A stretch of 63,494 nucleotides of DNA, filler included, from Lenisia limosa (Eukaryota; Protista; Breviatea), in assembly GCA_001655205.1 (NCBI GenBank). It is 12 parts of 12 records of this genome, joined end to end, with 100 filler letters (N's around TTAATTAATTAA, not from the genome) between each part and the next. Parts side by side here need not be neighbours in the genome. Positions count along the whole stretch, not along the records: positions 32,446 to 37,436 come from LPNZ01002749.1; 11 more parts are not named here. The stretch is one strand, 5' to 3'. A program made the translations under genes and the position numbers. Under the pieces are notes generated by a model, which saw only the letters and a list, made by a program, of their open reading frames with translations, ran no database searches and was not told the origin of the DNA. Below, piece by piece: positions 1 through 63,494 of the stretch (the stretch's first letter is position 1; every line of letters begins with the position of its first letter).

Positions 1-133
1 TGATGATTGTGATGATGAGGAGGGGTGGGGGGCAACAAAGTTGATTTTGCGTGTTGTTTTTTTTTACTCACCAAATTTTTCCATTGTTTTCCCCCCTAAT
101 ATTTATCGAAATTTCCTTCTTTGATTCCCCCAG

Positions 134-3100
134 CTCCCAATGAAGTTCATAACTCATGGTACATGTTGAGTCCCCTCCTCACCAAAAAAGAGCTCAAAGC
201 AATGGTATGTTCTACTGGTGAAGGTGATGATGATGGTGATGATGATAAGACGACAGTGCTGATTCAAATCTTATATCTCAGGATGCAGAGGGAGACGAGT
301 CAACTCCAGATCTTGGTGGGTAAAGGCGTTTTTTTTTTACAACAGAAAATCACGTAGAAAATAGGTCAAGTATGTCCTGATCACTGTTTCTCACCAAGAA
401 TACCAATACAACAAGACAATTTAAGAAATATCAATATTAGTCAATTTAAGAATTAATCAATACCATTATGGAGATGAGAAATAAAACAAGGTTGTGTCCG
501 GCCGAAGCCGTTTCCACCATCCCGCTTATAAGAGCTATTGGATTATAGTATAATCATTTGGCTTACAACTCACCTCATAGGCACAATCCGCCTTCGAGTT
601 GAGTGGGTACAGGAAGCAGTGCTCCCGCCGTCCGAGTACAATAATCTGCTCGAAGTTTGGGGGAAATTTGAGAGACGTTACGTTTCACAAACTAGGACCC
701 CCAAAATGGCCCGTTTTTTTTTTTCTCGTAAATGCACGATAATACAATGCAATGGGTCAATTTTTTTGGCTACCGTTTGTACTTGCCAAAACTTAGCAGT
801 GGTTGAATTCGGATTCCAATTTTGAATATCACACATTTTTGTCAGCAAAAGTTTAATCAGGCACGCATACATACTATACTGACCATGATAAGTAAAGCTC
901 AACATCCTGTGTTATCAGCCAACAGATTTGATTTTGGGCTTTTTGGGTTTCATAAAGTTTCCCATTTTACTTCCCCCCCCCCNNNNNNNNNNNNNNNNNN
1001 NNNNNNNNNNNNNNNNNNNNNNNNNNNNNNNNNNNNNNNNNNNNNNNNNNTCCGCGGCCGTGGCTCCGGCCTCAACGTCATTTGTCGGTTTTTAAGGGGC
1101 TTTTAATGGGTTTTTTTTGGCTTTTTAAGGGCTATTATTGGAGGTTTAAGGGGCGAGTTTTAGAGGTTGTTCTTTATCAGCGTCATTTGTCGGTTTTTTT
1201 AATCGGCTATTTTTGGGCCACACACTATCCCCCACAGACAACACACACATTTTTCATACTCCCCCCCCCCCCCNNNNNNNNNNNNNNNNNNNNNNNNNNN
1301 NNNNNNNNNNNNNNNNNNNNNNNNNNNNNNNNNNNNNNNNNNNNNNNNNNNNGAGACAGAGAGAGAGAAACAGGAGAAAAAAAGGGGGGCTGCGTACGAA
1401 ATATCGAGTATTATCTAAGGATTCTCGAGTATTATCTCAGGATTCTCGAGTATTATCTCAGGATTATCGAGTATTATGGAGGATTCTCTCACGCATCAGG
1501 TGTTCTGCCATGAGGAAATCCACGCTACTTTGGACCCGAACACCATCTTCCGCGGCAACTCGCTTGCAACCAAGACCTTCGACTCTTTCCTTAAGGTTGG
1601 GGAGGAAAATGGGAAAATGTATGAAACAAAAAAAGCCCAAAATCAGAAGGGGGAAGGGCAGTTTTTCTTTTTATATGAGGTGACCTGTTTTTTTAGTTCA
1701 GGTTTGACTATTTAGACTGTCGGGCCCAACTACCTATCAACAGTTCTTAGTATGGGGGTGGGGAATAGGGTGAACCAATATGCTAGGGAGGCATGCAGAA
1801 AGCTGGATGCACAGAGTAAGGAAAATGATTAGGTGAATTAATGCTATACTATTCAATATCTCTTANNNNNNNNNNNNNNNNNNNNNNNNNNNNNNNNNNN
1901 NNNNNNNNNNNNNNNNNNNNNNNNNNNNNNNNNNNNNNNNNNNNNNNNNNNNNNNGGGACTACTAATCAAGTGTCTGTAGTCTTTTGAAACAATAAAAGA
2001 TAAATATATTTAAAAGTTAGAATGGAGGGAATCGTTTGTACAGTGATAGGGTAGACAATATACTAGTTTGTAGTTTGGAGTAAAAATACTGTTTTTGAAT
2101 GGGAAAACAATAGAGGGAATAAAGATTCAGCGCAATCGGGATGGATATATAGGTATTAGGGCTTCCCTATGGTCCCAAAAAGACCTGTAAATATCAATAT
2201 TTTTTGATGAATATCGCAATATTCAGTCTTTTTTTTGACCGTAGGGGAACACTTGTTGATATCCATCATATAGAATGTACTCTAATATTGACCCCCTATA
2301 ATTTTTCATTTTTAGTCAGCCAACAGAATTGATTTTGGGTTTTTTTGTTTCTTAAATTTTCCAATCTTACTCCCCCACCCGCTAGAGCCTCATATTGACA
2401 AGATCTACGCTTTGAAGAACAAAATGGAGGTGGACCCAAATAAGGCCGACAACCTTTCAGAGGTTTGTAGGAGAGTGTTTCCCATTTTGGGACATAATTA
2501 AGGCTTCACTTCGGTTCAAAAAAATACTCCGGAAAATATGGATAACTTTTGAGAGTTTACCGAGAATTCAATCTTTTTTCGAACCGAAGTGAAACCCTAG
2601 GTGTATCAAATCCTGGGAAATAATCACACAATCCTTCAATGTTTATATTAATTATTAATTGCTTATCTAGGTTTATTGCTGTTGTTTCATCAATGTTTAT
2701 CAATGAATTATCGATTGCTTATCGATTATTTTAGGCGAAACTCGAGAAGAATATGGCGGACCTGAAGGGCGTGATTAACAGCTTGCTTGACGACATCTTT
2801 GCTCAGGTTGACGACTGCCCGTCTGACATCCGTGACTTGTTTACCACTTTGAAGGTGGGGGGGGGGGGCTACATATATATGTATACATTCACAACTCCCC
2901 CCCCATTAAAATATTACCTTTTTTTTTCCCCTTTTTTATTTTCCTTTTTCACTGGTGACTAGTACCTGTATTCTTCATAAAATTTCCTTCGTTTTACTCC
3001 CCCCCCCCCAGTCCGAAGTCTCCTTGGCATTTCCAACAGACCCCGTCATTCCCTATACCGTTGTGGCCGGTTTCGCGTTCCTGCGGTTCTTCTGCCCCTG

Positions 3101-4500
3101 CATTCTCAACCCCAAGCTCTTTGGCCTTGTCGAAAGTCGGTCAATTCTGCCTCTTTTTGCGTTTTTTCTTCTATTCTTCTTTTATTTTTCTTCTTTCTTC
3201 TTTTTTTTTTTTTNNNNNNNNNNNNNNNNNNNNNNNNNNNNNNNNNNNNNNNNNNNNNNNNNNNNNNNNNNNNNNNNNNNNNNNNNNNNNNNNNNNNNNN
3301 NNNNNNNNNNNNNNNNNNNNNNNNNNNNNNNNNNNNNNNNNNNNNNNNNNNNNNNNNNNNNNNNNNNNNNNNNNNNNNNNGTCGGTCAATTCGGCCTCTT
3401 GTTCGTTTTTTCTTTCTTCTTTTTTTTCTTCTTTTTTTTCTTCTTTTGTTCTCATTTTTTCTTTGATCCGTTCATCGAAAATGTCTTCGTTTACTCCCCC
3501 AGTACCCCCATTTACCACTATAGGCCACCCCAACGAGGTGCAGTCGCGCAATCTCACTCTCATCGCAAAGACCGTTCAGGTGAGGGAGGTATTATGTGGG
3601 TATAATGTTGATCAATTGGGGCTTTTTTTTTGTTTCGTAAAATTTCCTTATTTACTCCCCTCCCCCCAGAATCTCGCCAATCTCGTGGAGTTTGGCCAAA
3701 AGGAGAGCTTTATGGCGCCTATGAACGAACTGATTCTCTCGCGCAAAGAGGATATGAAGGAATGTCTCAATAAGTTCTCTGTGGGGGGGGGGGGAAGNNN
3801 NNNNNNNNNNNNNNNNNNNNNNNNNNNNNNNNNNNNNNNNNNNNNNNNNNNNNNNNNNNNNNNNNNNNNNNNNNNNNNNNNNNNNNNNNNNNNCCATCAT
3901 CATCATAATCACCACCACCATCATCATCAATAACTCCCCATAGTCGATGGCAAGCACCGTTATTCCCTCCGCTCCTCACGACATTTGCTTTGAGCTTGAG
4001 GCTGCGGGTTGTACGCGAATGTTACGACAAGCTATTTCACAGTGGGAGAGGGGCGCTTTTTTGTGTGTTTTTTTACAGTTGGGGGCTTATAAGCGTGATG
4101 GTGTCTATGGCATGGCTTCGGTCAGATGCTTCCTTGTTATATTTCTAATTTCAAGATAAGCGGACGGTGATCAATATATCATATTGTATATTCCTAAGTA
4201 ATTAAACATCATCAATTTCCTTCATTTCACCCCGAGTTTCATATACTTTCCAATTTCACCCTTATTAGACTCAACACAGTTGAGTTGGGCTGTTTTTTTT
4301 TGTTTCATAATTTTTCCAATTTTACTCCCCTGTTAGTTTCATAAAACGTCCTTAACATTCCTTGATTTCACCCGTTTAGAGTCAAGGATGACGCTGTTCT
4401 CTCGAAACTGAGTGAATTAGACAGTGCTGTAGAGGACTTAGAGAATCTGCTGAAGGAGGAAACTGAATTGCTTGACGTTTATGGTGTGAGTGATAATTAG
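134..4500 (+). CDS. C2 + RasGAP domain protein (GAP1/RASA-like), multi-exon, partial
   Basis: Spliced exons give GTIRLRVEWVQEAVLPPSEYNNLLE (581-654), TIFRGNSLATKTFDSFLK (1500-1595), DLKGVINSLLDDIFAQVDDCPSDIRDLF, VVAGFAFLRFFCPCILNPKLFGLV (FLR motif), RNLTLIAKTVQ|NLANLVEFGQKESFMAPMNELI. The TAG at 4498 may be intronic, so the 3' end is uncertain. Confidence 0.93.
474..570 (+). mobile_element. Family B interspersed repeat, partial, in RasGAP intron
   Basis: AAACAAGG..GGCCGAAGCCG..CACCATCCCGCTTATAAGAG..ATCATTTGGCTTACAACTC matches copies at 36598, 47757 and others. Confidence 0.8.
906..982 (+). repeat. Family F intron 3'-end module
   Basis: CAGCCAACAGATTTGATTTTGGGCTTTTTGGGTTTCATAAAGTTTTCCCATTTTACTTCCCCCCCC. 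Homologous acceptor-anchored copies at 2317-2385, 3606-3669, 4270-4336, 11405-11480(-), 12836-12890(-), 19885-19935(-), 47131-47166(-), 55615-55694, 59185-59265, 61878-61953. Confidence 0.9.
1401..1487 (+). repeat. 21-bp tandem repeat (GGATTCTCGAGTATTATCTCA, ~4 units), intronic
   Basis: Directly visible head-to-tail units with no spacers. Confidence 0.9.
1596..1644 (-). repeat. Reverse-complement copy of Family F module forming a 5' splice site
   Basis: GTTGGGGAGGAAAATGGGAAAATGTATGAAACAAAAAAAGCCCAAAATC. Its reverse complement aligns with 930-982 and it begins at the GT donor after the RGNSLATK exon. Confidence 0.85.
1779..1865 (-). mobile_element. Family B repeat, partial (truncated by gap)
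   Basis: TATGCTAGGGAGGCATGCAGAAAGCTG..ATGATTAGGTGAATTAAT; opposite orientation to the copy at 474 in the same gene. Confidence 0.8.
2157..2250. mobile_element. hAT-like MITE, subfamily A2, degenerate
   Basis: TAGGGCTTCCCTATGGTCCC...GACCGTAGGGG inverted ends; no intact TSD. Confidence 0.7.
2499..2599. mobile_element. hAT-like MITE, subfamily A1
   Basis: TAAGGCTTCACTTCGGTTCAAAAAA...TTTTTTCGAACCGAAGTGAAACCCTA; no TSD retained. Confidence 0.8.
2958..3011 (+). repeat. Family G intron 3'-end module
   Basis: TAGTACCTGTATTCTTCATAAAATTTCCTTCGTTTTACTCCCCCCCCCCCAG. Homologous copies at 11357-11398(-), 18515-18560(-), 20655-20695(-), 32296-32345, 51616-51695, 60294-60371. Confidence 0.9.
4086..4150 (-). 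mobile_element. Family B repeat, partial
   Basis: CTTATAAGCGTGATGGTG..GGCTTCGGTCAGATGCTTCCTTGTT core. Confidence 0.75.
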
Positions 4501-4615
4501 GGCTCCGTGCAATTAATCGCCAATATTCTTCACCGAAATTTCCTTTCCCCGTGATCGAGCGGTGGGACTCTTCAAAGTCTGGCTCGGGCTTGTTTTTTTT
4601 TTTTGTTTTTTTTGT

Positions 4616-4715
4616 NNNNNNNNNNNNNNNNNNNNNNNNNNNNNNNNNNNNNNNNNNNNTTAATTAATTAANNNNNNNNNNNNNNNNNNNNNNNNNNNNN
4701 NNNNNNNNNNNNNNN
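4616..4715. other. Artificial scaffold-joining spacer (44 N + TTAATTAATTAA + 44 N); first of 11
   Basis: Identical 100-nt construct. The 12-mer lies at 4660, 10861, 14051, 15958, 17989, 20740, 32390, 37481, 47026, 55041 and 61998. Segments: 1-4615, 4716-10816, 10917-14006, 14107-15913, 16014-17944, 18045-20695, 20796-32345, 32446-37436, 37537-46981, 47082-54996, 55097-61953, 62054-63494. Confidence 0.97.
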
Positions 4716-5108
4716 TATTATGGTGATGATGATTTCCACCCTCCCCTCCTCCGCTGTACCCCCTACCTTATCACTTGGCGATTTGTTTTCAGGCTCATCT
4801 TCAGACACCTTCAACTTCTGTAAACTGGACTCTGTTGTCGCTGTGCGAATTGTTACATTGGTTCGAAAAATATGGTTAAAATATATTTGTGTACACTAAC
4901 ATGTTTCTACTATAAGCCCAGTATGTATATGTTTATAAGCCCAGTAAAACATTATGTTCTCGAGAAGTTCACTCTTTTTAGAGTGAAAGACCCAAAAATA
5001 TTAATTCGCATGTATTTAGATTGTACGCTTTCAAAAGCTGAATTATTATGGTTACGTTTTGTCGAAATGGGATCATACATGAACATGCACTACCGTGATC
5101 ATTATAAT

Positions 5109-5206
5109 TAGCGCTTCCCTACGTTTCCGAAAAAGACTGAATTGCCCGATAAATTTCGACAAATATCGATATTTGACCGGTCTTTTTCGGACCGTAGGGA
5201 ACCCTA
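5109..5206. mobile_element. hAT-like MITE, subfamily A2
   Basis: TAGCGCTTCCCTACG...CGGACCGTAGGGAACCCTA; flanks ATTATAAT / ATTATATT (7/8 TSD match). Confidence 0.85.
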
Positions 5207-5390
5207 ATTATATTGAGTTTTGTCTTTAGTCAATCGTGATGCAGGATTTTTTGTCAGTGAATATTTGAACTAAAACTAGCATAAATTTTTTTTGTGTATG
5301 GTGTGTTCATTTCTCGCCTGGAAATCTCATAAATGTCTTCAGATCCATACCAATTACATGAGATACCAACGGAAATAAGGAAATCCAAAC

Positions 5391-5454
5391 TATTTTCATA
5401 AGAATCCCAAGTATTTTCATAAGAATTCCAATTATTCTCATAAGAATCCCAAGT
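5391..5454 (+). repeat. ~21-bp tandem repeat (TATTTTCATAAGAATCCCAAG, ~3 units)
   Basis: Directly visible. Confidence 0.85.
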
Positions 5455-7064
5455 ACGCGCCGTATTATTTTCATCCATGCCTACCCAGCTGTTTTCGTTC
5501 TGACTCGGAAAGATAATCCTGAAAAATAAAAATTAGTTGACGTATAAACCATCATAAAGTATAATACTACATCATATGATACAGAGGCATGTAGAAATTA
5601 CAATTATTTTCATAATATTTTTACATAATAGTTTATTACACTCTCTCATGTTGCATGAAGAATTTTTTCAACAATATTCACGCCAACCTCTTTAATTTCT
5701 TATAATACATGATAGAGTTAAACATATTATGTCATGTATAGCATGTAGAATTTCTACAATATTCATCCCCCACCTCTTTGATTTCGCTCAGGATGTCTTC
5801 CTTACATCCCTTCTTTGAGATCTGTAAAATGATGCTGATGAGAAATTGATAAGGTATAATACGGCGCATCGACTCAGGATTCTATTCCCTAGGGTTTCAT
5901 TTCATAAATGTCTCGATAAATCCTCGAAAAGTATCGATATTCAACCGTTATATTCTCCACATTACAACTTCATAAAACCTCCGTAACAAAAAACAAAAGC
6001 CAAGAAAACAGAATCCTGAGATTTTAAGCAGAAAGCCTCCACACAATCCTACATTACAACTTTATAATACCAAAAACCCTACTAACATACCCTAAGTAGG
6101 AAATCCTTGACGGTAGGGTCCAAATAACTCAGCATTCGACCTCCAGGCTCCCTAAACCCGTTATGTCTTCAATATTAGGTTTTCTCATTGCTATACGTAT
6201 ATTAAATAAGTAGGGTTAATCTTTGAACTTACATATTTGGGTCAACCCTTTCTATTATTTGGTAAACCTTTCTATTTTTGGGCTAACTTTCTCATTTTTG
6301 GTGTTGCATGAAACCCACTCTATTGACACCTTCAATATTTGTGGATGGCATTATTTACATATTCGCTTCAAACCCTACAACGCCCCCCTACGGCATTTTG
6401 AGGAGATCAAAGGACTTAAATATGGCTTGTCCAAACTTGTCGTTAAATTCTGTCAAGATAATTGGAGAAGAGCCAAAATTAAAGATTATTTAGTCGATAT
6501 GTTTGACTAAAGAACTAAAGATAAACAATGTTTCAGCACTTTTCACTGTAACTGTACAAGATAATTTGGAGAAGAGCCAAAATTAAAAACCAGATGTATT
6601 AACTGAAATATTGTAAAACACTCTTTCAACATTCTTTTATGATAAAATACAATTCTGGCTACAATCGGTGAGAAAAGATTGGCTAATACAAACTCATCGA
6701 TATTTTAACGAGATAATCGATCATTTTCTGGATAGAAGTGATGCCCTATATATAATGAACATACTGTGAACTTTGACAAGCTCGTCTAGTGCTGTTAGAG
6801 TGGAGACATACCAACTTCCCTAACAGGTAAACAATAGGACTCTGTGCAAATAATTGAAAGAATAGTTCAAAATTTGAAGTGAGACGTATTGTCATGGTAT
6901 CTCCATTTACATTAGATGGAACACGCTAATTTTGTCAATTTCTTCAAAAAAATTGCATGGATTCATGAAAAACCACAAAAATGGAGCAATAACACAAAAA
7001 TAATCGATATTTGACTATCTGATCTGTGTTTGCAAATGATTTAAACACCTCAGTCACCCACAAC

Positions 7065-7163
7065 TAGGGCTTCACTTTGGTTCGAAAAAAGACTGAATTT
7101 CTCGATAAATCCTCAAAAACTATCGATACTTACCGGGTTTTTTCGAACCGAAGTGAAGCCCTA
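7065..7163. mobile_element. hAT-like MITE, subfamily A1, with perfect 8-bp TSD
   Basis: TAGGGCTTCACTTTGGTTCGAAAAAAGAC...TTTTTCGAACCGAAGTGAAGCCCTA; CCCACAAC at 7057-7064 and 7164-7171. Confidence 0.93.
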
Positions 7164-7210
7164 CCCACAACCCTACAGGTTTTTTCATAGTTGCTTTCTC
7201 AATCAGACGG

Positions 7211-7437
7211 ATGTATTCCACAATCTACATGGAATGTAAGTGGTGTATTCCACAATCTACATGGAATATAGGTGGTGTATAGGAAGAAAAAATCAGCTAG
7301 ATGGTCCCTTGAAATTGACTTTCAAAAGATGGTGAACATAGATTTCATATTACTTTCAAAAGATGGATAACATGGATATCATATTACTATCAAAAGGTGA
7401 ACATAGGATTCATTTAAAAGAGGGTGAACATGGATAT
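7211..7437 (+). repeat. Two adjacent degenerate tandem repeats (~33-35 bp units)
   Basis: TGTATTCCACAATCTACATGGAAT x2, then TTCAAAAGATGGTGAACATAGATTTCATATTAC-like x~4. Confidence 0.75.
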
Positions 7438-8352
7438 TGTTTGTTTATTCCACTTTCTGCTTAAATTTGAACATGATACTTCTGCCTGGGGAATATCCCA
7501 GATTTAGGGTACATTTCTAAAATTTAAGAATTCTATTCTGATAATATAATCGTGTACCACCTGCCTTATCTAGCTGTCAACTCACCTCATCAGGAGTTTT
7601 AATAGTTTCGCCCATTTGTTGAGTAATGTGTCGAACCTGAAGTATCAACTCATTAACGAGATGAAAAACAAAACAAGGTCGATCATCACCCTCATAAGAG
7701 ATTTTGAAGGAGGAGTACAGAAAGGAACACCTGTCATCAAAACTATCTGTAGGAAATATAGGACATGTAACCTGGTAGGATAATATGATAATAATCAGGG
7801 CTCCGTGCAATTTAAAAATTAATTTCAAAATTTGACGTGGGACATAGTGTAAAGAGAACTTAATTTCAGCCACTTTGATTTAAAAAAATTTCAATTAATC
7901 TCCTAATTGTAATGTAATATTGTATGATATGTATATGTTGCAGTGACCATGAAAAGTCCTTACACGATTGACTGACTATAAAGCCCAACATGCGTTTCAT
8001 AACTTCTAAAGTTTAGAGTATATTGTGCGCAGCAAAATTATTGCGCCGTTTTGTACTGTTCAGGGGTAATGAATAAACCTATTTAACTCCAAATACTCAA
8101 TGATCTTCGCACCGCTTTTACATTATCAACATACGCCACTTACATCTTCACTCCGAAGAATTCCGGTGTTATCTCCCCAGGAAACCGGTTTTTGCTTTTT
8201 TACAAATCCTAAAGCATCATTTGGTACATCTCAAGAGCACAGAAATCATGAATTGTTGAATTAATCATAATCAAATATGATATCTTAAAGATGTCAAAAA
8301 TACAATAATTACAACATGCTGCAATACGGAATTCATGTTCTATATTTCATAG

Positions 8353-8940
8353 TATAAGATGAAGTTGAAGAGGAACTTCAGCACACAAGGGCACAACTGG
8401 GGGCTCTTATGAGTAAGTTCTGATTCCCATTGTTTACATGGAAATTACACTACATTTATGGAAATCTGAAGAAATTGATGAAATTCCCAAATACAACATT
8501 GGAATTCAAGTCCATTCACCAAAGTGTGGGTATGATAAATAACCAGTGTTCTCCCACCTTTCTGCCATGGTTTGGGTTGAACTGTTTTAACGTTTTGTTG
8601 GGGCTGAAGGAATAAGGGGATTTAAATAATCATTTATTGTCTCATATGGGAGGCTTTAATTCATCTAAGGTGAGGTTGTGTAATGGGGGGTTGAAATGTT
8701 AAAACGTGTGTAAACGTGCTAAAAAGTCTGAAACGCCCCTGCATTAGATGATTAAAAGCTCCCCTTGTTTAAATGATATAAGTACCCTATATCGGCCTAG
8801 AAATACACTGGCCTATTAATAATTTGGCCAAGAAATGATGATATAAAGTTCACCGCCCCTACATTAGAGGGTTTGGCCACACTTGGAGACGAGAGTGCCG
8901 CCTCCCATCGTTTGGATAGCGATGATATCACGCTAAAGAA
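8353..8940 (+). CDS. Possible exons of an unknown protein
   Basis: DEVEEELQHTRAQLGALM|GTAAGT and GLATLGDESAASHRLDSDDITLK|GTAAGG look like GT-AG exons; no family match recognised. Confidence 0.3.
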
Positions 8941-9889
8941 GTAAGGATTTATCTGGATTATTATATCATATTAATAGTGAAGGACTTATATGGATTATTA
9001 TATCATGTTAAAAATAGTTAAGGACTTACATTAGATGGAACACGCTAATTATATGAAATATATGAATCAGTGTTTAGAAAGGAATGGATGATTTTAAATT
9101 GGTTAGCAATGTTTGAAGTGCTAAATCGGTAACCAATACGGAAATAACAATATCACGTTAATTGGTTCAGAAATATGAATAGCGTAATGGTGCATTTATA
9201 TGAATCAATATCACTCTAAATTGAAAATATGAATAGTTAAATTGGGAGGACATGAATGGTTTTCTGGAAAGAAGACATAATTATATTTTACAAACTTGTT
9301 ATGAAATATGAAAGTAAAATTATGGATAATCTTTATAAGATTAAGAATCATTTAGAAAGTTAATATGCACCTATACATATGATAGATATACTCGCCGAAT
9401 CGAAATTTTCATTTAAATCGCAACCAACTCGTATTATACTTACCTTAGAGGGGGACGCGCTAGCATGCTGAAGAAAACCGAACCGCTTGGTTTGTCCTGT
9501 TTTAACTTGTCTTTTTTGGTGACTGTTGATCTTGATTATGGCCTTGCCTTTGTTACCCTGAGAGGGGAGGGAAACTGGACTCAACGTGAAAGACAAAAAC
9601 TTTTCTTAGGGGCTTGATGGGTTCTAAGGGCTAAATAATGTGAAATTGGTACAGAAAATGAATCAATCTCGAACAGGGAGCTTTATTGTTGAAAAGAAGG
9701 GATCGGAGGAATTGGTGGTAGTGTCACTGAGGGATAGTTGGTCACTATACTTGGTATTAATACGATAATTAATATCTAAACAGTAAGGTTATTCATGAGT
9801 TTCATAAAAGAACTATCAACACTTACCTAATAAGGAAACTTAACGTATAAAATAACACTTCCCTGAGGGGTTATATGGTATTTAGGGAA

Positions 9890-9975
9890 TTTGGCTCAAC
9901 CAAATCTGACATGAATCTGAGGTGCCCTTTTAAAGAGGTCATCTACGAGTTCACAAACAAGTGCACCTCATATTT
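9890..9975. repeat. Short copy of inverted-repeat family shared with 62663-62814
   Basis: TTTGGCTCAACCAAAT..GAGGTGC..GTCATCTACGAGTTCACAAACAAGTGCACCTCATATTT. Confidence 0.7.
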
Positions 9976-10688
9976 AGACAAGCCGGAGGGAATGCCTAGT
10001 AGAGTTTACCCGAAATACCCCCGGGGCCCTTCAGCCCGAAGTACGGACTGAAAAGGAAGGTATACCAGGGACCGTCCGGGTACAGAGTACATATTCTACT
10101 ACACCATGGTGTGAAATCTAGAAAGCATGGGGTGTATATATCTCTTACCGATCTTTCATCCCATGCCAATCAAGAAAAGAAATCTAAGAAATTAGAAGGA
10201 AAAAATAATAACGCAATAAAGAGATTCTAAATAGAGAAGAAGAGAAGAAGAAGAATAAATGAATAAGCCAGAATAAAACAGGAAATTGACAATCTTCAAA
10301 AAGTCAGGATGATATCTCTCTTTGTCCTCTTCCTCCTTTCTTTTGGATATAGTAGCAGCCCAATTTACGAACTATCAGCCTCAGGAGACACCCGTAAGCC
10401 TACCGCTCGTCTCCTTACGGCTACTATTTTGTCCTATCAGACTTTCACACCTGTATCTTCGGTATCATTTCGACTCGAAATTCGGACATATCTTTCAAGA
10501 CTCTCCACGATTGCCAAATATCTTTGTTTTTAGTGTTGTGCAAGAAATTAAAGTATCTGAAAAGGGTTCAAGTTCCAGTCCCATTATTTTCTTAAGGATT
10601 GCACAGAGTCCTTTTTTTGATGTTTTAGACACATCTTTGTTTTACTTCCCATCTCTACAAAGTACTTTTATTTTTTGAACAAGAGAAA

Positions 10689-10736
10689 TAGGGAAACAAA
10701 TAAATACATAAGGATACCATAAACAAATTACCATAC
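10689..10736 (+). repeat. TAGGG-starting 48-bp repeat shared with 57731-57778
   Basis: TAGGGAAACAAATAAATACA(T/A)A(A/G)GGATACCATAAACAAATTACCATAC occurs on two different scaffolds. Confidence 0.8.
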
Positions 10737-10916
10737 CTATGGGTCCATAGTACAAAAAACGTATTTCTCTTGATTCTAACCTTTTAGATATCCAAGGTTT
10801 CAACATTGTTAAAGGTNNNNNNNNNNNNNNNNNNNNNNNNNNNNNNNNNNNNNNNNNNNNTTAATTAATTAANNNNNNNNNNNNNNNNNNNNNNNNNNNN
10901 NNNNNNNNNNNNNNNN

Positions 10917-13900
10917 ATACGTGACAATTTGATGTTGAGCGAGGTTTCGGCCAGAGCACACTTGTTGACAACAATGCAGATCTGATAACAGGGAAAATAA
11001 CAGGGAAAATAACAAGGAAAAAAACAAGTAATACTCCATGCAGTTAATCTGATGAAGAAACAGGGATATAATTTGAATTTCAGTGTCTGAAATGGAGCTT
11101 TCGATAATATACAGTGACCAGGATAAGTTGTGACCGATTTTCCTTGGGAAATCACTTTGCAAATCGGCCAACACTTATCCCCATTAGTGGATAATATGTC
11201 ACACTTCTTTGTGGCATATTGTATGGAATTACATCCCCCCCCCCCCCACGGNNNNNNNNNNNNNNNNNNNNNNNNNNNNNNNNNNNNNNNNNNNNNNNNN
11301 NNNNNNNNNNNNNNNNNNNNAATGCGGCACGTGACCATATCCTCAGCCTCGGTGAACTGGGGGGAGGAGTAAAACGAAGGATCTTCCAATGAAGAATAAA
11401 GAGAGGGGGGGAGGTCAAATTGGAAAATTTATGGAACAAGAAAAGCCCAAAATCAACTCTGTTGGCTGACAACCCAGATTTCAGAATGTACCCCCCCACG
11501 TCTCCGGCAGGCGTATTGAATCCGAGGCTCGGTGTCTGAAGCTCGTCATCAGACACGTCATCGTCGGTAAGGTCGGTCTACAATTGTTTCATTAATTGAT
11601 ACGTTTATTCTTGTCCTCAAAAAGGTCTGCAAATTTGAGTTTATTAAAATTCGAGCGGTTAGAGCAGGGGTGTGGATGGTGTAATATGACATATTTGACA
11701 TGAAATCAAGATGCCCCAATATATGAACTGTATTGCACTCACCACAATAATATTTCCATATTACTCAACTATCATTTAACTCCAAGCGCACCTGTTCCCT
11801 ATGACACTATATAAATATATATATATATTATTTATACAGTGATAGTCCCTTGGTAAATCGCTCAAGACTTATCCCAGTCACTGTATAGTATACACGTCGT
11901 CCATTATTAACAATGATAAAACTCCATTACTGGATTAGAGAAAAAAAATACACCCAATCATTTCCTTTAAACATCATTCAGCTCCATTACAGCTGAGTGA
12001 GAAAAGCTTACCTGTACCATAACCCAGTCGTGACTGGTCTCGCGGTTCAATGAAGAGCGTTGTCTGTACAGTCAAATATAGTATATGATATGATAACACA
12101 TCTCAAGTAGGGCTTCACTTCGGTTCGAAAAAAGACCGAATTTCTCGATAAATCCTCGAAAACTATCGATATTTTGCTGGTCTTTTTCGAACCGAAGTGA
12201 AACTCTAATCTCAAGTCATTGTAATTTCCCCGATACTTCCCATGGTCATAGGAACCCAAAACAAATAAACCAATATGAAACAAGAAGCAAGAACATGGCC
12301 GAAGATTGGCAGTTATTTCGACAATAAGTCTTCCCAAAGGTCCATTAAACAACGAGCTTATTTAAGAATCTGTTTTGGGAACCAAGTGAAGCCCCAGCTA
12401 TATTCTCTATTTAAAACAAGATAAGTATGAACATCATGCTTTCACAAAAACAAACAACCTGCGCACCTTCTGAGTCTCTCCTTGCCACGCGCTTTTGGCC
12501 TTCGATTGCCGTCCTTCCTAGCCTCTTTGCGGGTCAGCTTAAGTCGATGCAGCAGGTTCGAAATTATGCCGTGTTTGTCACTGTCGGGACAGGGGCCCAC
12601 GGAAATGACTTCGGAAATCTGTGCGGGGGGGGGGGGCGATTNNNNNNNNNNNNNNNNNNNNNNNNNNNNNNNNNNNNNNNNNNNNNNNNNNNNNNNNNNN
12701 NNNNNNNNNNNNNNNNNNNNNNNNNNNNNNNNNNNNNNNNNNNNNNNNNNNNNNNNNNNNNNNNNNNNNNNNNNNNNNNNNNNNNTCGACTTCATTTTCG
12801 TTGTCACTTGAGGGGGAGTGCGGTGCGGGTCGACGCTGCGGAGGGAGAGTAAAATTGGAAAATTCATGAAACAAAAGCCCAAATCAACTAGTAACACATG
12901 AAGGTTGAAAACAGGTGGTATTAGTGGTGTCTGTATCTGTGTGTGTGTATCTGGAGAAGTTGGTACTATTGATGACGAAGGGGGAGAAATAATGCCTCCC
13001 CCCCACATAAGCATAGATAACTGTCATAATCCCCCAACTTGTTTGCCGCGTCGGCGGATATGTCTCCTCCTCCTCGACTCCTTAGACGGAAAGATGTCTT
13101 CATGACCGTAGTCTTCCCGAACATCAAGACCATCATCTGCCTCAGGTACCCCGGGGCTATCAGGGGGCGGACTGCTGCGATTTGGATGCGCAGATGGCTC
13201 GGCCTGGGTTAGTTTGTTGAGGTTCATCGGAACGCTGGTGCATCTTTTGAAGGAACCCGCCGCGTGGGGCGCTGGGGGGGGGGATAAATGATACAAAAAC
13301 AAAGCCAGCATGCAATAATATGACAGCATCTACGATATACTATCATAGTATATAAACAGCTGATAGCATACCGTTCTCCTCGGTGGGAGGCTGCAGTACT
13401 GTATCGTAGTAATCCATTGCTTCCTCCTGGAGGTGTCAGGTTGGTTGAATTTAGGGATCCGTGGCAAAAAAAAAAAAAAAAAAANNNNNNNNNNNNNNNN
13501 NNNNNNNNNNNNNNNNNNNNNNNNNNNNNNNNNNNNNNNNNNNNNNNNTTCTTCAAATAAATTACTGTACAGTTCCCAGCTGTAACCCTAGATAATACTT
13601 TTGTATTTCCTTTCCGTCAAAACAGATATTATTACATTACCTGGCCGAAGCCGACCATACCTTCCCGTAAAACTGTGCAACAACTCTCATCTGTTTAGAC
13701 AGGACCAAACCTACTCCAATGTTGTGCGTGGGGCTGGCCATTGATGACATGACGTCTAACAGTTCACGTACGTATGTCAACTGGCGGGTGAGCAATGTAA
13801 CTTCAATAAAATAACTGCAATAAAACATGATGCAACTTCTCAATAAAACACTACACAGTATACAATTTATGTGATTATATTCAACCCCTCCTCTCCTCAC

Positions 13901-13987
13901 TTCGGTATCGTCGCACTTCCTTTCAAGCTGAGACTTTCGATAGGAAATCAGCCTCACTAACGGGGACAGTGCATAGAGAAGTTGAGC
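10917..13987 (-). CDS. Unknown multi-exon protein, partial
   Basis: Minus-strand exons bounded by C-run-AG acceptors and GT-G-run donors: AQLLYALSPLVRLISYRKSQLERKCDDTE, LTYVRELLDVMSSMASPTHNIGVGLVLSKQ, ISEVISVGPCPDSDKHGIISNLLHRLKL, DDDVSDDELQTPSLGFNTPAGD, FTEAEDMVTCRI. No family recognised. Confidence 0.65.
12108..12207. mobile_element. hAT-like MITE, subfamily A1, with perfect 8-bp TSD
   Basis: TAGGGCTTCACTTCGGTTCGAAAAAAGACCG...TCTTTTTCGAACCGAAGTGAAACTCTA; ATCTCAAG at 12100-12107 and 12208-12215. Confidence 0.93.
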
Positions 13988-14171
13988 CTGAGGGGGGGGG
14001 GGGGGGNNNNNNNNNNNNNNNNNNNNNNNNNNNNNNNNNNNNNNNNNNNNTTAATTAATTAANNNNNNNNNNNNNNNNNNNNNNNNNNNNNNNNNNNNNN
14101 NNNNNNCCCCAAACGAAGCATTTATAATCTGATCGATTTTACTCTTCGAGTTACTGTGACATCATATTTAG

Positions 14172-15803
14172 ATGACAATTGCAGATGACTTCGAGAGAAC
14201 GCTGATCGTGAGACAATCATGCTTCATATGGCACGTTTTAGGGTGATGTATGATCAAATGAGGGAGCTGAATTGTGGGCTGAAGAAGACACTCCTTGTGG
14301 CGAGCGATCAACCTTGGATACGCAGCTAGAAGCTCTCGCTCTGTCGTTGTTCCCATTACCATGGCTGGGGCTGTACATGACAATGTTTGTGTTTGGATAC
14401 CTGTATATGTCCGAGATCCCCTTTCCTTTCTGTAATTTTTATTACCCCCTTTTTAAGTGAATGCTACACCACCTTTAATTCATTCATTGCATACAGCTCT
14501 AAGGCCTGATTTTCTGATAGATTAGGAACAAGTTGCCAACCCTCCCAAAGAAATCCCTTCAACGTGTAATTAATACTACAGATGGATTAGTGAACGGGTA
14601 CTTCACTTTTATATTACTTAATTTGTGCTACAAATTTAATTACCCTTATGATGCAATGTTCTTCCTCGTGAAGAGAGGAGTTCCGATGATGGTGAAGATG
14701 ACATTGCCGACGAACAACTTCCTGGAGTCCCTGTTCAAGACCTGCAATGACCGGCTTAGAATGCGTCTCAAAAACCTGAAACGTATGAGGGTGTTTCATT
14801 GGGGTTTGAAATTTTTAATGTTGTTATTATTATGTTTTTCTCTCTCTTTTTTAATATTATTATTGTAACGTGATTTATGATTTCATAGGATTCCTGGTGT
14901 TATTCCGGTTCTCCAAGATGTCTAGGCTCAGGCGGCCGCAGGTGCGTGGAGACTGGTCAACAATCAAAAGTTTCGAATTTCCGACCGTTTCGCAGCAACG
15001 CTTAGACTTTGAGCTTCCCCCTTTTACGACTATGATGCCCCCAATTAGAATTGATAACCATCATGGGGAGAGTGTCCAACACAGTTTACTTCGTCCTGGT
15101 CCTACAATGGAGAGAAACACTCATGTAAGTTTGGAACGTAATGGTTGCAATATCTACTTTATGACATATTAGGTACCCGTTCAAAATAACCAAAGCGTTC
15201 ATCTTCTACGTGCACTGGGTATATGGGCAAGATAAGCTTCACTACCCAGTTTCAGAACTATTACAGTATCGTTGTGAAGGAATATACTGCTCAGATGCAT
15301 GTCTTTATGCTTTTTATTTTTTGCATAATAATCCAAAATTCCTGATTATGATTGAATACACACAAACATTCTTTAGTTATTCCTGAATCGAGCGCATTCA
15401 CGTACGATCTGGTTATGTCGTTATTTTAATAGGTTGGTTTTGAACTCCGATTCCACTAATACTAGTTGAACTCAACCACTTTGACCATCTGGCAGTGCTT
15501 CCCAACTCTCGGATTCAAGTCTCCGGTCGGGACGGCTTTACCGCTTCCATGTCCTCCTGTTGTTGCCAAGAGTCACAGTCATGGGTCGTATGTCGTTACC
15601 AGGTCGTTACCGTGCTTGTCAAGAAGTTCGGTTGTGCCGCTGATAGTGAGTAGCTATTTTGCTCCTTTAATATTGCAGCATCAATGTCAAATACTCGTTC
15701 ATCTGTCCCTCTGCATAGATCTGAATAACCTCGGATATATTTCGCTTGGAATAAGCCGGACAATTTTGAAACCAAACCACCCCGTCATTTTACCATTCAA
15801 GCA
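14172..15803 (+). CDS. Unknown multi-exon protein, partial
   Basis: Plus-strand GT-AG exons such as MTIADDFERTLI, MTLPTNNFLESLFKTCNDRLRMRLKNLK|RFLVLFRFSKMSRLRRPQ and LNNLGYISLGISRTILKPNHPVILPFK; reading frames not fully resolved. Confidence 0.45.
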
Positions 15804-16013
15804 GTGTGTGTAGTGGGGGGGGGGAGTAAAACAAAGGAAATTTGGATAAAGAATATTCGGTCATTGTCATAATAAAAAGGGTCATTGTCTTAATATATCA
15901 TATAGAGCACTTTNNNNNNNNNNNNNNNNNNNNNNNNNNNNNNNNNNNNNNNNNNNNTTAATTAATTAANNNNNNNNNNNNNNNNNNNNNNNNNNNNNNN
16001 NNNNNNNNNNNNN

Positions 16014-17944
16014 CTGCTTGCAACACCAAACTCCCACCTGGGTAGAGGGGAGGGGGCAGTGGGCAAGAAATTGCATCAGGTGCAAAAATCTAAAACGAAA
16101 ATGAAAAAAAAAAATACAACCCATACCCCGTACGATTCTCACCCATTGTAGCGTCTTCTCGATTTCCAATGGATTGTATAGTGACTCACTGGTTTCAATG
16201 GCGGCAAACACCTCTGCACCATATGGTAGGGTGTGATTAAGGCTTCATTTCGGTTCAAATAGCAGTAATTGTGAATCAACAGGTGTTATAATATTCACTG
16301 AATAAGCTATTTGCAGGAGAGGGGGGGTGTAAGGATTTAGAATCATCTCTAGGTTTTATTTTTTTGGAGAAATTTGTGAACTTTTAATATCATCAGTATT
16401 TTTCTTCTGAGTTTACGATCCAGTGGTATCAGCTTCCGCCCCCGAATTCCCTAGTAATTTTTCGTCTCTTCCACTTGAGACGCTAACTGATGTGCGGTGC
16501 CTTGATAATGAGGACGTTTTCTGCTCAGATGGCATAATTCACTGTGAAGGTGGGGGGTGAGGCTACCCAAATATTACTCTTTTTGCGAATTTTGTATTGA
16601 TTGAAAGAATGAATAAAGTGCTTCACTGATTCAGATATATGTGGGTTGCCGCCAACGTCATCGCACTTTTCGACCAATTGTACCAATGCAAATTGCATTG
16701 TAGGCGGTCGTCACTAACTTTTTACGTACCATTGTTTTCTTCCTGTGTTTAATTTAATCGTGGTGATAACTTTAACACGAGATTTTGCATCTTGTCACCA
16801 CATTGATCAGGTTTCCTGCCATGCACCGCATACAAACATCGATAGCTCCCAACAGCTCAAGTGTGTTCACGGGGAATTTCCTATTGAAAGTGTAGTTCTC
16901 TCCACTCATTGCAATGGTAGGCGTCTTCATTGAGTGTGTGTGTGTTTGTGTTTGTAGTGTTTCATGAAAGTTTTTTTCTCTTCAAATCCCCTTTCACTCT
17001 AGTCGTAACATTGTGTAGCGTCCTTCGAAGCACCCCCATCATCGCCACTTTACACAACTACGTGTTCGTTTGGTAACCAAAAATGCCTAGTAAACTGCTC
17101 GGAAGGCTTCATGACGCTTTACCCGGTTGGCTTATGGAAAAAGGAAAATAAAAACACAGATAGTCCCCCCCCCCCNNNNNNNNNNNNNNNNNNNNNNNNN
17201 NNNNNNNNNNNNNNNNNNNNNNNNNNNNNNNNNNNNNNNNNNNNNNNNNNNNNNNNNNNNNNNNNNNNNNNNNNNNNNNNNNNNNNNNNNNNNNNNNNNN
17301 NNNNNNNNNNNNNNNNNNNNNNNNNNNNNNNNNNNNNNNNNNNNNNNNNNNNNNNNNNNNNNNNNNNNNNNNNNNNNACGTGAGGGGGGGGGTGATTTGG
17401 ATAAGGATCCTGTGTAAAGCATTTATTTGTTTGTTTAGATTTTATTTATCATCTTTTTTGTATTTTTTACTTTTCGTGTACGGTCTTCAATCCGGCATCA
17501 TAATTCTCTTCTTGCAGCCATTTGCCCGGTCCCTCCGATCTCTGACAAACTCTCCTATAACTGCTCTCTCCATAACGCCAATTGCACCGTCTCTTGCAAT
17601 CTGGGTTACGTTACTAGGAATGTTGGAGGGCGAGTGGGTCGTATTCTTTATGTGTATTTGTTTCATATCTATGATACTACTTCAATATTATTGTGTTGTC
17701 CTATTGTTGAATGGATACTTCTCAATTCAATTTATTCAAGTCTACCCTTCTTTTTTTTTAAAAAGAAAAAAATAATTGATATTTCAAACATCCCAAGAAT
17801 AATGTATTCAAATCTCCCCTCCGTGATTTCATCTTTTCAGCTTCACAATTATCATTTGTTTAGATGTCCCCATTGTCATGTATTGAGAGTCAGACCAAAG
17901 TCATCGAATGGCCTTTTGTGGCTGAAATTGAAGAGCAATATTGC
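16014..17944 (+). CDS. Cys-rich extracellular protein with Sushi/CCP-like repeats, partial
   Basis: Spliced: DICGLPPTSSHFSTNCTNANCI|VSCHAPHTNIDSSQQLKCVHGEF, YTTTCSFGNQKCLVNCSEGF, ICPVPPISDKLSYNCSLHNANCTVSCNLG, LSCIESQTKVIEWPFVAEIEEQYC. Recurring C-x-V-x-C-x-x-G-[FY] pattern. Confidence 0.6.
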
Positions 17945-18044
17945 NNNNNNNNNNNNNNNNNNNNNNNNNNNNNNNNNNNNNNNNNNNNTTAATTAATTAA
18001 NNNNNNNNNNNNNNNNNNNNNNNNNNNNNNNNNNNNNNNNNNNN

Positions 18045-20654
18045 CAAACATAGATCCCGTAGATCTCAATGTAGGCCAGATCATTGACAAAAAGGAAGAC
18101 AAGAGGGGCTGTGGTTGGAATAATCTGGAGAAATGAAGAGTGTTGTACCCTAAATTAGGCATACAATTCAGATTGTTGCAAAAAATAAAAAACAACAGGA
18201 AGGCATACTCTCATATTTGGTTTATTTCTCTTGTATTCCTGATTTATATTTATTCTCCATGTATTTCAGACAATTTCAGAATCAACGCTGCCGCCACTAT
18301 ATTGGTCACCTTATTACAGATCTGCTGATCTTATTCCACCCAGCATTTTGGTCATCATATCCCCCCCCCCCACCGTATTGGTGATTTTATTCCAGGAGTC
18401 GGGCTCATCACCAGAAATCGGAACAGTGAAAATACGAGCAATGAGGAACGGTGACGCCAGAATGACCATAATGTGGTCAAAGAAGTTCCCTTCGGCCCAC
18501 CCCGACCACCGGATAAACCTGGGGTGTGAAACGAAGAACATTTCAATGGAGAAATTTGGAAAAAGAGGGAGAGAGGGGGGGGGGNNNNNNNNNNNNNNNN
18601 NNNNNNNNNNNNNNNNNNNNNNNNNNNNNNNNNNNNNNNNNNTCAATGAAGAATATTGAAATACAGGTAACCTCGCTCTATGTCTGTGTGTACACCCCTC
18701 TACCCTCTCTCCACACCCCCCTCCTTTCAAACCGTTTCCATAGCCCTTGTCGTGCGTCCTTCTTCATAAGAGGCTCCTACAGGGGTCAATAAGACGAGTA
18801 TTGAGTCGGTACTCTGCTTTGGTATTTTTCTATGTGTACAGTCTATGATCCTAGTTTCAATAGAGACTTTACTGCAATAACAATTGCTTGACAAAAATAG
18901 TATAATTTGTTTATAAAAAAACAAAAATAAAACTTGACTCGTATTATATGATATAATGAAAACAAAACAAATTGATTGATAAGCAGAGGATTTCTTGAAT
19001 TTCGAGAGAGCTTTGTGGGAAAATTGATTTTATAAATCCCGTAGTTCTTGTATTCACAATGAAACAGATTATAGAACCCCACCTTTTCAGGGTCGTCATT
19101 TAACGATAAATGGTCCGAAACATCAATGACGTCAGTGGGTGACTCTGTAGGGTCAGGCAAATACATACAGTATGTAATTGCAAATATGAATTGTTGTAAT
19201 GATGAATAATAAAAAAAAAAAGTGGAAGCAATGGCTCAATATTCCTATTTTTGCTCGATTGTGTAGCTTAATCAACTAATGTGTGATATCATATCATAAT
19301 ATATATCGCACGTATGTGTTATATTTTTCATGTTTTCGTTTTCAAATATATTCTTAATGTTGGCTTTTCTATAAATTAACACATCATATCAATCTATTTA
19401 GCATCCACTCCTATATAAATATAAGGCTTCGTGGAATTAATTATTTGAAGAAATCTACTAATTTAAAGAGAGTGTCAGAAAAGAAAATTTGCAATATATG
19501 GTCATACTTGAAATAATTTCTTAAATAATTGCACCTGATCCTTTACACAGATTCATTATTGATTGGGTGTCAAAATTAAACATCATACACCATACATATC
19601 AGATATGTATGATATCATATGATAGATGTACATACATATCATATGTACATGCATATAATACTATGTGATCTTGCAATTAGATAGAAACGCCATACCCAAG
19701 TCAGCATTGAGCGATTTTGAGGCCACATTAGTTTCGCAGCAGTCCCCTCCAGGCTCGGGGCCCTTGATAAACTTGGACATCACAAATACGCATATTACGT
19801 ACAGGACGTAGACGATCAGGGTGGCAATCGCCTCCCATAACTCAATCTTGCCATCCATTGAGATGATGAACAGAGACGCGGTGCCTGTGGGAGGGGGGTA
19901 AAATTGAAAGTCCAAACTCAACTGTGTTGGTGTGGCACATGGGAGTTAAAAACAACAAAACAAACAAATCCCAGGTCGCTTCTGTGGCAAAAGCTACTTT
20001 TAGTTCATTTCTCTTGATTTTAATACATTTAACAACGTTGTGGTTAGAATTAGACAGTTTATAGAAGTGAGCCAATTGAATATGATTAAGTGGGTGCAAA
20101 CTGCGATATATAATTATAGTTTCACCGAATTGAAACAGCAAACTATCGAAATATATGTATATCGAGGAAATGAAGCCATTTTCTAGATTAGGGAAGCCCT
20201 GTATCATGTGCACAATGATGAATAGCACTAAGTCTCAGGCGATATGATAACTACGAACAAGTAAACTGGCTTCTAGCGTAGTAGGTCCCACTTCAAAATT
20301 CAAAACTTCAATTCCACTTACCAATGAGAAGGAACCAAACATCTCTTTGATACAGCGGCATCGTAATTTTGACAGGACTAAAACAGTGAAACTAGTATAC
20401 CCTTACATCGTAATAAATCATATGCTTTTTTTAATATAATTATGTACATTCTCGTCAAAAAATAACAATAATCTCATTCATCAGACTATGATTACAATAA
20501 CACACCTAATAAACGTCAATAGTCCGACGACCACCGCAGTGACGACGATGCCAGCACCCAACAACGCTCCAATTCCGAGGTCGGACGCCCCCGAGTTTAG
20601 ACTCGAAAACGCGGAGACCAAATCAGGCGCACCATTGGCCAGGGCAAGGAGCGT
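18045..20654 (-). CDS. Cation/Ca2+ exchanger, CCX/NCLX (SLC8B1-like) family, partial
   Basis: Alpha-1 repeat TLLALANGAPDLVSAFSSLNSGASDLGIGALLGAGIVVTAVVVG (20500-20654); DGKIELWEAIATLIVYVLYVICVFV; ILASPFLIARIFTVPISGDEPDSWNK. Confidence 0.9.
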
Positions 20655-20795
20655 CTGGGGGGGGGGGTAAAACGAAGGAAATATCGATGAGGAATNNNNN
20701 NNNNNNNNNNNNNNNNNNNNNNNNNNNNNNNNNNNNNNNTTAATTAATTAANNNNNNNNNNNNNNNNNNNNNNNNNNNNNNNNNNNNNNNNNNNN

Positions 20796-22509
20796 CGCGA
20801 AGAGACAGCTCAATAATAACGTTGTGGGAGGGGGTGATGTTGTTGTGTGTATGCTGGGGAGCTGGGGAGGCACGCAGAAAGCTGTGGGCACAGAGCTGTA
20901 AGGCAAATGATTGGGTGAATTAATATTACACTATAATTTAATACCTCTTTTAAGCGTGGTGTGGACGGCTTCGACCAGATACATCCTTGTTTTTTTTATT
21001 TCTTATTGCTATATATATATACTATATGGTGGAGTGTTTTTTGTTTTTTTTTTCCTTTTTCCACTTTGTCACCCCCCCACCCCTATACAGGAAGACACGA
21101 TTGTGCAAGTCCCACAGCTCCTGCCAGCTATTCCCGGCCTGCAGTCTGTTAACTTCGACCTGCCTCCTCTTGGAGACCTTCAGCCCATCCTGAACGCGTC
21201 CATGTTGAAGTGGGCTGATTGCTAGTTTCTGAAAAAGAGATAAAGATCAGTCAATATTTGTCATAATGAGATAAAAAATCAGTGAAATATCAATATTTAT
21301 GGAGGATTTATCAAGGATTTATCGAAAAATACAGGCATTTCCTGGTTCGGTGTGAAGCCCTATTCATGAGATAAAGACAGGTACAATATCGATATTATAA
21401 AGACTTCCCATAGTTTTAAACATTTATTGGGTTCCGAGGAATTAATTTTAATTTACTGACAATACAATGAAATCATAGGCTTCTCTCAGGTCCGAAAAAA
21501 ACCGTATAAATGAACCTCTACTAAAAGATATGATTAAAGAATAATTTTCACCTAAGATATTCATGTTAAGATAATTATTCGTATGATATGTGCATGTGCA
21601 AGTCTATTTTTTAATAATTACATGAGGGTACGACGGAAATATCACCTTACTTTTTAGCCCTGGCATGCCTCCTCTTCAAACCGGGCCTATTGACCTTCTC
21701 AAGTGGGGTAAACCGTATTAAGCTCTTTTTCTTACCCATTACCCCCCCCCCCCNNNNNNNNNNNNNNNNNNNNNNNNNNNNNNNNNNNNNNNNNNNNNNN
21801 NNNNNNNNNNNNNNNNNNNNNNNNNNNNNNNNNNNNCATAAATTTTCCAATTTACCCCCAGCATCTCTCTTACCCCTTAGTCCGCCCACAGTACCACCTC
21901 TGCCAACCCTCCCCGAACTCAACACCACCGTAGGGGGGAGGGGTATAGCACTTATTGGGGTTATATTGGGGTAAATTTGGGGGGATTTTGGGACTCTGTC
22001 ACGGTCATCACCAGGGCTTCCCTGCGGTTCGAATAAAATATCGAAATTTTTAGAGGATTTATCGAGAAATTGAGTCTTTTTTGGGACCGTAGGGAAGCCA
22101 TAGTTAACACCAATAACTCACATGTTAATTACAACCCTCATATTCCATAAAGGGAGCCGCGATGGTGGATCTGCCGATCGAGCCCCTTCCCGCCACCACC
22201 GCCACCTCTGTCAATGCGGGACGNNNNNNNNNNNNNNNNNNNNNNNNNNNNNNNNNNNNNNNNNNNNNNNNNNNNNNNNNNNNNNNNNNNNNNNNNNNNN
22301 NNNNNNNNNNNNNNNNNNNNNNNNNNNNNNNNNNNNCCAAGGTGGATTGGGTTACTGTTTTTGTCTCAGTTTTTTATCTCAGTTTTTGTCTCAGTTTTTT
22401 TCTCAGGTTTTTTCTCAGTTTTTTCTCATTTTTTTACTTAACATCAAGTCGTTGTGGACTATCGCCTTTATTTTACGGCTTTAGTGCGGTTGCGGGTGAG
22501 GCAAAGTAG
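20796..22509 (+). CDS. Unknown Pro-rich protein, C-terminal exons
   Basis: Exons VQVPQLLPAIPGLQSVNFDLPPLGDLQPIL, PGMPPLQTGPIDLL, PPTVPPLPTLPELNTT, AVAGEAK*. Confidence 0.5.
20849..21013 (-). mobile_element. Family B repeat, near full length (~165 bp)
   Basis: GTATGCTGGGGAG..GCACGCAGAAAGCTGTG..GTAAGGCAAATGATTGGGTGAATTAAT..AAGCGTG..GGACGGCTTCGACCAGATACATCCTTGTTTTTTTTATTTCTTATTGCTATA. Confidence 0.85.
22012..22102. mobile_element. hAT-like MITE, subfamily A2
   Basis: CAGGGCTTCCCTGCGGTTCG...GGGACCGTAGGGAAGCCATA; flanks GTCATCAC / GTTAACAC (6/8). Confidence 0.8.
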
Positions 22510-23343
22510 GTGTCGTCTTATTGTGTAAATTAGTATCATGAATAATTATTGCTTTACTTTCCACGGGGGAAGGGGGAGGGGTGGCGGGCGTAGTGTGGTC
22601 TTGCTTCTTNNNNNNNNNNNNNNNNNNNNNNNNNNNNNNNNNNNNNNNNNNNNNNNNNNNNNNNNNNNNNNNNNNNNNNNNNNNNNNNNNNNNNNNNNNN
22701 NNNNNNNNNNNNNNNNNNNNNNNNNNGTGCGAAACCAGAAAATTGTTACAGATTTCCATACAAAAAGTTTGGCTTGTCTAAAACTGTTAAAAAAACGTCT
22801 GTAGTTACAAAATCACCCTTTTATTTTTGTTTTTTGTTCAAAATACCACTTTATTACTTTTATTTTTTGAACTACAGACTCTGCCACCCCCTTTTTAGAT
22901 GAGCCAAAAGTTTTGGTGCTCAACATTTGCTCTCTTGCTTTAATAACAGTACATAAAAATCACACAGATTACATTCGGTTTTGGCACAATTTGTGGTTTA
23001 TCCGAGCCAGTTTCTGGGTTGGCACCATATGTACACTAGAAAGGTGTTAAAATGAGTAATTTGCGCAATATTTCAAAATGACCTCATTAGTCACAAAAGG
23101 ACATGAACACGGGGATATTGTAGATCTAGAGGTCTGCAAATATTGAGACTTTGGGGTTACCAACGGTCTCCAAAAAAGTCAAAATTCTCGACAAACCAAT
23201 AGCACTAATTACTTTTTTCGTTGGGCTAGACAACCTTGAAAGAAACCCCCATAAAAACCATTTCATTACATCTAAACTAAACCTAAAATAATGAAAACCA
23301 AAACCATTATCCACAGCTATTGTGCCAAATCGCCCGGCCTGTT

Positions 23344-26300
23344 TTAGGACAAAAACCGGTCACAAGGGATACGATAGCGCTCAAGCACCTGGTGGTGGGG
23401 GGGTAAGAAGGACAGAATTGTCTGGGATACAGTTTTTGAATCAAAAGACAACGGAGAAACAAACTCTGAGAGAACACAAAGTATCAAACACTGCGGGAGG
23501 GGAAGGGGGGGATGAAGAAAATTTCAAATAAAGAATAGTAGCAAGACAAATTACGAACTGAGGAGATATATTTTTTTAAAAAAAGATAACATTCAAATCC
23601 TCTCATTACTCCCCCACACGCTCTTTTATACCTTCCAAACACCCAAACATTCTCTCCCCTCTCCACCCCCACCCCCCACCTCCGCGGTGCATTCTTTGAT
23701 TCCTTCTGATGGCAAAACGCACAACAAATGATCTTCCAAATGGAACGTGTGATACCTGCAACATGATTCAAAATCATTTGGAGGACTAACGTTTTGATGA
23801 AGAAAAAAATCCTTGAAAACTATCGATATTTTAGTTTTCTTTGTCCACTGGAAGTGAAACCCTACCACATTCACCCATAAATGCATACCCTTTTATTATT
23901 TAGTGTGTTGTTGTTGTTTTTGCCTCCCCCCCCCCACTGGGATTTGGTGGTTTCGGTGAGATNNNNNNNNNNNNNNNNNNNNNNNNNNNNNNNNNNNNNN
24001 NNNNNNNNNNNNNNNNNNNNNNNNNNNNNNNNNNNNNNNNNNNNNNNNNNNNNNNNNNNNNNNNNNNNNNNNNNNNNTACCATTGAAAGTGTTAACCTGG
24101 AAAAGGGGAGTAAGTCTATCTTACTATACACGTGACAAGGGGAGGAAGTTGTCTATCATGACCGAACTATATTTCTTATTTTGGTAGAAATGAAGCTAAA
24201 TAACGATGGAAATCCGTCACGATTGCATGGGATATTCAGGTATTCAAATCTCATTTGGTTCATCTCCTCCCCTAACATTATTGACAATATTGCTATTCAC
24301 TGATCCGCTGCCATATTCTATTATCAATATACAACAGTCAAACCACCAATCCCCTCTCACGGTAAGACTCTGGAGGTTTTGGTAGCCGACAGTAAGAGGC
24401 GAAGACAAAACTTGAGAAAGAACCACAATCTGGTGGGGGGGGGGGGGGGGGNNNNNNNNNNNNNNNNNNNNNNNNNNNNNNNNNNNNNNNNNNNNNNNNN
24501 NNNNNNNNNNNNNNNNNNNNNNNNNNNNNNNNNNNNNNNNNNTGTTGGCTTGCAACACACGATGGTTAATACAAAACAAACAGTGAAATTGTCAAATTTG
24601 AGAAGTAAAACGTAAAATATGCATATGGGGTGTTTAACCATTTACCCATTTACCCTAGGGTTATAAATATCAACAAGTTTACACTTCCCACCTCCTGATT
24701 TTTCGTTTCCTTGGCACCTTTCATGGCCGTCTCACAGAGTTGCCGCGGCGAGGTGTTGTACCAGTCGTCACCATACTCACGCAAGAAGGGAATTGTCAGT
24801 TGAACAAAGACAAGCCCGCCGTATATGTAATACCTGCGGGTATTAAGAGTGATATTATCAAAAGTGGGTAATTGTAATCCCTAAGAACCTTGGAGGTCCT
24901 GTTGATACATATCCCAAGTAGCTCGCATTCAAACATCAAATGTGAATATGTGCAAAAAATGAAAAAAGAGAAAAGAGAGAAAATGTAGTGCGGACAGTAA
25001 ACCTCCCCTCAAACCCCACTGTGGATAGGCTTCATATTCACCCCTCACTGCGGATAGGTATCGTATTGCAATCGAGGCACTAAGGGGTTTGGTCGCTCTA
25101 GTATCACTGAGGTTTGAAACTCCTAAAAACATGGAAAAACGTGATTATAATTTCCCAAAAGAGGGTGAGTTTACTAAGGTTGTACTCCAAAAATACCCAA
25201 ATTACGTAAAATTATTTTACTCAGTTTGCCAAATCGACTTTGTCTATTACCGCTTCCCACCTTAATTATTTGCCAATTCCAGAGTAATTTTGATTTCACC
25301 CACCTTGCCATCACGCAGGATTTTGAGGTCCACAGTGTCCCCAATGAACTTGTTGTTTGAGATGAGAAAGTCGAAGTTCATTCGTTCACCTGGGGAGTAA
25401 TGGAATACTATGAAACAAACAACACCCATTTGAACTCTGTTTGCAAAGCATGAAAGTGGAAAACAAAATAATAAATATATCTGGGGGGAGCAAAGCGAAA
25501 ATTTCATGAAGTGAAATGTCTGAGACAAGTGAGAGATGGGAAAGATATGAAAAAAGAAAGAAAATATTTATTACCATGTCCCTAGGTTTCCCCGCATTTT
25601 CATAAGACAGGTTACATATTACCTTCAAATTTCAAATATTATAATTTTCCCTTTTTCTTGCATTTTCAGTGAAATCAGTTTCTTGATTGCCACTACCATA
25701 AAGTCAGACTAGTGTAAATTGAAACATGAAATCTGGTGTGTTGTCAGAATCAATCCAGCACCCCTACGTTTTCTAAATTGGACCGATCCGTCATCTGCCA
25801 CGTCATTGCCCTCAATAGCCAGAATAACATCACGCGGCCTGATCATTTCAGCCGCGTGCGTAAGCGGAACTGTTCGCGTAACAAGCACGCCACACTAAGT
25901 GGGAATAAATCAACCAAAAGCAATTATACCAAATTGATGATCATTAACAAGGGGTGTTGTATTGGAACCTAGGTGGGAAGGTGGGGATAATTAACATACC
26001 AAACTAAGAAATCGGCTAGCTATAAATATGTAGACCTTTTTGTTCCGATTCCCGAGTTATTTGGAAGACTTTCTGATAATACAATAATTTCGTGGAATCC
26101 AGTTTATTCTTCAAATACCACCCACTTGATGCGGCTGCATGCCAAGACTCGAACGTAAATGGGGGTTGCTGATGCTCTGAATATAGAGGCCTAGTGTTGG
26201 GAAACCTAAGGATGTCATTTTTTCGAAATGAATAAAATTAACAGTTGAACAATAAGCCCATAAGGAACTCATCTACTCGAGTGGACTTGGTCCTAATATC

Positions 26301-29300
26301 AGTGGGTTCTCAGCGATCCTTCACTCAAACAAAAAAAGCCCATACGAATACCAGTCTCACAAACCTGTATAATGGCCATGTTTTTTAATATCCTCAAGAT
26401 AGTGAGTCACCACCGGTGGAGGGATGATGAACCCAATATTTTGTGCCCCCGAAATGTGTTGAAACGCCACGCCGGCAACCTAAAGTGCAGTGAGCTGCTT
26501 GAATACTGTCAAAAAGCAGATAGTTTACTGTTCGTGCTTAGCTTTCCAACAATGTACCCAATTTGTTTGGTTAAAAATCCGTAACTGACAATACGGAATA
26601 CGAAAAACCCCGATGTTTGAGGATTTTACAGAGCGGAATTGATCAATTTTCAAACATTGTAATACAGATTGTGAGAGATCTTCTACAATGTTTGATTATC
26701 GACCAAAATCTGTATTACAAAGTTTGAAAATAGACCAATTCCGTATGTCGTTGTGAACGTCATTTGGCAGTTGGAGCATTGAAAAAACTATGGTCAAGCT
26801 ATGTTGTATTATATGAAGATATGATATTAGTATTGTAACATTTTACAATTCAAAGGTCTATTAAAAACAAAACAGCATTCAATGTCAAATGTTAGTCCCC
26901 TCCTCCCACTTTGCCATTTTTGATCGCCGGACCCCCGGAGTTACCCGGGTTTATAGCCGCGTCAATCTGCACACATTGGAGGTGGGAACTTCCTAAAAGT
27001 GATTTCACTGTGGCAACGAGGATAATCCGTAATACAAAACCCCAGTAATAATATACATTCGTATATCACATATTCATCACAATTGATTAATATTATCTAC
27101 TCAAAACAGATGTAAAGTGTAACAAAATGATCACATTTTTTTGACATTTATCCTTACCATGAGCGTATTGCTGGAGTTCCACTCTTGACACAACCCCTCG
27201 CGTAACACTGATACTGTCTCCTGCAGTTGGGAATCCCAAGACGGCAACGGGATCTTCTAGTTCCTGAAGGATATCAGGTATTATATACTATATATGTATA
27301 TGTACATGCTGTATTATATGTTTGTATTGATATAGTATAAGAACTCCATTGAATTAATTTAAAATTTTCAACATTTTGGGCGACATATAAACCAGAACTC
27401 TATACAAACAATTTGTTTACTGTGTAAAGTTAACACTCTACCCAAAAATCCCTCTCAATACAAAGGTATCTGGTCCTAATCTGTTTTTATCTTCCTAACA
27501 ACATACCGGAATTTGGCCAAGCTCTAATTCTGGAACATCATGCCAGAAGTCCTAGAGAGTTTAGAGTTACAGATGTGTAATTAGTTTGAATATTGTCCAA
27601 TCAACTTAAGTATTCACATCAAGTTACACAAATAACAATAAGAACAAACTTGTATAATCTTAGAATACACTAACAGAATTTTAATTACAAACGTCATAAT
27701 CTTCCAACCGGATCAGGGACTTTCAAGATCGCAAGATCACAATCATGGCCGATGGAGGCAACTTCAGCAAAGTACTTGACGGGCGAGCCGAACTTACGGA
27801 CCATTATGTTGCCGGTTAGCGACGCGTGCGCAACAACATGCGCGTTAGCTGCGTGGTTAGCTCTATTCTTGGGACTTAGTGTGGTCCCGAAAATACCTGT
27901 CATTTATCGAGGATTTATCGAGAATTCAGTAATTTATAACCGAAGTGAAACAGTATTCTTGTATGAATAATATTCGCCCAGGACATAAATAGGTTGACAA
28001 TTGTCTGACATGAAATGATATTGTCTCAAGATTCATTATAGACATTGTCCTTAAGTACCATTTGCTGAATATAATATGATACTTCTTGCTTACCTCACTC
28101 CCCCAATCATGATATATATTTAAGTATTTTTGGCCCTCCCCCAGTAATCATAACAAGTATCCTATCTCTCGCCCACTCAATAACTGTTGTCCGGTTATGG
28201 CAAAAGCTGAGCCGACTGAAGGTCTCAAGTACTTCATTTGCCATGGCTGTGGTTCGGAATAAGTTCAAAATGCAATATGACAAGTTTGGATTTTCTCATA
28301 AACGCTGGTTATTGCTCCTAAAAGTCAAAATGAAACATGACAAGGTTTAGAAGAACTACAATCATTTCTGCCCTTTGTTTCTTATCATGGATATTCAGAA
28401 AAGAAATCGACATTTCCACAGATGGTAGGTGGGGGCAGTGTATGTAGCGGAACTTTCAATTGTCACAATTTTTTTAAAAATTGAAGTGTTCTTGTTGAAA
28501 AATGTCACATTCAACTTCAGTACACAGGCCCACCATTAGATAGTTGGGCGGGGTAGAGACGGAAAACACCTTGGAACATGCTGCAAGTGGAAGGTCTGAC
28601 ACTACTATGGGAAGTCAATCTTGAAATAATGCTAGTTTTTGAAATCTTAGGATAAACTAATGCTTTTTAAGAGATAATCATCATCTCAATTTGTGATCAA
28701 GAATCAAATTTCAAACTTATTATCAAAATACATGCAGTAAAACATGTAAAAAATTAGTACTATTTTATCGATCTTTTCGAATCGCAGGGAGCCCTAAGGG
28801 TACATATCAACATTTCCAGTCTTTTAAAGGATCTGTGAATTGTAGTATTTAGTCCTACCAGATTCGAGTTTGGAATCAATGTCATCGAAATCCACTCCAT
28901 CACCAAGGTAAGTGTGAGGCAGGGGGTCATCTGAGGATGGAAGAATGAACAAAGGATGTTGTCAGTTTCAGGTTGGGGGCTAGGATTATTGTATTGAAAA
29001 GTTCAATGTAGAGTCCAAAACACCCACTTGGATGTTGCTGTAAACTGTCAATGTGACTGAATCGTCTTCCAATATCCGAGTATAACCACGGGGTCAAGAC
29101 CCTACCTGAGCGTGGTCAATTGTTTTTTGAACTAAAAAATGTATAGAATCGAGGTACCATTAACATTAACGAAATCGGGTTTATGAGGGGTGTAAAGTGA
29201 CACTCACTGCTGAGGGTAGCAGAAAGCCGAAGAAGGGATGAGGAGGCTGCTTTGAGAGCCTGAATGATGAATGACAATTTTATATACCGCAAAGCAGGTT

Positions 29301-29572
29301 ACAGTTCCAAAACCTGGTTTGAAAAGAAAAGACTGACAACCCAATGTCACGTGGGTTACTCAGATTTGGTGTCTACCAAGTAAATATTACTCTTGGATTC
29401 ATACTGACCAAAATCTATGGATTCACAAACTGACAACAATCTTCTTCTTGTAAAAAGTATTAAAAATATCAAAATAAGTTATAAAGGGTATTGTTAGTCT
29501 GTTCACACATCTTGCCACATAAAATACTTGTGTCTTGAAATTCAGTGAACCAAAGGGAAGCCCCCGTACCAT
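23344..29572 (-). CDS. Deg/HtrA serine protease (Deg2/9/10-like) with probable mitochondrial presequence; apparently complete
   Basis: Spliced model: M|[35 protein letters not shown]...[13 protein letters not shown]|[29 protein letters not shown] (His)...GHDCDLAIL (Asp)...[15 protein letters not shown]...[14 protein letters not shown] (Ser); PDZ regions ([31 protein letters not shown]); ends [14 protein letters not shown]. One exon (26126-26206) has an apparent +1 frameshift. Confidence 0.95.
26634..26743. mobile_element. MITE-like palindrome in Deg intron
   Basis: 37-bp inverted arms: CGGAATTGATCAATTTTCAAACATTGTAATACAGATT versus reverse complement CGGAATTGGTCTATTTTCAAACTTTGTAATACAGATT. Confidence 0.7.
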
Positions 29573-30283
29573 TCAAAGCGGTGCTGTAGCCTGGTAACGA
29601 GGCCGTTCTTTGTTTGAGACAAGGACAGGATATGTACCTATATTAGTAGTAAGTGAGAGTCCTAAAGTATAGTCAAAAGAAACAAAATTACCCCCCAATC
29701 CCCCCTCTCCAAATGTAACGTTTTGGGACAAGCATGGATATAAACGTAATATTGGCAAATTTCACTTTTCCAGATTCCAGATTTCTCCAAATATCTAATT
29801 GACAACATTACAATCCCCCCAATCCCCAAAACCGACCTGTAACTGAATTGAAACTCAGAAGTTGGGATAACTTGATTAGTTCTCAGGGGAGGGTGGGTAA
29901 GAAGGAACTATCCGAGAGCTTATGAGTCGGATATGTCGAAAAGATGATATGGATATATGATATGAGAAGATTTCTCAGGTTAACTGGTTACACTTGATTC
30001 AACAATTCTTCATTGATATTTGTAGATAACAAAGAAAGACGAGGATATGTTCGGTTAATTGGTTTGGGGAATGATTACACTTGCTGGAGGCTTTCCTTTT
30101 AAGGAAGGTGTGTGATGGAAATGAGCTTTGCCCAACAGGCGTCCCCCATGTAAACTATGATTTTTTCATTTTAGAGCTGTTTCCTGTTTCGGTTTCCACG
30201 GTTTCTTCTTTGTGCTGTAGCTGGCAGTGTAAAAACAACAATACAAAACAAAACAGAGCAGCGTTTTTGGAAAAGACGGTAAA

Positions 30284-32282
30284 ATGGGGGATATGTCCGC
30301 AGAAGAAGCCGAGTTGGCAGCTCTTATGGGATGGGATAAACCGCAACCAGCCAGAAAGCAGCAGGCCAAGCAACCAGCCTCCAAACAGGGACGTATGCTT
30401 CTTGTTTCCTCCCTGATCTCCGCCTCTGCCTGCCTCCCGCGTCCTTCTAATCGTTTTAGAACTTAACATGAACGAAATTGCTGCAGCGCTCGCGGATTCC
30501 CAGAAAGACGTTGATGTAAGCGGTTTTCAGGGAAGTTGATTCCTCCAAGAAGTGTTTCATTGAACTACTTCTCAGACAGTTGTTTAACAATCCAATGGGG
30601 TTGATGTTAGATAATTGTGATGCTCATTTGTAGGCTGCTTTGTGGGGTTTTGATTTCTATATTTGAATTGGGGGTCTTTTCGGGAAAACTGTTCGGTAAA
30701 CCAGCTACCCGCCCCCCTCCCCCGAAGTTCATTCATATCCAAGCATCTTGTTGGCTTTGTTTTAACAGCTTCATGTGTGCCTTTCTTGTTTCTTTTGTCT
30801 TGTTCAGATTGCTATGTGCACAGAGTTGTCAGGCAAATGATTGGTTGAATTATAGTATTCTACTATAATTTGATATGTATCTCTTCTTTGCGTGATGGTG
30901 TGGAAGTCTTCGGTCAGATACAACCGTGTTTTTTATGATGTACAGTGACTGGGATAAGTCCTGACCGATTTGTTATTGATTTCCTAAGGAAAATAGTCAT
31001 GTGCATAAAAACAAATCGTTTAATCATTTCCCCCCTCCATTCTTTATGTTCTCAAAGCTGAAGCAGTACTTTAAAGAGTAACATATGTAGAGATGAGAAT
31101 AAGTCATCATCACGTTGAACCACAGGGCACCCACACTCACTTCACAGGGCACTCTGACGGCCGCGGACCTTGAGGATGAAAGTCTTTTGGGCGAACTGGC
31201 CGCGCTCACCGGTGCGCCGCCACCACAGAGGAAGTCCCCGGAACGTGGGGGGTGTTATAGAGGTCACTGTGTTATTGGGTGTCACGTGCTTGGTGTATGA
31301 TATGATATGGATTGCGAAAGATACATGAAATGAAATACTAAGATCTTACCGGGCCTCAGTTTGATACTCTTTTTTTGTAAAAACGCAATTCTGGGGGGAG
31401 CTGTTTTGAAGTTTCATGTGTTTGATTTTGAATATACTATTGCACTATTATTCATGGGGCATGTGGCAATTGTGATGTTTTTCACTTTTTAGAGCAAAAA
31501 GCTCAGGTTCTTGCAGTCAAACGTGAAGCTCTCGGTAAGCATGTGATAAACTCTAAACATAATTATGCACAGAGTGTTAGGCGAATGGCTGAGTGAATTA
31601 ATTTATACTATGTACCACCTATTTCTGATCTCTACATACACGTATGAACACAACGCATTAAATGCAATCTGGGGGTACTTAAGAGAAAGAGTGATTGTGT
31701 TGTAGAAAGTGGTTTGTTTGCAATATATGTGGACAGTAAAGCTCGTGAAGGCTCCTGCACAATTCTTAGTCTTTACTTTCCAATTTTACCCCCTCCCCCT
31801 TTCGCTGGAGTGATGGGATGCGCTGTTGCAGAAGCAACTGTCCTAGACTTTGTTTGTTTTGTTGTTNNNNNNNNNNNNNNNNNNNNNNNNNNNNNNNNNN
31901 NNNNNNNNNNNNNNNNNNNNNNNNNNNNNNNNNNNNNNNNNNNNNNNNNNNNNNNNNNNNNNNNNNNNNNNNNNNNNNNNNNNNNNNNNNNNNNNNAAAC
32001 TGGCTGAAGCCAAGGCCATGGAAGCAAAACTGGTTTGTAGATTTTTTTTATCGGAACGGGGGGTTATGGGGGTCATGGAAGCTATGCTGATGGGACTGTT
32101 TCCATTTTTTTGAAAGGTGATGAGCTGGTGGACTTATCGGATATATGGTATGAGAGTGGGGGGTTAACTTCTTTCTTGGACCGAAGTGAAGCCCCGCCCT
32201 TGCTTACGGTTTTAGCCTGCACAAAACAGTCAGCCTGTTGCCAGAGCCGCACCCCCTCAAAAGAAGCCCGAATACGATGGCA
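30284..32282 (+). CDS. Unknown helical protein, weakly CC2D1/Lgd (DM14)-like, 5' part
   Basis: MGDMSAEEAELAALMGW..., NMNEIAAALADSQKDVD, DLEDESLLGELAALTG, VLAVKREAL..(gap)..KLAEAKAMEAKL. The family assignment is a weak resemblance only. Confidence 0.6.
30811..30935 (-). mobile_element. Family B repeat, partial
   Basis: GCACAGAGTTGTCAGGCAAATGATTGGTTGAATT..GCGTGATGGTGTGGAAGTCTTCGGTCAGATACAACC. Confidence 0.8.
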
Positions 32283-32477
32283 GTAGGGGGGGTGTGGAGT
32301 TTCAGATTATTCTGCGTGATTAGTACTATTCTTCATCGAAATTTTNNNNNNNNNNNNNNNNNNNNNNNNNNNNNNNNNNNNNNNNNNNNTTAATTAATTA
32401 ANNNNNNNNNNNNNNNNNNNNNNNNNNNNNNNNNNNNNNNNNNNNCCCCCCCCCCCCCTGTTGATTTGACGATTCAG

Positions 32478-33870
32478 TTGTTCTTGGTGACGAGGGGCAG
32501 ATGCAGGAGCTGGTTAAGGACCATGAAGGTGTCCCTTTCAAGGTGCGTAGGGATATATGGGAAAATGACAAATCTGACAAGAGGGTATTTGCTTAAAGTC
32601 ACCCAGGAACTCTTTGATAAATGTAAAACGTGTCCTTTATTTTTCAACCCATTCATACAAACATATTTAGAAACCATTGTTGGGCAGTGGCAATCGTAAT
32701 GTTTTATTTGATATGCCAATTTGGTGAATGCTGTATCCAGAGGAAAGATGACTTTGTCCAGGGCCCCTCAGCCATGTGCTTCGACAAACAGGGAGCGCTG
32801 TATTTCTCCGACGCGGGGCCAATGGGAGAAACCTCCATCGACAACCCTCAGGGTTCTGTATTTACTGTTTCTGCTGAAGGTGTGGGAAGTTTTTGACCAT
32901 TGGATTTGCTGTGTTCTGAATCATTATTGTCTTATGATTAACAGGTCAAATTCTGGTACCCCTTGTTCTTGAAGGCCTAGCGCATCCTTGGGGCGTAGCC
33001 TTGTCCCCGTGTCAGAACTATCTCTATGTAGCCGAAACAATGAAGAACAGAATACTTCGTTTTGTTAGATGGAATGGTGTTTTCCACGGATCTGTGTTCA
33101 AGCAGGTAAGGGTGGAGGGTGATAATTAATCCATTCACTTTTATTGTGCTCCGCCTATTTCAAAATACTATAGCTTCATTTTATTTCCGGTATCGTGATA
33201 GAAGCTGCATATAATATAGCTATACAGTATGTCAAACAAAACTCTCACATTCTGTTTATGTTCTCAGTTTGCTGGGAGAGTAGGGCCGTCAAGTATCTGC
33301 ACCCTGCCCAATGGCGATTTGGCGGTCTGTCATTTTGAACTGGCTGTAGGAGAACGTAGGCAACTTAACTATTTTAATCGTGTATTTAGTGCAAGGGCGT
33401 ATGGTATCAAGTATTACAGATGTCCAATGTTTTTCTTTGTAAAATATCATTGGCATCTTTGCTCTAAATTCCAGAAAATATGTATTATTAGTACAAGTAT
33501 GTGATATATTAGTATATTATCTCTGGTTTTAAAAAAGTAACCAAAGTCAACTTTATCAACATGCCTTGACACTTTAGACATATCAGGTCGTGTTTTGATT
33601 GTGTCTGAGGGAGAGGTGACGAAGGTGTTTGAGACCCCGGCTCCCGAGCTCACTGGTGGGTCTTTTTCTGTAGTGTAGTATCATATATAACGTCAAATTT
33701 GCACAATGCAACAGAAGGAATTATGCGACAAGTTTAAAAACATGTTATTGAATGACTGATTGATCATTTCGCGATGTTTTGACTTTGTAGGTGTTTGCTG
33801 CTCGAGAGACGGAAAAGTCTTATTCCTAACTGAACAGTCAACAAACAGTGTGTACAAAATTACCCTTTAG
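32478..33870 (+). CDS. SMP-30/gluconolactonase/LRE-like beta-propeller protein, C-terminal part
   Basis: ELVKDHEGVPFK|GPSAMCFDKQGALYFSDAGPMGETSIDNPQGSVF|...LAHPWGVALSPCQNYLYVAETMKNRILRF...SVFKQ|FAGRVGPSSI...PELTG|VCCSRDGKVLFLTEQSTNSVYKITL*. Confidence 0.85.
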
Positions 33871-34016
33871 TTTCTTTTATTTAGTTGTGCTGTACAGTAG
33901 GTGTGTATTTTGTATGGTCTGACATGTCTGTGATTGACTGCATTTTAAGTGTCCTAGTTTAATCAAAAAAAGGTTATGGCGGGGTGAATGTGTGCTAACA
34001 TGAGCTCATATTCTTA

Positions 34017-37000
34017 TCATTCACAACAACCTTCCAGTTTTTTGAAAAACCACCCCAAAGATGTCAAAACAAATAAATAGACGACTGTTCTCACAGATGT
34101 GCTGGATATACTAAGAAAAGGGAAACAATATTAAGAAAGCGGGAGGTCAACATTTACACTGCATTCTTGACGGTTTTTGAGATGTTCTTCGCACTTTTTC
34201 GCGCTACTGAAAGGAGACCTGTCATTCCTACAATATTGGATGAAGCAATACTATTTTCATGTGTTTATATATACATGTACAATTACTAGATCTCCATGAT
34301 ACTAGTTTCAATGAACATGCACTCATCCTACCAGTTACGATCGCATTGATGGCATTGAAGGTGCTGCTCTGCTGCTCCTCCTCTTCTTGCTACAAGATCA
34401 GAGAAAACAAACGTATCTCCAAGCCAACTCTATTTCGCCTTGATATTATGTGATATGTTTTTACATTCAAACATAGTATTGTACTCACTCTCCCCCAACC
34501 TCCTCTTCCTCCTTGGCGATTGCCATTGATTGGAGCGCGGACTCCAGTTCGGACATTCTCTCCGCCACATCGGGTTCGGACCATCTGTTAGGTCGGACAA
34601 CCAGAGCATGTACCATCTGAGGTGGTCAATAAAGGATGTCATCAGTCGTGAAGCTCTAGTCATCAGGGCATCTTTTCGGTCCGAAAAAAGACCAGATTTA
34701 CTATTAGATAAAGTGAAATCAAAATGATACAAAAGTAAGCCCACCCCAACCACCCCTTTAATGAGAAACAAAAAAATATTTCTAAAGACACAAAACTAAC
34801 ACCTGTCTTGCATTTATTGTGGTGCTCTTGATTGCCAATTTAAAAACATTCCAAAAAGTGACGCAGGCGGTTGCAGACCTTGATTTCGGGGTCATCCACC
34901 TTCTCCAGGGCAACTCCAACGACGTTTCGGGACCATCCGGGCTAACAGGTTAGAGAGGGGGTTCAATTGTCAAAGGAAGAAAAAACTCTTTATTGACACA
35001 ATAAACAATTTACATCATGATATATTGTAGTATGCTCCACCAACTTTCAATGAATCCTGCGGGCACGCAACAGCCATTCCAGGAATATCAGGAAGTCCAA
35101 CCAGAAGGTCTCCAGGCATTGCAACTCCAATTGTCTGAGAATATTAAAAATAATTCCTTGAGACCTTCAGCCCCACCTTCATAGGCACCTGTCCGACTAG
35201 TGCGAGTCGGACCATTTCCTTCTTCCTCTCGGGGGTGGCGGGAACGTTACCGCAGATCAGGGGTTGTGAGGTGACAACAAGAAGCTGTTCGGAGTCTTGG
35301 GCGCAGAATGTGACCCTGGGGCGTAAGGTCGTGAACAGTGACGGCAAATCAAAATAGAAAGTTCTTACGAAAAATGAGTAGCGAATTCAGATTAATGAAC
35401 CATTGATAAATTTAGATAGCAGGTCTTTTCCCACCTGTAGTGAAACCTTTAAACTATTGACGGGAACGGTAAGTTACTGAAATGCGCGAAGGACTGCGAT
35501 AGCCTTAACCCCCACATACCTTCCGCCAGTCATTCCGACAATTTCTCCAGGGTTGAACGTTTGAGCATGATCAGCTTTCTCGAAGTACTGAATCGTCAAC
35601 CAAATAGAGCACCAAATTATATGTTGTTTTCTAACAATACAATCAGATGAAAGCACATCATTTCCCTTCTGACCTCAGCGAAATCGGCGCAAGGTCCGGA
35701 CATTTGGTTGGTGTTGTATGAACAGGTAACATCAGCTAAGACTCGCAGAATGTAGTTCACCTGTAGGATGAGAATTCCAAAGCATGTACTGGANNNNNNN
35801 NNNNNNNNNNNNNNNNNNNNNNNNNNNNNNNNNNNNNNNNNNNNNNNNNNNNNNNNNNNNNNNTGGAGTGAACCACCATAAGACGATCATCTGCGATATG
35901 AATAAAGACAATGCATCAACAGTCTCTGGTAATTTTGATGATAATAAATAATGTTAAATGTGGCAGCGAGAAAAGATGCTACATCCCCCAGTACCCCCCC
36001 CTCAGCGCGTACCGGGGTTAGACTCAACCATGCCTGGAATTGTGAAAAAAAAACAAAAAAAAAAAACAAAGCGGAGACAAATCTTAACTTTTCATTGGTA
36101 ATGCAAGTATCATCTTGTAGAACTGATTCTATTCCTCTAATATTATCTACTCCCAGCAAACCGTCATTGTCATTGGGTCGTTGACGCTTTTTGACATCCT
36201 CTCTCAGACGGCGAGGACGGACATTCATCTAAACTAGTCAAAAACACTGACATCACATGTTCAAACTTCAATTATCCTTTCTGGACCAGTGTGCATCTCC
36301 CTTATGTAATGAGAGTATCATTTGTTATGGCCATATTGCTTTGGATCACAAGACATCCATGCCTTCAGAACAATAGAATATCCATTACGATCTGCAAACA
36401 GAAGAATCGAATTGGTTCTACACCCCCTTGTGCCTACCCGGGCAGGTGTGATGTTGTAGGAGGGATCAGCCTCGACCTGAACGCAGCAGAACGACTCACG
36501 TGCCTTTGCTGCAATGTTATGTTGGGGTGTGCTAAATGCCATCTCACACCATTAATTCCAACAGTTATATGCATGTGGATAATCTCGTTCAGAATAGTAT
36601 AGCAATAAGAAATAAAAATAAAGAAGTATCTGGCCAAAGCCGTCCACACCATCACGCTTATAAAAGATATTGGATTATAGAATAATATTAATTCACCCAA
36701 TCATTTGCCTTACAACTCTTTGCACACAGCTTTCTGCGTGCCTCCAGAATATACCAACATTATTGATCTGTTCATTATTATCACAGTTGGATCACGAAAA
36801 ACAATGAGAAGAGCACCCTACACTGGGCTTCGCGGGTTTTGAAGGAGTTGAAGATGGTCATGTAGCCATGCTTGAAGTTGAAGGACCAAGACACGGCCAT
36901 ACCCTCGGCATTGGGCTGCATCGTCTTCTCCCTATAACAATCAGCTGTGCTCACAATATTGATGCGGTCATTTAATTTGATACAGAATGATAATAATGAA

Positions 37001-37251
37001 TTGAGTTTTTGAGCAGTTGTTATATATGATAAGGATATGAACATAGCTTTCTTCTTTCACCTTCAGTATAAATATGGATTTAAAACGCAAGATTCATCAC
37101 AAAAAGTGAAGACTTGCTGAAAAATCATAGCTTATCCCCCTTTTCAAAACCGAACCCAGACATACTGGGCCTCTGTGCGACCAAAAATCATGACGTCATT
37201 GGTAATGTCTTTGGAGCTGTCCTCAAAGTAGATTCGGATACGAAGGGGGAT
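34017..37251 (-). CDS. Protein with Peptidase_G2-like (phage-type autocleavage) domain, coiled coil and probable C-terminal TM; 5' partial
   Basis: Phase-consistent exons: SGPCADFAE|YFEKADHAQTFNPGEIVGMTGGR|VTFCAQDSEQLLVVTSQPLICGNVPATPERKKEMVRLALVGQVPMK|TIGVAMPGDLLVGLPDIPGMAVA..|..VVGVALEKVDDPEIK|MVHALVV..ERMSELESALQSM..|..RTVVYLFVLTSLGWFFKKLEGCCE*. Linkage of exons upstream of 35760 is not fully phased. Confidence 0.7.
36598..36754 (+). mobile_element. Family B repeat, near full length
   Basis: TATAGCAATAAGAAATAAAAA..GTATCTGGCCAAAGCCGTCCACACCATCACGCTTATAA..CACCCAATCATTTGCCTTACAACTC..GCACACAGCTTTCTGCGTGCCTCCAG. Confidence 0.88.
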
Positions 37252-37536
37252 CTACAGATCGATGAGCCCAAAACAGACTGTACAGAAGAAATGTACTTCT
37301 AGAAAATTCTAAGACACTATATTATTCCAATATTATCATTATCTACAGATTTGTGATCTATCATATAGTATCATCACATATATACATATTATACTATACC
37401 ATACATCGCAATGGGACATAAAAATAAGGTTGTATCNNNNNNNNNNNNNNNNNNNNNNNNNNNNNNNNNNNNNNNNNNNNTTAATTAATTAANNNNNNNN
37501 NNNNNNNNNNNNNNNNNNNNNNNNNNNNNNNNNNNN

Positions 37537-40500
37537 AGGTCCCCACCACAGACGAGTCAGGAACAACACAGCTCCTTGACGGCGTGATTGAAGTTCAGTA
37601 CCATAGAGTGGGTCGAGGCATTTGTTGATAAATAACGTTTTTTTTTATTGTTTTTTTTTATAATGATCCATATTTCTGTTTGTTTTGTTTGTATTAGACT
37701 CACTAACTCGTATGCACTCATTGTATTGAATCTGCAATCCCCTTCCCCCAATTAGGCTATGATCCAATCTTATAAGCGTGATGGTGTGAACGGATTTGGT
37801 CAGATACAACCTTGTTTTTTTGTTTCTCATTTCTATATGCTAGGCCGTGCAGACTGAAGGGGCAGTAGCCAGCCCAAGACCCTCTTCTCTCATCGTTCCT
37901 CAACCCCAGGGTAGGACTTGCTGATTTTGGATAAAGGCCAAAGTCGGATAGAGTAATTATTTTGCCTTATTATTTTAGTCTGTTTTTTTCTTACAGTTAT
38001 TTGAATGTTAGAGCTTAAGAAATCTGTTCCATTTAAAGTAGCCAATCACCCCGTTCATCTGTTCAGAATTTGGAGGACCGTCCTCTTTGTTCGACCCAGT
38101 TGGAATGAACACACCGGTTATGAGCATGGGAAGAAATGCTTGGAAGTTGGGGGGGGGGGTATGAGCAGAGGGAGAAATGCTTAAGTGGAATNNNNNNNNN
38201 NNNNNNNNNNNNNNNNNNNNNNNNNNNNNNNNNNNNNNNNNNNNNNNNNNNNNNNNNNNNNNNNNNNNNNNNNNNNNNNNNNNNNNNNNNNNNNNNNNNN
38301 NNNNNNNNNNNNNNNNNNNNNNNNNNNNNNNNNNAGGCTTCTAGATTAGCGGCTGGTGACGGCCTCCCTGATGACGAGGTCGAAGATATCCCGTTCGGGG
38401 TGTGATTGTACTGGTAATCATTACTCTATTTGGAGCTGCAAATAATCAGGAGTTTATTTTAAGATCCACATGCCAACAGGACCTAGCCAGCATAAACACT
38501 CACCCCCAGGGACGAAGCCATACTGCCACAAGACGTTGTGGACGTGCGGCATAGACTTGAGTCCCTTCCCAGAGCGGTGGTTGGCAGAAATAAGTTGGGG
38601 GGTATTGTGCGAGAAACATCTTGTTTTTTGTTTGTTGAAGTAGTATATTAGTTTATGTAGACGGAGAGTTTTTTTTAAATCATATTAGGAGATGCAAGTA
38701 GAGAAATGTTGACTGGATATTCCTTGGTGTAAGAACACGAAATACTTGTGGCTTTGTGGGGTTTCAAAAACAGCAACGAAGGCATGATACCAATAAATAT
38801 TGGAGCAAACCTACAAGTACTACAATTATCACCTTTCAGCTGGAAGAACTGTAAACTTAAGAGTCTTGACGAGCTTGATTTTGTCTTGGCAGACTTGGTA
38901 CAACGGTCGGGGGGAGGGGGGACTAATGCTGTATATTTTCTATAACACTGTTTTTATAACATTAATTTGAAATTACACTGGTAGTATGTTTATATTTTCA
39001 GCAATAAATACCCTGACTACTCCCCCCATTCTTCTCTAGCTGATAATCAACACCAGGGTACAACTTGCGGAGAACAGCGAAGTTCGCCGCCGACTTCTGG
39101 AGGGTCGAAGGATGTCCTTTTCCCACAACCCTAGTGCCTCCCTTACGCACAGTCCCAATCCGTCCCGGCCTCTGGTCTGTTTGTAATCGGGTGCTTTATT
39201 CTCTTGTCACAAAAACATCTTCACATCTTTGTGATAATTGAACAACTATGATTTCTGTTTTTATGTGCAATTCCCCCTTACCGCGCAGTCGCCAGGAGGG
39301 TCTCTCTCCGATTTGCCTCCGGCCGGCTCTCGTCCGAACTTGTCCGCCTCCGACGCCCAGGGTATGTTGGCAGGATACGGAGGATATGGGAATTACGTTC
39401 GATAATTGAAAAGAAAATAGTTGTGGGATGAAAGAGAAATACTTTTCCTCAGATGAAATAATACCAAGGTGGACTTTTACCATTCCCCCTAATCACATTT
39501 CTGCAGTCACTCTCGGCCACGAACTCTCCAAAACATCAACTATGTCCATTGTCACTCCGGTACAAGCCTCCTGGAGTAAGGCGGTAATAAGCATCCTTTC
39601 TTTGATAATATTGTCTTTTTTGTTTTATTAATAGTAGCAAGATTTCTCATTAGTGGGGGCGGCGGGTATAGTTATCAACTTTTCTCTCTTTTTTGAAGGG
39701 GTACACAAGTTCTTCTTCTGGTTTCCAGGGTTTGAAGGTTCCCCAGGTTTTTGATGCACGGTTCCGCATTTCACCTCTTGCAGCGCCAGAAATGGACCGC
39801 TTGATGGAAGACAGTAAAAGGTACAGTCATCTGCTGGTCCGAAGGGATGCCGCTACATCAAGCCATGACAGAGGTGAGGCCTGATAATCTCTTTTATTCA
39901 AACCAACCTAATATTTGGCTAGAGTTAATTTCAGTGTTTTTATTTCGTACAATTATATTTACCCCCCCCCCAGCCCGAGTCCAGCGTGACATGAACCAGC
40001 TCATTGAGCGGGCACGCGGCGCGCCAATACGCCACGAATGCGCGTCAGTTGCAACTAGTACAGACGTGGAGGTGGCCTCTTTCGGCACCCAAACTGATGA
40101 TACCGTGAGGGAGGGGACACCATTCTTCATTGACACACTGGAGCGTGGGGGAGGGGGTGCAGGGGTGACTACAACGTGACCCATTCATCACTATCTGCGA
40201 TGACAAATATTTGTGTAAAATTGGGGCTATTCATAATATAATGTGCACATTTTGCTTTGCACAAAAAGTTTCTCACCCAAAACAGTTGACCAGCCAGGTC
40301 CATAAACTGTCAGCAAAATCAGACTTCCTTCCCCGGAAATTCGCATCATCTCCAAATAAACTGTTTGGGGGTGGGGGTGATTGAAACTGGGGATTTTCCT
40401 TAATTTTGAGAGAATAAAAAACGATATTAGAATATGTGACATATAGTGCAATATGCATCTCAGCTCTTAATGGAATAGAAAACCGTCCAAGTCCGTGGAA

Positions 40501-43500
40501 ACCGCTTCCGAGCAGCCTTTTGCTGAGCCCACTGAATCGCCTGAGCAAGGCGACCTCCTTGGGAGTATCGAGTCAAAGTGGGTTTTCTATACGCAGCTTC
40601 TGCTTTTTTTCGTCTGGTCCTTGTTAGACCCTCCCTCTTTCGGCGCTTTTTTCATTGCTTCTGACCTTCTAGGCCCAAGCCAATTTCTAAGATTAGCACC
40701 ACCCGCTCTCAGCACGATATGTACCAAGAGGTTAGCGGTATTTTGAATTCATATGATACAAAAACTGAATGATGGTGCTTTGTTGATAAAGATTGTTTTT
40801 AAACACTCTTCTATTTCCTTCGTACATTATGTACTCTTATAATGACCATATAATCTCACCTTCTTTTAATGCCATTTACACATGAAAATGGGTTAGTGTA
40901 TTACCGAGGGATGTCCATTGCATTCTTGTTGTGTGTATGCGGGTAGCTTACAGTTTTGCATGAGCTTGCATTGTATGAGGCTTCCTTTTTACACCATCCC
41001 CGCACAGGTTGAGAAACGAAGGAGGCGAGTTGCCCGAAAAGTTGCAGTTATTCCAGCGTCGTTCATGCGACTTCTTTCAGCTATCAGGAGCGGAAAGCAG
41101 GTAGCATGATACTTTGTATTACTGCTACAAATACACTGGAGTGTATAAATATTTTTGATGTGTTATGTGAAGTGGAGTGTCTTATAACATAGTATATGAT
41201 ATGATCTAACGATATTTTAGCGTGTACACTCTGTGTGCCTCTCGGCTGTGTCTTCGTATCATTCTATGTGTTCCTCGGCTGTGTCTCGTATCATTCTGTT
41301 GATGCTTTAGACTGGACTTCAGAAAGAGGCAGGAAGGGTTCGACCGCTTCGCTGGGTGCTCAAAACCATCTCATCCATGTACCTTGAGAAGGTAACTGAG
41401 GGAGGTACTAGGTACTAAGAAAGTTGAGTGGTCAGTTTTGTTGGACGAATAGTCATATAAACGGGGCGGTGTAAGTGTCTCAATCAGAAGCATGACTGAT
41501 TGCGGGTTTAGTGAACATTGTATCATCAGAATAGTTTCATATGTCAAATATTTTGATGTAGTATCTACTACCTACTATGGGGGAAGAACGGCATTGGATC
41601 TGGAACCCCCAGCTTTGTTCCTTTTTTTTTGTTGTTGACTTTCCCTTCTCTCTATTTTGATTTGCTCTGAGTAATGTTTCAGCTTATGCGTTAAACCTTA
41701 TCCTATGTACCCCTACATTTAGACACATGANNNNNNNNNNNNNNNNNNNNNNNNNNNNNNNNNNNNNNNNNNNNNNNNNNNNNNNNNNNNNNNNNNNNNN
41801 NNNNNNNNNNNNNNNNNNNNNNNNNNNNNNNNNNNNNNNNNNNNNNNNNNNNNNNNNNNNNTTTAATAGTCTTCTATAGTATATCAGATGTGGATTGGAT
41901 TTTATGTAATTAGTATATTGTTTATTCCAAGTAGGCAAAGTCTTTTCAAACATTAACGATTTTAGATCCAGGGCGACATAACAGACGACCGCGAGAGGCT
42001 CCCGCGCCAGGAAATGGCGTCATTCGTCTATGACTGGTCCTTACACCGCTACGGCCTCAGAAAACTGGCCGAAACCAAGATCCTGGGTTGGATGGGCGAT
42101 GAAGAAAAAAACATTCCATATGTACAAACTTGGAATTGTAATATATGCTTCCCTTACACGTAGACTTCCTGGTGTCAGTAGAGAACTACCTTGAGAACAC
42201 AAGGGTTGAGCTTTTTGCGCGGTTCTGTGGCATGACCAACGAAGATCTCAATGTATGCGGCTCCTCATTCATGGTATCTCCCAATAGACCGAAATATACA
42301 TGTATATATTACATATAAATATATTAAAGAATACGTTGTATTTGTACTTATCATATTCATGTGTATTTTAAGCTTGTATTCTGCCCNNNNNNNNNNNNNN
42401 NNNNNNNNNNNNNNNNNNNNNNNNNNNNNNNNNNNNNNNNNNNNNNNNNNNNNNNNNNNNNNNNNNNNNNNNNNNNNNNNNNNNNNNNNNNNNNNNNNNN
42501 NNNNNNNNNNNNNNNNNNNNNNNNNNNNNNNNNNNNNNNNNNNNNNNNNNNNNNNNNTCGGCCTGGTCCGTCAACATGTCGCGTGCGCTCGAAACCGTGG
42601 GGGGGGGGGCTTCTCAAAGACATTCACCAATCAGTTTTTATGAACCGAAGTGTGTTTTGGGAATTGGGGAGGGGTGCAGTCACTTTCTATTTAGTGGGTT
42701 ATTTCCGTATCCACATCCACCGCAAGTCCTTGTCACATACCGAATATCATAGAGGGAGGAGGGAGAAAGTGAGAAATATCCAAGAACACATTCCAACTCC
42801 AACAACCCCCAGATTAATGAGCTGTTCCCGACTATATCCCCGGATGAATTGGCCAAAATCGTGACTCATCTGGAGGAGCTCATCGTCAGCCCTGATTCCG
42901 AGGACCCGTGAGAGGGGGGAGGTGATTATTGGGGATAATCATTCTTCCTTCCGCTTCAATTGTACTTTTTTTTAAGGCTCCTTACACGCCTGAGAATAAT
43001 TATTATCCTTCAGAATGCCTCTTATTATCACCCATCTAGAATGCTTGACGCAGATTCGTTCCTCAAGGCCATGGTTGAAGTCTGGAGGAAACAAGGCAAC
43101 ACCGTGGATGAGAGGCTACGGTANNNNNNNNNNNNNNNNNNNNNNNNNNNNNNNNNNNNNNNNNNNNNNNNNNNNNNNNNNNNNNNNNNNNAACCGGTTT
43201 TGTTCTTCTTTTTTTTTACCCAGTTTGTTTCTCCATCCACACACCCCTCGCTTGTAATCCATGCTCTTCTCTCTATCTCCCATACAGTCTAACTGCGGCA
43301 ATTCTCACGATTGCAGAGCGATGTTCGAGGCTGGGGACTTGAACCAAGGTGGGAGGTCATGACTGGCCTGGGCTTTGTTTTGTTGTTACCAACCCTCGGT
43401 GCTGTCATGATGTTAGTTTTTTGTTTCACATATTTCCATTTTTACTCCCGCTCACCCCCCACCCCTGCAGCATATAACCCCCCAGATAATGTTCTGGAGT

Positions 43501-44893
43501 ATCACGAGTNNNNNNNNNNNNNNNNNNNNNNNNNNNNNNNNNNNNNNNNNNNNNNNNNNNNNNNNNNNNNNNNNNNNNNNNNNNNNTGAGTCAGCTTTCA
43601 CCCGAGCTCACAAACAGACAGGGTGGGATAAGGGCATTGTGGAGGGTGCCAAGATTGAAATCATAGAATTTAAATGATCTTACACTTATGTGGAAATGAT
43701 AATGTGAATTAATATTCCACTATAATTCAGTATCTCTTATAAGCGTGATGGCAACGGCTTCGGCCAGATACATCCTAATTTTTTATTTCTCAATGCTATA
43801 TATCTGGACTGATAGGGAGGGTATATCGTTTCTCTGTTGACCTTGTAAATAAGCTATTCCATCCCGTCATTATGCTCCGCAGTCATCCGCATGTTCCACG
43901 AGAGTATCCAGGACAGCAGCGGCGAGGCTGTGGACCTCAACGCCTTCATCGCCGTCTGTGCTGCTCATGGTGAGGGGGGTATTCAGTTGGGAGTGTATGG
44001 CTTCAATTCTTGTTCCAGATTTAAATCAGCCCCTTCTTCCTCCGTTTTTACTTTTGTATTTCTCAACATCCTAGTATTTCCTTCCCCCCTTGCTTTCCTT
44101 GCTTTCCTTGCTTTCCTTNNNNNNNNNNNNNNNNNNNNNNNNNNNNNNNNNNNNNNNNNNNNNNNNNNNNNNNNNNNNNNNNNNNNNNNNNNNNNNNNNN
44201 NNNNNNNNNNNNNNNNNNNNNNNNNNNNNNNNNNNNNNNNNNNNNACCCCACAGGTCTGACGGCGTGGAGGCCCGAGCATGAGGACTATGGCCAAGGCTG
44301 CAGCAATGCCTTGGTGGGTAATCATGGGATATCATAAGATAAGTTTGTGTAGCAGTAGCCCTGCGTGGACAGTTTTGGCCAAACTCTCCTTCATCTTTTC
44401 ATTGTGCTTAATCCTATTACCCACACCGCCTGCACAACATTCACCTATTTAGGAACTTCTCAAAGACACGTGGCAGTCTGAGGAGTCTTCAATGGAACAG
44501 AGAATACGAAATATCGCCCAGAACCCCGCCCAACCCAGGGAAATGGTGGATCAAGTGGGCCCCTTAAATAATATCCTAAGATGCCATCCTGAGGTAACAC
44601 GACGGCTTTGGCTTTTCCCCCCATTGTTAAATGTCGCTATACACCCCCCTTCTCTCTATTGGAATTCTTGGCAATTGACTCACAATCCAGCTTGAACAGC
44701 GATTGGCGTCCTTCAGAGATCTCATTAAAAACCCAAGGAACGTGCAAGGTGGGATGTGAGGAAAGGGGTCACTATTCGCGCAATGTATACCTCAACCCAC
44801 TCTCCCACATCATGCATGTTACCCCCTCCCACAGCCGCATGGATCTCATACCGCCTCCTTGTGACAGAGGTGTCTGTTGTGGAAGCCCAGTAA
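37537..44893 (+). CDS. Large multi-exon EF-hand-containing protein (possibly two genes), 5' partial
   Basis: C-terminal half: PLRWVLKTISSMYLEK|IQGDITDDRERLPRQEMASFVYDWSLHRYGLRKLAETKIL|DFLVSV..RVELFARFCGM; EF-hand RAMFEAGDLNQ|DNVLEYHEF; ends AAWISYRLLVTEVSVVEAQ*. The N-terminal exons (37537-40600) are low-complexity and their linkage is inferred. Confidence 0.7.
37762..37838 (-). mobile_element. Family B repeat, partial
   Basis: CTTATAAGCGTGATGGTGTGAACGGATTTGGTCAGATACAACCTTGTTTTTTTGTTTCTCATT. Confidence 0.8.
43697..43803 (-). mobile_element. Family B repeat, partial
   Basis: GTGAATTAATATT..CTCTTATAAGCGTGATGGCAACGGCTTCGGCCAGATACATCC..TTTCTCAATGCTATA. Confidence 0.82.
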
Positions 44894-45311
44894 TTTATTT
44901 TTGTCTTTTTTGTGTCTGTGGTTTGTTTTGTTTTGTCTTTCTTAGATTCTTTTTTCTTGGTATTTATTATGAAGTGTACGTGTACATATCACTGCTTTTT
45001 TTGGTTTTTTTTCAGTGTAATAATTCAAAAAAAAAAATTAACTCTTTGCCGGATCGCTTCGAGCAGTCGCTTGATTAGGGGTGTGGGACCATCGCATTTT
45101 CAAACAGCATTATCAAACATCGCATCTTAAAAGGCCACAGGATTTGTGTTCGTCCTCATTTTCTCTTGTATAATAACGCATGTGAAGAACGGCTGACTTT
45201 ATCAATCCTAGGAAAATATTTAACCATTTTTACCAAAAAAACTGTGAATAAACAGAAGATACATTTACTAAAATAATTGAGAGACAAAACTACATAAACT
45301 AAAACTCAAAA

Positions 45312-46981
45312 CTAATACTGCCCAATCCCTTGACCCCCCATACCCATACCCATTCCCATGTTGTTGTTCATCATATTACCACCACCCATGGAATTGTAAT
45401 TTCCACTCATACCCATTGAACCGAAATGGTTCATTTGGGTCTGATTAGACATTCCATTGTTCATCATCATGTTGTTGTTGTTCATCATGTTGTTAGTGTG
45501 ACCCATCATGTTATTGTTCATCATCATATTGTTTCCCATTCCCATTCCCATTCCAGCTTGATTTGACACAGGCTGTTGATTCCTCATCATCCCATTGTTT
45601 CCCATCCCTCCGTTCATGGTATTGCCCATCTGGCCATTGTTGACGTTGTTTGCCATGTTGTTGGAGAGAGGTGTCGGCATTGGGAGCTCCATAGACGACA
45701 TACTCATAAGCTACGAGATGAGTAACAAAAATGCAAAAGACATATTGAAATGATGAAGATTTCTTAAGATAATTGAACATTTTCTCGCAGACACATTCTT
45801 TTGCCCCCCCCCCCCCAANNNNNNNNNNNNNNNNNNNNNNNNNNNNNNNNNNNNNNNNNNNNNNNNNNNNNNNNNNNNNNNNNNNNGGTTCCTCCCACTG
45901 CTGTAGCTAAGGGGTGATGGCATACGTAAGTCTTAAGAATTGTGTCTTATGATACAAGACGTCCTGAGCTCAACCAAAGATTGGTAAAATGTAAGAATGA
46001 TAATTGATGCTCAAGTGAAAACAGTCAATAAATTAAGCAATATAATTCAACTAAAACAACAAAGACTTTCATCAAAGTTATTCAAATATATATATACTAT
46101 ATATTATGAAATATGTCATTTTTTAATGTATCATATGTTTATCATATCGAGTACATACAAAATCACACATGTAGGACATATCTAGTGACTGTTACATCGT
46201 ACTCACCATCAGAATTATAGGTGTCGTATGTTTTGAAGTTGGTTGAATAGTCACTTTCATTTAGCTGTGCAGGGGACGGCATAATATGGCTGCAATATCA
46301 TGTAAACGGCGATGCGTGAATAGAAAGTGAGTGAAATACTCGATGATAATAAGGAAAATCACTTTTGGTCAGTTCTTAAAGTTAAATTTGAATACTTATG
46401 TTGTTACAGGAAAGTCTCACTGAATAACTACACTACCGCCCCATACCTATCAAAAGTGGAGTTGATAGTTTTGGAAAGAGACACAGTTTTTGCGTCTTCC
46501 ACCACGGCCGAGGTGGCTTCTTCCTCCACATCTTCGTCGAAATACATGTGACGGTCCGCTTTGGTACAATATGTTGCCTTGAAGGACGTATGCCGACCTG
46601 TGGAAGGTGAGTTGATGAATATTCAACTGTGTATATTTAATTCATGTAGAGCCATAGTAGTCAGACAACTGGACAAGCAACAATAGCATACCGATGCAAA
46701 GAGTTTCACCGTCATATAATGGCGTGCGCTCCTTGTAGAAGCACTGGCCTGATGGGGTAAAGGGCCAGTAATTTCGAGACAAATTACATATTGAGAACAT
46801 TGAGTATGACTTCGTGTAATGCCCCCCCCCCCTCACGTTCATGGCCCTCTGCGTCCACAATCGAGGTAGCACCCTTCTGCGTGAGGGCCTTGACCACAAA
46901 CTCCTGCTCGTCAGCCCTCCAGTACATTGCACAGTGTAAACGCGATACGGTGTCGTCGCCGTTGGGATGCGTGGACTTGGA
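45312..46981 (-). CDS. FHA-domain protein with Asn/Met/Gly-rich C-terminus, 5' partial
   Basis: DDTVSRLHCAMYWRADEQEFVVKALTQKG..|GQCFYKERTPLYDGETLCIG|RHTSFK fits FHA (SR-x-H motif, closing 'D-x-I-x-IG' strand). The terminal exon is the 45312-45707 ORF (NNMMMNNNMMG...). Confidence 0.7.
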
Positions 46982-47081
46982 NNNNNNNNNNNNNNNNNNN
47001 NNNNNNNNNNNNNNNNNNNNNNNNNTTAATTAATTAANNNNNNNNNNNNNNNNNNNNNNNNNNNNNNNNNNNNNNNNNNNN

Positions 47082-50000
47082 GCAGTACTGAGGACAGCGC
47101 GTCACAGAGCGCCAATTGCAGGCAGGCCAGCTGGGGGGGTAAAGCCCAAATCAACTTTGTTGGCTGAAAACACAAAATACCATTTACAAGCTGAAATAAC
47201 TCAGAATATCAAATGAACTCAAGAGAGGTGAGGAGAAAAGGATCAAGAATATTGAGAAACCTCACACGTTCTTCCAACAATAGATAATTCAGTAAAACAA
47301 AAAAACAAACTCAAAATCAAATGTTGGCTAAAACATCGGAAACACAGAGGGTGATTACTGGGGATTCAACACAATGTAACATTTTGAGAGAGTACGACAG
47401 CCACATTCATAGATCAGAAGACATTGAGGTTTATCGAGGTCTGAGGAAGGAATTATGAGGAATTTCGAGACCCAAGCGAGAAATCGTATTGAATGGCTAC
47501 TGATAGATTGATCTTAATGAGAGATCCACGCACCACAGAATCAAGAGTCAGGTTGGAGGCATCTTCGTTGCTAAAGTGGTGAGAGTGGCACATTCTCAGA
47601 ATATAAAGCGAAATGGGAGTGAAGTTTATCAAAGCTGAATAATTATTTATGCCTCTCCACCCCATATATATGCCTCTCCACCCATACATATGCTGGTTCT
47701 GATAATGATGGCTAAGGGTAAACATGAAAATATTTTTCCATATATTTACCATTATGGAATGGAAAAATCAAGGTTCTATCTGGCCGAAGACGTCCACACC
47801 ATCACGCTTAAGAGAATTGAATTGTAGTAATATCATATACTAATAACAATTCAACCAATCATTTGCCTTACAACTCTGTGCACACAACTTTCTGCGTGCT
47901 CCCCAGCATACTATTAGATATAATAATTACAGTTTTTGCATATAGAATTATGGAGAATCAGGAAATGTCAAAGGCTGTAATTGACTGAGATTGTAGACTC
48001 AAACCAAACCACGAATAGCACATATTCTCATTTATTACGAGCCCGCTCACCATATTGACTCCACCAAGTCCGGAAAAAGAAGATCCTGAAGCACAGGGTC
48101 TGGATGTGGCAAGAGCGACCTTAAGTGTTATATCGGCACTAACTTGATCAGCATCATTATGCTATAAAAACGTTATGACTGTACCGAGATAATGTGTTCT
48201 CCGCGATCCCAATGTATTAAACAAGGTAGTATCTGGCTGAAGCCGTCCACATCATACATCACGCTTATAAGAAAATTGGATTAGAGCATAATATTAATTC
48301 ACCCAATCGTTTACAAAACTAATCTGTGTATAATGCTTTCTGCGTGCCTCCAGTAATATATTATGTGTAGAAATGGGAAAACGGTTGTATAAAATAAAAG
48401 ATGCAAAACACTGTCCACTAGATAGGAATAATTAGTCTTTGAGTGTATACCGAGGCGTCAGTGATGAAATTATTCCTTTTACCCAATTAGGTTATTTGCT
48501 TACAACTGGGGTGGCGACGGCGATGTGAGGGCTGAGGGGGGGAAAGCTGCCAAAACACAGTCAAGAGCTACGTCCGGGCTGGGGTAGTTATACTATATGC
48601 ATACACTGTACATATAGAATAAGAATATACCAATGAAAATGGACAGGAAAACATGGGAAGGAGGAGAAATACAAAAATTGAGGCATTAGCAGAATAAAGA
48701 AAATAGAGAGGAAGGAAAACAAAGACATGCAGAAGAACAATCAAAAAAAATCAAAAAGCTGAAGTACATTTATGCAATTCGCTACCCCCCCCCCCCAACA
48801 AATGTCTTGCTTGAGCTGAGAATGCAGAAAGAAAAGCAGCATAACNNNNNNNNNNNNNNNNNNNNNNNNNNNNNNNNNNNNNNNNNNNNNNNNNNNNNNN
48901 NNNNNNNNNNNNNNNNNNNNNNNNNNNNNNNNNNNNNNNNNNNNNNNNNNNNNNNNNNNNNNNNNNNNNNNNNNNNNNNNNNNNNNNNNNNNNNNNNNNN
49001 NNNNNNNNNNNNNNNNNNNNNNNNNNNNNNNNNNNNNNNNNNNNNNNNNGTGCTGTGTTTCCAAGAAATGGGATTGAATAAATAAGTTATCTTCCCCTTC
49101 TCGTGTATATCCTTTTTCAAGAATAAACATCAGTATTAAGCAATAATCCTGGGTATGCATTTATATCCAAACCCCATTTAGATCGGTATCGTGGCCCATG
49201 GAGGGTGCCCACGAATTGAAGAGCGGCATCTGTGGTGTCGGAATCATGTAGAGAAACAACCAGGTCCACAGCAGCTTGAAGAAACTGCGTTATCAGAAAT
49301 AAGAAATAAAGGGCTGCTCCAAATACTTTTAACAAAACTAGTTATCTTGCCATTTACTGTATTGAACAGAATAAGAAAACGAGAGTTTGAGGTGAACCCC
49401 TACAAAAGGAAACCAGACTAGAAACAAAAAAATCCCCTAAAGCGATCCCAAAAATTTCGAGGTATTAACGTGTCAGGAGATTAAAAATAATTATACAACA
49501 CAAATGGTTGTTTAGAGCAACAGTACGCCACTCACCTCCCGCCAAACAACGAACACGATCGAGTTGGCCTCGGTCATCATGAACACGGACTAAACCGCTC
49601 TGATGTGTGGTGACGCTAATAACTGACTACATAGCTGCTTCTTTCCACTGTTGTTCCTATTGCGTCTCGGTGCGACAGGCTATCAGGATCGAAATCAAGA
49701 AGGACTCTGCGGTTTGTGAAGGGTTAGGGAACAACAGAACTCGATAATTTATGACTTTGTTTTTTTCCTTAGTGCTATATACACCTATTTATTCTCTGAG
49801 ATGAGGAAAGGGATTAAAGAATGAAGAATGAAAGCAGAATGAAAACTGAATTGTAATACTATACTACGGCGGCGGCAGCTAAATCGGTGTTTTTTAAAAC
49901 GCACAACCCATGACAACTGAAGCGAAGAAGGAAGAAGTGGAAAGGAATAAACAAAAGAAGAAGAGAAAGTCAAAAAAAATAGCCCCCCCCCCNNNNNNNN

Positions 50001-50416
50001 NNNNNNNNNNNNNNNNNNNNNNNNNNNNNNNNNNNNNNNNNNNNNNNNNNNNNNNNNNNNNNNNNNNNNNNNNNNNNNNNNNNNNNNNNNNNNNNNNNNN
50101 NNNNNNNNNNNNGATAAATTTGGTTGAACTATTTTCACGTTTGCCACAATCCACTACACTATATACAATTCTCATCTTATGTCATAATGAAAGCTTACTT
50201 CTCTTTTCTTATGAACCTGTAGACAAAATACGCTATAATATGTGTAGCTCTGTCTTACCAGCGTTTTGGGTAACCTCAATTAATATGGACATACATATAG
50301 CGAGTAGAAGAACGGATATAAATACATTTACGTCACAGTTTGCTCCAAGGAGGGGTCCAGCTGAATCTTGCCGAACCATCGCTTCCCAAGCATGCTGCCA
50401 CCCATGTATGAGGGCA
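47082..50416 (-). CDS. Unknown multi-exon protein, possibly beta-propeller-like
   Basis: Minus-strand exons: VPSYMGGSMLGKRWFGKIQLDPSLEQT, VTTHQSGLVRVHDDRGQLDRVRCLAG, AAVDLVVSLHDSDTTDAALQFVGTLHGPRY, LACLQLALCDALSSVL; acceptors carry Family F/C-run motifs. Confidence 0.5.
47757..47912 (+). mobile_element. Family B repeat, near full length
   Basis: CAAGGTTCTATCTGGCCGAAGACGTCCACACCATCACGCTTAAGAG..CAATCATTTGCCTTACAACTCTGTGCACACAACTTTCTGCGTGCTCCCCAGCATAC. Confidence 0.87.
48215..48355 (+). mobile_element. Family B repeat
   Basis: AAACAAGGTAGTATCTGGCTGAAGCCGTCCAC..ATCACGCTTATAAGA..TTAATTCACCCAATC..GCTTTCTGCGTGCCTCCAG. Confidence 0.82.
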
Positions 50417-50809
50417 CTGCATTTAACTTAACCTGATTTTTCTTCTTTCATTGTTTCTACTCGAATTTTTTGATATTATATCACATTGTTACAATTTGCC
50501 CAAATTTGCATATGATGTTGTTTTCAATATTATCTAAAAAAATTTACGTATTGCAATGTATCACTGCTCAAGAATTCACATTTCAGGAGAGCGTTCAAGA
50601 GCTGAAAGGAAGTTGGTGGTTATTATATGCCCAAACAATGGCTTGATTATTGTAAATAGTTTACTACTGTAAACCATTTTCAATTACTAGCTTTTGAACT
50701 GATAGAAATGTTTACAGTTTAGAACTGTTTTGTTTTGTGATTCTACTATCAAGCTGTTCCTGTCCATACAGTCTTTGTACTAGCTTTTCTGATCTACCTT
50801 CCCTCAGCA

Positions 50810-53800
50810 ATGTCGTGTTTCCTCACTGGTCCTTCTTTGGTCGCAGGTAGACGGGAATTTTGGATTATGTCGGCTTTATTTTGAAATGGAACACTTGATA
50901 TTCGGCTTTGTGTTTTGTATAGGTATTATTTTGATATGGATATGTGCTATTTTGGGTTGTGGGCTTTATTTTGGGCTGTGTGCTTTATTTTGGGCTGTGT
51001 GTGTTATTTTGGGTTTGTGCTTTATTTTTGGTACGGAAACATACCCTCTTCAAAAAGAACACCATTATGACTTGGTTGGTGACGAATTCTCATGGTTATG
51101 CAGGCTTGACCAGTACCATCAGCGAGGTGATTGCGACTTCTGAAGGCAGCCAGGCTCTCATTACTGTCTCGGTTAGCACTGGGATGTTGGTGGAGGGGGT
51201 AAAACTCTGCAACATTGTTGCGGAGTTGGAAGCAGAGGGAGGGGTGATTACTTACACGGTTCCAAAAATGAACAGAAAGCCTTGAGGGAAGCATCAATAT
51301 TTACTGGTCCCTGTCTGATTGAAGGGATCCTTAGGTGTAGTAAACTACACAATATTCACTGGGGTAAGATATGAGTGTTAATTCTTTGCCTTTGGGATGA
51401 CATGTTTCTGGTAACACAATTCACAGAGCCACACACAGACATATTATATGAATTCCATATTGCTGGTATATGTAGTATGTTGTCTGTTTTTCATGCAATT
51501 CATCTCCCTCCCCGTTCTGCAATTTCGTTCCTCTTTCTTTTGTTGTTTTCAACCATCGTGTATTGTTAGCCAAATAGAGATTATTACATTTTCTCCCGTT
51601 CACCCTACCCTCCACGAGTTTCAGATTATTCGGTTCGTGATTAGTACCTTTACGCCGATATTCTTCATCGAAATTTCCTCCGTTTTACCCCCCAGGGCAG
51701 TTGTCCGGAAGGTCATGAACTGAGTTTCACATCGAAGACCGTCCAATGCTCCATAGCTACGGGCTGGGCTGAAGAACCAACGTGCTCTAAAGGTAGCGCC
51801 TTGATTAGAATCCACCCCCCCCCCCCCCCNNNNNNNNNNNNNNNNNNNNNNNNNNNNNNNNNNNNNNNNNNNNNNNNNNNNNNNNNNNNNNNNNNNNNNN
51901 NNNNNNNNNNNNCCTATTGTGCAATATAAAGCAATGAATATGATATGACAGATAAGTCTTGAATGATTAATCGTTTTTAAGGCTTATCATGGTCACTGTA
52001 TTCTCCAGTCTACATGTATGTATGTTATCAGTACCGCGGGACATTGGGCTCTACAGCATTATATAATTAGCATATTTGAGGCTGATCTTTTCCATCAACT
52101 TGTTGAGTACGAAAGTCCTCACTGGTTCCCAGTGAAATGCCCCAATGACTTTGGTGCTGCAACCTCCACCAACTGCACTGGTTTGAAGGCTGTTTTTTTT
52201 TTGTTGAATTTTCTCTTTCCCTTTGTTGTTTTATTACAAGACTGAAATTTAAATTGGATAATACTCAAGTTGTACCTCAGCATATGATACATTAGATGTA
52301 TCAGTATACTGTACTTCATCCTTAATTTCTTCATCCATAATTTTTTCTTTTGACTTCCAGGAGACAACTCGATCTTTGGTGACGTATGCGCCTTGACATG
52401 CTCTCTTGCAGCAACGGGTGGGCTATTTGCAAGAGGAAGAAACACATTTGTTTTATTTATTGAGTGCATACTAATATCGTATTGTATCGAAGCAATAGGA
52501 AGAAACACCAGTGTATTATTTCTCATTTCAATGGATTTTGTATCCCGTGAGCTCCGAGCCGCGTGAATGTTGTATCATCATCATTGTATGATATCATATG
52601 CTTGTACCCTGAGCCAGCAGTTGAAGAGTTCCTTTCACCTAACACTTCGTAGGAACGCCTGTAGCCCAATGTGGTCCTTTCGGACTGTTTATGACCGACT
52701 ACAGTTGCGGTGAACGTATGTAATTGCTTTGCGAAGAGAACATAAGAATAGCAATGTAGAGATGGTTGTTTTGACTTTGATTGGAGTTTCTTTTTCTTAT
52801 CAAAGTTTCAAGTCGTTATCATTTCACTATCTTGCTTCAGATCCCAATCCAACACCTCATATTATGTTATTCTTTTGGGTGGGGCTCAAGGCAACAGACA
52901 AATGATAATAAAACGTGACATGTTTTGACCCTTCAGCTGGAACAGTGTACTCTTGTGGTGATGGTACCAATTATGGTCTTGGCGTAAGAGGGTTTAACGT
53001 CATTCTGCCGCGTTTCAGGTTTTCTGTATCTAAGTGCCTATGCCCTCTTTAAACTTGATATTCTCTTGTTTACCCAATTTAGTCTGGTGCCTTAGCAGAT
53101 GTGTATTCACCAGCTAAAGCAGGTGGGAGGGGGAGGGGTGAAGGATTGCGTTTTTCTCAAACTTCCATACAGTCAACTTTATTTATGATATACTACGTAC
53201 CTTTTGATATGTTGCGTTTGTAGCCCAATATAAAGAAATATTTGACCAAAAAATTATAATATTTGACCCATTCAGATTTGACTTCAACTGCTGGTACTGA
53301 TGTGAGCCTCGTGGCAGCAGCATATGATACCATGTGCTATGTTAAAGGAGGTGGGGACTGTGACTGTGGAACTGGCCTAAATTTCCTAATATATTACATA
53401 AGGAATGCTTGAAATTATCAGAACAACTTTCCCATGTAATTCTCATTCTTCACCCCCAGTCAATGCGCTGTACTGCACAGGTTCCAATGATCACAACCTT
53501 GTGGACTTCGGAGGAGCTGGTAAGGGGTGAACTAATTATCCTGCCTGATGCAATTAAAGGATAGAAAAAAATTCTTCTCATAGTTTTAACCCTTTCCTCA
53601 ATTATTAAACCGCTTTGCTATTTGTTGTTGACGTTTTTTTCCTTTGATATGATATATTTAATTCTCAAATTTTCATTTTCACCTCCTAGGGAGTTTCAGT
53701 TCCCCCTATCTTCGCCCCGAAATTGCAAGCATTGCCTCAGGAAGCCGTATTGAAAAGCTGGAAACTGGCATTTACCACGCCGGCATTCTTTTTGGTGTGC

Positions 53801-54996
53801 ACTGACTGGGTTGTTTTCTTCCTTTTGTTATTTCGTATCTCTAGCAAGTGCATACATTGTTCCTCATAAAAGGTTATTTTCTTCGTAACGATATTTGACA
53901 ATTCCAGCGGATGGACGAGTGTATACATGGGGTGGGGGGCAATACAGTATGCTACATGCTGCTGCTACTGGCCTAAATGCACCAACTTTGGTAGGTGATC
54001 TATGCGTGTGATGAAGTTAATCTCCCAGGTTCAACTGCCAGCTGGACGCACCGCTGTGGACCTTGTTATGGACACTTTTGATTCCATTGTTACTCTTGGT
54101 GATGGGTTAATTAATGTTTTCTGCTATAATCCAATATCTCTTGACCGATTTGCTATATGATTTCCAAAATCGATCAAGACTTATCCCGGTCACTGTACAT
54201 ACATATCATATTCCAATAACACCAATAGATGATGGAACTCTCTTTGGAGGGGGCAACAATCAAGGTCTTCATCTCCACGGATCGCTGAGGCCCCTCACTG
54301 CTCGCATTCTGGAGTCTTCCTTACCAGTATGTACAGAACATCACCCAATTCCAAAAAAATTCCCTAATAAATCTTCGAAATTCAGTTTTCTCTAAATTTT
54401 ACTATCAAGGCTGGTGCTGTGATTGACCACATTGAGCTGTCTTACCTGACCTTTGTGGTCAAAACAAGTGAGTCATTCGGTTGTTAGTAATGCTATTTGG
54501 CAGTCGTCTTTACAAGTAGTGTATAGTACATGTTATGCATGTAGTATATTGCATTTGTGTATACTAGTTAAATAGCCGACAAGCTTACTATTTAGACGAC
54601 AAGCGAGTCTTTGGACGGGAGAACAACGGTTCGCAGTACAAGTCATATTGCGGCTCTTCTATATCTGAGGTTTTTACCGAGGTGTGGGGAGGGGGGTATT
54701 AAGGCAGGATAATTTTATAAAATTCCATGTGTTTGATTGCTTTTGATTGCCAAGCGCTTGATATGATTGCGTTTGATTGCTTATGGTTGTCAAGCGCTTG
54801 ATATGAATGCTTTTGATTGCCAAACACTTGATATGATTGCTTTTGATGACACAAAAGGCAGGAGATACCGCCGGCGGTGACCTGTCCGGACACATCACTT
54901 CCGTTACGTGCAATAGACAAGCTTGTGTGTTCGTGACAGGTTAGGAAGGGAGCAGAACGAGCCTAATTTGAGGTACTCTACAGCTGGAGAAATCTG
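50810..54996 (+). CDS. Probable surface protein: Sushi-like Cys modules followed by RCC1/BLIP-II-like repeats, partial
   Basis: GSCPEGHELSFTSKTVQCSIATGWAEEPTCSK; KCPNDFGAATSTNCTG|DNSIFGDVCALTC; then GTVYSCGDGTNYGLG, ALYCTGSNDHNL, IEKLETGIYHAGILF|ADGRVYTWG, DDGTLFGGGNNQG, ITSVTCNRQACVFVTG. Start codon uncertain. Confidence 0.7.
50940..51030 (+). repeat. ~21-bp degenerate tandem repeat (GTGCTTTATTTTGGGCTGT), intronic
   Basis: Directly visible, ~4 units. Confidence 0.8.
54728..54845 (+). repeat. ~35-bp tandem repeat (TTTGATTGCCAAGCGCTTGATATGATTGC), intronic
   Basis: Directly visible, ~3.5 units, no unique spacers. Confidence 0.85.
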
Positions 54997-55096
54997 NNNN
55001 NNNNNNNNNNNNNNNNNNNNNNNNNNNNNNNNNNNNNNNNTTAATTAATTAANNNNNNNNNNNNNNNNNNNNNNNNNNNNNNNNNNNNNNNNNNNN

Positions 55097-58000
55097 GCCG
55101 GACGCCTATGTGCCCATCATCAAAATGACCTGCAATGGCATTCCGGTACGGGAGAGAGGGGTTTGGAAACTGTTTTTCTTTTCAGGTGGTAGGTTTCTTC
55201 AAACGCGGTTTTTAAAAGAAAAAGCACCCCCCCCCCTCGCCGCCACTTGAAAGATAGCATTTTAACCATAATTAATCCACAATGCTAATTATGCAACAGT
55301 TCCTGTTCCCCATCTGCAATACGACAATTCTGGGCTTTGTTTGTTATTTTTCAACCCTTTTGTATTTCTCAAATGCTAACCACATTCGAATTTGGGCTTT
55401 TTTTTGAAATTCATAATTTTATCACCCCACGCCAGATTGATTTGCTCTTCGCCAGCATTCCCTCCATGACCTCGATCGCAAAGGACATTGATGTGACTGA
55501 CGACGCAATTCTCACCTCGCTCGACTACAAATCCGTGCTCTCTCTCAATGGTTTGCCGTGCTGCGGAAGCGACTGGCCTGGGCTCTGTTTGTTTTGTTGT
55601 TATCGTTATCACCCTCGGGTGTTGTCAGCCAACAGAGTTGACTTGGGTGTTTTTGTTTCATAAATTTTCCAATTTTACTCACCCCCCCCCCCAGGTACTC
55701 GAGTTGTTGACGGCATTATGAAGAATGTTCCGAACATGGAGACATTCAGGACCACTTTGAAGGCCNNNNNNNNNNNNNNNNNNNNNNNNNNNNNNNNNNN
55801 NNNNNNNNNNNNNNNNNNNNNNNNNNNNNNNNNNNNNNNNNNNNNNNNNNNNNNNNNNNNNNNNNNNNNNNNNNNNNNNNNNNNNNNTTGGCTGATAACA
55901 CCCGAGGGCTGATAACAACAAAAACGCCCAAATCAACTCTGATGATTGTGTGTGTGTGTATGTGTGTGTGTGTGTGTGTGTGACCATTGTGGGATGTATA
56001 ATGGTGGCAATGTACCATATTCGGATGAATTATGATAATGTCGAACTTACCCTATTAGGAAGGGGCGTGTACTCAAACGTCATGGGCTATCTCGGCGGTG
56101 TGGCTTNNNNNNNNNNNNNNNNNNNNNNNNNNNNNNNNNNNNNNNNNNNNNNNNNNNNNNNNNNNNNNNNNNNNNNNNNNNNNNNNNNNNNNNNNNNNNN
56201 NNNNNNNNNNNNNNNNNNNNNNNNNNNNNNNTGTGGGTTTTTGCCTTATTTATAGGGCTTCATTTCGGTTCGGAAAAAGAATTTCTCGATAAGTCCTCGA
56301 TAACTGTCGATATTTTACCGGTATTTTTCGAACCGAAGTGACGCCCTACGTAGTTGTTTTGAGATCAGAATTTTTTGGACTCATCTCAATTCATTTGTTG
56401 AAGAACTTAATTGATACAATATTGCTACATTCATTCCTTGGGCTTCCCTACGGTCCGAAACAGACCGTCAAAATATCGAGATTCATCGAGATTTTATAGG
56501 GAAATTCAGTCTTGTTTGGGACCGTAGGGAAGCCTTATTCATTCCATATTCAACAGGCATTGACCCTTCCAGCATCTACAAGAACTGGGACTGGGCCATG
56601 CCCAATGAGTTGTGCCAGAGAAGGCTCGACGGTGTGTTCGCACCTAAAATCTGGAACCCTGTAGCGAACCCTCGTGACCAGTTCCACCACCTCATGCCCG
56701 TCATTACCCCCGCTTACCCCGCCATGAACAGTACTTACAACGTGTCCGAACCAACTCTTGCCGTGAGTTGCCATGCGCTGCCATGGGCTGTGAATATTGT
56801 TTTATTTCCCATTCCATGGTCTAATAGATTGTAGCTCTCTCTTTCTATCCAGTATTAATTCCCTTATATTGCTTTCATTGTTGCATTGCACTCGCATTAC
56901 TCTAGTTTGCCTCTTGTTTTGACTCTTTTAGGTTATGAAGGAGGAGTTTGCCCGTGGCCTAGAGGTATGCAGGGAATACGGTGGCCGCGCTGACACAAAA
57001 ATTGAGCTTATCTTCAGCCAATTGTGTCAGGCCTTTTTGCGATTACTCTATGATATATTACATGTGTGAACATATGAAGTTGCGGGTTGAGATAAGAAAA
57101 ATATACATTTAATCAAAAGATACATGGGTGGACAGAAGCGACTGGTCTGGGCTTTGTTTGTTTTGTTGTTATGAACCCTCGTGTGATTTGGATTTTTTTT
57201 GTTTCATACCACCCCGCCAGACCTGTCTTGCCATCGTGGATTCGAATAAGGACTGGGCTCCTCTCTTCACCCCCGTCAACATCTTCACGCACTACAACAA
57301 TTTCCTCCAGAGTAAGGCTTTTGTGATAATATATCATAGCATGTAATTAATTATGAATGCCTTGTCAAACTAATGACATGAAGAGAAAGAAGGCCTTGAG
57401 GGCAAACTTATATATAATATGGTAGGACATCATGTAATTTACTATCGAAGAAATGATAAAGAGAAAGATGGGGAAACTTAACTGTTGGCCACCTCTCGAT
57501 GGTATTCTTTTGGGATCCCGATATTATGTAATATGTATCATATAATATCTTTCTTTTGCTCCCAAATATATTCTCACACTGAAGTCACGATTCTCTCCAT
57601 CAATGATGAGCAACTCAAGAAGTACAGCGGCTTTGTTGAGGCCAAAATTAGATTCCTCATTGAGAAGCTAGGTTGGATGGGCTGTCAATGGGGGGTTTTT
57701 TTTTAAGAGAAATCATATGCGTTAGAAATCTAGGGAAACAAATAAATACAAAGGGATACCATAAACAAATTACCATACTTCCGCCATGGGGGGGAGGGGT
57801 AAGGCAGTTGCCAAGCCATGAATTGTAACCGTATTAGAAATTTTAGTAACATTATTTGCATAACACTACAGCGCATCGACTTGGGATTCTTGTCAAAACG
57901 TTGGAATTGCCATATTTTTTTAAATGGGAATCCCATGGATTTTTATGGAAATTTTAAGAACTTCATGAGATTCCCATAGGGAACCCAAGAGATGATATTA

Positions 58001-60487
58001 GAGTAATTCACAACATATCTAGATATACATATCGTTGACAACATAAGGCCTTCTTTCCATTGTTTTACCTATACAGGCAACCTGCCAGTCATCTCAAAGG
58101 TCCACCCCTACCCTAGGAGTTACAACGCAACGGCCAAACATGATGTCCCAATAAACGACAAGGAGTTTGAGGGGACGGTGTAATGAGAATGCAGATTTGG
58201 CGACTTAGCATTACTTTGGTCTAAAAAAACAGACTTAATTTCTCGATAAATCTACCGTCATCCTCATAACTAGGAATTCACGTCGGTCCAACAAAGAGAT
58301 TGAGTTTCTTGATAAATCTTCGCTATTTTACTGGTCTGGGATAATGTGGAGCGGCTAACATTTCCCAGGTCCGTGGTGAAGGAAGTGAAAACCGTGGAGT
58401 TCTTCTTCGGCCTCGAATTTAAAAAAGGTGAGCTTGGTTTTTTTTTTTTTTTNNNNNNNNNNNNNNNNNNNNNNNNNNNNNNNNNNNNNNNNNNNNNNNN
58501 NNNNNNNNNNNNNNNNNNNNNNNNNNNNNNNNNNGTTTAAATAAACTTGAGTGAGGGATATAGCATATCCATATAGCTATTAAAACATCAGGTTACTATA
58601 GTATGTTATTGAGAATGATATTCTTAGCCATCTCAACTACACTACGGCGCATCGGCTTGGGATTCCCCTATTATATTATATGGCAATCCCATAAATTTCT
58701 TCTGTAAAATATGGCAATTCCAACGTCACAAGAATCTCAAGTCGATGTGCCGTAGTGTACCTCTCCAACAGTGATGACATTTCAGATCCGGATGGCAGGG
58801 TGACAGTTGACTTGTCCCCCGTGGTCTCGGAATGGACCACAATGTGCTATGAATATATGCACTTTGCCCGAGGAATGACGGTGTGTTTGGGGCTTNNNNN
58901 NNNNNNNNNNNNNNNNNNNNNNNNNNNNNNNNNNNNNNNNNNNNNNNNNNNNNNNNNNNNNNNNNNNNNNNNNNNNNNNNNNNNNNNNNNNNNNNNNNNN
59001 NNNNNNNNNNNNNNNNNNNNNNNNNNNNNNNNNNNNNNNNNNNNNNNNNNNNTGACCTGGGCTTTGTTTGTTGGAGTGATGGGATGCGGTGATACAGAAG
59101 CGACTGACCTGGGCTTTGTTTGTTGGAGTGATGGGATGCGGTGATGCAGAAGCGACTGACCTGGGCTTTGTTTGTTTGCTTTTTTCAACCCTCGTGTGCT
59201 GCCAGCCAACAGGGTTGATTCTGGACTGTTCATTAATATTCCATTTTATCACCCCCCCCCCTCAGGTTAAGGTTGGATTCAACAAAAGGTCCCGTCTCCC
59301 CGATTACGTATTCCCCAACGGCCGACCCACAAAAAAGGTCCGTAGAATAACAGCACATATCATGACATGGCCAGGGCTTCACTTTAGTTCGAAAAAAAAT
59401 GACGGAATTTCTCGGTAAATCCTCTGAAGACTATCGATATTTTTACGTTTTTTTGCGAATCCAAGTGAAGCACATGGCTCTTGGCTGAATATAAGGGCTG
59501 GTGATTGTGAGCTAGTGGTTGGCCAAAATGACCGTTTTTTTTTCTTCGATTTTCATCCTCCAGAAGCTCAGCAAGAAGACCCCTCTCACCCCATCCGTCA
59601 CCTCCAGCGCCGCAGCCACCGTGCCCAAGACAGACAGTCCTGCAGAGGTATGGCAAGACCGTCGAAATATGAAATCCCCATGTATTTAATATCAGGCTTT
59701 GTTTGATAAATATAATATATATTTTTGTTCTTATTTTTATTTTTTGTAAAATTTGTTAAATACAATATAGTAATATTTTGTTTTTGGACAATAACACCAA
59801 GTGTTCTGCTCTGCTCTGCTACTGTACATATCGATGGTTTTGGTGGCTTATCACTTCTTTTGTTTCTGTCATGATTTTTATTTTATAATACATCATATCA
59901 AATACTAAATACAATGACATTTTTAATTTCCAGTCCGTCGCATCCCCAGTATCCGATTCAGCCCCTGGTGAAGAGAAAGAAAACTCTGAAGAAAAGGAGA
60001 AGGAGTCTTCCCCAGGTTAGCCAAATTATATGCTCAATCACCACAATATTTATTTTTTATCAACATTCTTGTTTCCCGTTTTTTTCTATTTCCAGGGCTT
60101 TGTCATTTTGAACCCTTGTGTGTTTCCTTCAGAGTGGATTCTTGTTTTGTTTTTTGTTTCATAAATTTCCATTTTTACGTACGCTGGCTTGGGCTTGTTT
60201 TTGTTTTTGTGTTTTTGTCATCTGGCTTCTGTCTAGTTTTTGCGTTGGTTGCTCATATTTGTTATTGCTTGTTTTTTTTGTTTTTTGTTGTTTGGAGTTT
60301 CAGATTATTCGTACCTTTACGCCAATATTCTTCATCGAAATTTCCTTCGTTTTACTCCCCCTCCCCTACAGAGCCGCGTAAACGAGTGTTGGAGGTTAAA
60401 AGTGACGATACCCTCTCCAAAGAGGCCCCGACAGTACCAGTGGACGCCCCACAAAAGAGGAAGAAGCTGACCGTCACCCTCGCATAG
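55097..60487 (+). CDS. PAP1: Canonical nuclear poly(A) polymerase, 5' partial
   Basis: PDAYVPIIKM..|IDLLFA..SVLSLNG|TRVVDGIMKNVPNMETFRTTLKA..RGVYSNVMGYLGGVA..HLMPVITPAYPAMNSTYNVS..GFVEAKIRFLIEKL..RSRLPDYVFP..; low-complexity tail ends KRKKLTVTLA*. Confidence 0.96.
55551..55694 (+). repeat. Entire 144-nt intron composed of the H+F consensus
   Basis: GT..GAAGCGACTGGCCTGGGCTCTGTTTGTTTTGTTG..ACCCTCGGGTGTTGTCAGCCAACAGAGTTGACTTGGGTGTTTTTGTTTCATAAATTTTCCAATTTTACTCACCCCCCCCCCCAG. Confidence 0.9.
56253..56348. mobile_element. hAT-like MITE, subfamily A1
   Basis: TAGGGCTTCATTTCGGTTCGGAAAAAG...TTTTTCGAACCGAAGTGACGCCCTA; no TSD retained. Confidence 0.85.
56438..56537. mobile_element. hAT-like MITE, subfamily A2, with perfect 8-bp TSD
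   Basis: TTGGGCTTCCCTACGGTCCGAAA...GGGACCGTAGGGAAGCCTTA; TTCATTCC at 56430-56437 and 56538-56545. Confidence 0.92.
57731..57778 (+). repeat. TAGGG-starting 48-bp repeat shared with 10689-10736
   Basis: Near-identical to the copy on scaffold 2. Confidence 0.8.
57864..57940 (-). mobile_element. Truncated, inverted copy of the 58640 TIR element
   Basis: CACTACAGCGCATCGACTTGGGATTCTTGTCAAAACGTTGGAATTGCCATATTTT is the reverse complement of the right part of 58640-58757. Confidence 0.78.
58640..58757. mobile_element. TA-flanked TIR MITE (CACTAC...GTAGTG; Tc1/mariner- or CACTA-like)
   Basis: Left TACACTACGGCGCATCGGCTTGGGATTC versus reverse complement of right TACACTACGGCACATCGACTTGAGATTC (25/28); TA on both flanks. 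Confidence 0.85.
59053..59180 (+). repeat. 52-bp tandem duplication of the H module (2 full units + partial), followed by an F module
   Basis: TGACCTGGGCTTTGTTTGTTGGAGTGATGGGATGCGGTGAT(A/G)CAGAAGCGAC units start at 59053, 59105 and 59157. Confidence 0.9.
59372..59470. mobile_element. hAT-like MITE, subfamily A1, degenerate
   Basis: CAGGGCTTCACTTTAGTTCGAAAAAA...CGAATCCAAGTGAAG; flanks GACATGGC / CACATGGC (7/8). Confidence 0.78.
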
Positions 60488-61612
60488 TCCCGCCCCCTTC
60501 TGTCGTATTGTTCTTGTTCCCGCTGTTGTTAGATCTGTTTCCTTTCTTGTCGTGATGTATTATTCCTGTTTCTTCTACCATCTTTGCGAAAAATGTCAAT
60601 GATATGACGTTACAAATCAATTTCCCCATAATTGTTACCATTTGGAATGTATTGTTTGAACTCAGATCTTGATACTCTGAACATGCCTCTGACATAACAA
60701 TTTCTCTCAATAACACAAAGCAAACAAACAATTGACAAACACACTAATCGCCGCCAAATCGGAAAGCAAAAACCAGCTTTTGTTTACACAACATTGCCAA
60801 CACAGCAGTTAGAAGGTATATAACTGGAGTGCTGAAAATTATCACAAATTGCAAATTTTGATTTGTTAACTTGCTAACAAGTCAACTGTATAACTTTATA
60901 AACACAGCCATTCTCGAAAGAGCATTGGCGGAACAGCAAAACAGTTCTAACGAAGAATCGGACTTACACAAGCAGTTATCTCAACCTTACGCCTTCCTTC
61001 CCGCCTCCGACTTGGCTTGAACGATGTAACAGCTCCCTGGAGCTTTTGAACGGAACTGGAGCTGAATCGTCCTCTTGCTCATAGTTCCTTTCCTTCTTTT
61101 GAGGAGTTGATCTTAGGTGGCTTGGGTGGCTTGGGCTTTGTTTTATATGAGTGAAAGATTGCAAGAGGATTATGAATAGCAAGTCCACTTTCGAGCTGAC
61201 GAGTGCAGTTGGGGATGAGATCACTCTTAGTTTTAAAAGTTTAATTTCGATACGAGAGTGTACTTGAGGAATCCTTGGGATTGACTTGTCTGCTGGAGGA
61301 GGGGGTACTTTTTCTGTTTTGTTCTGTTTTGGGGTTATAATATTATGATTATTGTTAATATTTTATTGTTTTATTGTTTTATACTATTATTATTATTATT
61401 TTATTGTTTTATTATATTTTTGTTTGATTGTTTTTTTGTATTTTTCTTGGACTCTGAACTTTTTTGAACTTTAGTGCATCAACAATCTGGGGTATATTAG
61501 AAAGACTCTGAATATAGCAGGTTGCCGTTTTTTTCTGTTGGTTGTGTAATGATGTATGACGACTGTACGTTCGTATCAGAACGGCTAGGTTTCAACATTC
61601 ACCTCTCTCCAG

Positions 61613-61750
61613 ATGTCGGATCAGGAGGCTTCAGGAAGACGACGGAGGAGAAGAAGACAAGCTTCACCTTCACCCTCGCCATCTCCGTCACCCTCGCCAA
61701 AACCGCCAAGAAGAAGACGCCAACGACGCCGTGATCCTGACGCAATTGAA
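61613..61750 (+). CDS. First exon of an Arg/Ser/Pro-rich protein (rest truncated)
   Basis: MSDQEASGRRRRRRRQASPSPSPSPSPSPKPPRRRRQRRRDPDAIE|GTGGG, followed by an intron ending in a Family F module at the scaffold end. Confidence 0.6.
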
Positions 61751-62053
61751 GTGGGTGTTGTTGATGATGCTATTGAAGGCAGGGTTTATGATGCTATTGA
61801 AGGCAGAGTGTTGTAAGTTTTTGAATATGCCTGTTTTCTCCAGCATTTTGCCGTTTTTGTTGAATTACTAATCCCTAGTGTGTTGCTAGCCAACAGATTT
61901 GATTTTGGGCTTTTTTGGTCTCATGAATTTTCCACTTTTGCCCCCCCCCCCCCNNNNNNNNNNNNNNNNNNNNNNNNNNNNNNNNNNNNNNNNNNNNTTA
62001 ATTAATTAANNNNNNNNNNNNNNNNNNNNNNNNNNNNNNNNNNNNNNNNNNNN

Positions 62054-63494
62054 CTACGATAGTGACTGGAACCCTCAGAACGATCTTCAAGCCGAAGCCA
62101 GGTGGGGAAGAGGGAAATATAGAATCACGCTTCAAGATAGTATATTGAATTATGGTATAATATTAACTCACCCATCATTTGCCATACAACTCTGTTTACA
62201 GCTGTCACAACACAGTATTTATCACGCTTTTTGTGGCATTTTGTTACGCCCCCACTCCAGTTTTTATTGTCTATTTTTACCCCCGCATCATAAAGTAACC
62301 TTTCAGATGTCATCGTATTGGACAAACCAAGACCGTTTCCATTTATCGGTATTTTGGGAGTCTCCAGGAAGTTGTAAGGCGAAGATTGAACTTATTCACT
62401 TGCTTTTATTTTCTTTTTTTGTCCCCCTTGGACTGCCAGATATATATACAGGACTACATATCGGAAATTATCATAAACAACTATCACCTAAACCATAACA
62501 TTCAACACAACCATAAGACATATTCATACATATATAACCATCCTTATACTGCATTTCATTCACTCTTTAGACTGGTGACTGATGAGTCTGTGGAAGAGAA
62601 GATCCTCGAGTCTGCCAAGCAAAAGATGGTTCTCGACCATTTGGTGGGTTTTGGGAGGCTTATTTGGCTCAACCAAATATGAGGTCCACTTTTTTTTTTT
62701 TTTTTTGAACCAGTAGTTAAAACAAAAAAGAAGCTAAAAGTTGTGTTTTTAGAACAGTTTTTTGGAAAATAGAGGGGTCATCTACGTGTTCAAAAACAAG
62801 TGGACCTCGTATTTAACTCAGCCGCTTATTTGAAATCTCCCTCACCATAAAAAATAAAACTGACCCACTTACCATATTTAGGTTATCCAGCAGATGGACA
62901 CAAGCGGGCGCATGGTCCTGAAGGGAGATGCGGATGACAACGATGTTCAANNNNNNNNNNNNNNNNNNNNNNNNNNNNNNNNNNNNNNNTTGTTTTATTT
63001 CTCATCGTTATATCATGTAATGTGTTAATCACACACTAGTGTAATATTTTGATAGTTAAAACCACCAATCCAATCCTATGAAATGTAAAGATGCAAAATA
63101 AAAATGGCTTGTTTTTTGGTGTCTAAAATAATTGCCAGATACTTCTTCTTTCCTTTCTCATTTATTAATTATGATATATCAGAGACAGTTGTAAGGCAAA
63201 TGATTGGGTGTTAATATATTATAATCCAATGTCTCTTAAGCGTGATGATGTGGAAGGCTTCGGCCAGATACAACGTTATTGTTTATTTCTCATTGCATGA
63301 TAGTATCGACTCCAACCAAGTTCATATACCGACTCATCCTTTAGGCTGCCAAACTCTTCAACAAAAACGAACTGGCTGATATTATCAAAGTGGGATTTCA
63401 CCTCTCCAGTTTCCATCATCATCATCTTATTGTCTCCAGTTTCCATCATCATCACCTTATTGTCTCTAGTTTGGAGCTGAGAACCTCTTCGGAG
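62054..63494 (+). CDS. CHD1: CHD1/2-like SNF2 chromatin remodeller, internal fragment (end of HELICc domain)
   Basis: YDSDWNPQNDLQAEAR|CHRIGQTKTVSIYR|LVTDESVEEKILESAKQKMVLDHL|VIQQMDTSGRMVL..FNKNELADIIK|FGAENLF. Confidence 0.92.
62663..62814. mobile_element. Inverted-repeat (MITE-like) element in CHD1 intron
   Basis: AAATATGAGGTCCACTT..TTGAAC versus GTTCAAAAACAAGTGGACCTCGTATTT; related to 9890-9975. Confidence 0.7.
63186..63300 (-). mobile_element. Family B repeat, partial
   Basis: GTTGTAAGGCAAATGATTGGGTG..CTCTTAAGCGTGATGATGTGGAAGGCTTCGGCCAGATACAAC. Confidence 0.82.

What the first reader, a model, noticed from the sequence alone, without database searches (positions are those of the whole stretch)
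34017..35760. Intron-rich eukaryotic gene with a phage-type Peptidase_G2 autocleavage domain, coiled coil and probable tail anchor
Seen: phase-consistent exons give ADFAEYFE..GEIVGMTGG..VVTSQPLICGNVP..ALVGQVPMK..GDLLVG..PGMAVA..VGVALE, then a heptad/acidic helix (ERMSELESALQSMAIAKEEEE). A 47-nt intron (about 34111-34157) would then add TVVYLFVLTSLGWFFKK. Established: the D-[YF]-A-E motif and GQVP pattern define the glutamic autoprotease/intramolecular chaperone of phi29 gp12 (MEROPS G2), also common in bacterial proteins. MYRF and Dictyostelium MrfA use a different phage chaperone (S74) to cut themselves off a membrane. Inference: a parallel, G2-based membrane-tethered self-cleaving protein of bacterial or phage origin.
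Basis: partly seen in the sequence, partly recalled or inferred. Interest (0 to 1): 0.78.

Follow-up and report, generated by a model that had tools for sequence, protein, structure and literature searches.

The report
Phage self-cleaving domain in protist gene
A spliced, transcribed gene of a protist (closest relative in the breviate Pygsuia) carries the self-cutting folding domain of phage tail fibres (Peptidase G2 type), so it may cut itself in two as the animal factor MYRF does with a different phage domain; the proposed membrane anchor is not confirmed.

Summary

The G2 call is supported, with one caveat.
- An HMM of 26 bacterial domains, many of them Pfam PF11962-positive, scores the spliced window protein at 98.8 bits. 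The best of 2000 shuffles scores 6.6.
- The Asp and Glu of the D-F-A-E motif are invariant in 35 sequences.
- A family profile hits only phi29 gp12 and the Dpo31 chaperone domain in the PDB.
- An AlphaFold model of the Pygsuia orthologue is closest to the gp12 C-terminal fragment.
- Caveat: Pfam's own model scores the orthologue at only 18 bits, below its cut-off of 25.

The tail anchor is not supported. The RNA contig stops 7 nt before the proposed 47-nt intron, no RNA contig covers the proposed last exon, and the extra tail has no counterpart in Pygsuia. Instead, a short hydrophobic helix followed by Arg-Lys, lying in RNA-confirmed exons, is conserved.

A conserved basic motif resembling a nuclear localisation signal lies upstream. 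The N-terminal domain remains unidentified. A MYRF-like role is plausible but unproven.

The parts
37166..37251 (-). Upstream exon of the N-terminal domain (IPLRIRIYFED...GRTEA). The mRNA continues 5' beyond the piece.
   Evidence: RNA contig depth covers 37165-37253, with a loose end of over 255 nt at 37253. Collinear with P0003 residues 178-206.
36822..36931 (-). Exon of the N-terminal domain (EKTMQ...SWSFNFKHGYMTIFN...).
   Evidence: RNA contig piece 36822-36930, with no differences from the window. Matches P0003 residues 207-240.
36438..36508 (-). Exon (SKARESFC...ITPAR).
   Evidence: Depth arithmetic on the RNA contig. GT and AG flanks. Matches P0003 residues 241-263.
36100..36228 (-). 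Exon carrying the conserved basic, NLS-like motif VRPRRLREDVKKRQR (36178-36222). The RNA contig seems to hold only 36100-36187.
   Evidence: 82% identity over 17 residues to P0003 264-280. Depth arithmetic. The boundaries are unresolved.
35674..35890 (-). Exon spanning the assembly gap (35795-35863). It encodes the coiled-coil stalk (KLAELDDKVNYILRVL) and ends with the motif C-A-D-F-A-E. The predicted cut lies between Ala (35686-35688) and Asp (35683-35685); the Glu codon is 35674-35676.
   Evidence: The RNA contig joins 35762 to 35864 through 21 nt, in frame. Asp and Glu are invariant in alignment A2.
35520..35587 (-). G2 domain exon (YFEKADHAQTFNPGEIVGMTGG).
   Evidence: Depth of the RNA contig. 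HMM alignment.
35177..35315 (-). G2 domain core exon (VVTSQPLICGNVP...ALVGQVPMK).
   Evidence: RNA contig piece 35177-35314. 56% identity to P0003 residues 413-453.
35045..35134 (-). G2 domain exon, preceded by a confirmed 42-nt intron (35135-35176).
   Evidence: Joints 35134/35177 and 34941/35045.
34879..34941 (-). G2 domain exon (PGWSRNVVGVALEKV...).
   Evidence: Joints. HMM alignment.
34500..34616 (-). Exon with the end of the domain and its terminal helix (ERMSELESALQSMAIAKEEEE). The HMM match ends near 34521.
   Evidence: RNA contig piece 34500-34616. It aligns to the C-terminal helix of the bacterial domain, HMM positions up to 194.
34190..34344 (-). Conserved short hydrophobic helix followed by Arg-Lys (AIVTGMTGLLSVARKSA), split by intron 34228-34331. 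This is the candidate membrane-binding element.
   Evidence: Both exons and the joint are in the RNA contig. It matches P0003 AVLAGILGLVSLFRKEA; 6 of 2000 shuffles score as high.
34154..34227 (-). Last confirmed exon, running to TAA at 34154-34156. The RNA contig ends at 34165.
34017..34157 (-). Untested.
   Evidence: GT..AG is in phase. No RNA contig lies on 33950-34164. No match in P0003. Equally long alternative tails exist.

Best explanation
This is a genuine nuclear gene of a protist. Its only detected eukaryotic relative is a 748-residue protein of the breviate Pygsuia biforma (P0003).

The protein has, in order:
- an N-terminal beta-rich domain of unknown fold;
- a conserved basic motif (RPRRLRED-KKRQR) that looks like a nuclear localisation signal;
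- a coiled-coil stalk;
- a compact G2-type intramolecular-chaperone (auto-chaperone) domain of the kind found at the C-terminus of phage tail spikes and Bacteroidota fibre proteins;
- an acidic linker;
- a short conserved hydrophobic helix with a basic tail.

Shown: transcription and splicing; homology of the domain to the G2 family; conservation of the Asp and Glu of the D-[FY]-x-E motif.

Inferred: as in phi29 gp12, the domain trimerises, helps the upstream stalk to fold, and then cuts the chain just before the Asp (here between Ala and Asp of C-A-D-F-A-E). The N-terminal part, carrying the NLS-like motif, would then separate from a C-terminal remnant that carries the hydrophobic helix.

Whether that remnant holds the precursor on a membrane is not shown.
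For: Transcription and splicing:
- RNA contig with exact GT..AG joints.
- Open frame across all confirmed exons.
- Collinear orthologue P0003 from Pygsuia.

Homology to the G2 family:
- BLASTP of P0003 to bacterial P0005 and P0006: 38% and 31% identity over about 120 residues, E 5e-19 and 4e-18.
- P0006's domain passes Pfam PF11962 (26.2 bits against a cut-off of 25). About half of the listed bacterial relatives (368 found, best 120 listed) carry PF11962.
- HMM of 26 bacterial domains: window protein 98.8 bits, P0003 81.7, phi29 gp12 20.3, best of 2000 shuffles 6.6.
- D42 and E45 are invariant in 35 sequences.
- The profile of A2 hits only Dpo31 D4 and phi29 gp12 in the PDB (E 3e-6 to 2e-3).
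- AF2 model with pLDDT 80.6. The top Foldseek hits are 3gqh and 3suc, both gp12, probability 1.00, TM 0.51-0.56.
- Atlas fold neighbours are Bacteroidota and phage tail proteins.
- P0003's domain hits phrog_34132, as do two phage tail-fibre-like proteins.
- In Dpo31 the cleaved chaperone domain starts at the equivalent Asp (PMC13317679).

C-terminal helix: the hydrophobic helix plus Arg-Lys is conserved.
Against: - Pfam PF11962 is sub-threshold on P0003 (18 bits, E 0.002) and finds nothing on single window exons. The spliced window protein could not be given to Pfam.
- Foldseek E-values are modest (1.7e-3).
- Cleavage, trimerisation and localisation are untested.
- The hydrophobic helix has only about 13 apolar residues. 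In P0003 it is followed by a 70-residue basic tail, which is unusual for a tail anchor.
- The N-terminal domain could not be identified. AF2 gave pLDDT 34, and Pfam and PDB profile searches were blank.
- The RNA contig appears to lack the 14 codons that start the NLS-like motif, and one of its exons has odd boundaries.
Confidence: 0.6

Rival explanations
1. It is a MYRF-like membrane-tethered transcription factor built with a different phage chaperone. The precursor sits on a membrane through its C-terminal hydrophobic segment. The G2 domain trimerises and cuts. The N-terminal trimer, with its NLS, enters the nucleus and binds DNA.
For: - The domain order parallels MYRF/MrfA (PMC3828593, PMC3742443).
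- A conserved basic bipartite motif is present.
- P0003 has no N-terminal signal peptide and a Pro/Gln/Ser-rich N-terminus.
- The C-terminal hydrophobic helix is conserved.
- Language-model neighbours of the N-terminal domain include COE1, LAG1 and SPT23/MGA2 DNA-binding domains, at lead level only (score 0.79-0.84).
Against: - No DNA-binding family is detected by Pfam, by a PDB profile search or by fold.
- The hydrophobic stretch is short.
- The basic tail after the helix in P0003 argues against N-terminus-in-cytosol topology by the positive-inside rule (established knowledge).
Confidence: 0.25
2. The domain serves only as a folding and trimerisation aid for a soluble coiled-coil protein, as in phage fibres. 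The cut, if any, merely discards the chaperone. The C-terminal extension is a disordered appendage without an anchoring role.
For: - This is the only role established for G2 domains in phages (Xiang et al. 2009, as cited in PMC13317679).
- All close relatives are fibre proteins.
- The hydrophobic helix is weak as a membrane span.
Against: The eukaryotic proteins add 80-240 residues after the domain, with a conserved helix. The bacterial domains end at the protein C-terminus.
Confidence: 0.3
3. The G2-like domain is catalytically dead in this lineage and acts as a structural trimerisation module without cleavage.
For: - The motif has drifted: D-F-C-E in P0003.
- The residue before the Asp is Ala, not Ser as in gp12.
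- Pfam is sub-threshold.
Against: Asp and Glu are invariant. The bacterial relatives also have Ala or Gly before the Asp.
Confidence: 0.1
4. It is bacterial or phage contamination of the assembly.
For: Nearest relatives of the domain are bacterial and viral.
Against: - Seven GT..AG introns lie in the 3' half (34228-35673), and the gene has more upstream; five are listed as joints in a polyA RNA contig.
- An orthologue exists in the Pygsuia transcriptome.
- The flanking gene is also a spliced eukaryotic gene.
Confidence: 0.01

Closest known systems
Peptidase G2 / auto-chaperone domain of phi29 gp12 (Pfam PF11962; PDB 3GQH, 3SUC) and domain D4 of tail spike Dpo31
   Same: - D-[FY]-A-E-[YW]-[FL]-E motif with invariant Asp and Glu.
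- The G-Q-V-P strand.
- The fold (Foldseek top hits).
- Position directly after a trimeric stalk.
- In the phage proteins, the cut falls just before the Asp.
   Different: - The eukaryotic domain is the short form, lacking the roughly 45-residue insert of gp12.
- It is below Pfam's threshold.
- It sits in the middle of an intron-containing protist protein, followed by an acidic linker and a hydrophobic/basic tail rather than the protein end.
- The passenger is not a beta-helix fibre.
C-terminal domains of Bacteroidota fibre-like proteins (e.g. Lutibacter profundi Lupro_11365, P0006) and IMG/VR phage tail-fibre proteins (L002, L003; phrog_34132)
   Same: - Closest sequence relatives: 31-38% identity over 120 residues.
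- The same short form of the domain, with a terminal helix.
- In a quick tree, the eukaryotic pair groups with four phage sequences (support 80; long branches).
   Different: They are prokaryotic or viral, without introns. Their N-terminal passengers are bactofilin-like beta-helices or tail-fibre repeats.
MYRF (animals) and MrfA (Dictyostelium), membrane-bound transcription factors released by a phage-derived S74 ICA domain
   Same: A eukaryotic protein that has taken up a phage tail-fibre intramolecular chaperone placed between an N-terminal module with a basic nuclear-type motif and a C-terminal hydrophobic segment. The proposed logic is the same: trimerise, then self-cleave.
   Different: - The chaperone is G2 type, not S74 (no PF13884 hit).
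- No Ndt80-type DNA-binding domain was detected.
- The stalk is a coiled coil, not a triple beta-helix.
- The membrane span is unproven.
- It is not a family member.

Membership tests
Peptidase_G2 (PF11962, MEROPS G2) | Score at or above Pfam's gathering cut-off (25 bits) | tested here: not met
   P0003:340-520 scores 18 bits, E 0.002; it is the top hit but below the cut-off. Single window exons give nothing. The spliced window protein has no reference and could not be submitted. The bacterial intermediate P0006 scores 26.2 bits.
Peptidase_G2 (PF11962, MEROPS G2) | Homology to bona fide members by profile | tested here: met
   HMM of 26 bacterial domains, many PF11962-positive: window 98.8 bits, P0003 81.7, gp12 20.3, shuffles at most 6.6. 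The A2 profile hits only gp12 and Dpo31 D4 in the PDB.
Peptidase_G2 (PF11962, MEROPS G2) | Asp and Glu of the D-[FY]-A-E motif at the start of the domain | tested here: met
   The window has C-A-D-F-A-E-Y-F-E. D42 and E45 are invariant in 35 sequences. The motif aligns to S-D-F-A-E-Y-F-E of gp12, residues 691-698.
Peptidase_G2 (PF11962, MEROPS G2) | Fold of the gp12 C-terminal auto-chaperone domain | tested here: met
   This was tested on the orthologue P0003, not on the window protein. AF2 pLDDT 80.6. Foldseek rank 1 is 3gqh_A and rank 2 is 3suc, probability 1.00, TM 0.51/0.56, E 1.7e-3.
Peptidase_G2 (PF11962, MEROPS G2) | Autocatalytic cleavage before the Asp after trimerisation | not testable with these tools
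   Needs expression and mutagenesis.
MYRF/MrfA membrane-bound transcription factors | Peptidase S74 / ICA domain | tested here: not met
   No S74 hit on P0003 at E up to 10. The A2 profile hits no S74 structure.
MYRF/MrfA membrane-bound transcription factors | Ndt80/PhoG-type DNA-binding domain | tested here: inconclusive
   No Pfam hit. The PDB profile search returned only noise. The AF2 model is unusable, pLDDT 34. Atlas leads point to other beta-sandwich DNA-binding domains, all below 0.9.
MYRF/MrfA membrane-bound transcription factors | Transmembrane segment C-terminal to the cleavage domain | tested here: inconclusive
   A conserved stretch of about 13 apolar residues followed by Arg-Lys. 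This is too short to call a membrane span.
Tail-anchored proteins | A single hydrophobic span close to the C-terminus in the real mRNA | tested here: inconclusive
   The 15-residue stretch (TVVYLFVLTSLGWFF) needs the 47-nt intron. The RNA contig ends at 34165 and nothing covers the proposed last exon. The stretch has no counterpart in P0003. The ORF length is not unusual.

The most novel reading that the evidence does not exclude
Breviates built a MYRF-like, self-releasing, membrane-held nuclear factor from a second, unrelated class of phage tail-fibre chaperone (G2 instead of S74). That would be an independent, convergent capture of phage self-cleavage for signalling in eukaryotes.
Probability: 0.25. 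Interest if true: 0.85.

Novelty: new variant of a known kind. Interest (0 to 1): 0.62.

Why it matters
MYRF/MrfA is the textbook case of a eukaryote reusing a phage tail-spike self-cleaving chaperone. A second case with the other chaperone class (G2) would show that such captures are recurrent. It would also give a compact, sequence-defined self-cleaving trimerisation module that works in a eukaryotic cytoplasm.

No paper in the searchable library mentions Peptidase_G2 at all. Only one eukaryotic relative was found among 1.84 billion cluster representatives, using a 46-residue query. Eukaryotic G2 proteins are therefore essentially undescribed.

Tried and rejected
- Pfam on six single exons: nothing, because they are too short.
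- tblastn of the core exon against phage records: noise only.
- phmmer of the 46-residue exon: three of the four hits (P0001, P0002, P0004) are repetitive proteins and were rejected.
- Word search with P0003 residues 345-505: found only itself.
With P0003:150-510 it found no relatives.
- AF2 of the N-terminal domain with a two-species alignment: failed, pLDDT 34.
- A PDB profile search and two Atlas feature searches did not identify that domain.
- Rfam on the piece: nothing.
- I tried to derive canonical splice sites for the exon at 36100-36228 that fit the RNA contig's length. No GT/GC-AG path of 88 nt exists.
- The spliced window protein was never submitted to Pfam, the big searches or AF2, because it has no reference and I did not type it. 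It was analysed only in scripts.
- The source organism is coded. A breviate such as Lenisia limosa (2016 study, polyA metatranscriptome) is my guess, not verified.

Full report
**What is in the sequence**

One polyA RNA run and one DNA run, both from a single 2016 study, hold the stretch. When laid on the piece, a 1667-nt RNA contig joins the exons at exactly these points: 34227/34332, 34389/34500, 34616/34879, 34941/35045 and 35134/35177. All are GT..AG on the minus strand, and one is a 42-nt intron. The contig's coordinate arithmetic also fits exons 35177-35315, 35520-35587 and 35674-35762.

The N run 35795-35863 is replaced in the RNA by only 21 nt. With these 21 nt the exon reads on in frame to an acceptor at 35890.

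Further exons lie at 36100-36228, 36438-36508, 36822-36931 and 37166-37251. The contig then continues about 575 nt beyond the piece, so the protein has at least about 550 residues.

The plus-strand neighbour (32478-33949) is also spliced in the RNA. Contamination is excluded.

**Relatives**

A full HMMER scan of 1.84 billion representatives with the 46-residue core exon gave one real hit, P0003. It is a complete 748-residue ORF of the Pygsuia biforma transcriptome, a breviate. P0003 is collinear with the window exons from 37251 down to 34903. The window organism is thus probably a breviate or a relative; its name is coded in the tools.

P0003 in turn matches the C-terminal domains of bacterial proteins P0005 and P0006 (Lutibacter profundi). 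Identity is 38% and 31% over about 120 residues, with pairwise E of 5e-19 and 4e-18. That domain has 368 bacterial relatives, mostly Bacteroidota, and about half of the 120 listed are already labelled PF11962. Four IMG/VR phage contigs encode it at the C-terminus of tail-fibre-like proteins.

**Is it Peptidase G2?**

Pfam's own model gives 325 bits on phi29 gp12 and 26.2 bits on P0006, just above the cut-off of 25. On P0003 it gives only 18 bits; that is the top hit but sub-threshold.

I built an HMM from 26 diverse bacterial domains and ran it in a script:

| Target | Score (bits) |
|---|---|
| Spliced window protein (aligned to HMM positions 35-194 of 202) | 98.8 |
| P0003 | 81.7 |
| phi29 gp12 | 20.3 |
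| Best of 2000 shuffles | 6.6 |

- In a 35-sequence alignment the Asp and Glu of D-[FY]-x-E are invariant, as are the G-Q of the G-Q-V-P strand.
- The profile of that alignment finds only five PDB sequences, all of them phi29 gp12 or the Dpo31 chaperone domain D4.
- An AF2 model of P0003:340-520 has pLDDT 80.6, with a long helix followed by a beta domain. Its first two Foldseek hits are the gp12 C-terminal fragment (3gqh) and pre-mature gp12 (3suc).
- Fold neighbours in the ESM Atlas are Bacteroidota and phage tail proteins, and no eukaryotic cluster appears among the listed neighbours.
- P0003's domain also hits phrog_34132.

I conclude that this is a divergent, short-form member of the G2 auto-chaperone superfamily. 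It lacks the insert of gp12.

A quick tree puts the two eukaryotic sequences together (support 99), next to the four phage sequences (support 80). These are long branches, so the donor is open.

**The C-terminus**

The RNA contig ends at 34165, which is 7 nt before the proposed donor and 9 nt before the TAA (34154-34156). No RNA contig lies on 33950-34164. The 47-nt interval has good signals (GTAAAT ... pyrimidine tract ... TAG) and would add 31 residues with a 15-residue apolar stretch. Against that, other GT..AG pairs nearby give tails of 22-35 codons, and the added tail has no match in P0003.

What is conserved is a helix in the RNA-confirmed exons. A-I-V-T-G-M-T-G-L-L-S-V-A-R-K-S-A matches P0003 A-V-L-A-G-I-L-G-L-V-S-L-F-R-K-E-A, and only 6 of 2000 shuffles score as high. 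It has about 13 apolar or small residues and is followed by a basic tail of 15 residues here and 70 in P0003. It could bind or span a membrane, but it is too short to call.

**The N-terminal part**

P0003 has no signal peptide. It has a Pro/Gln/Ser-rich start, a conserved block at about 140-265, and then R-P-R-R-L-R-E-D-L-K-K-R-Q-R. The window carries the same motif at 36178-36222.

Pfam, a PDB profile search and AF2 did not identify the block. Language-model neighbours include DNA-binding beta-sandwich domains (COE1, LAG1, SPT23/MGA2), but at scores that are leads only.

By depth arithmetic the RNA contig holds only 36100-36187 of the exon. That omits the first 14 codons of the motif, and the boundaries are not canonical. 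I could not resolve this without reads.

**Mechanism**

In gp12 and Dpo31 the C-terminal domain trimerises, assists folding of the upstream trimer, and is cut off just before the Asp of the motif. In gp12 this is between Ser691 and Asp692, and Dpo31 D4 starts at Asp664 (PMC13317679; Xiang et al. 2009 from my own knowledge).

By analogy the protist protein should trimerise through its coiled coil and G2 domain and cut between Ala and Asp of C-A-D-F-A-E. That would separate the N-terminal module, with its basic motif, from the G2 domain, acidic linker and hydrophobic/basic tail. Homology and motif conservation are shown. Cleavage, oligomer state, localisation and any DNA binding are inferred.

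**Comparison and novelty**

The logic resembles MYRF/MrfA (PMC3828593, PMC3742443, PMC3742440). The protein is not a member of that family: no S74 domain and no Ndt80 domain were detected.

The open-access library has no paper that mentions Peptidase_G2. I rate this a new variant of a known kind: a second class of phage intramolecular chaperone taken up by a eukaryotic gene. The MYRF-like reading has a probability of about 0.25.

Noticed in passing
window 32478-33949 (+): Convergent neighbour gene with five RNA-confirmed GT..AG introns. It encodes a beta-propeller of the strictosidine-synthase/NHL/SGL kind (best exon: Str_synth E 6e-4, NHL E 2e-3, both sub-threshold). Its mRNA ends at 33949, about 205 nt from the TAA of the G2 gene.
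   Followed up: partly
window 36626-36745: A dispersed repeat of about 120 nt lies inside an intron. In the DNA run, thousands of contigs (3748 records laid on the piece in all) pile up here at 90-99% identity. Summed depth is about 1.7e5, against about 30 for the flanks. It has no Rfam match and also occurs in RNA contigs.
   Followed up: partly
window 35795-35863: The scaffold gap lies inside a coding exon. In the RNA contig it is only 21 nt, so the N run overstates its size.
   Followed up: yes
window 36100-36228 (-): The RNA contig seems to contain only 36100-36187 of this exon. That drops the 14 codons M-N-V-R-P-R-R-L-R-E-D-V-K-K, which are conserved in Pygsuia, and the piece has no canonical donor. 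It may be an alternative acceptor that removes part of the NLS-like motif, or an artefact.
   Followed up: partly
window 35135-35176 (-): A 42-nt intron is confirmed by RNA, so very short introns are used in this genome.
   Followed up: yes
P0006 (Lutibacter profundi Lupro_11365): UniRef names this protein 'Peptidase S74 domain-containing'. Pfam finds no S74 domain in it; its C-terminal domain scores as Peptidase_G2. This is probably a naming carry-over between the two chaperone classes.
   Followed up: partly
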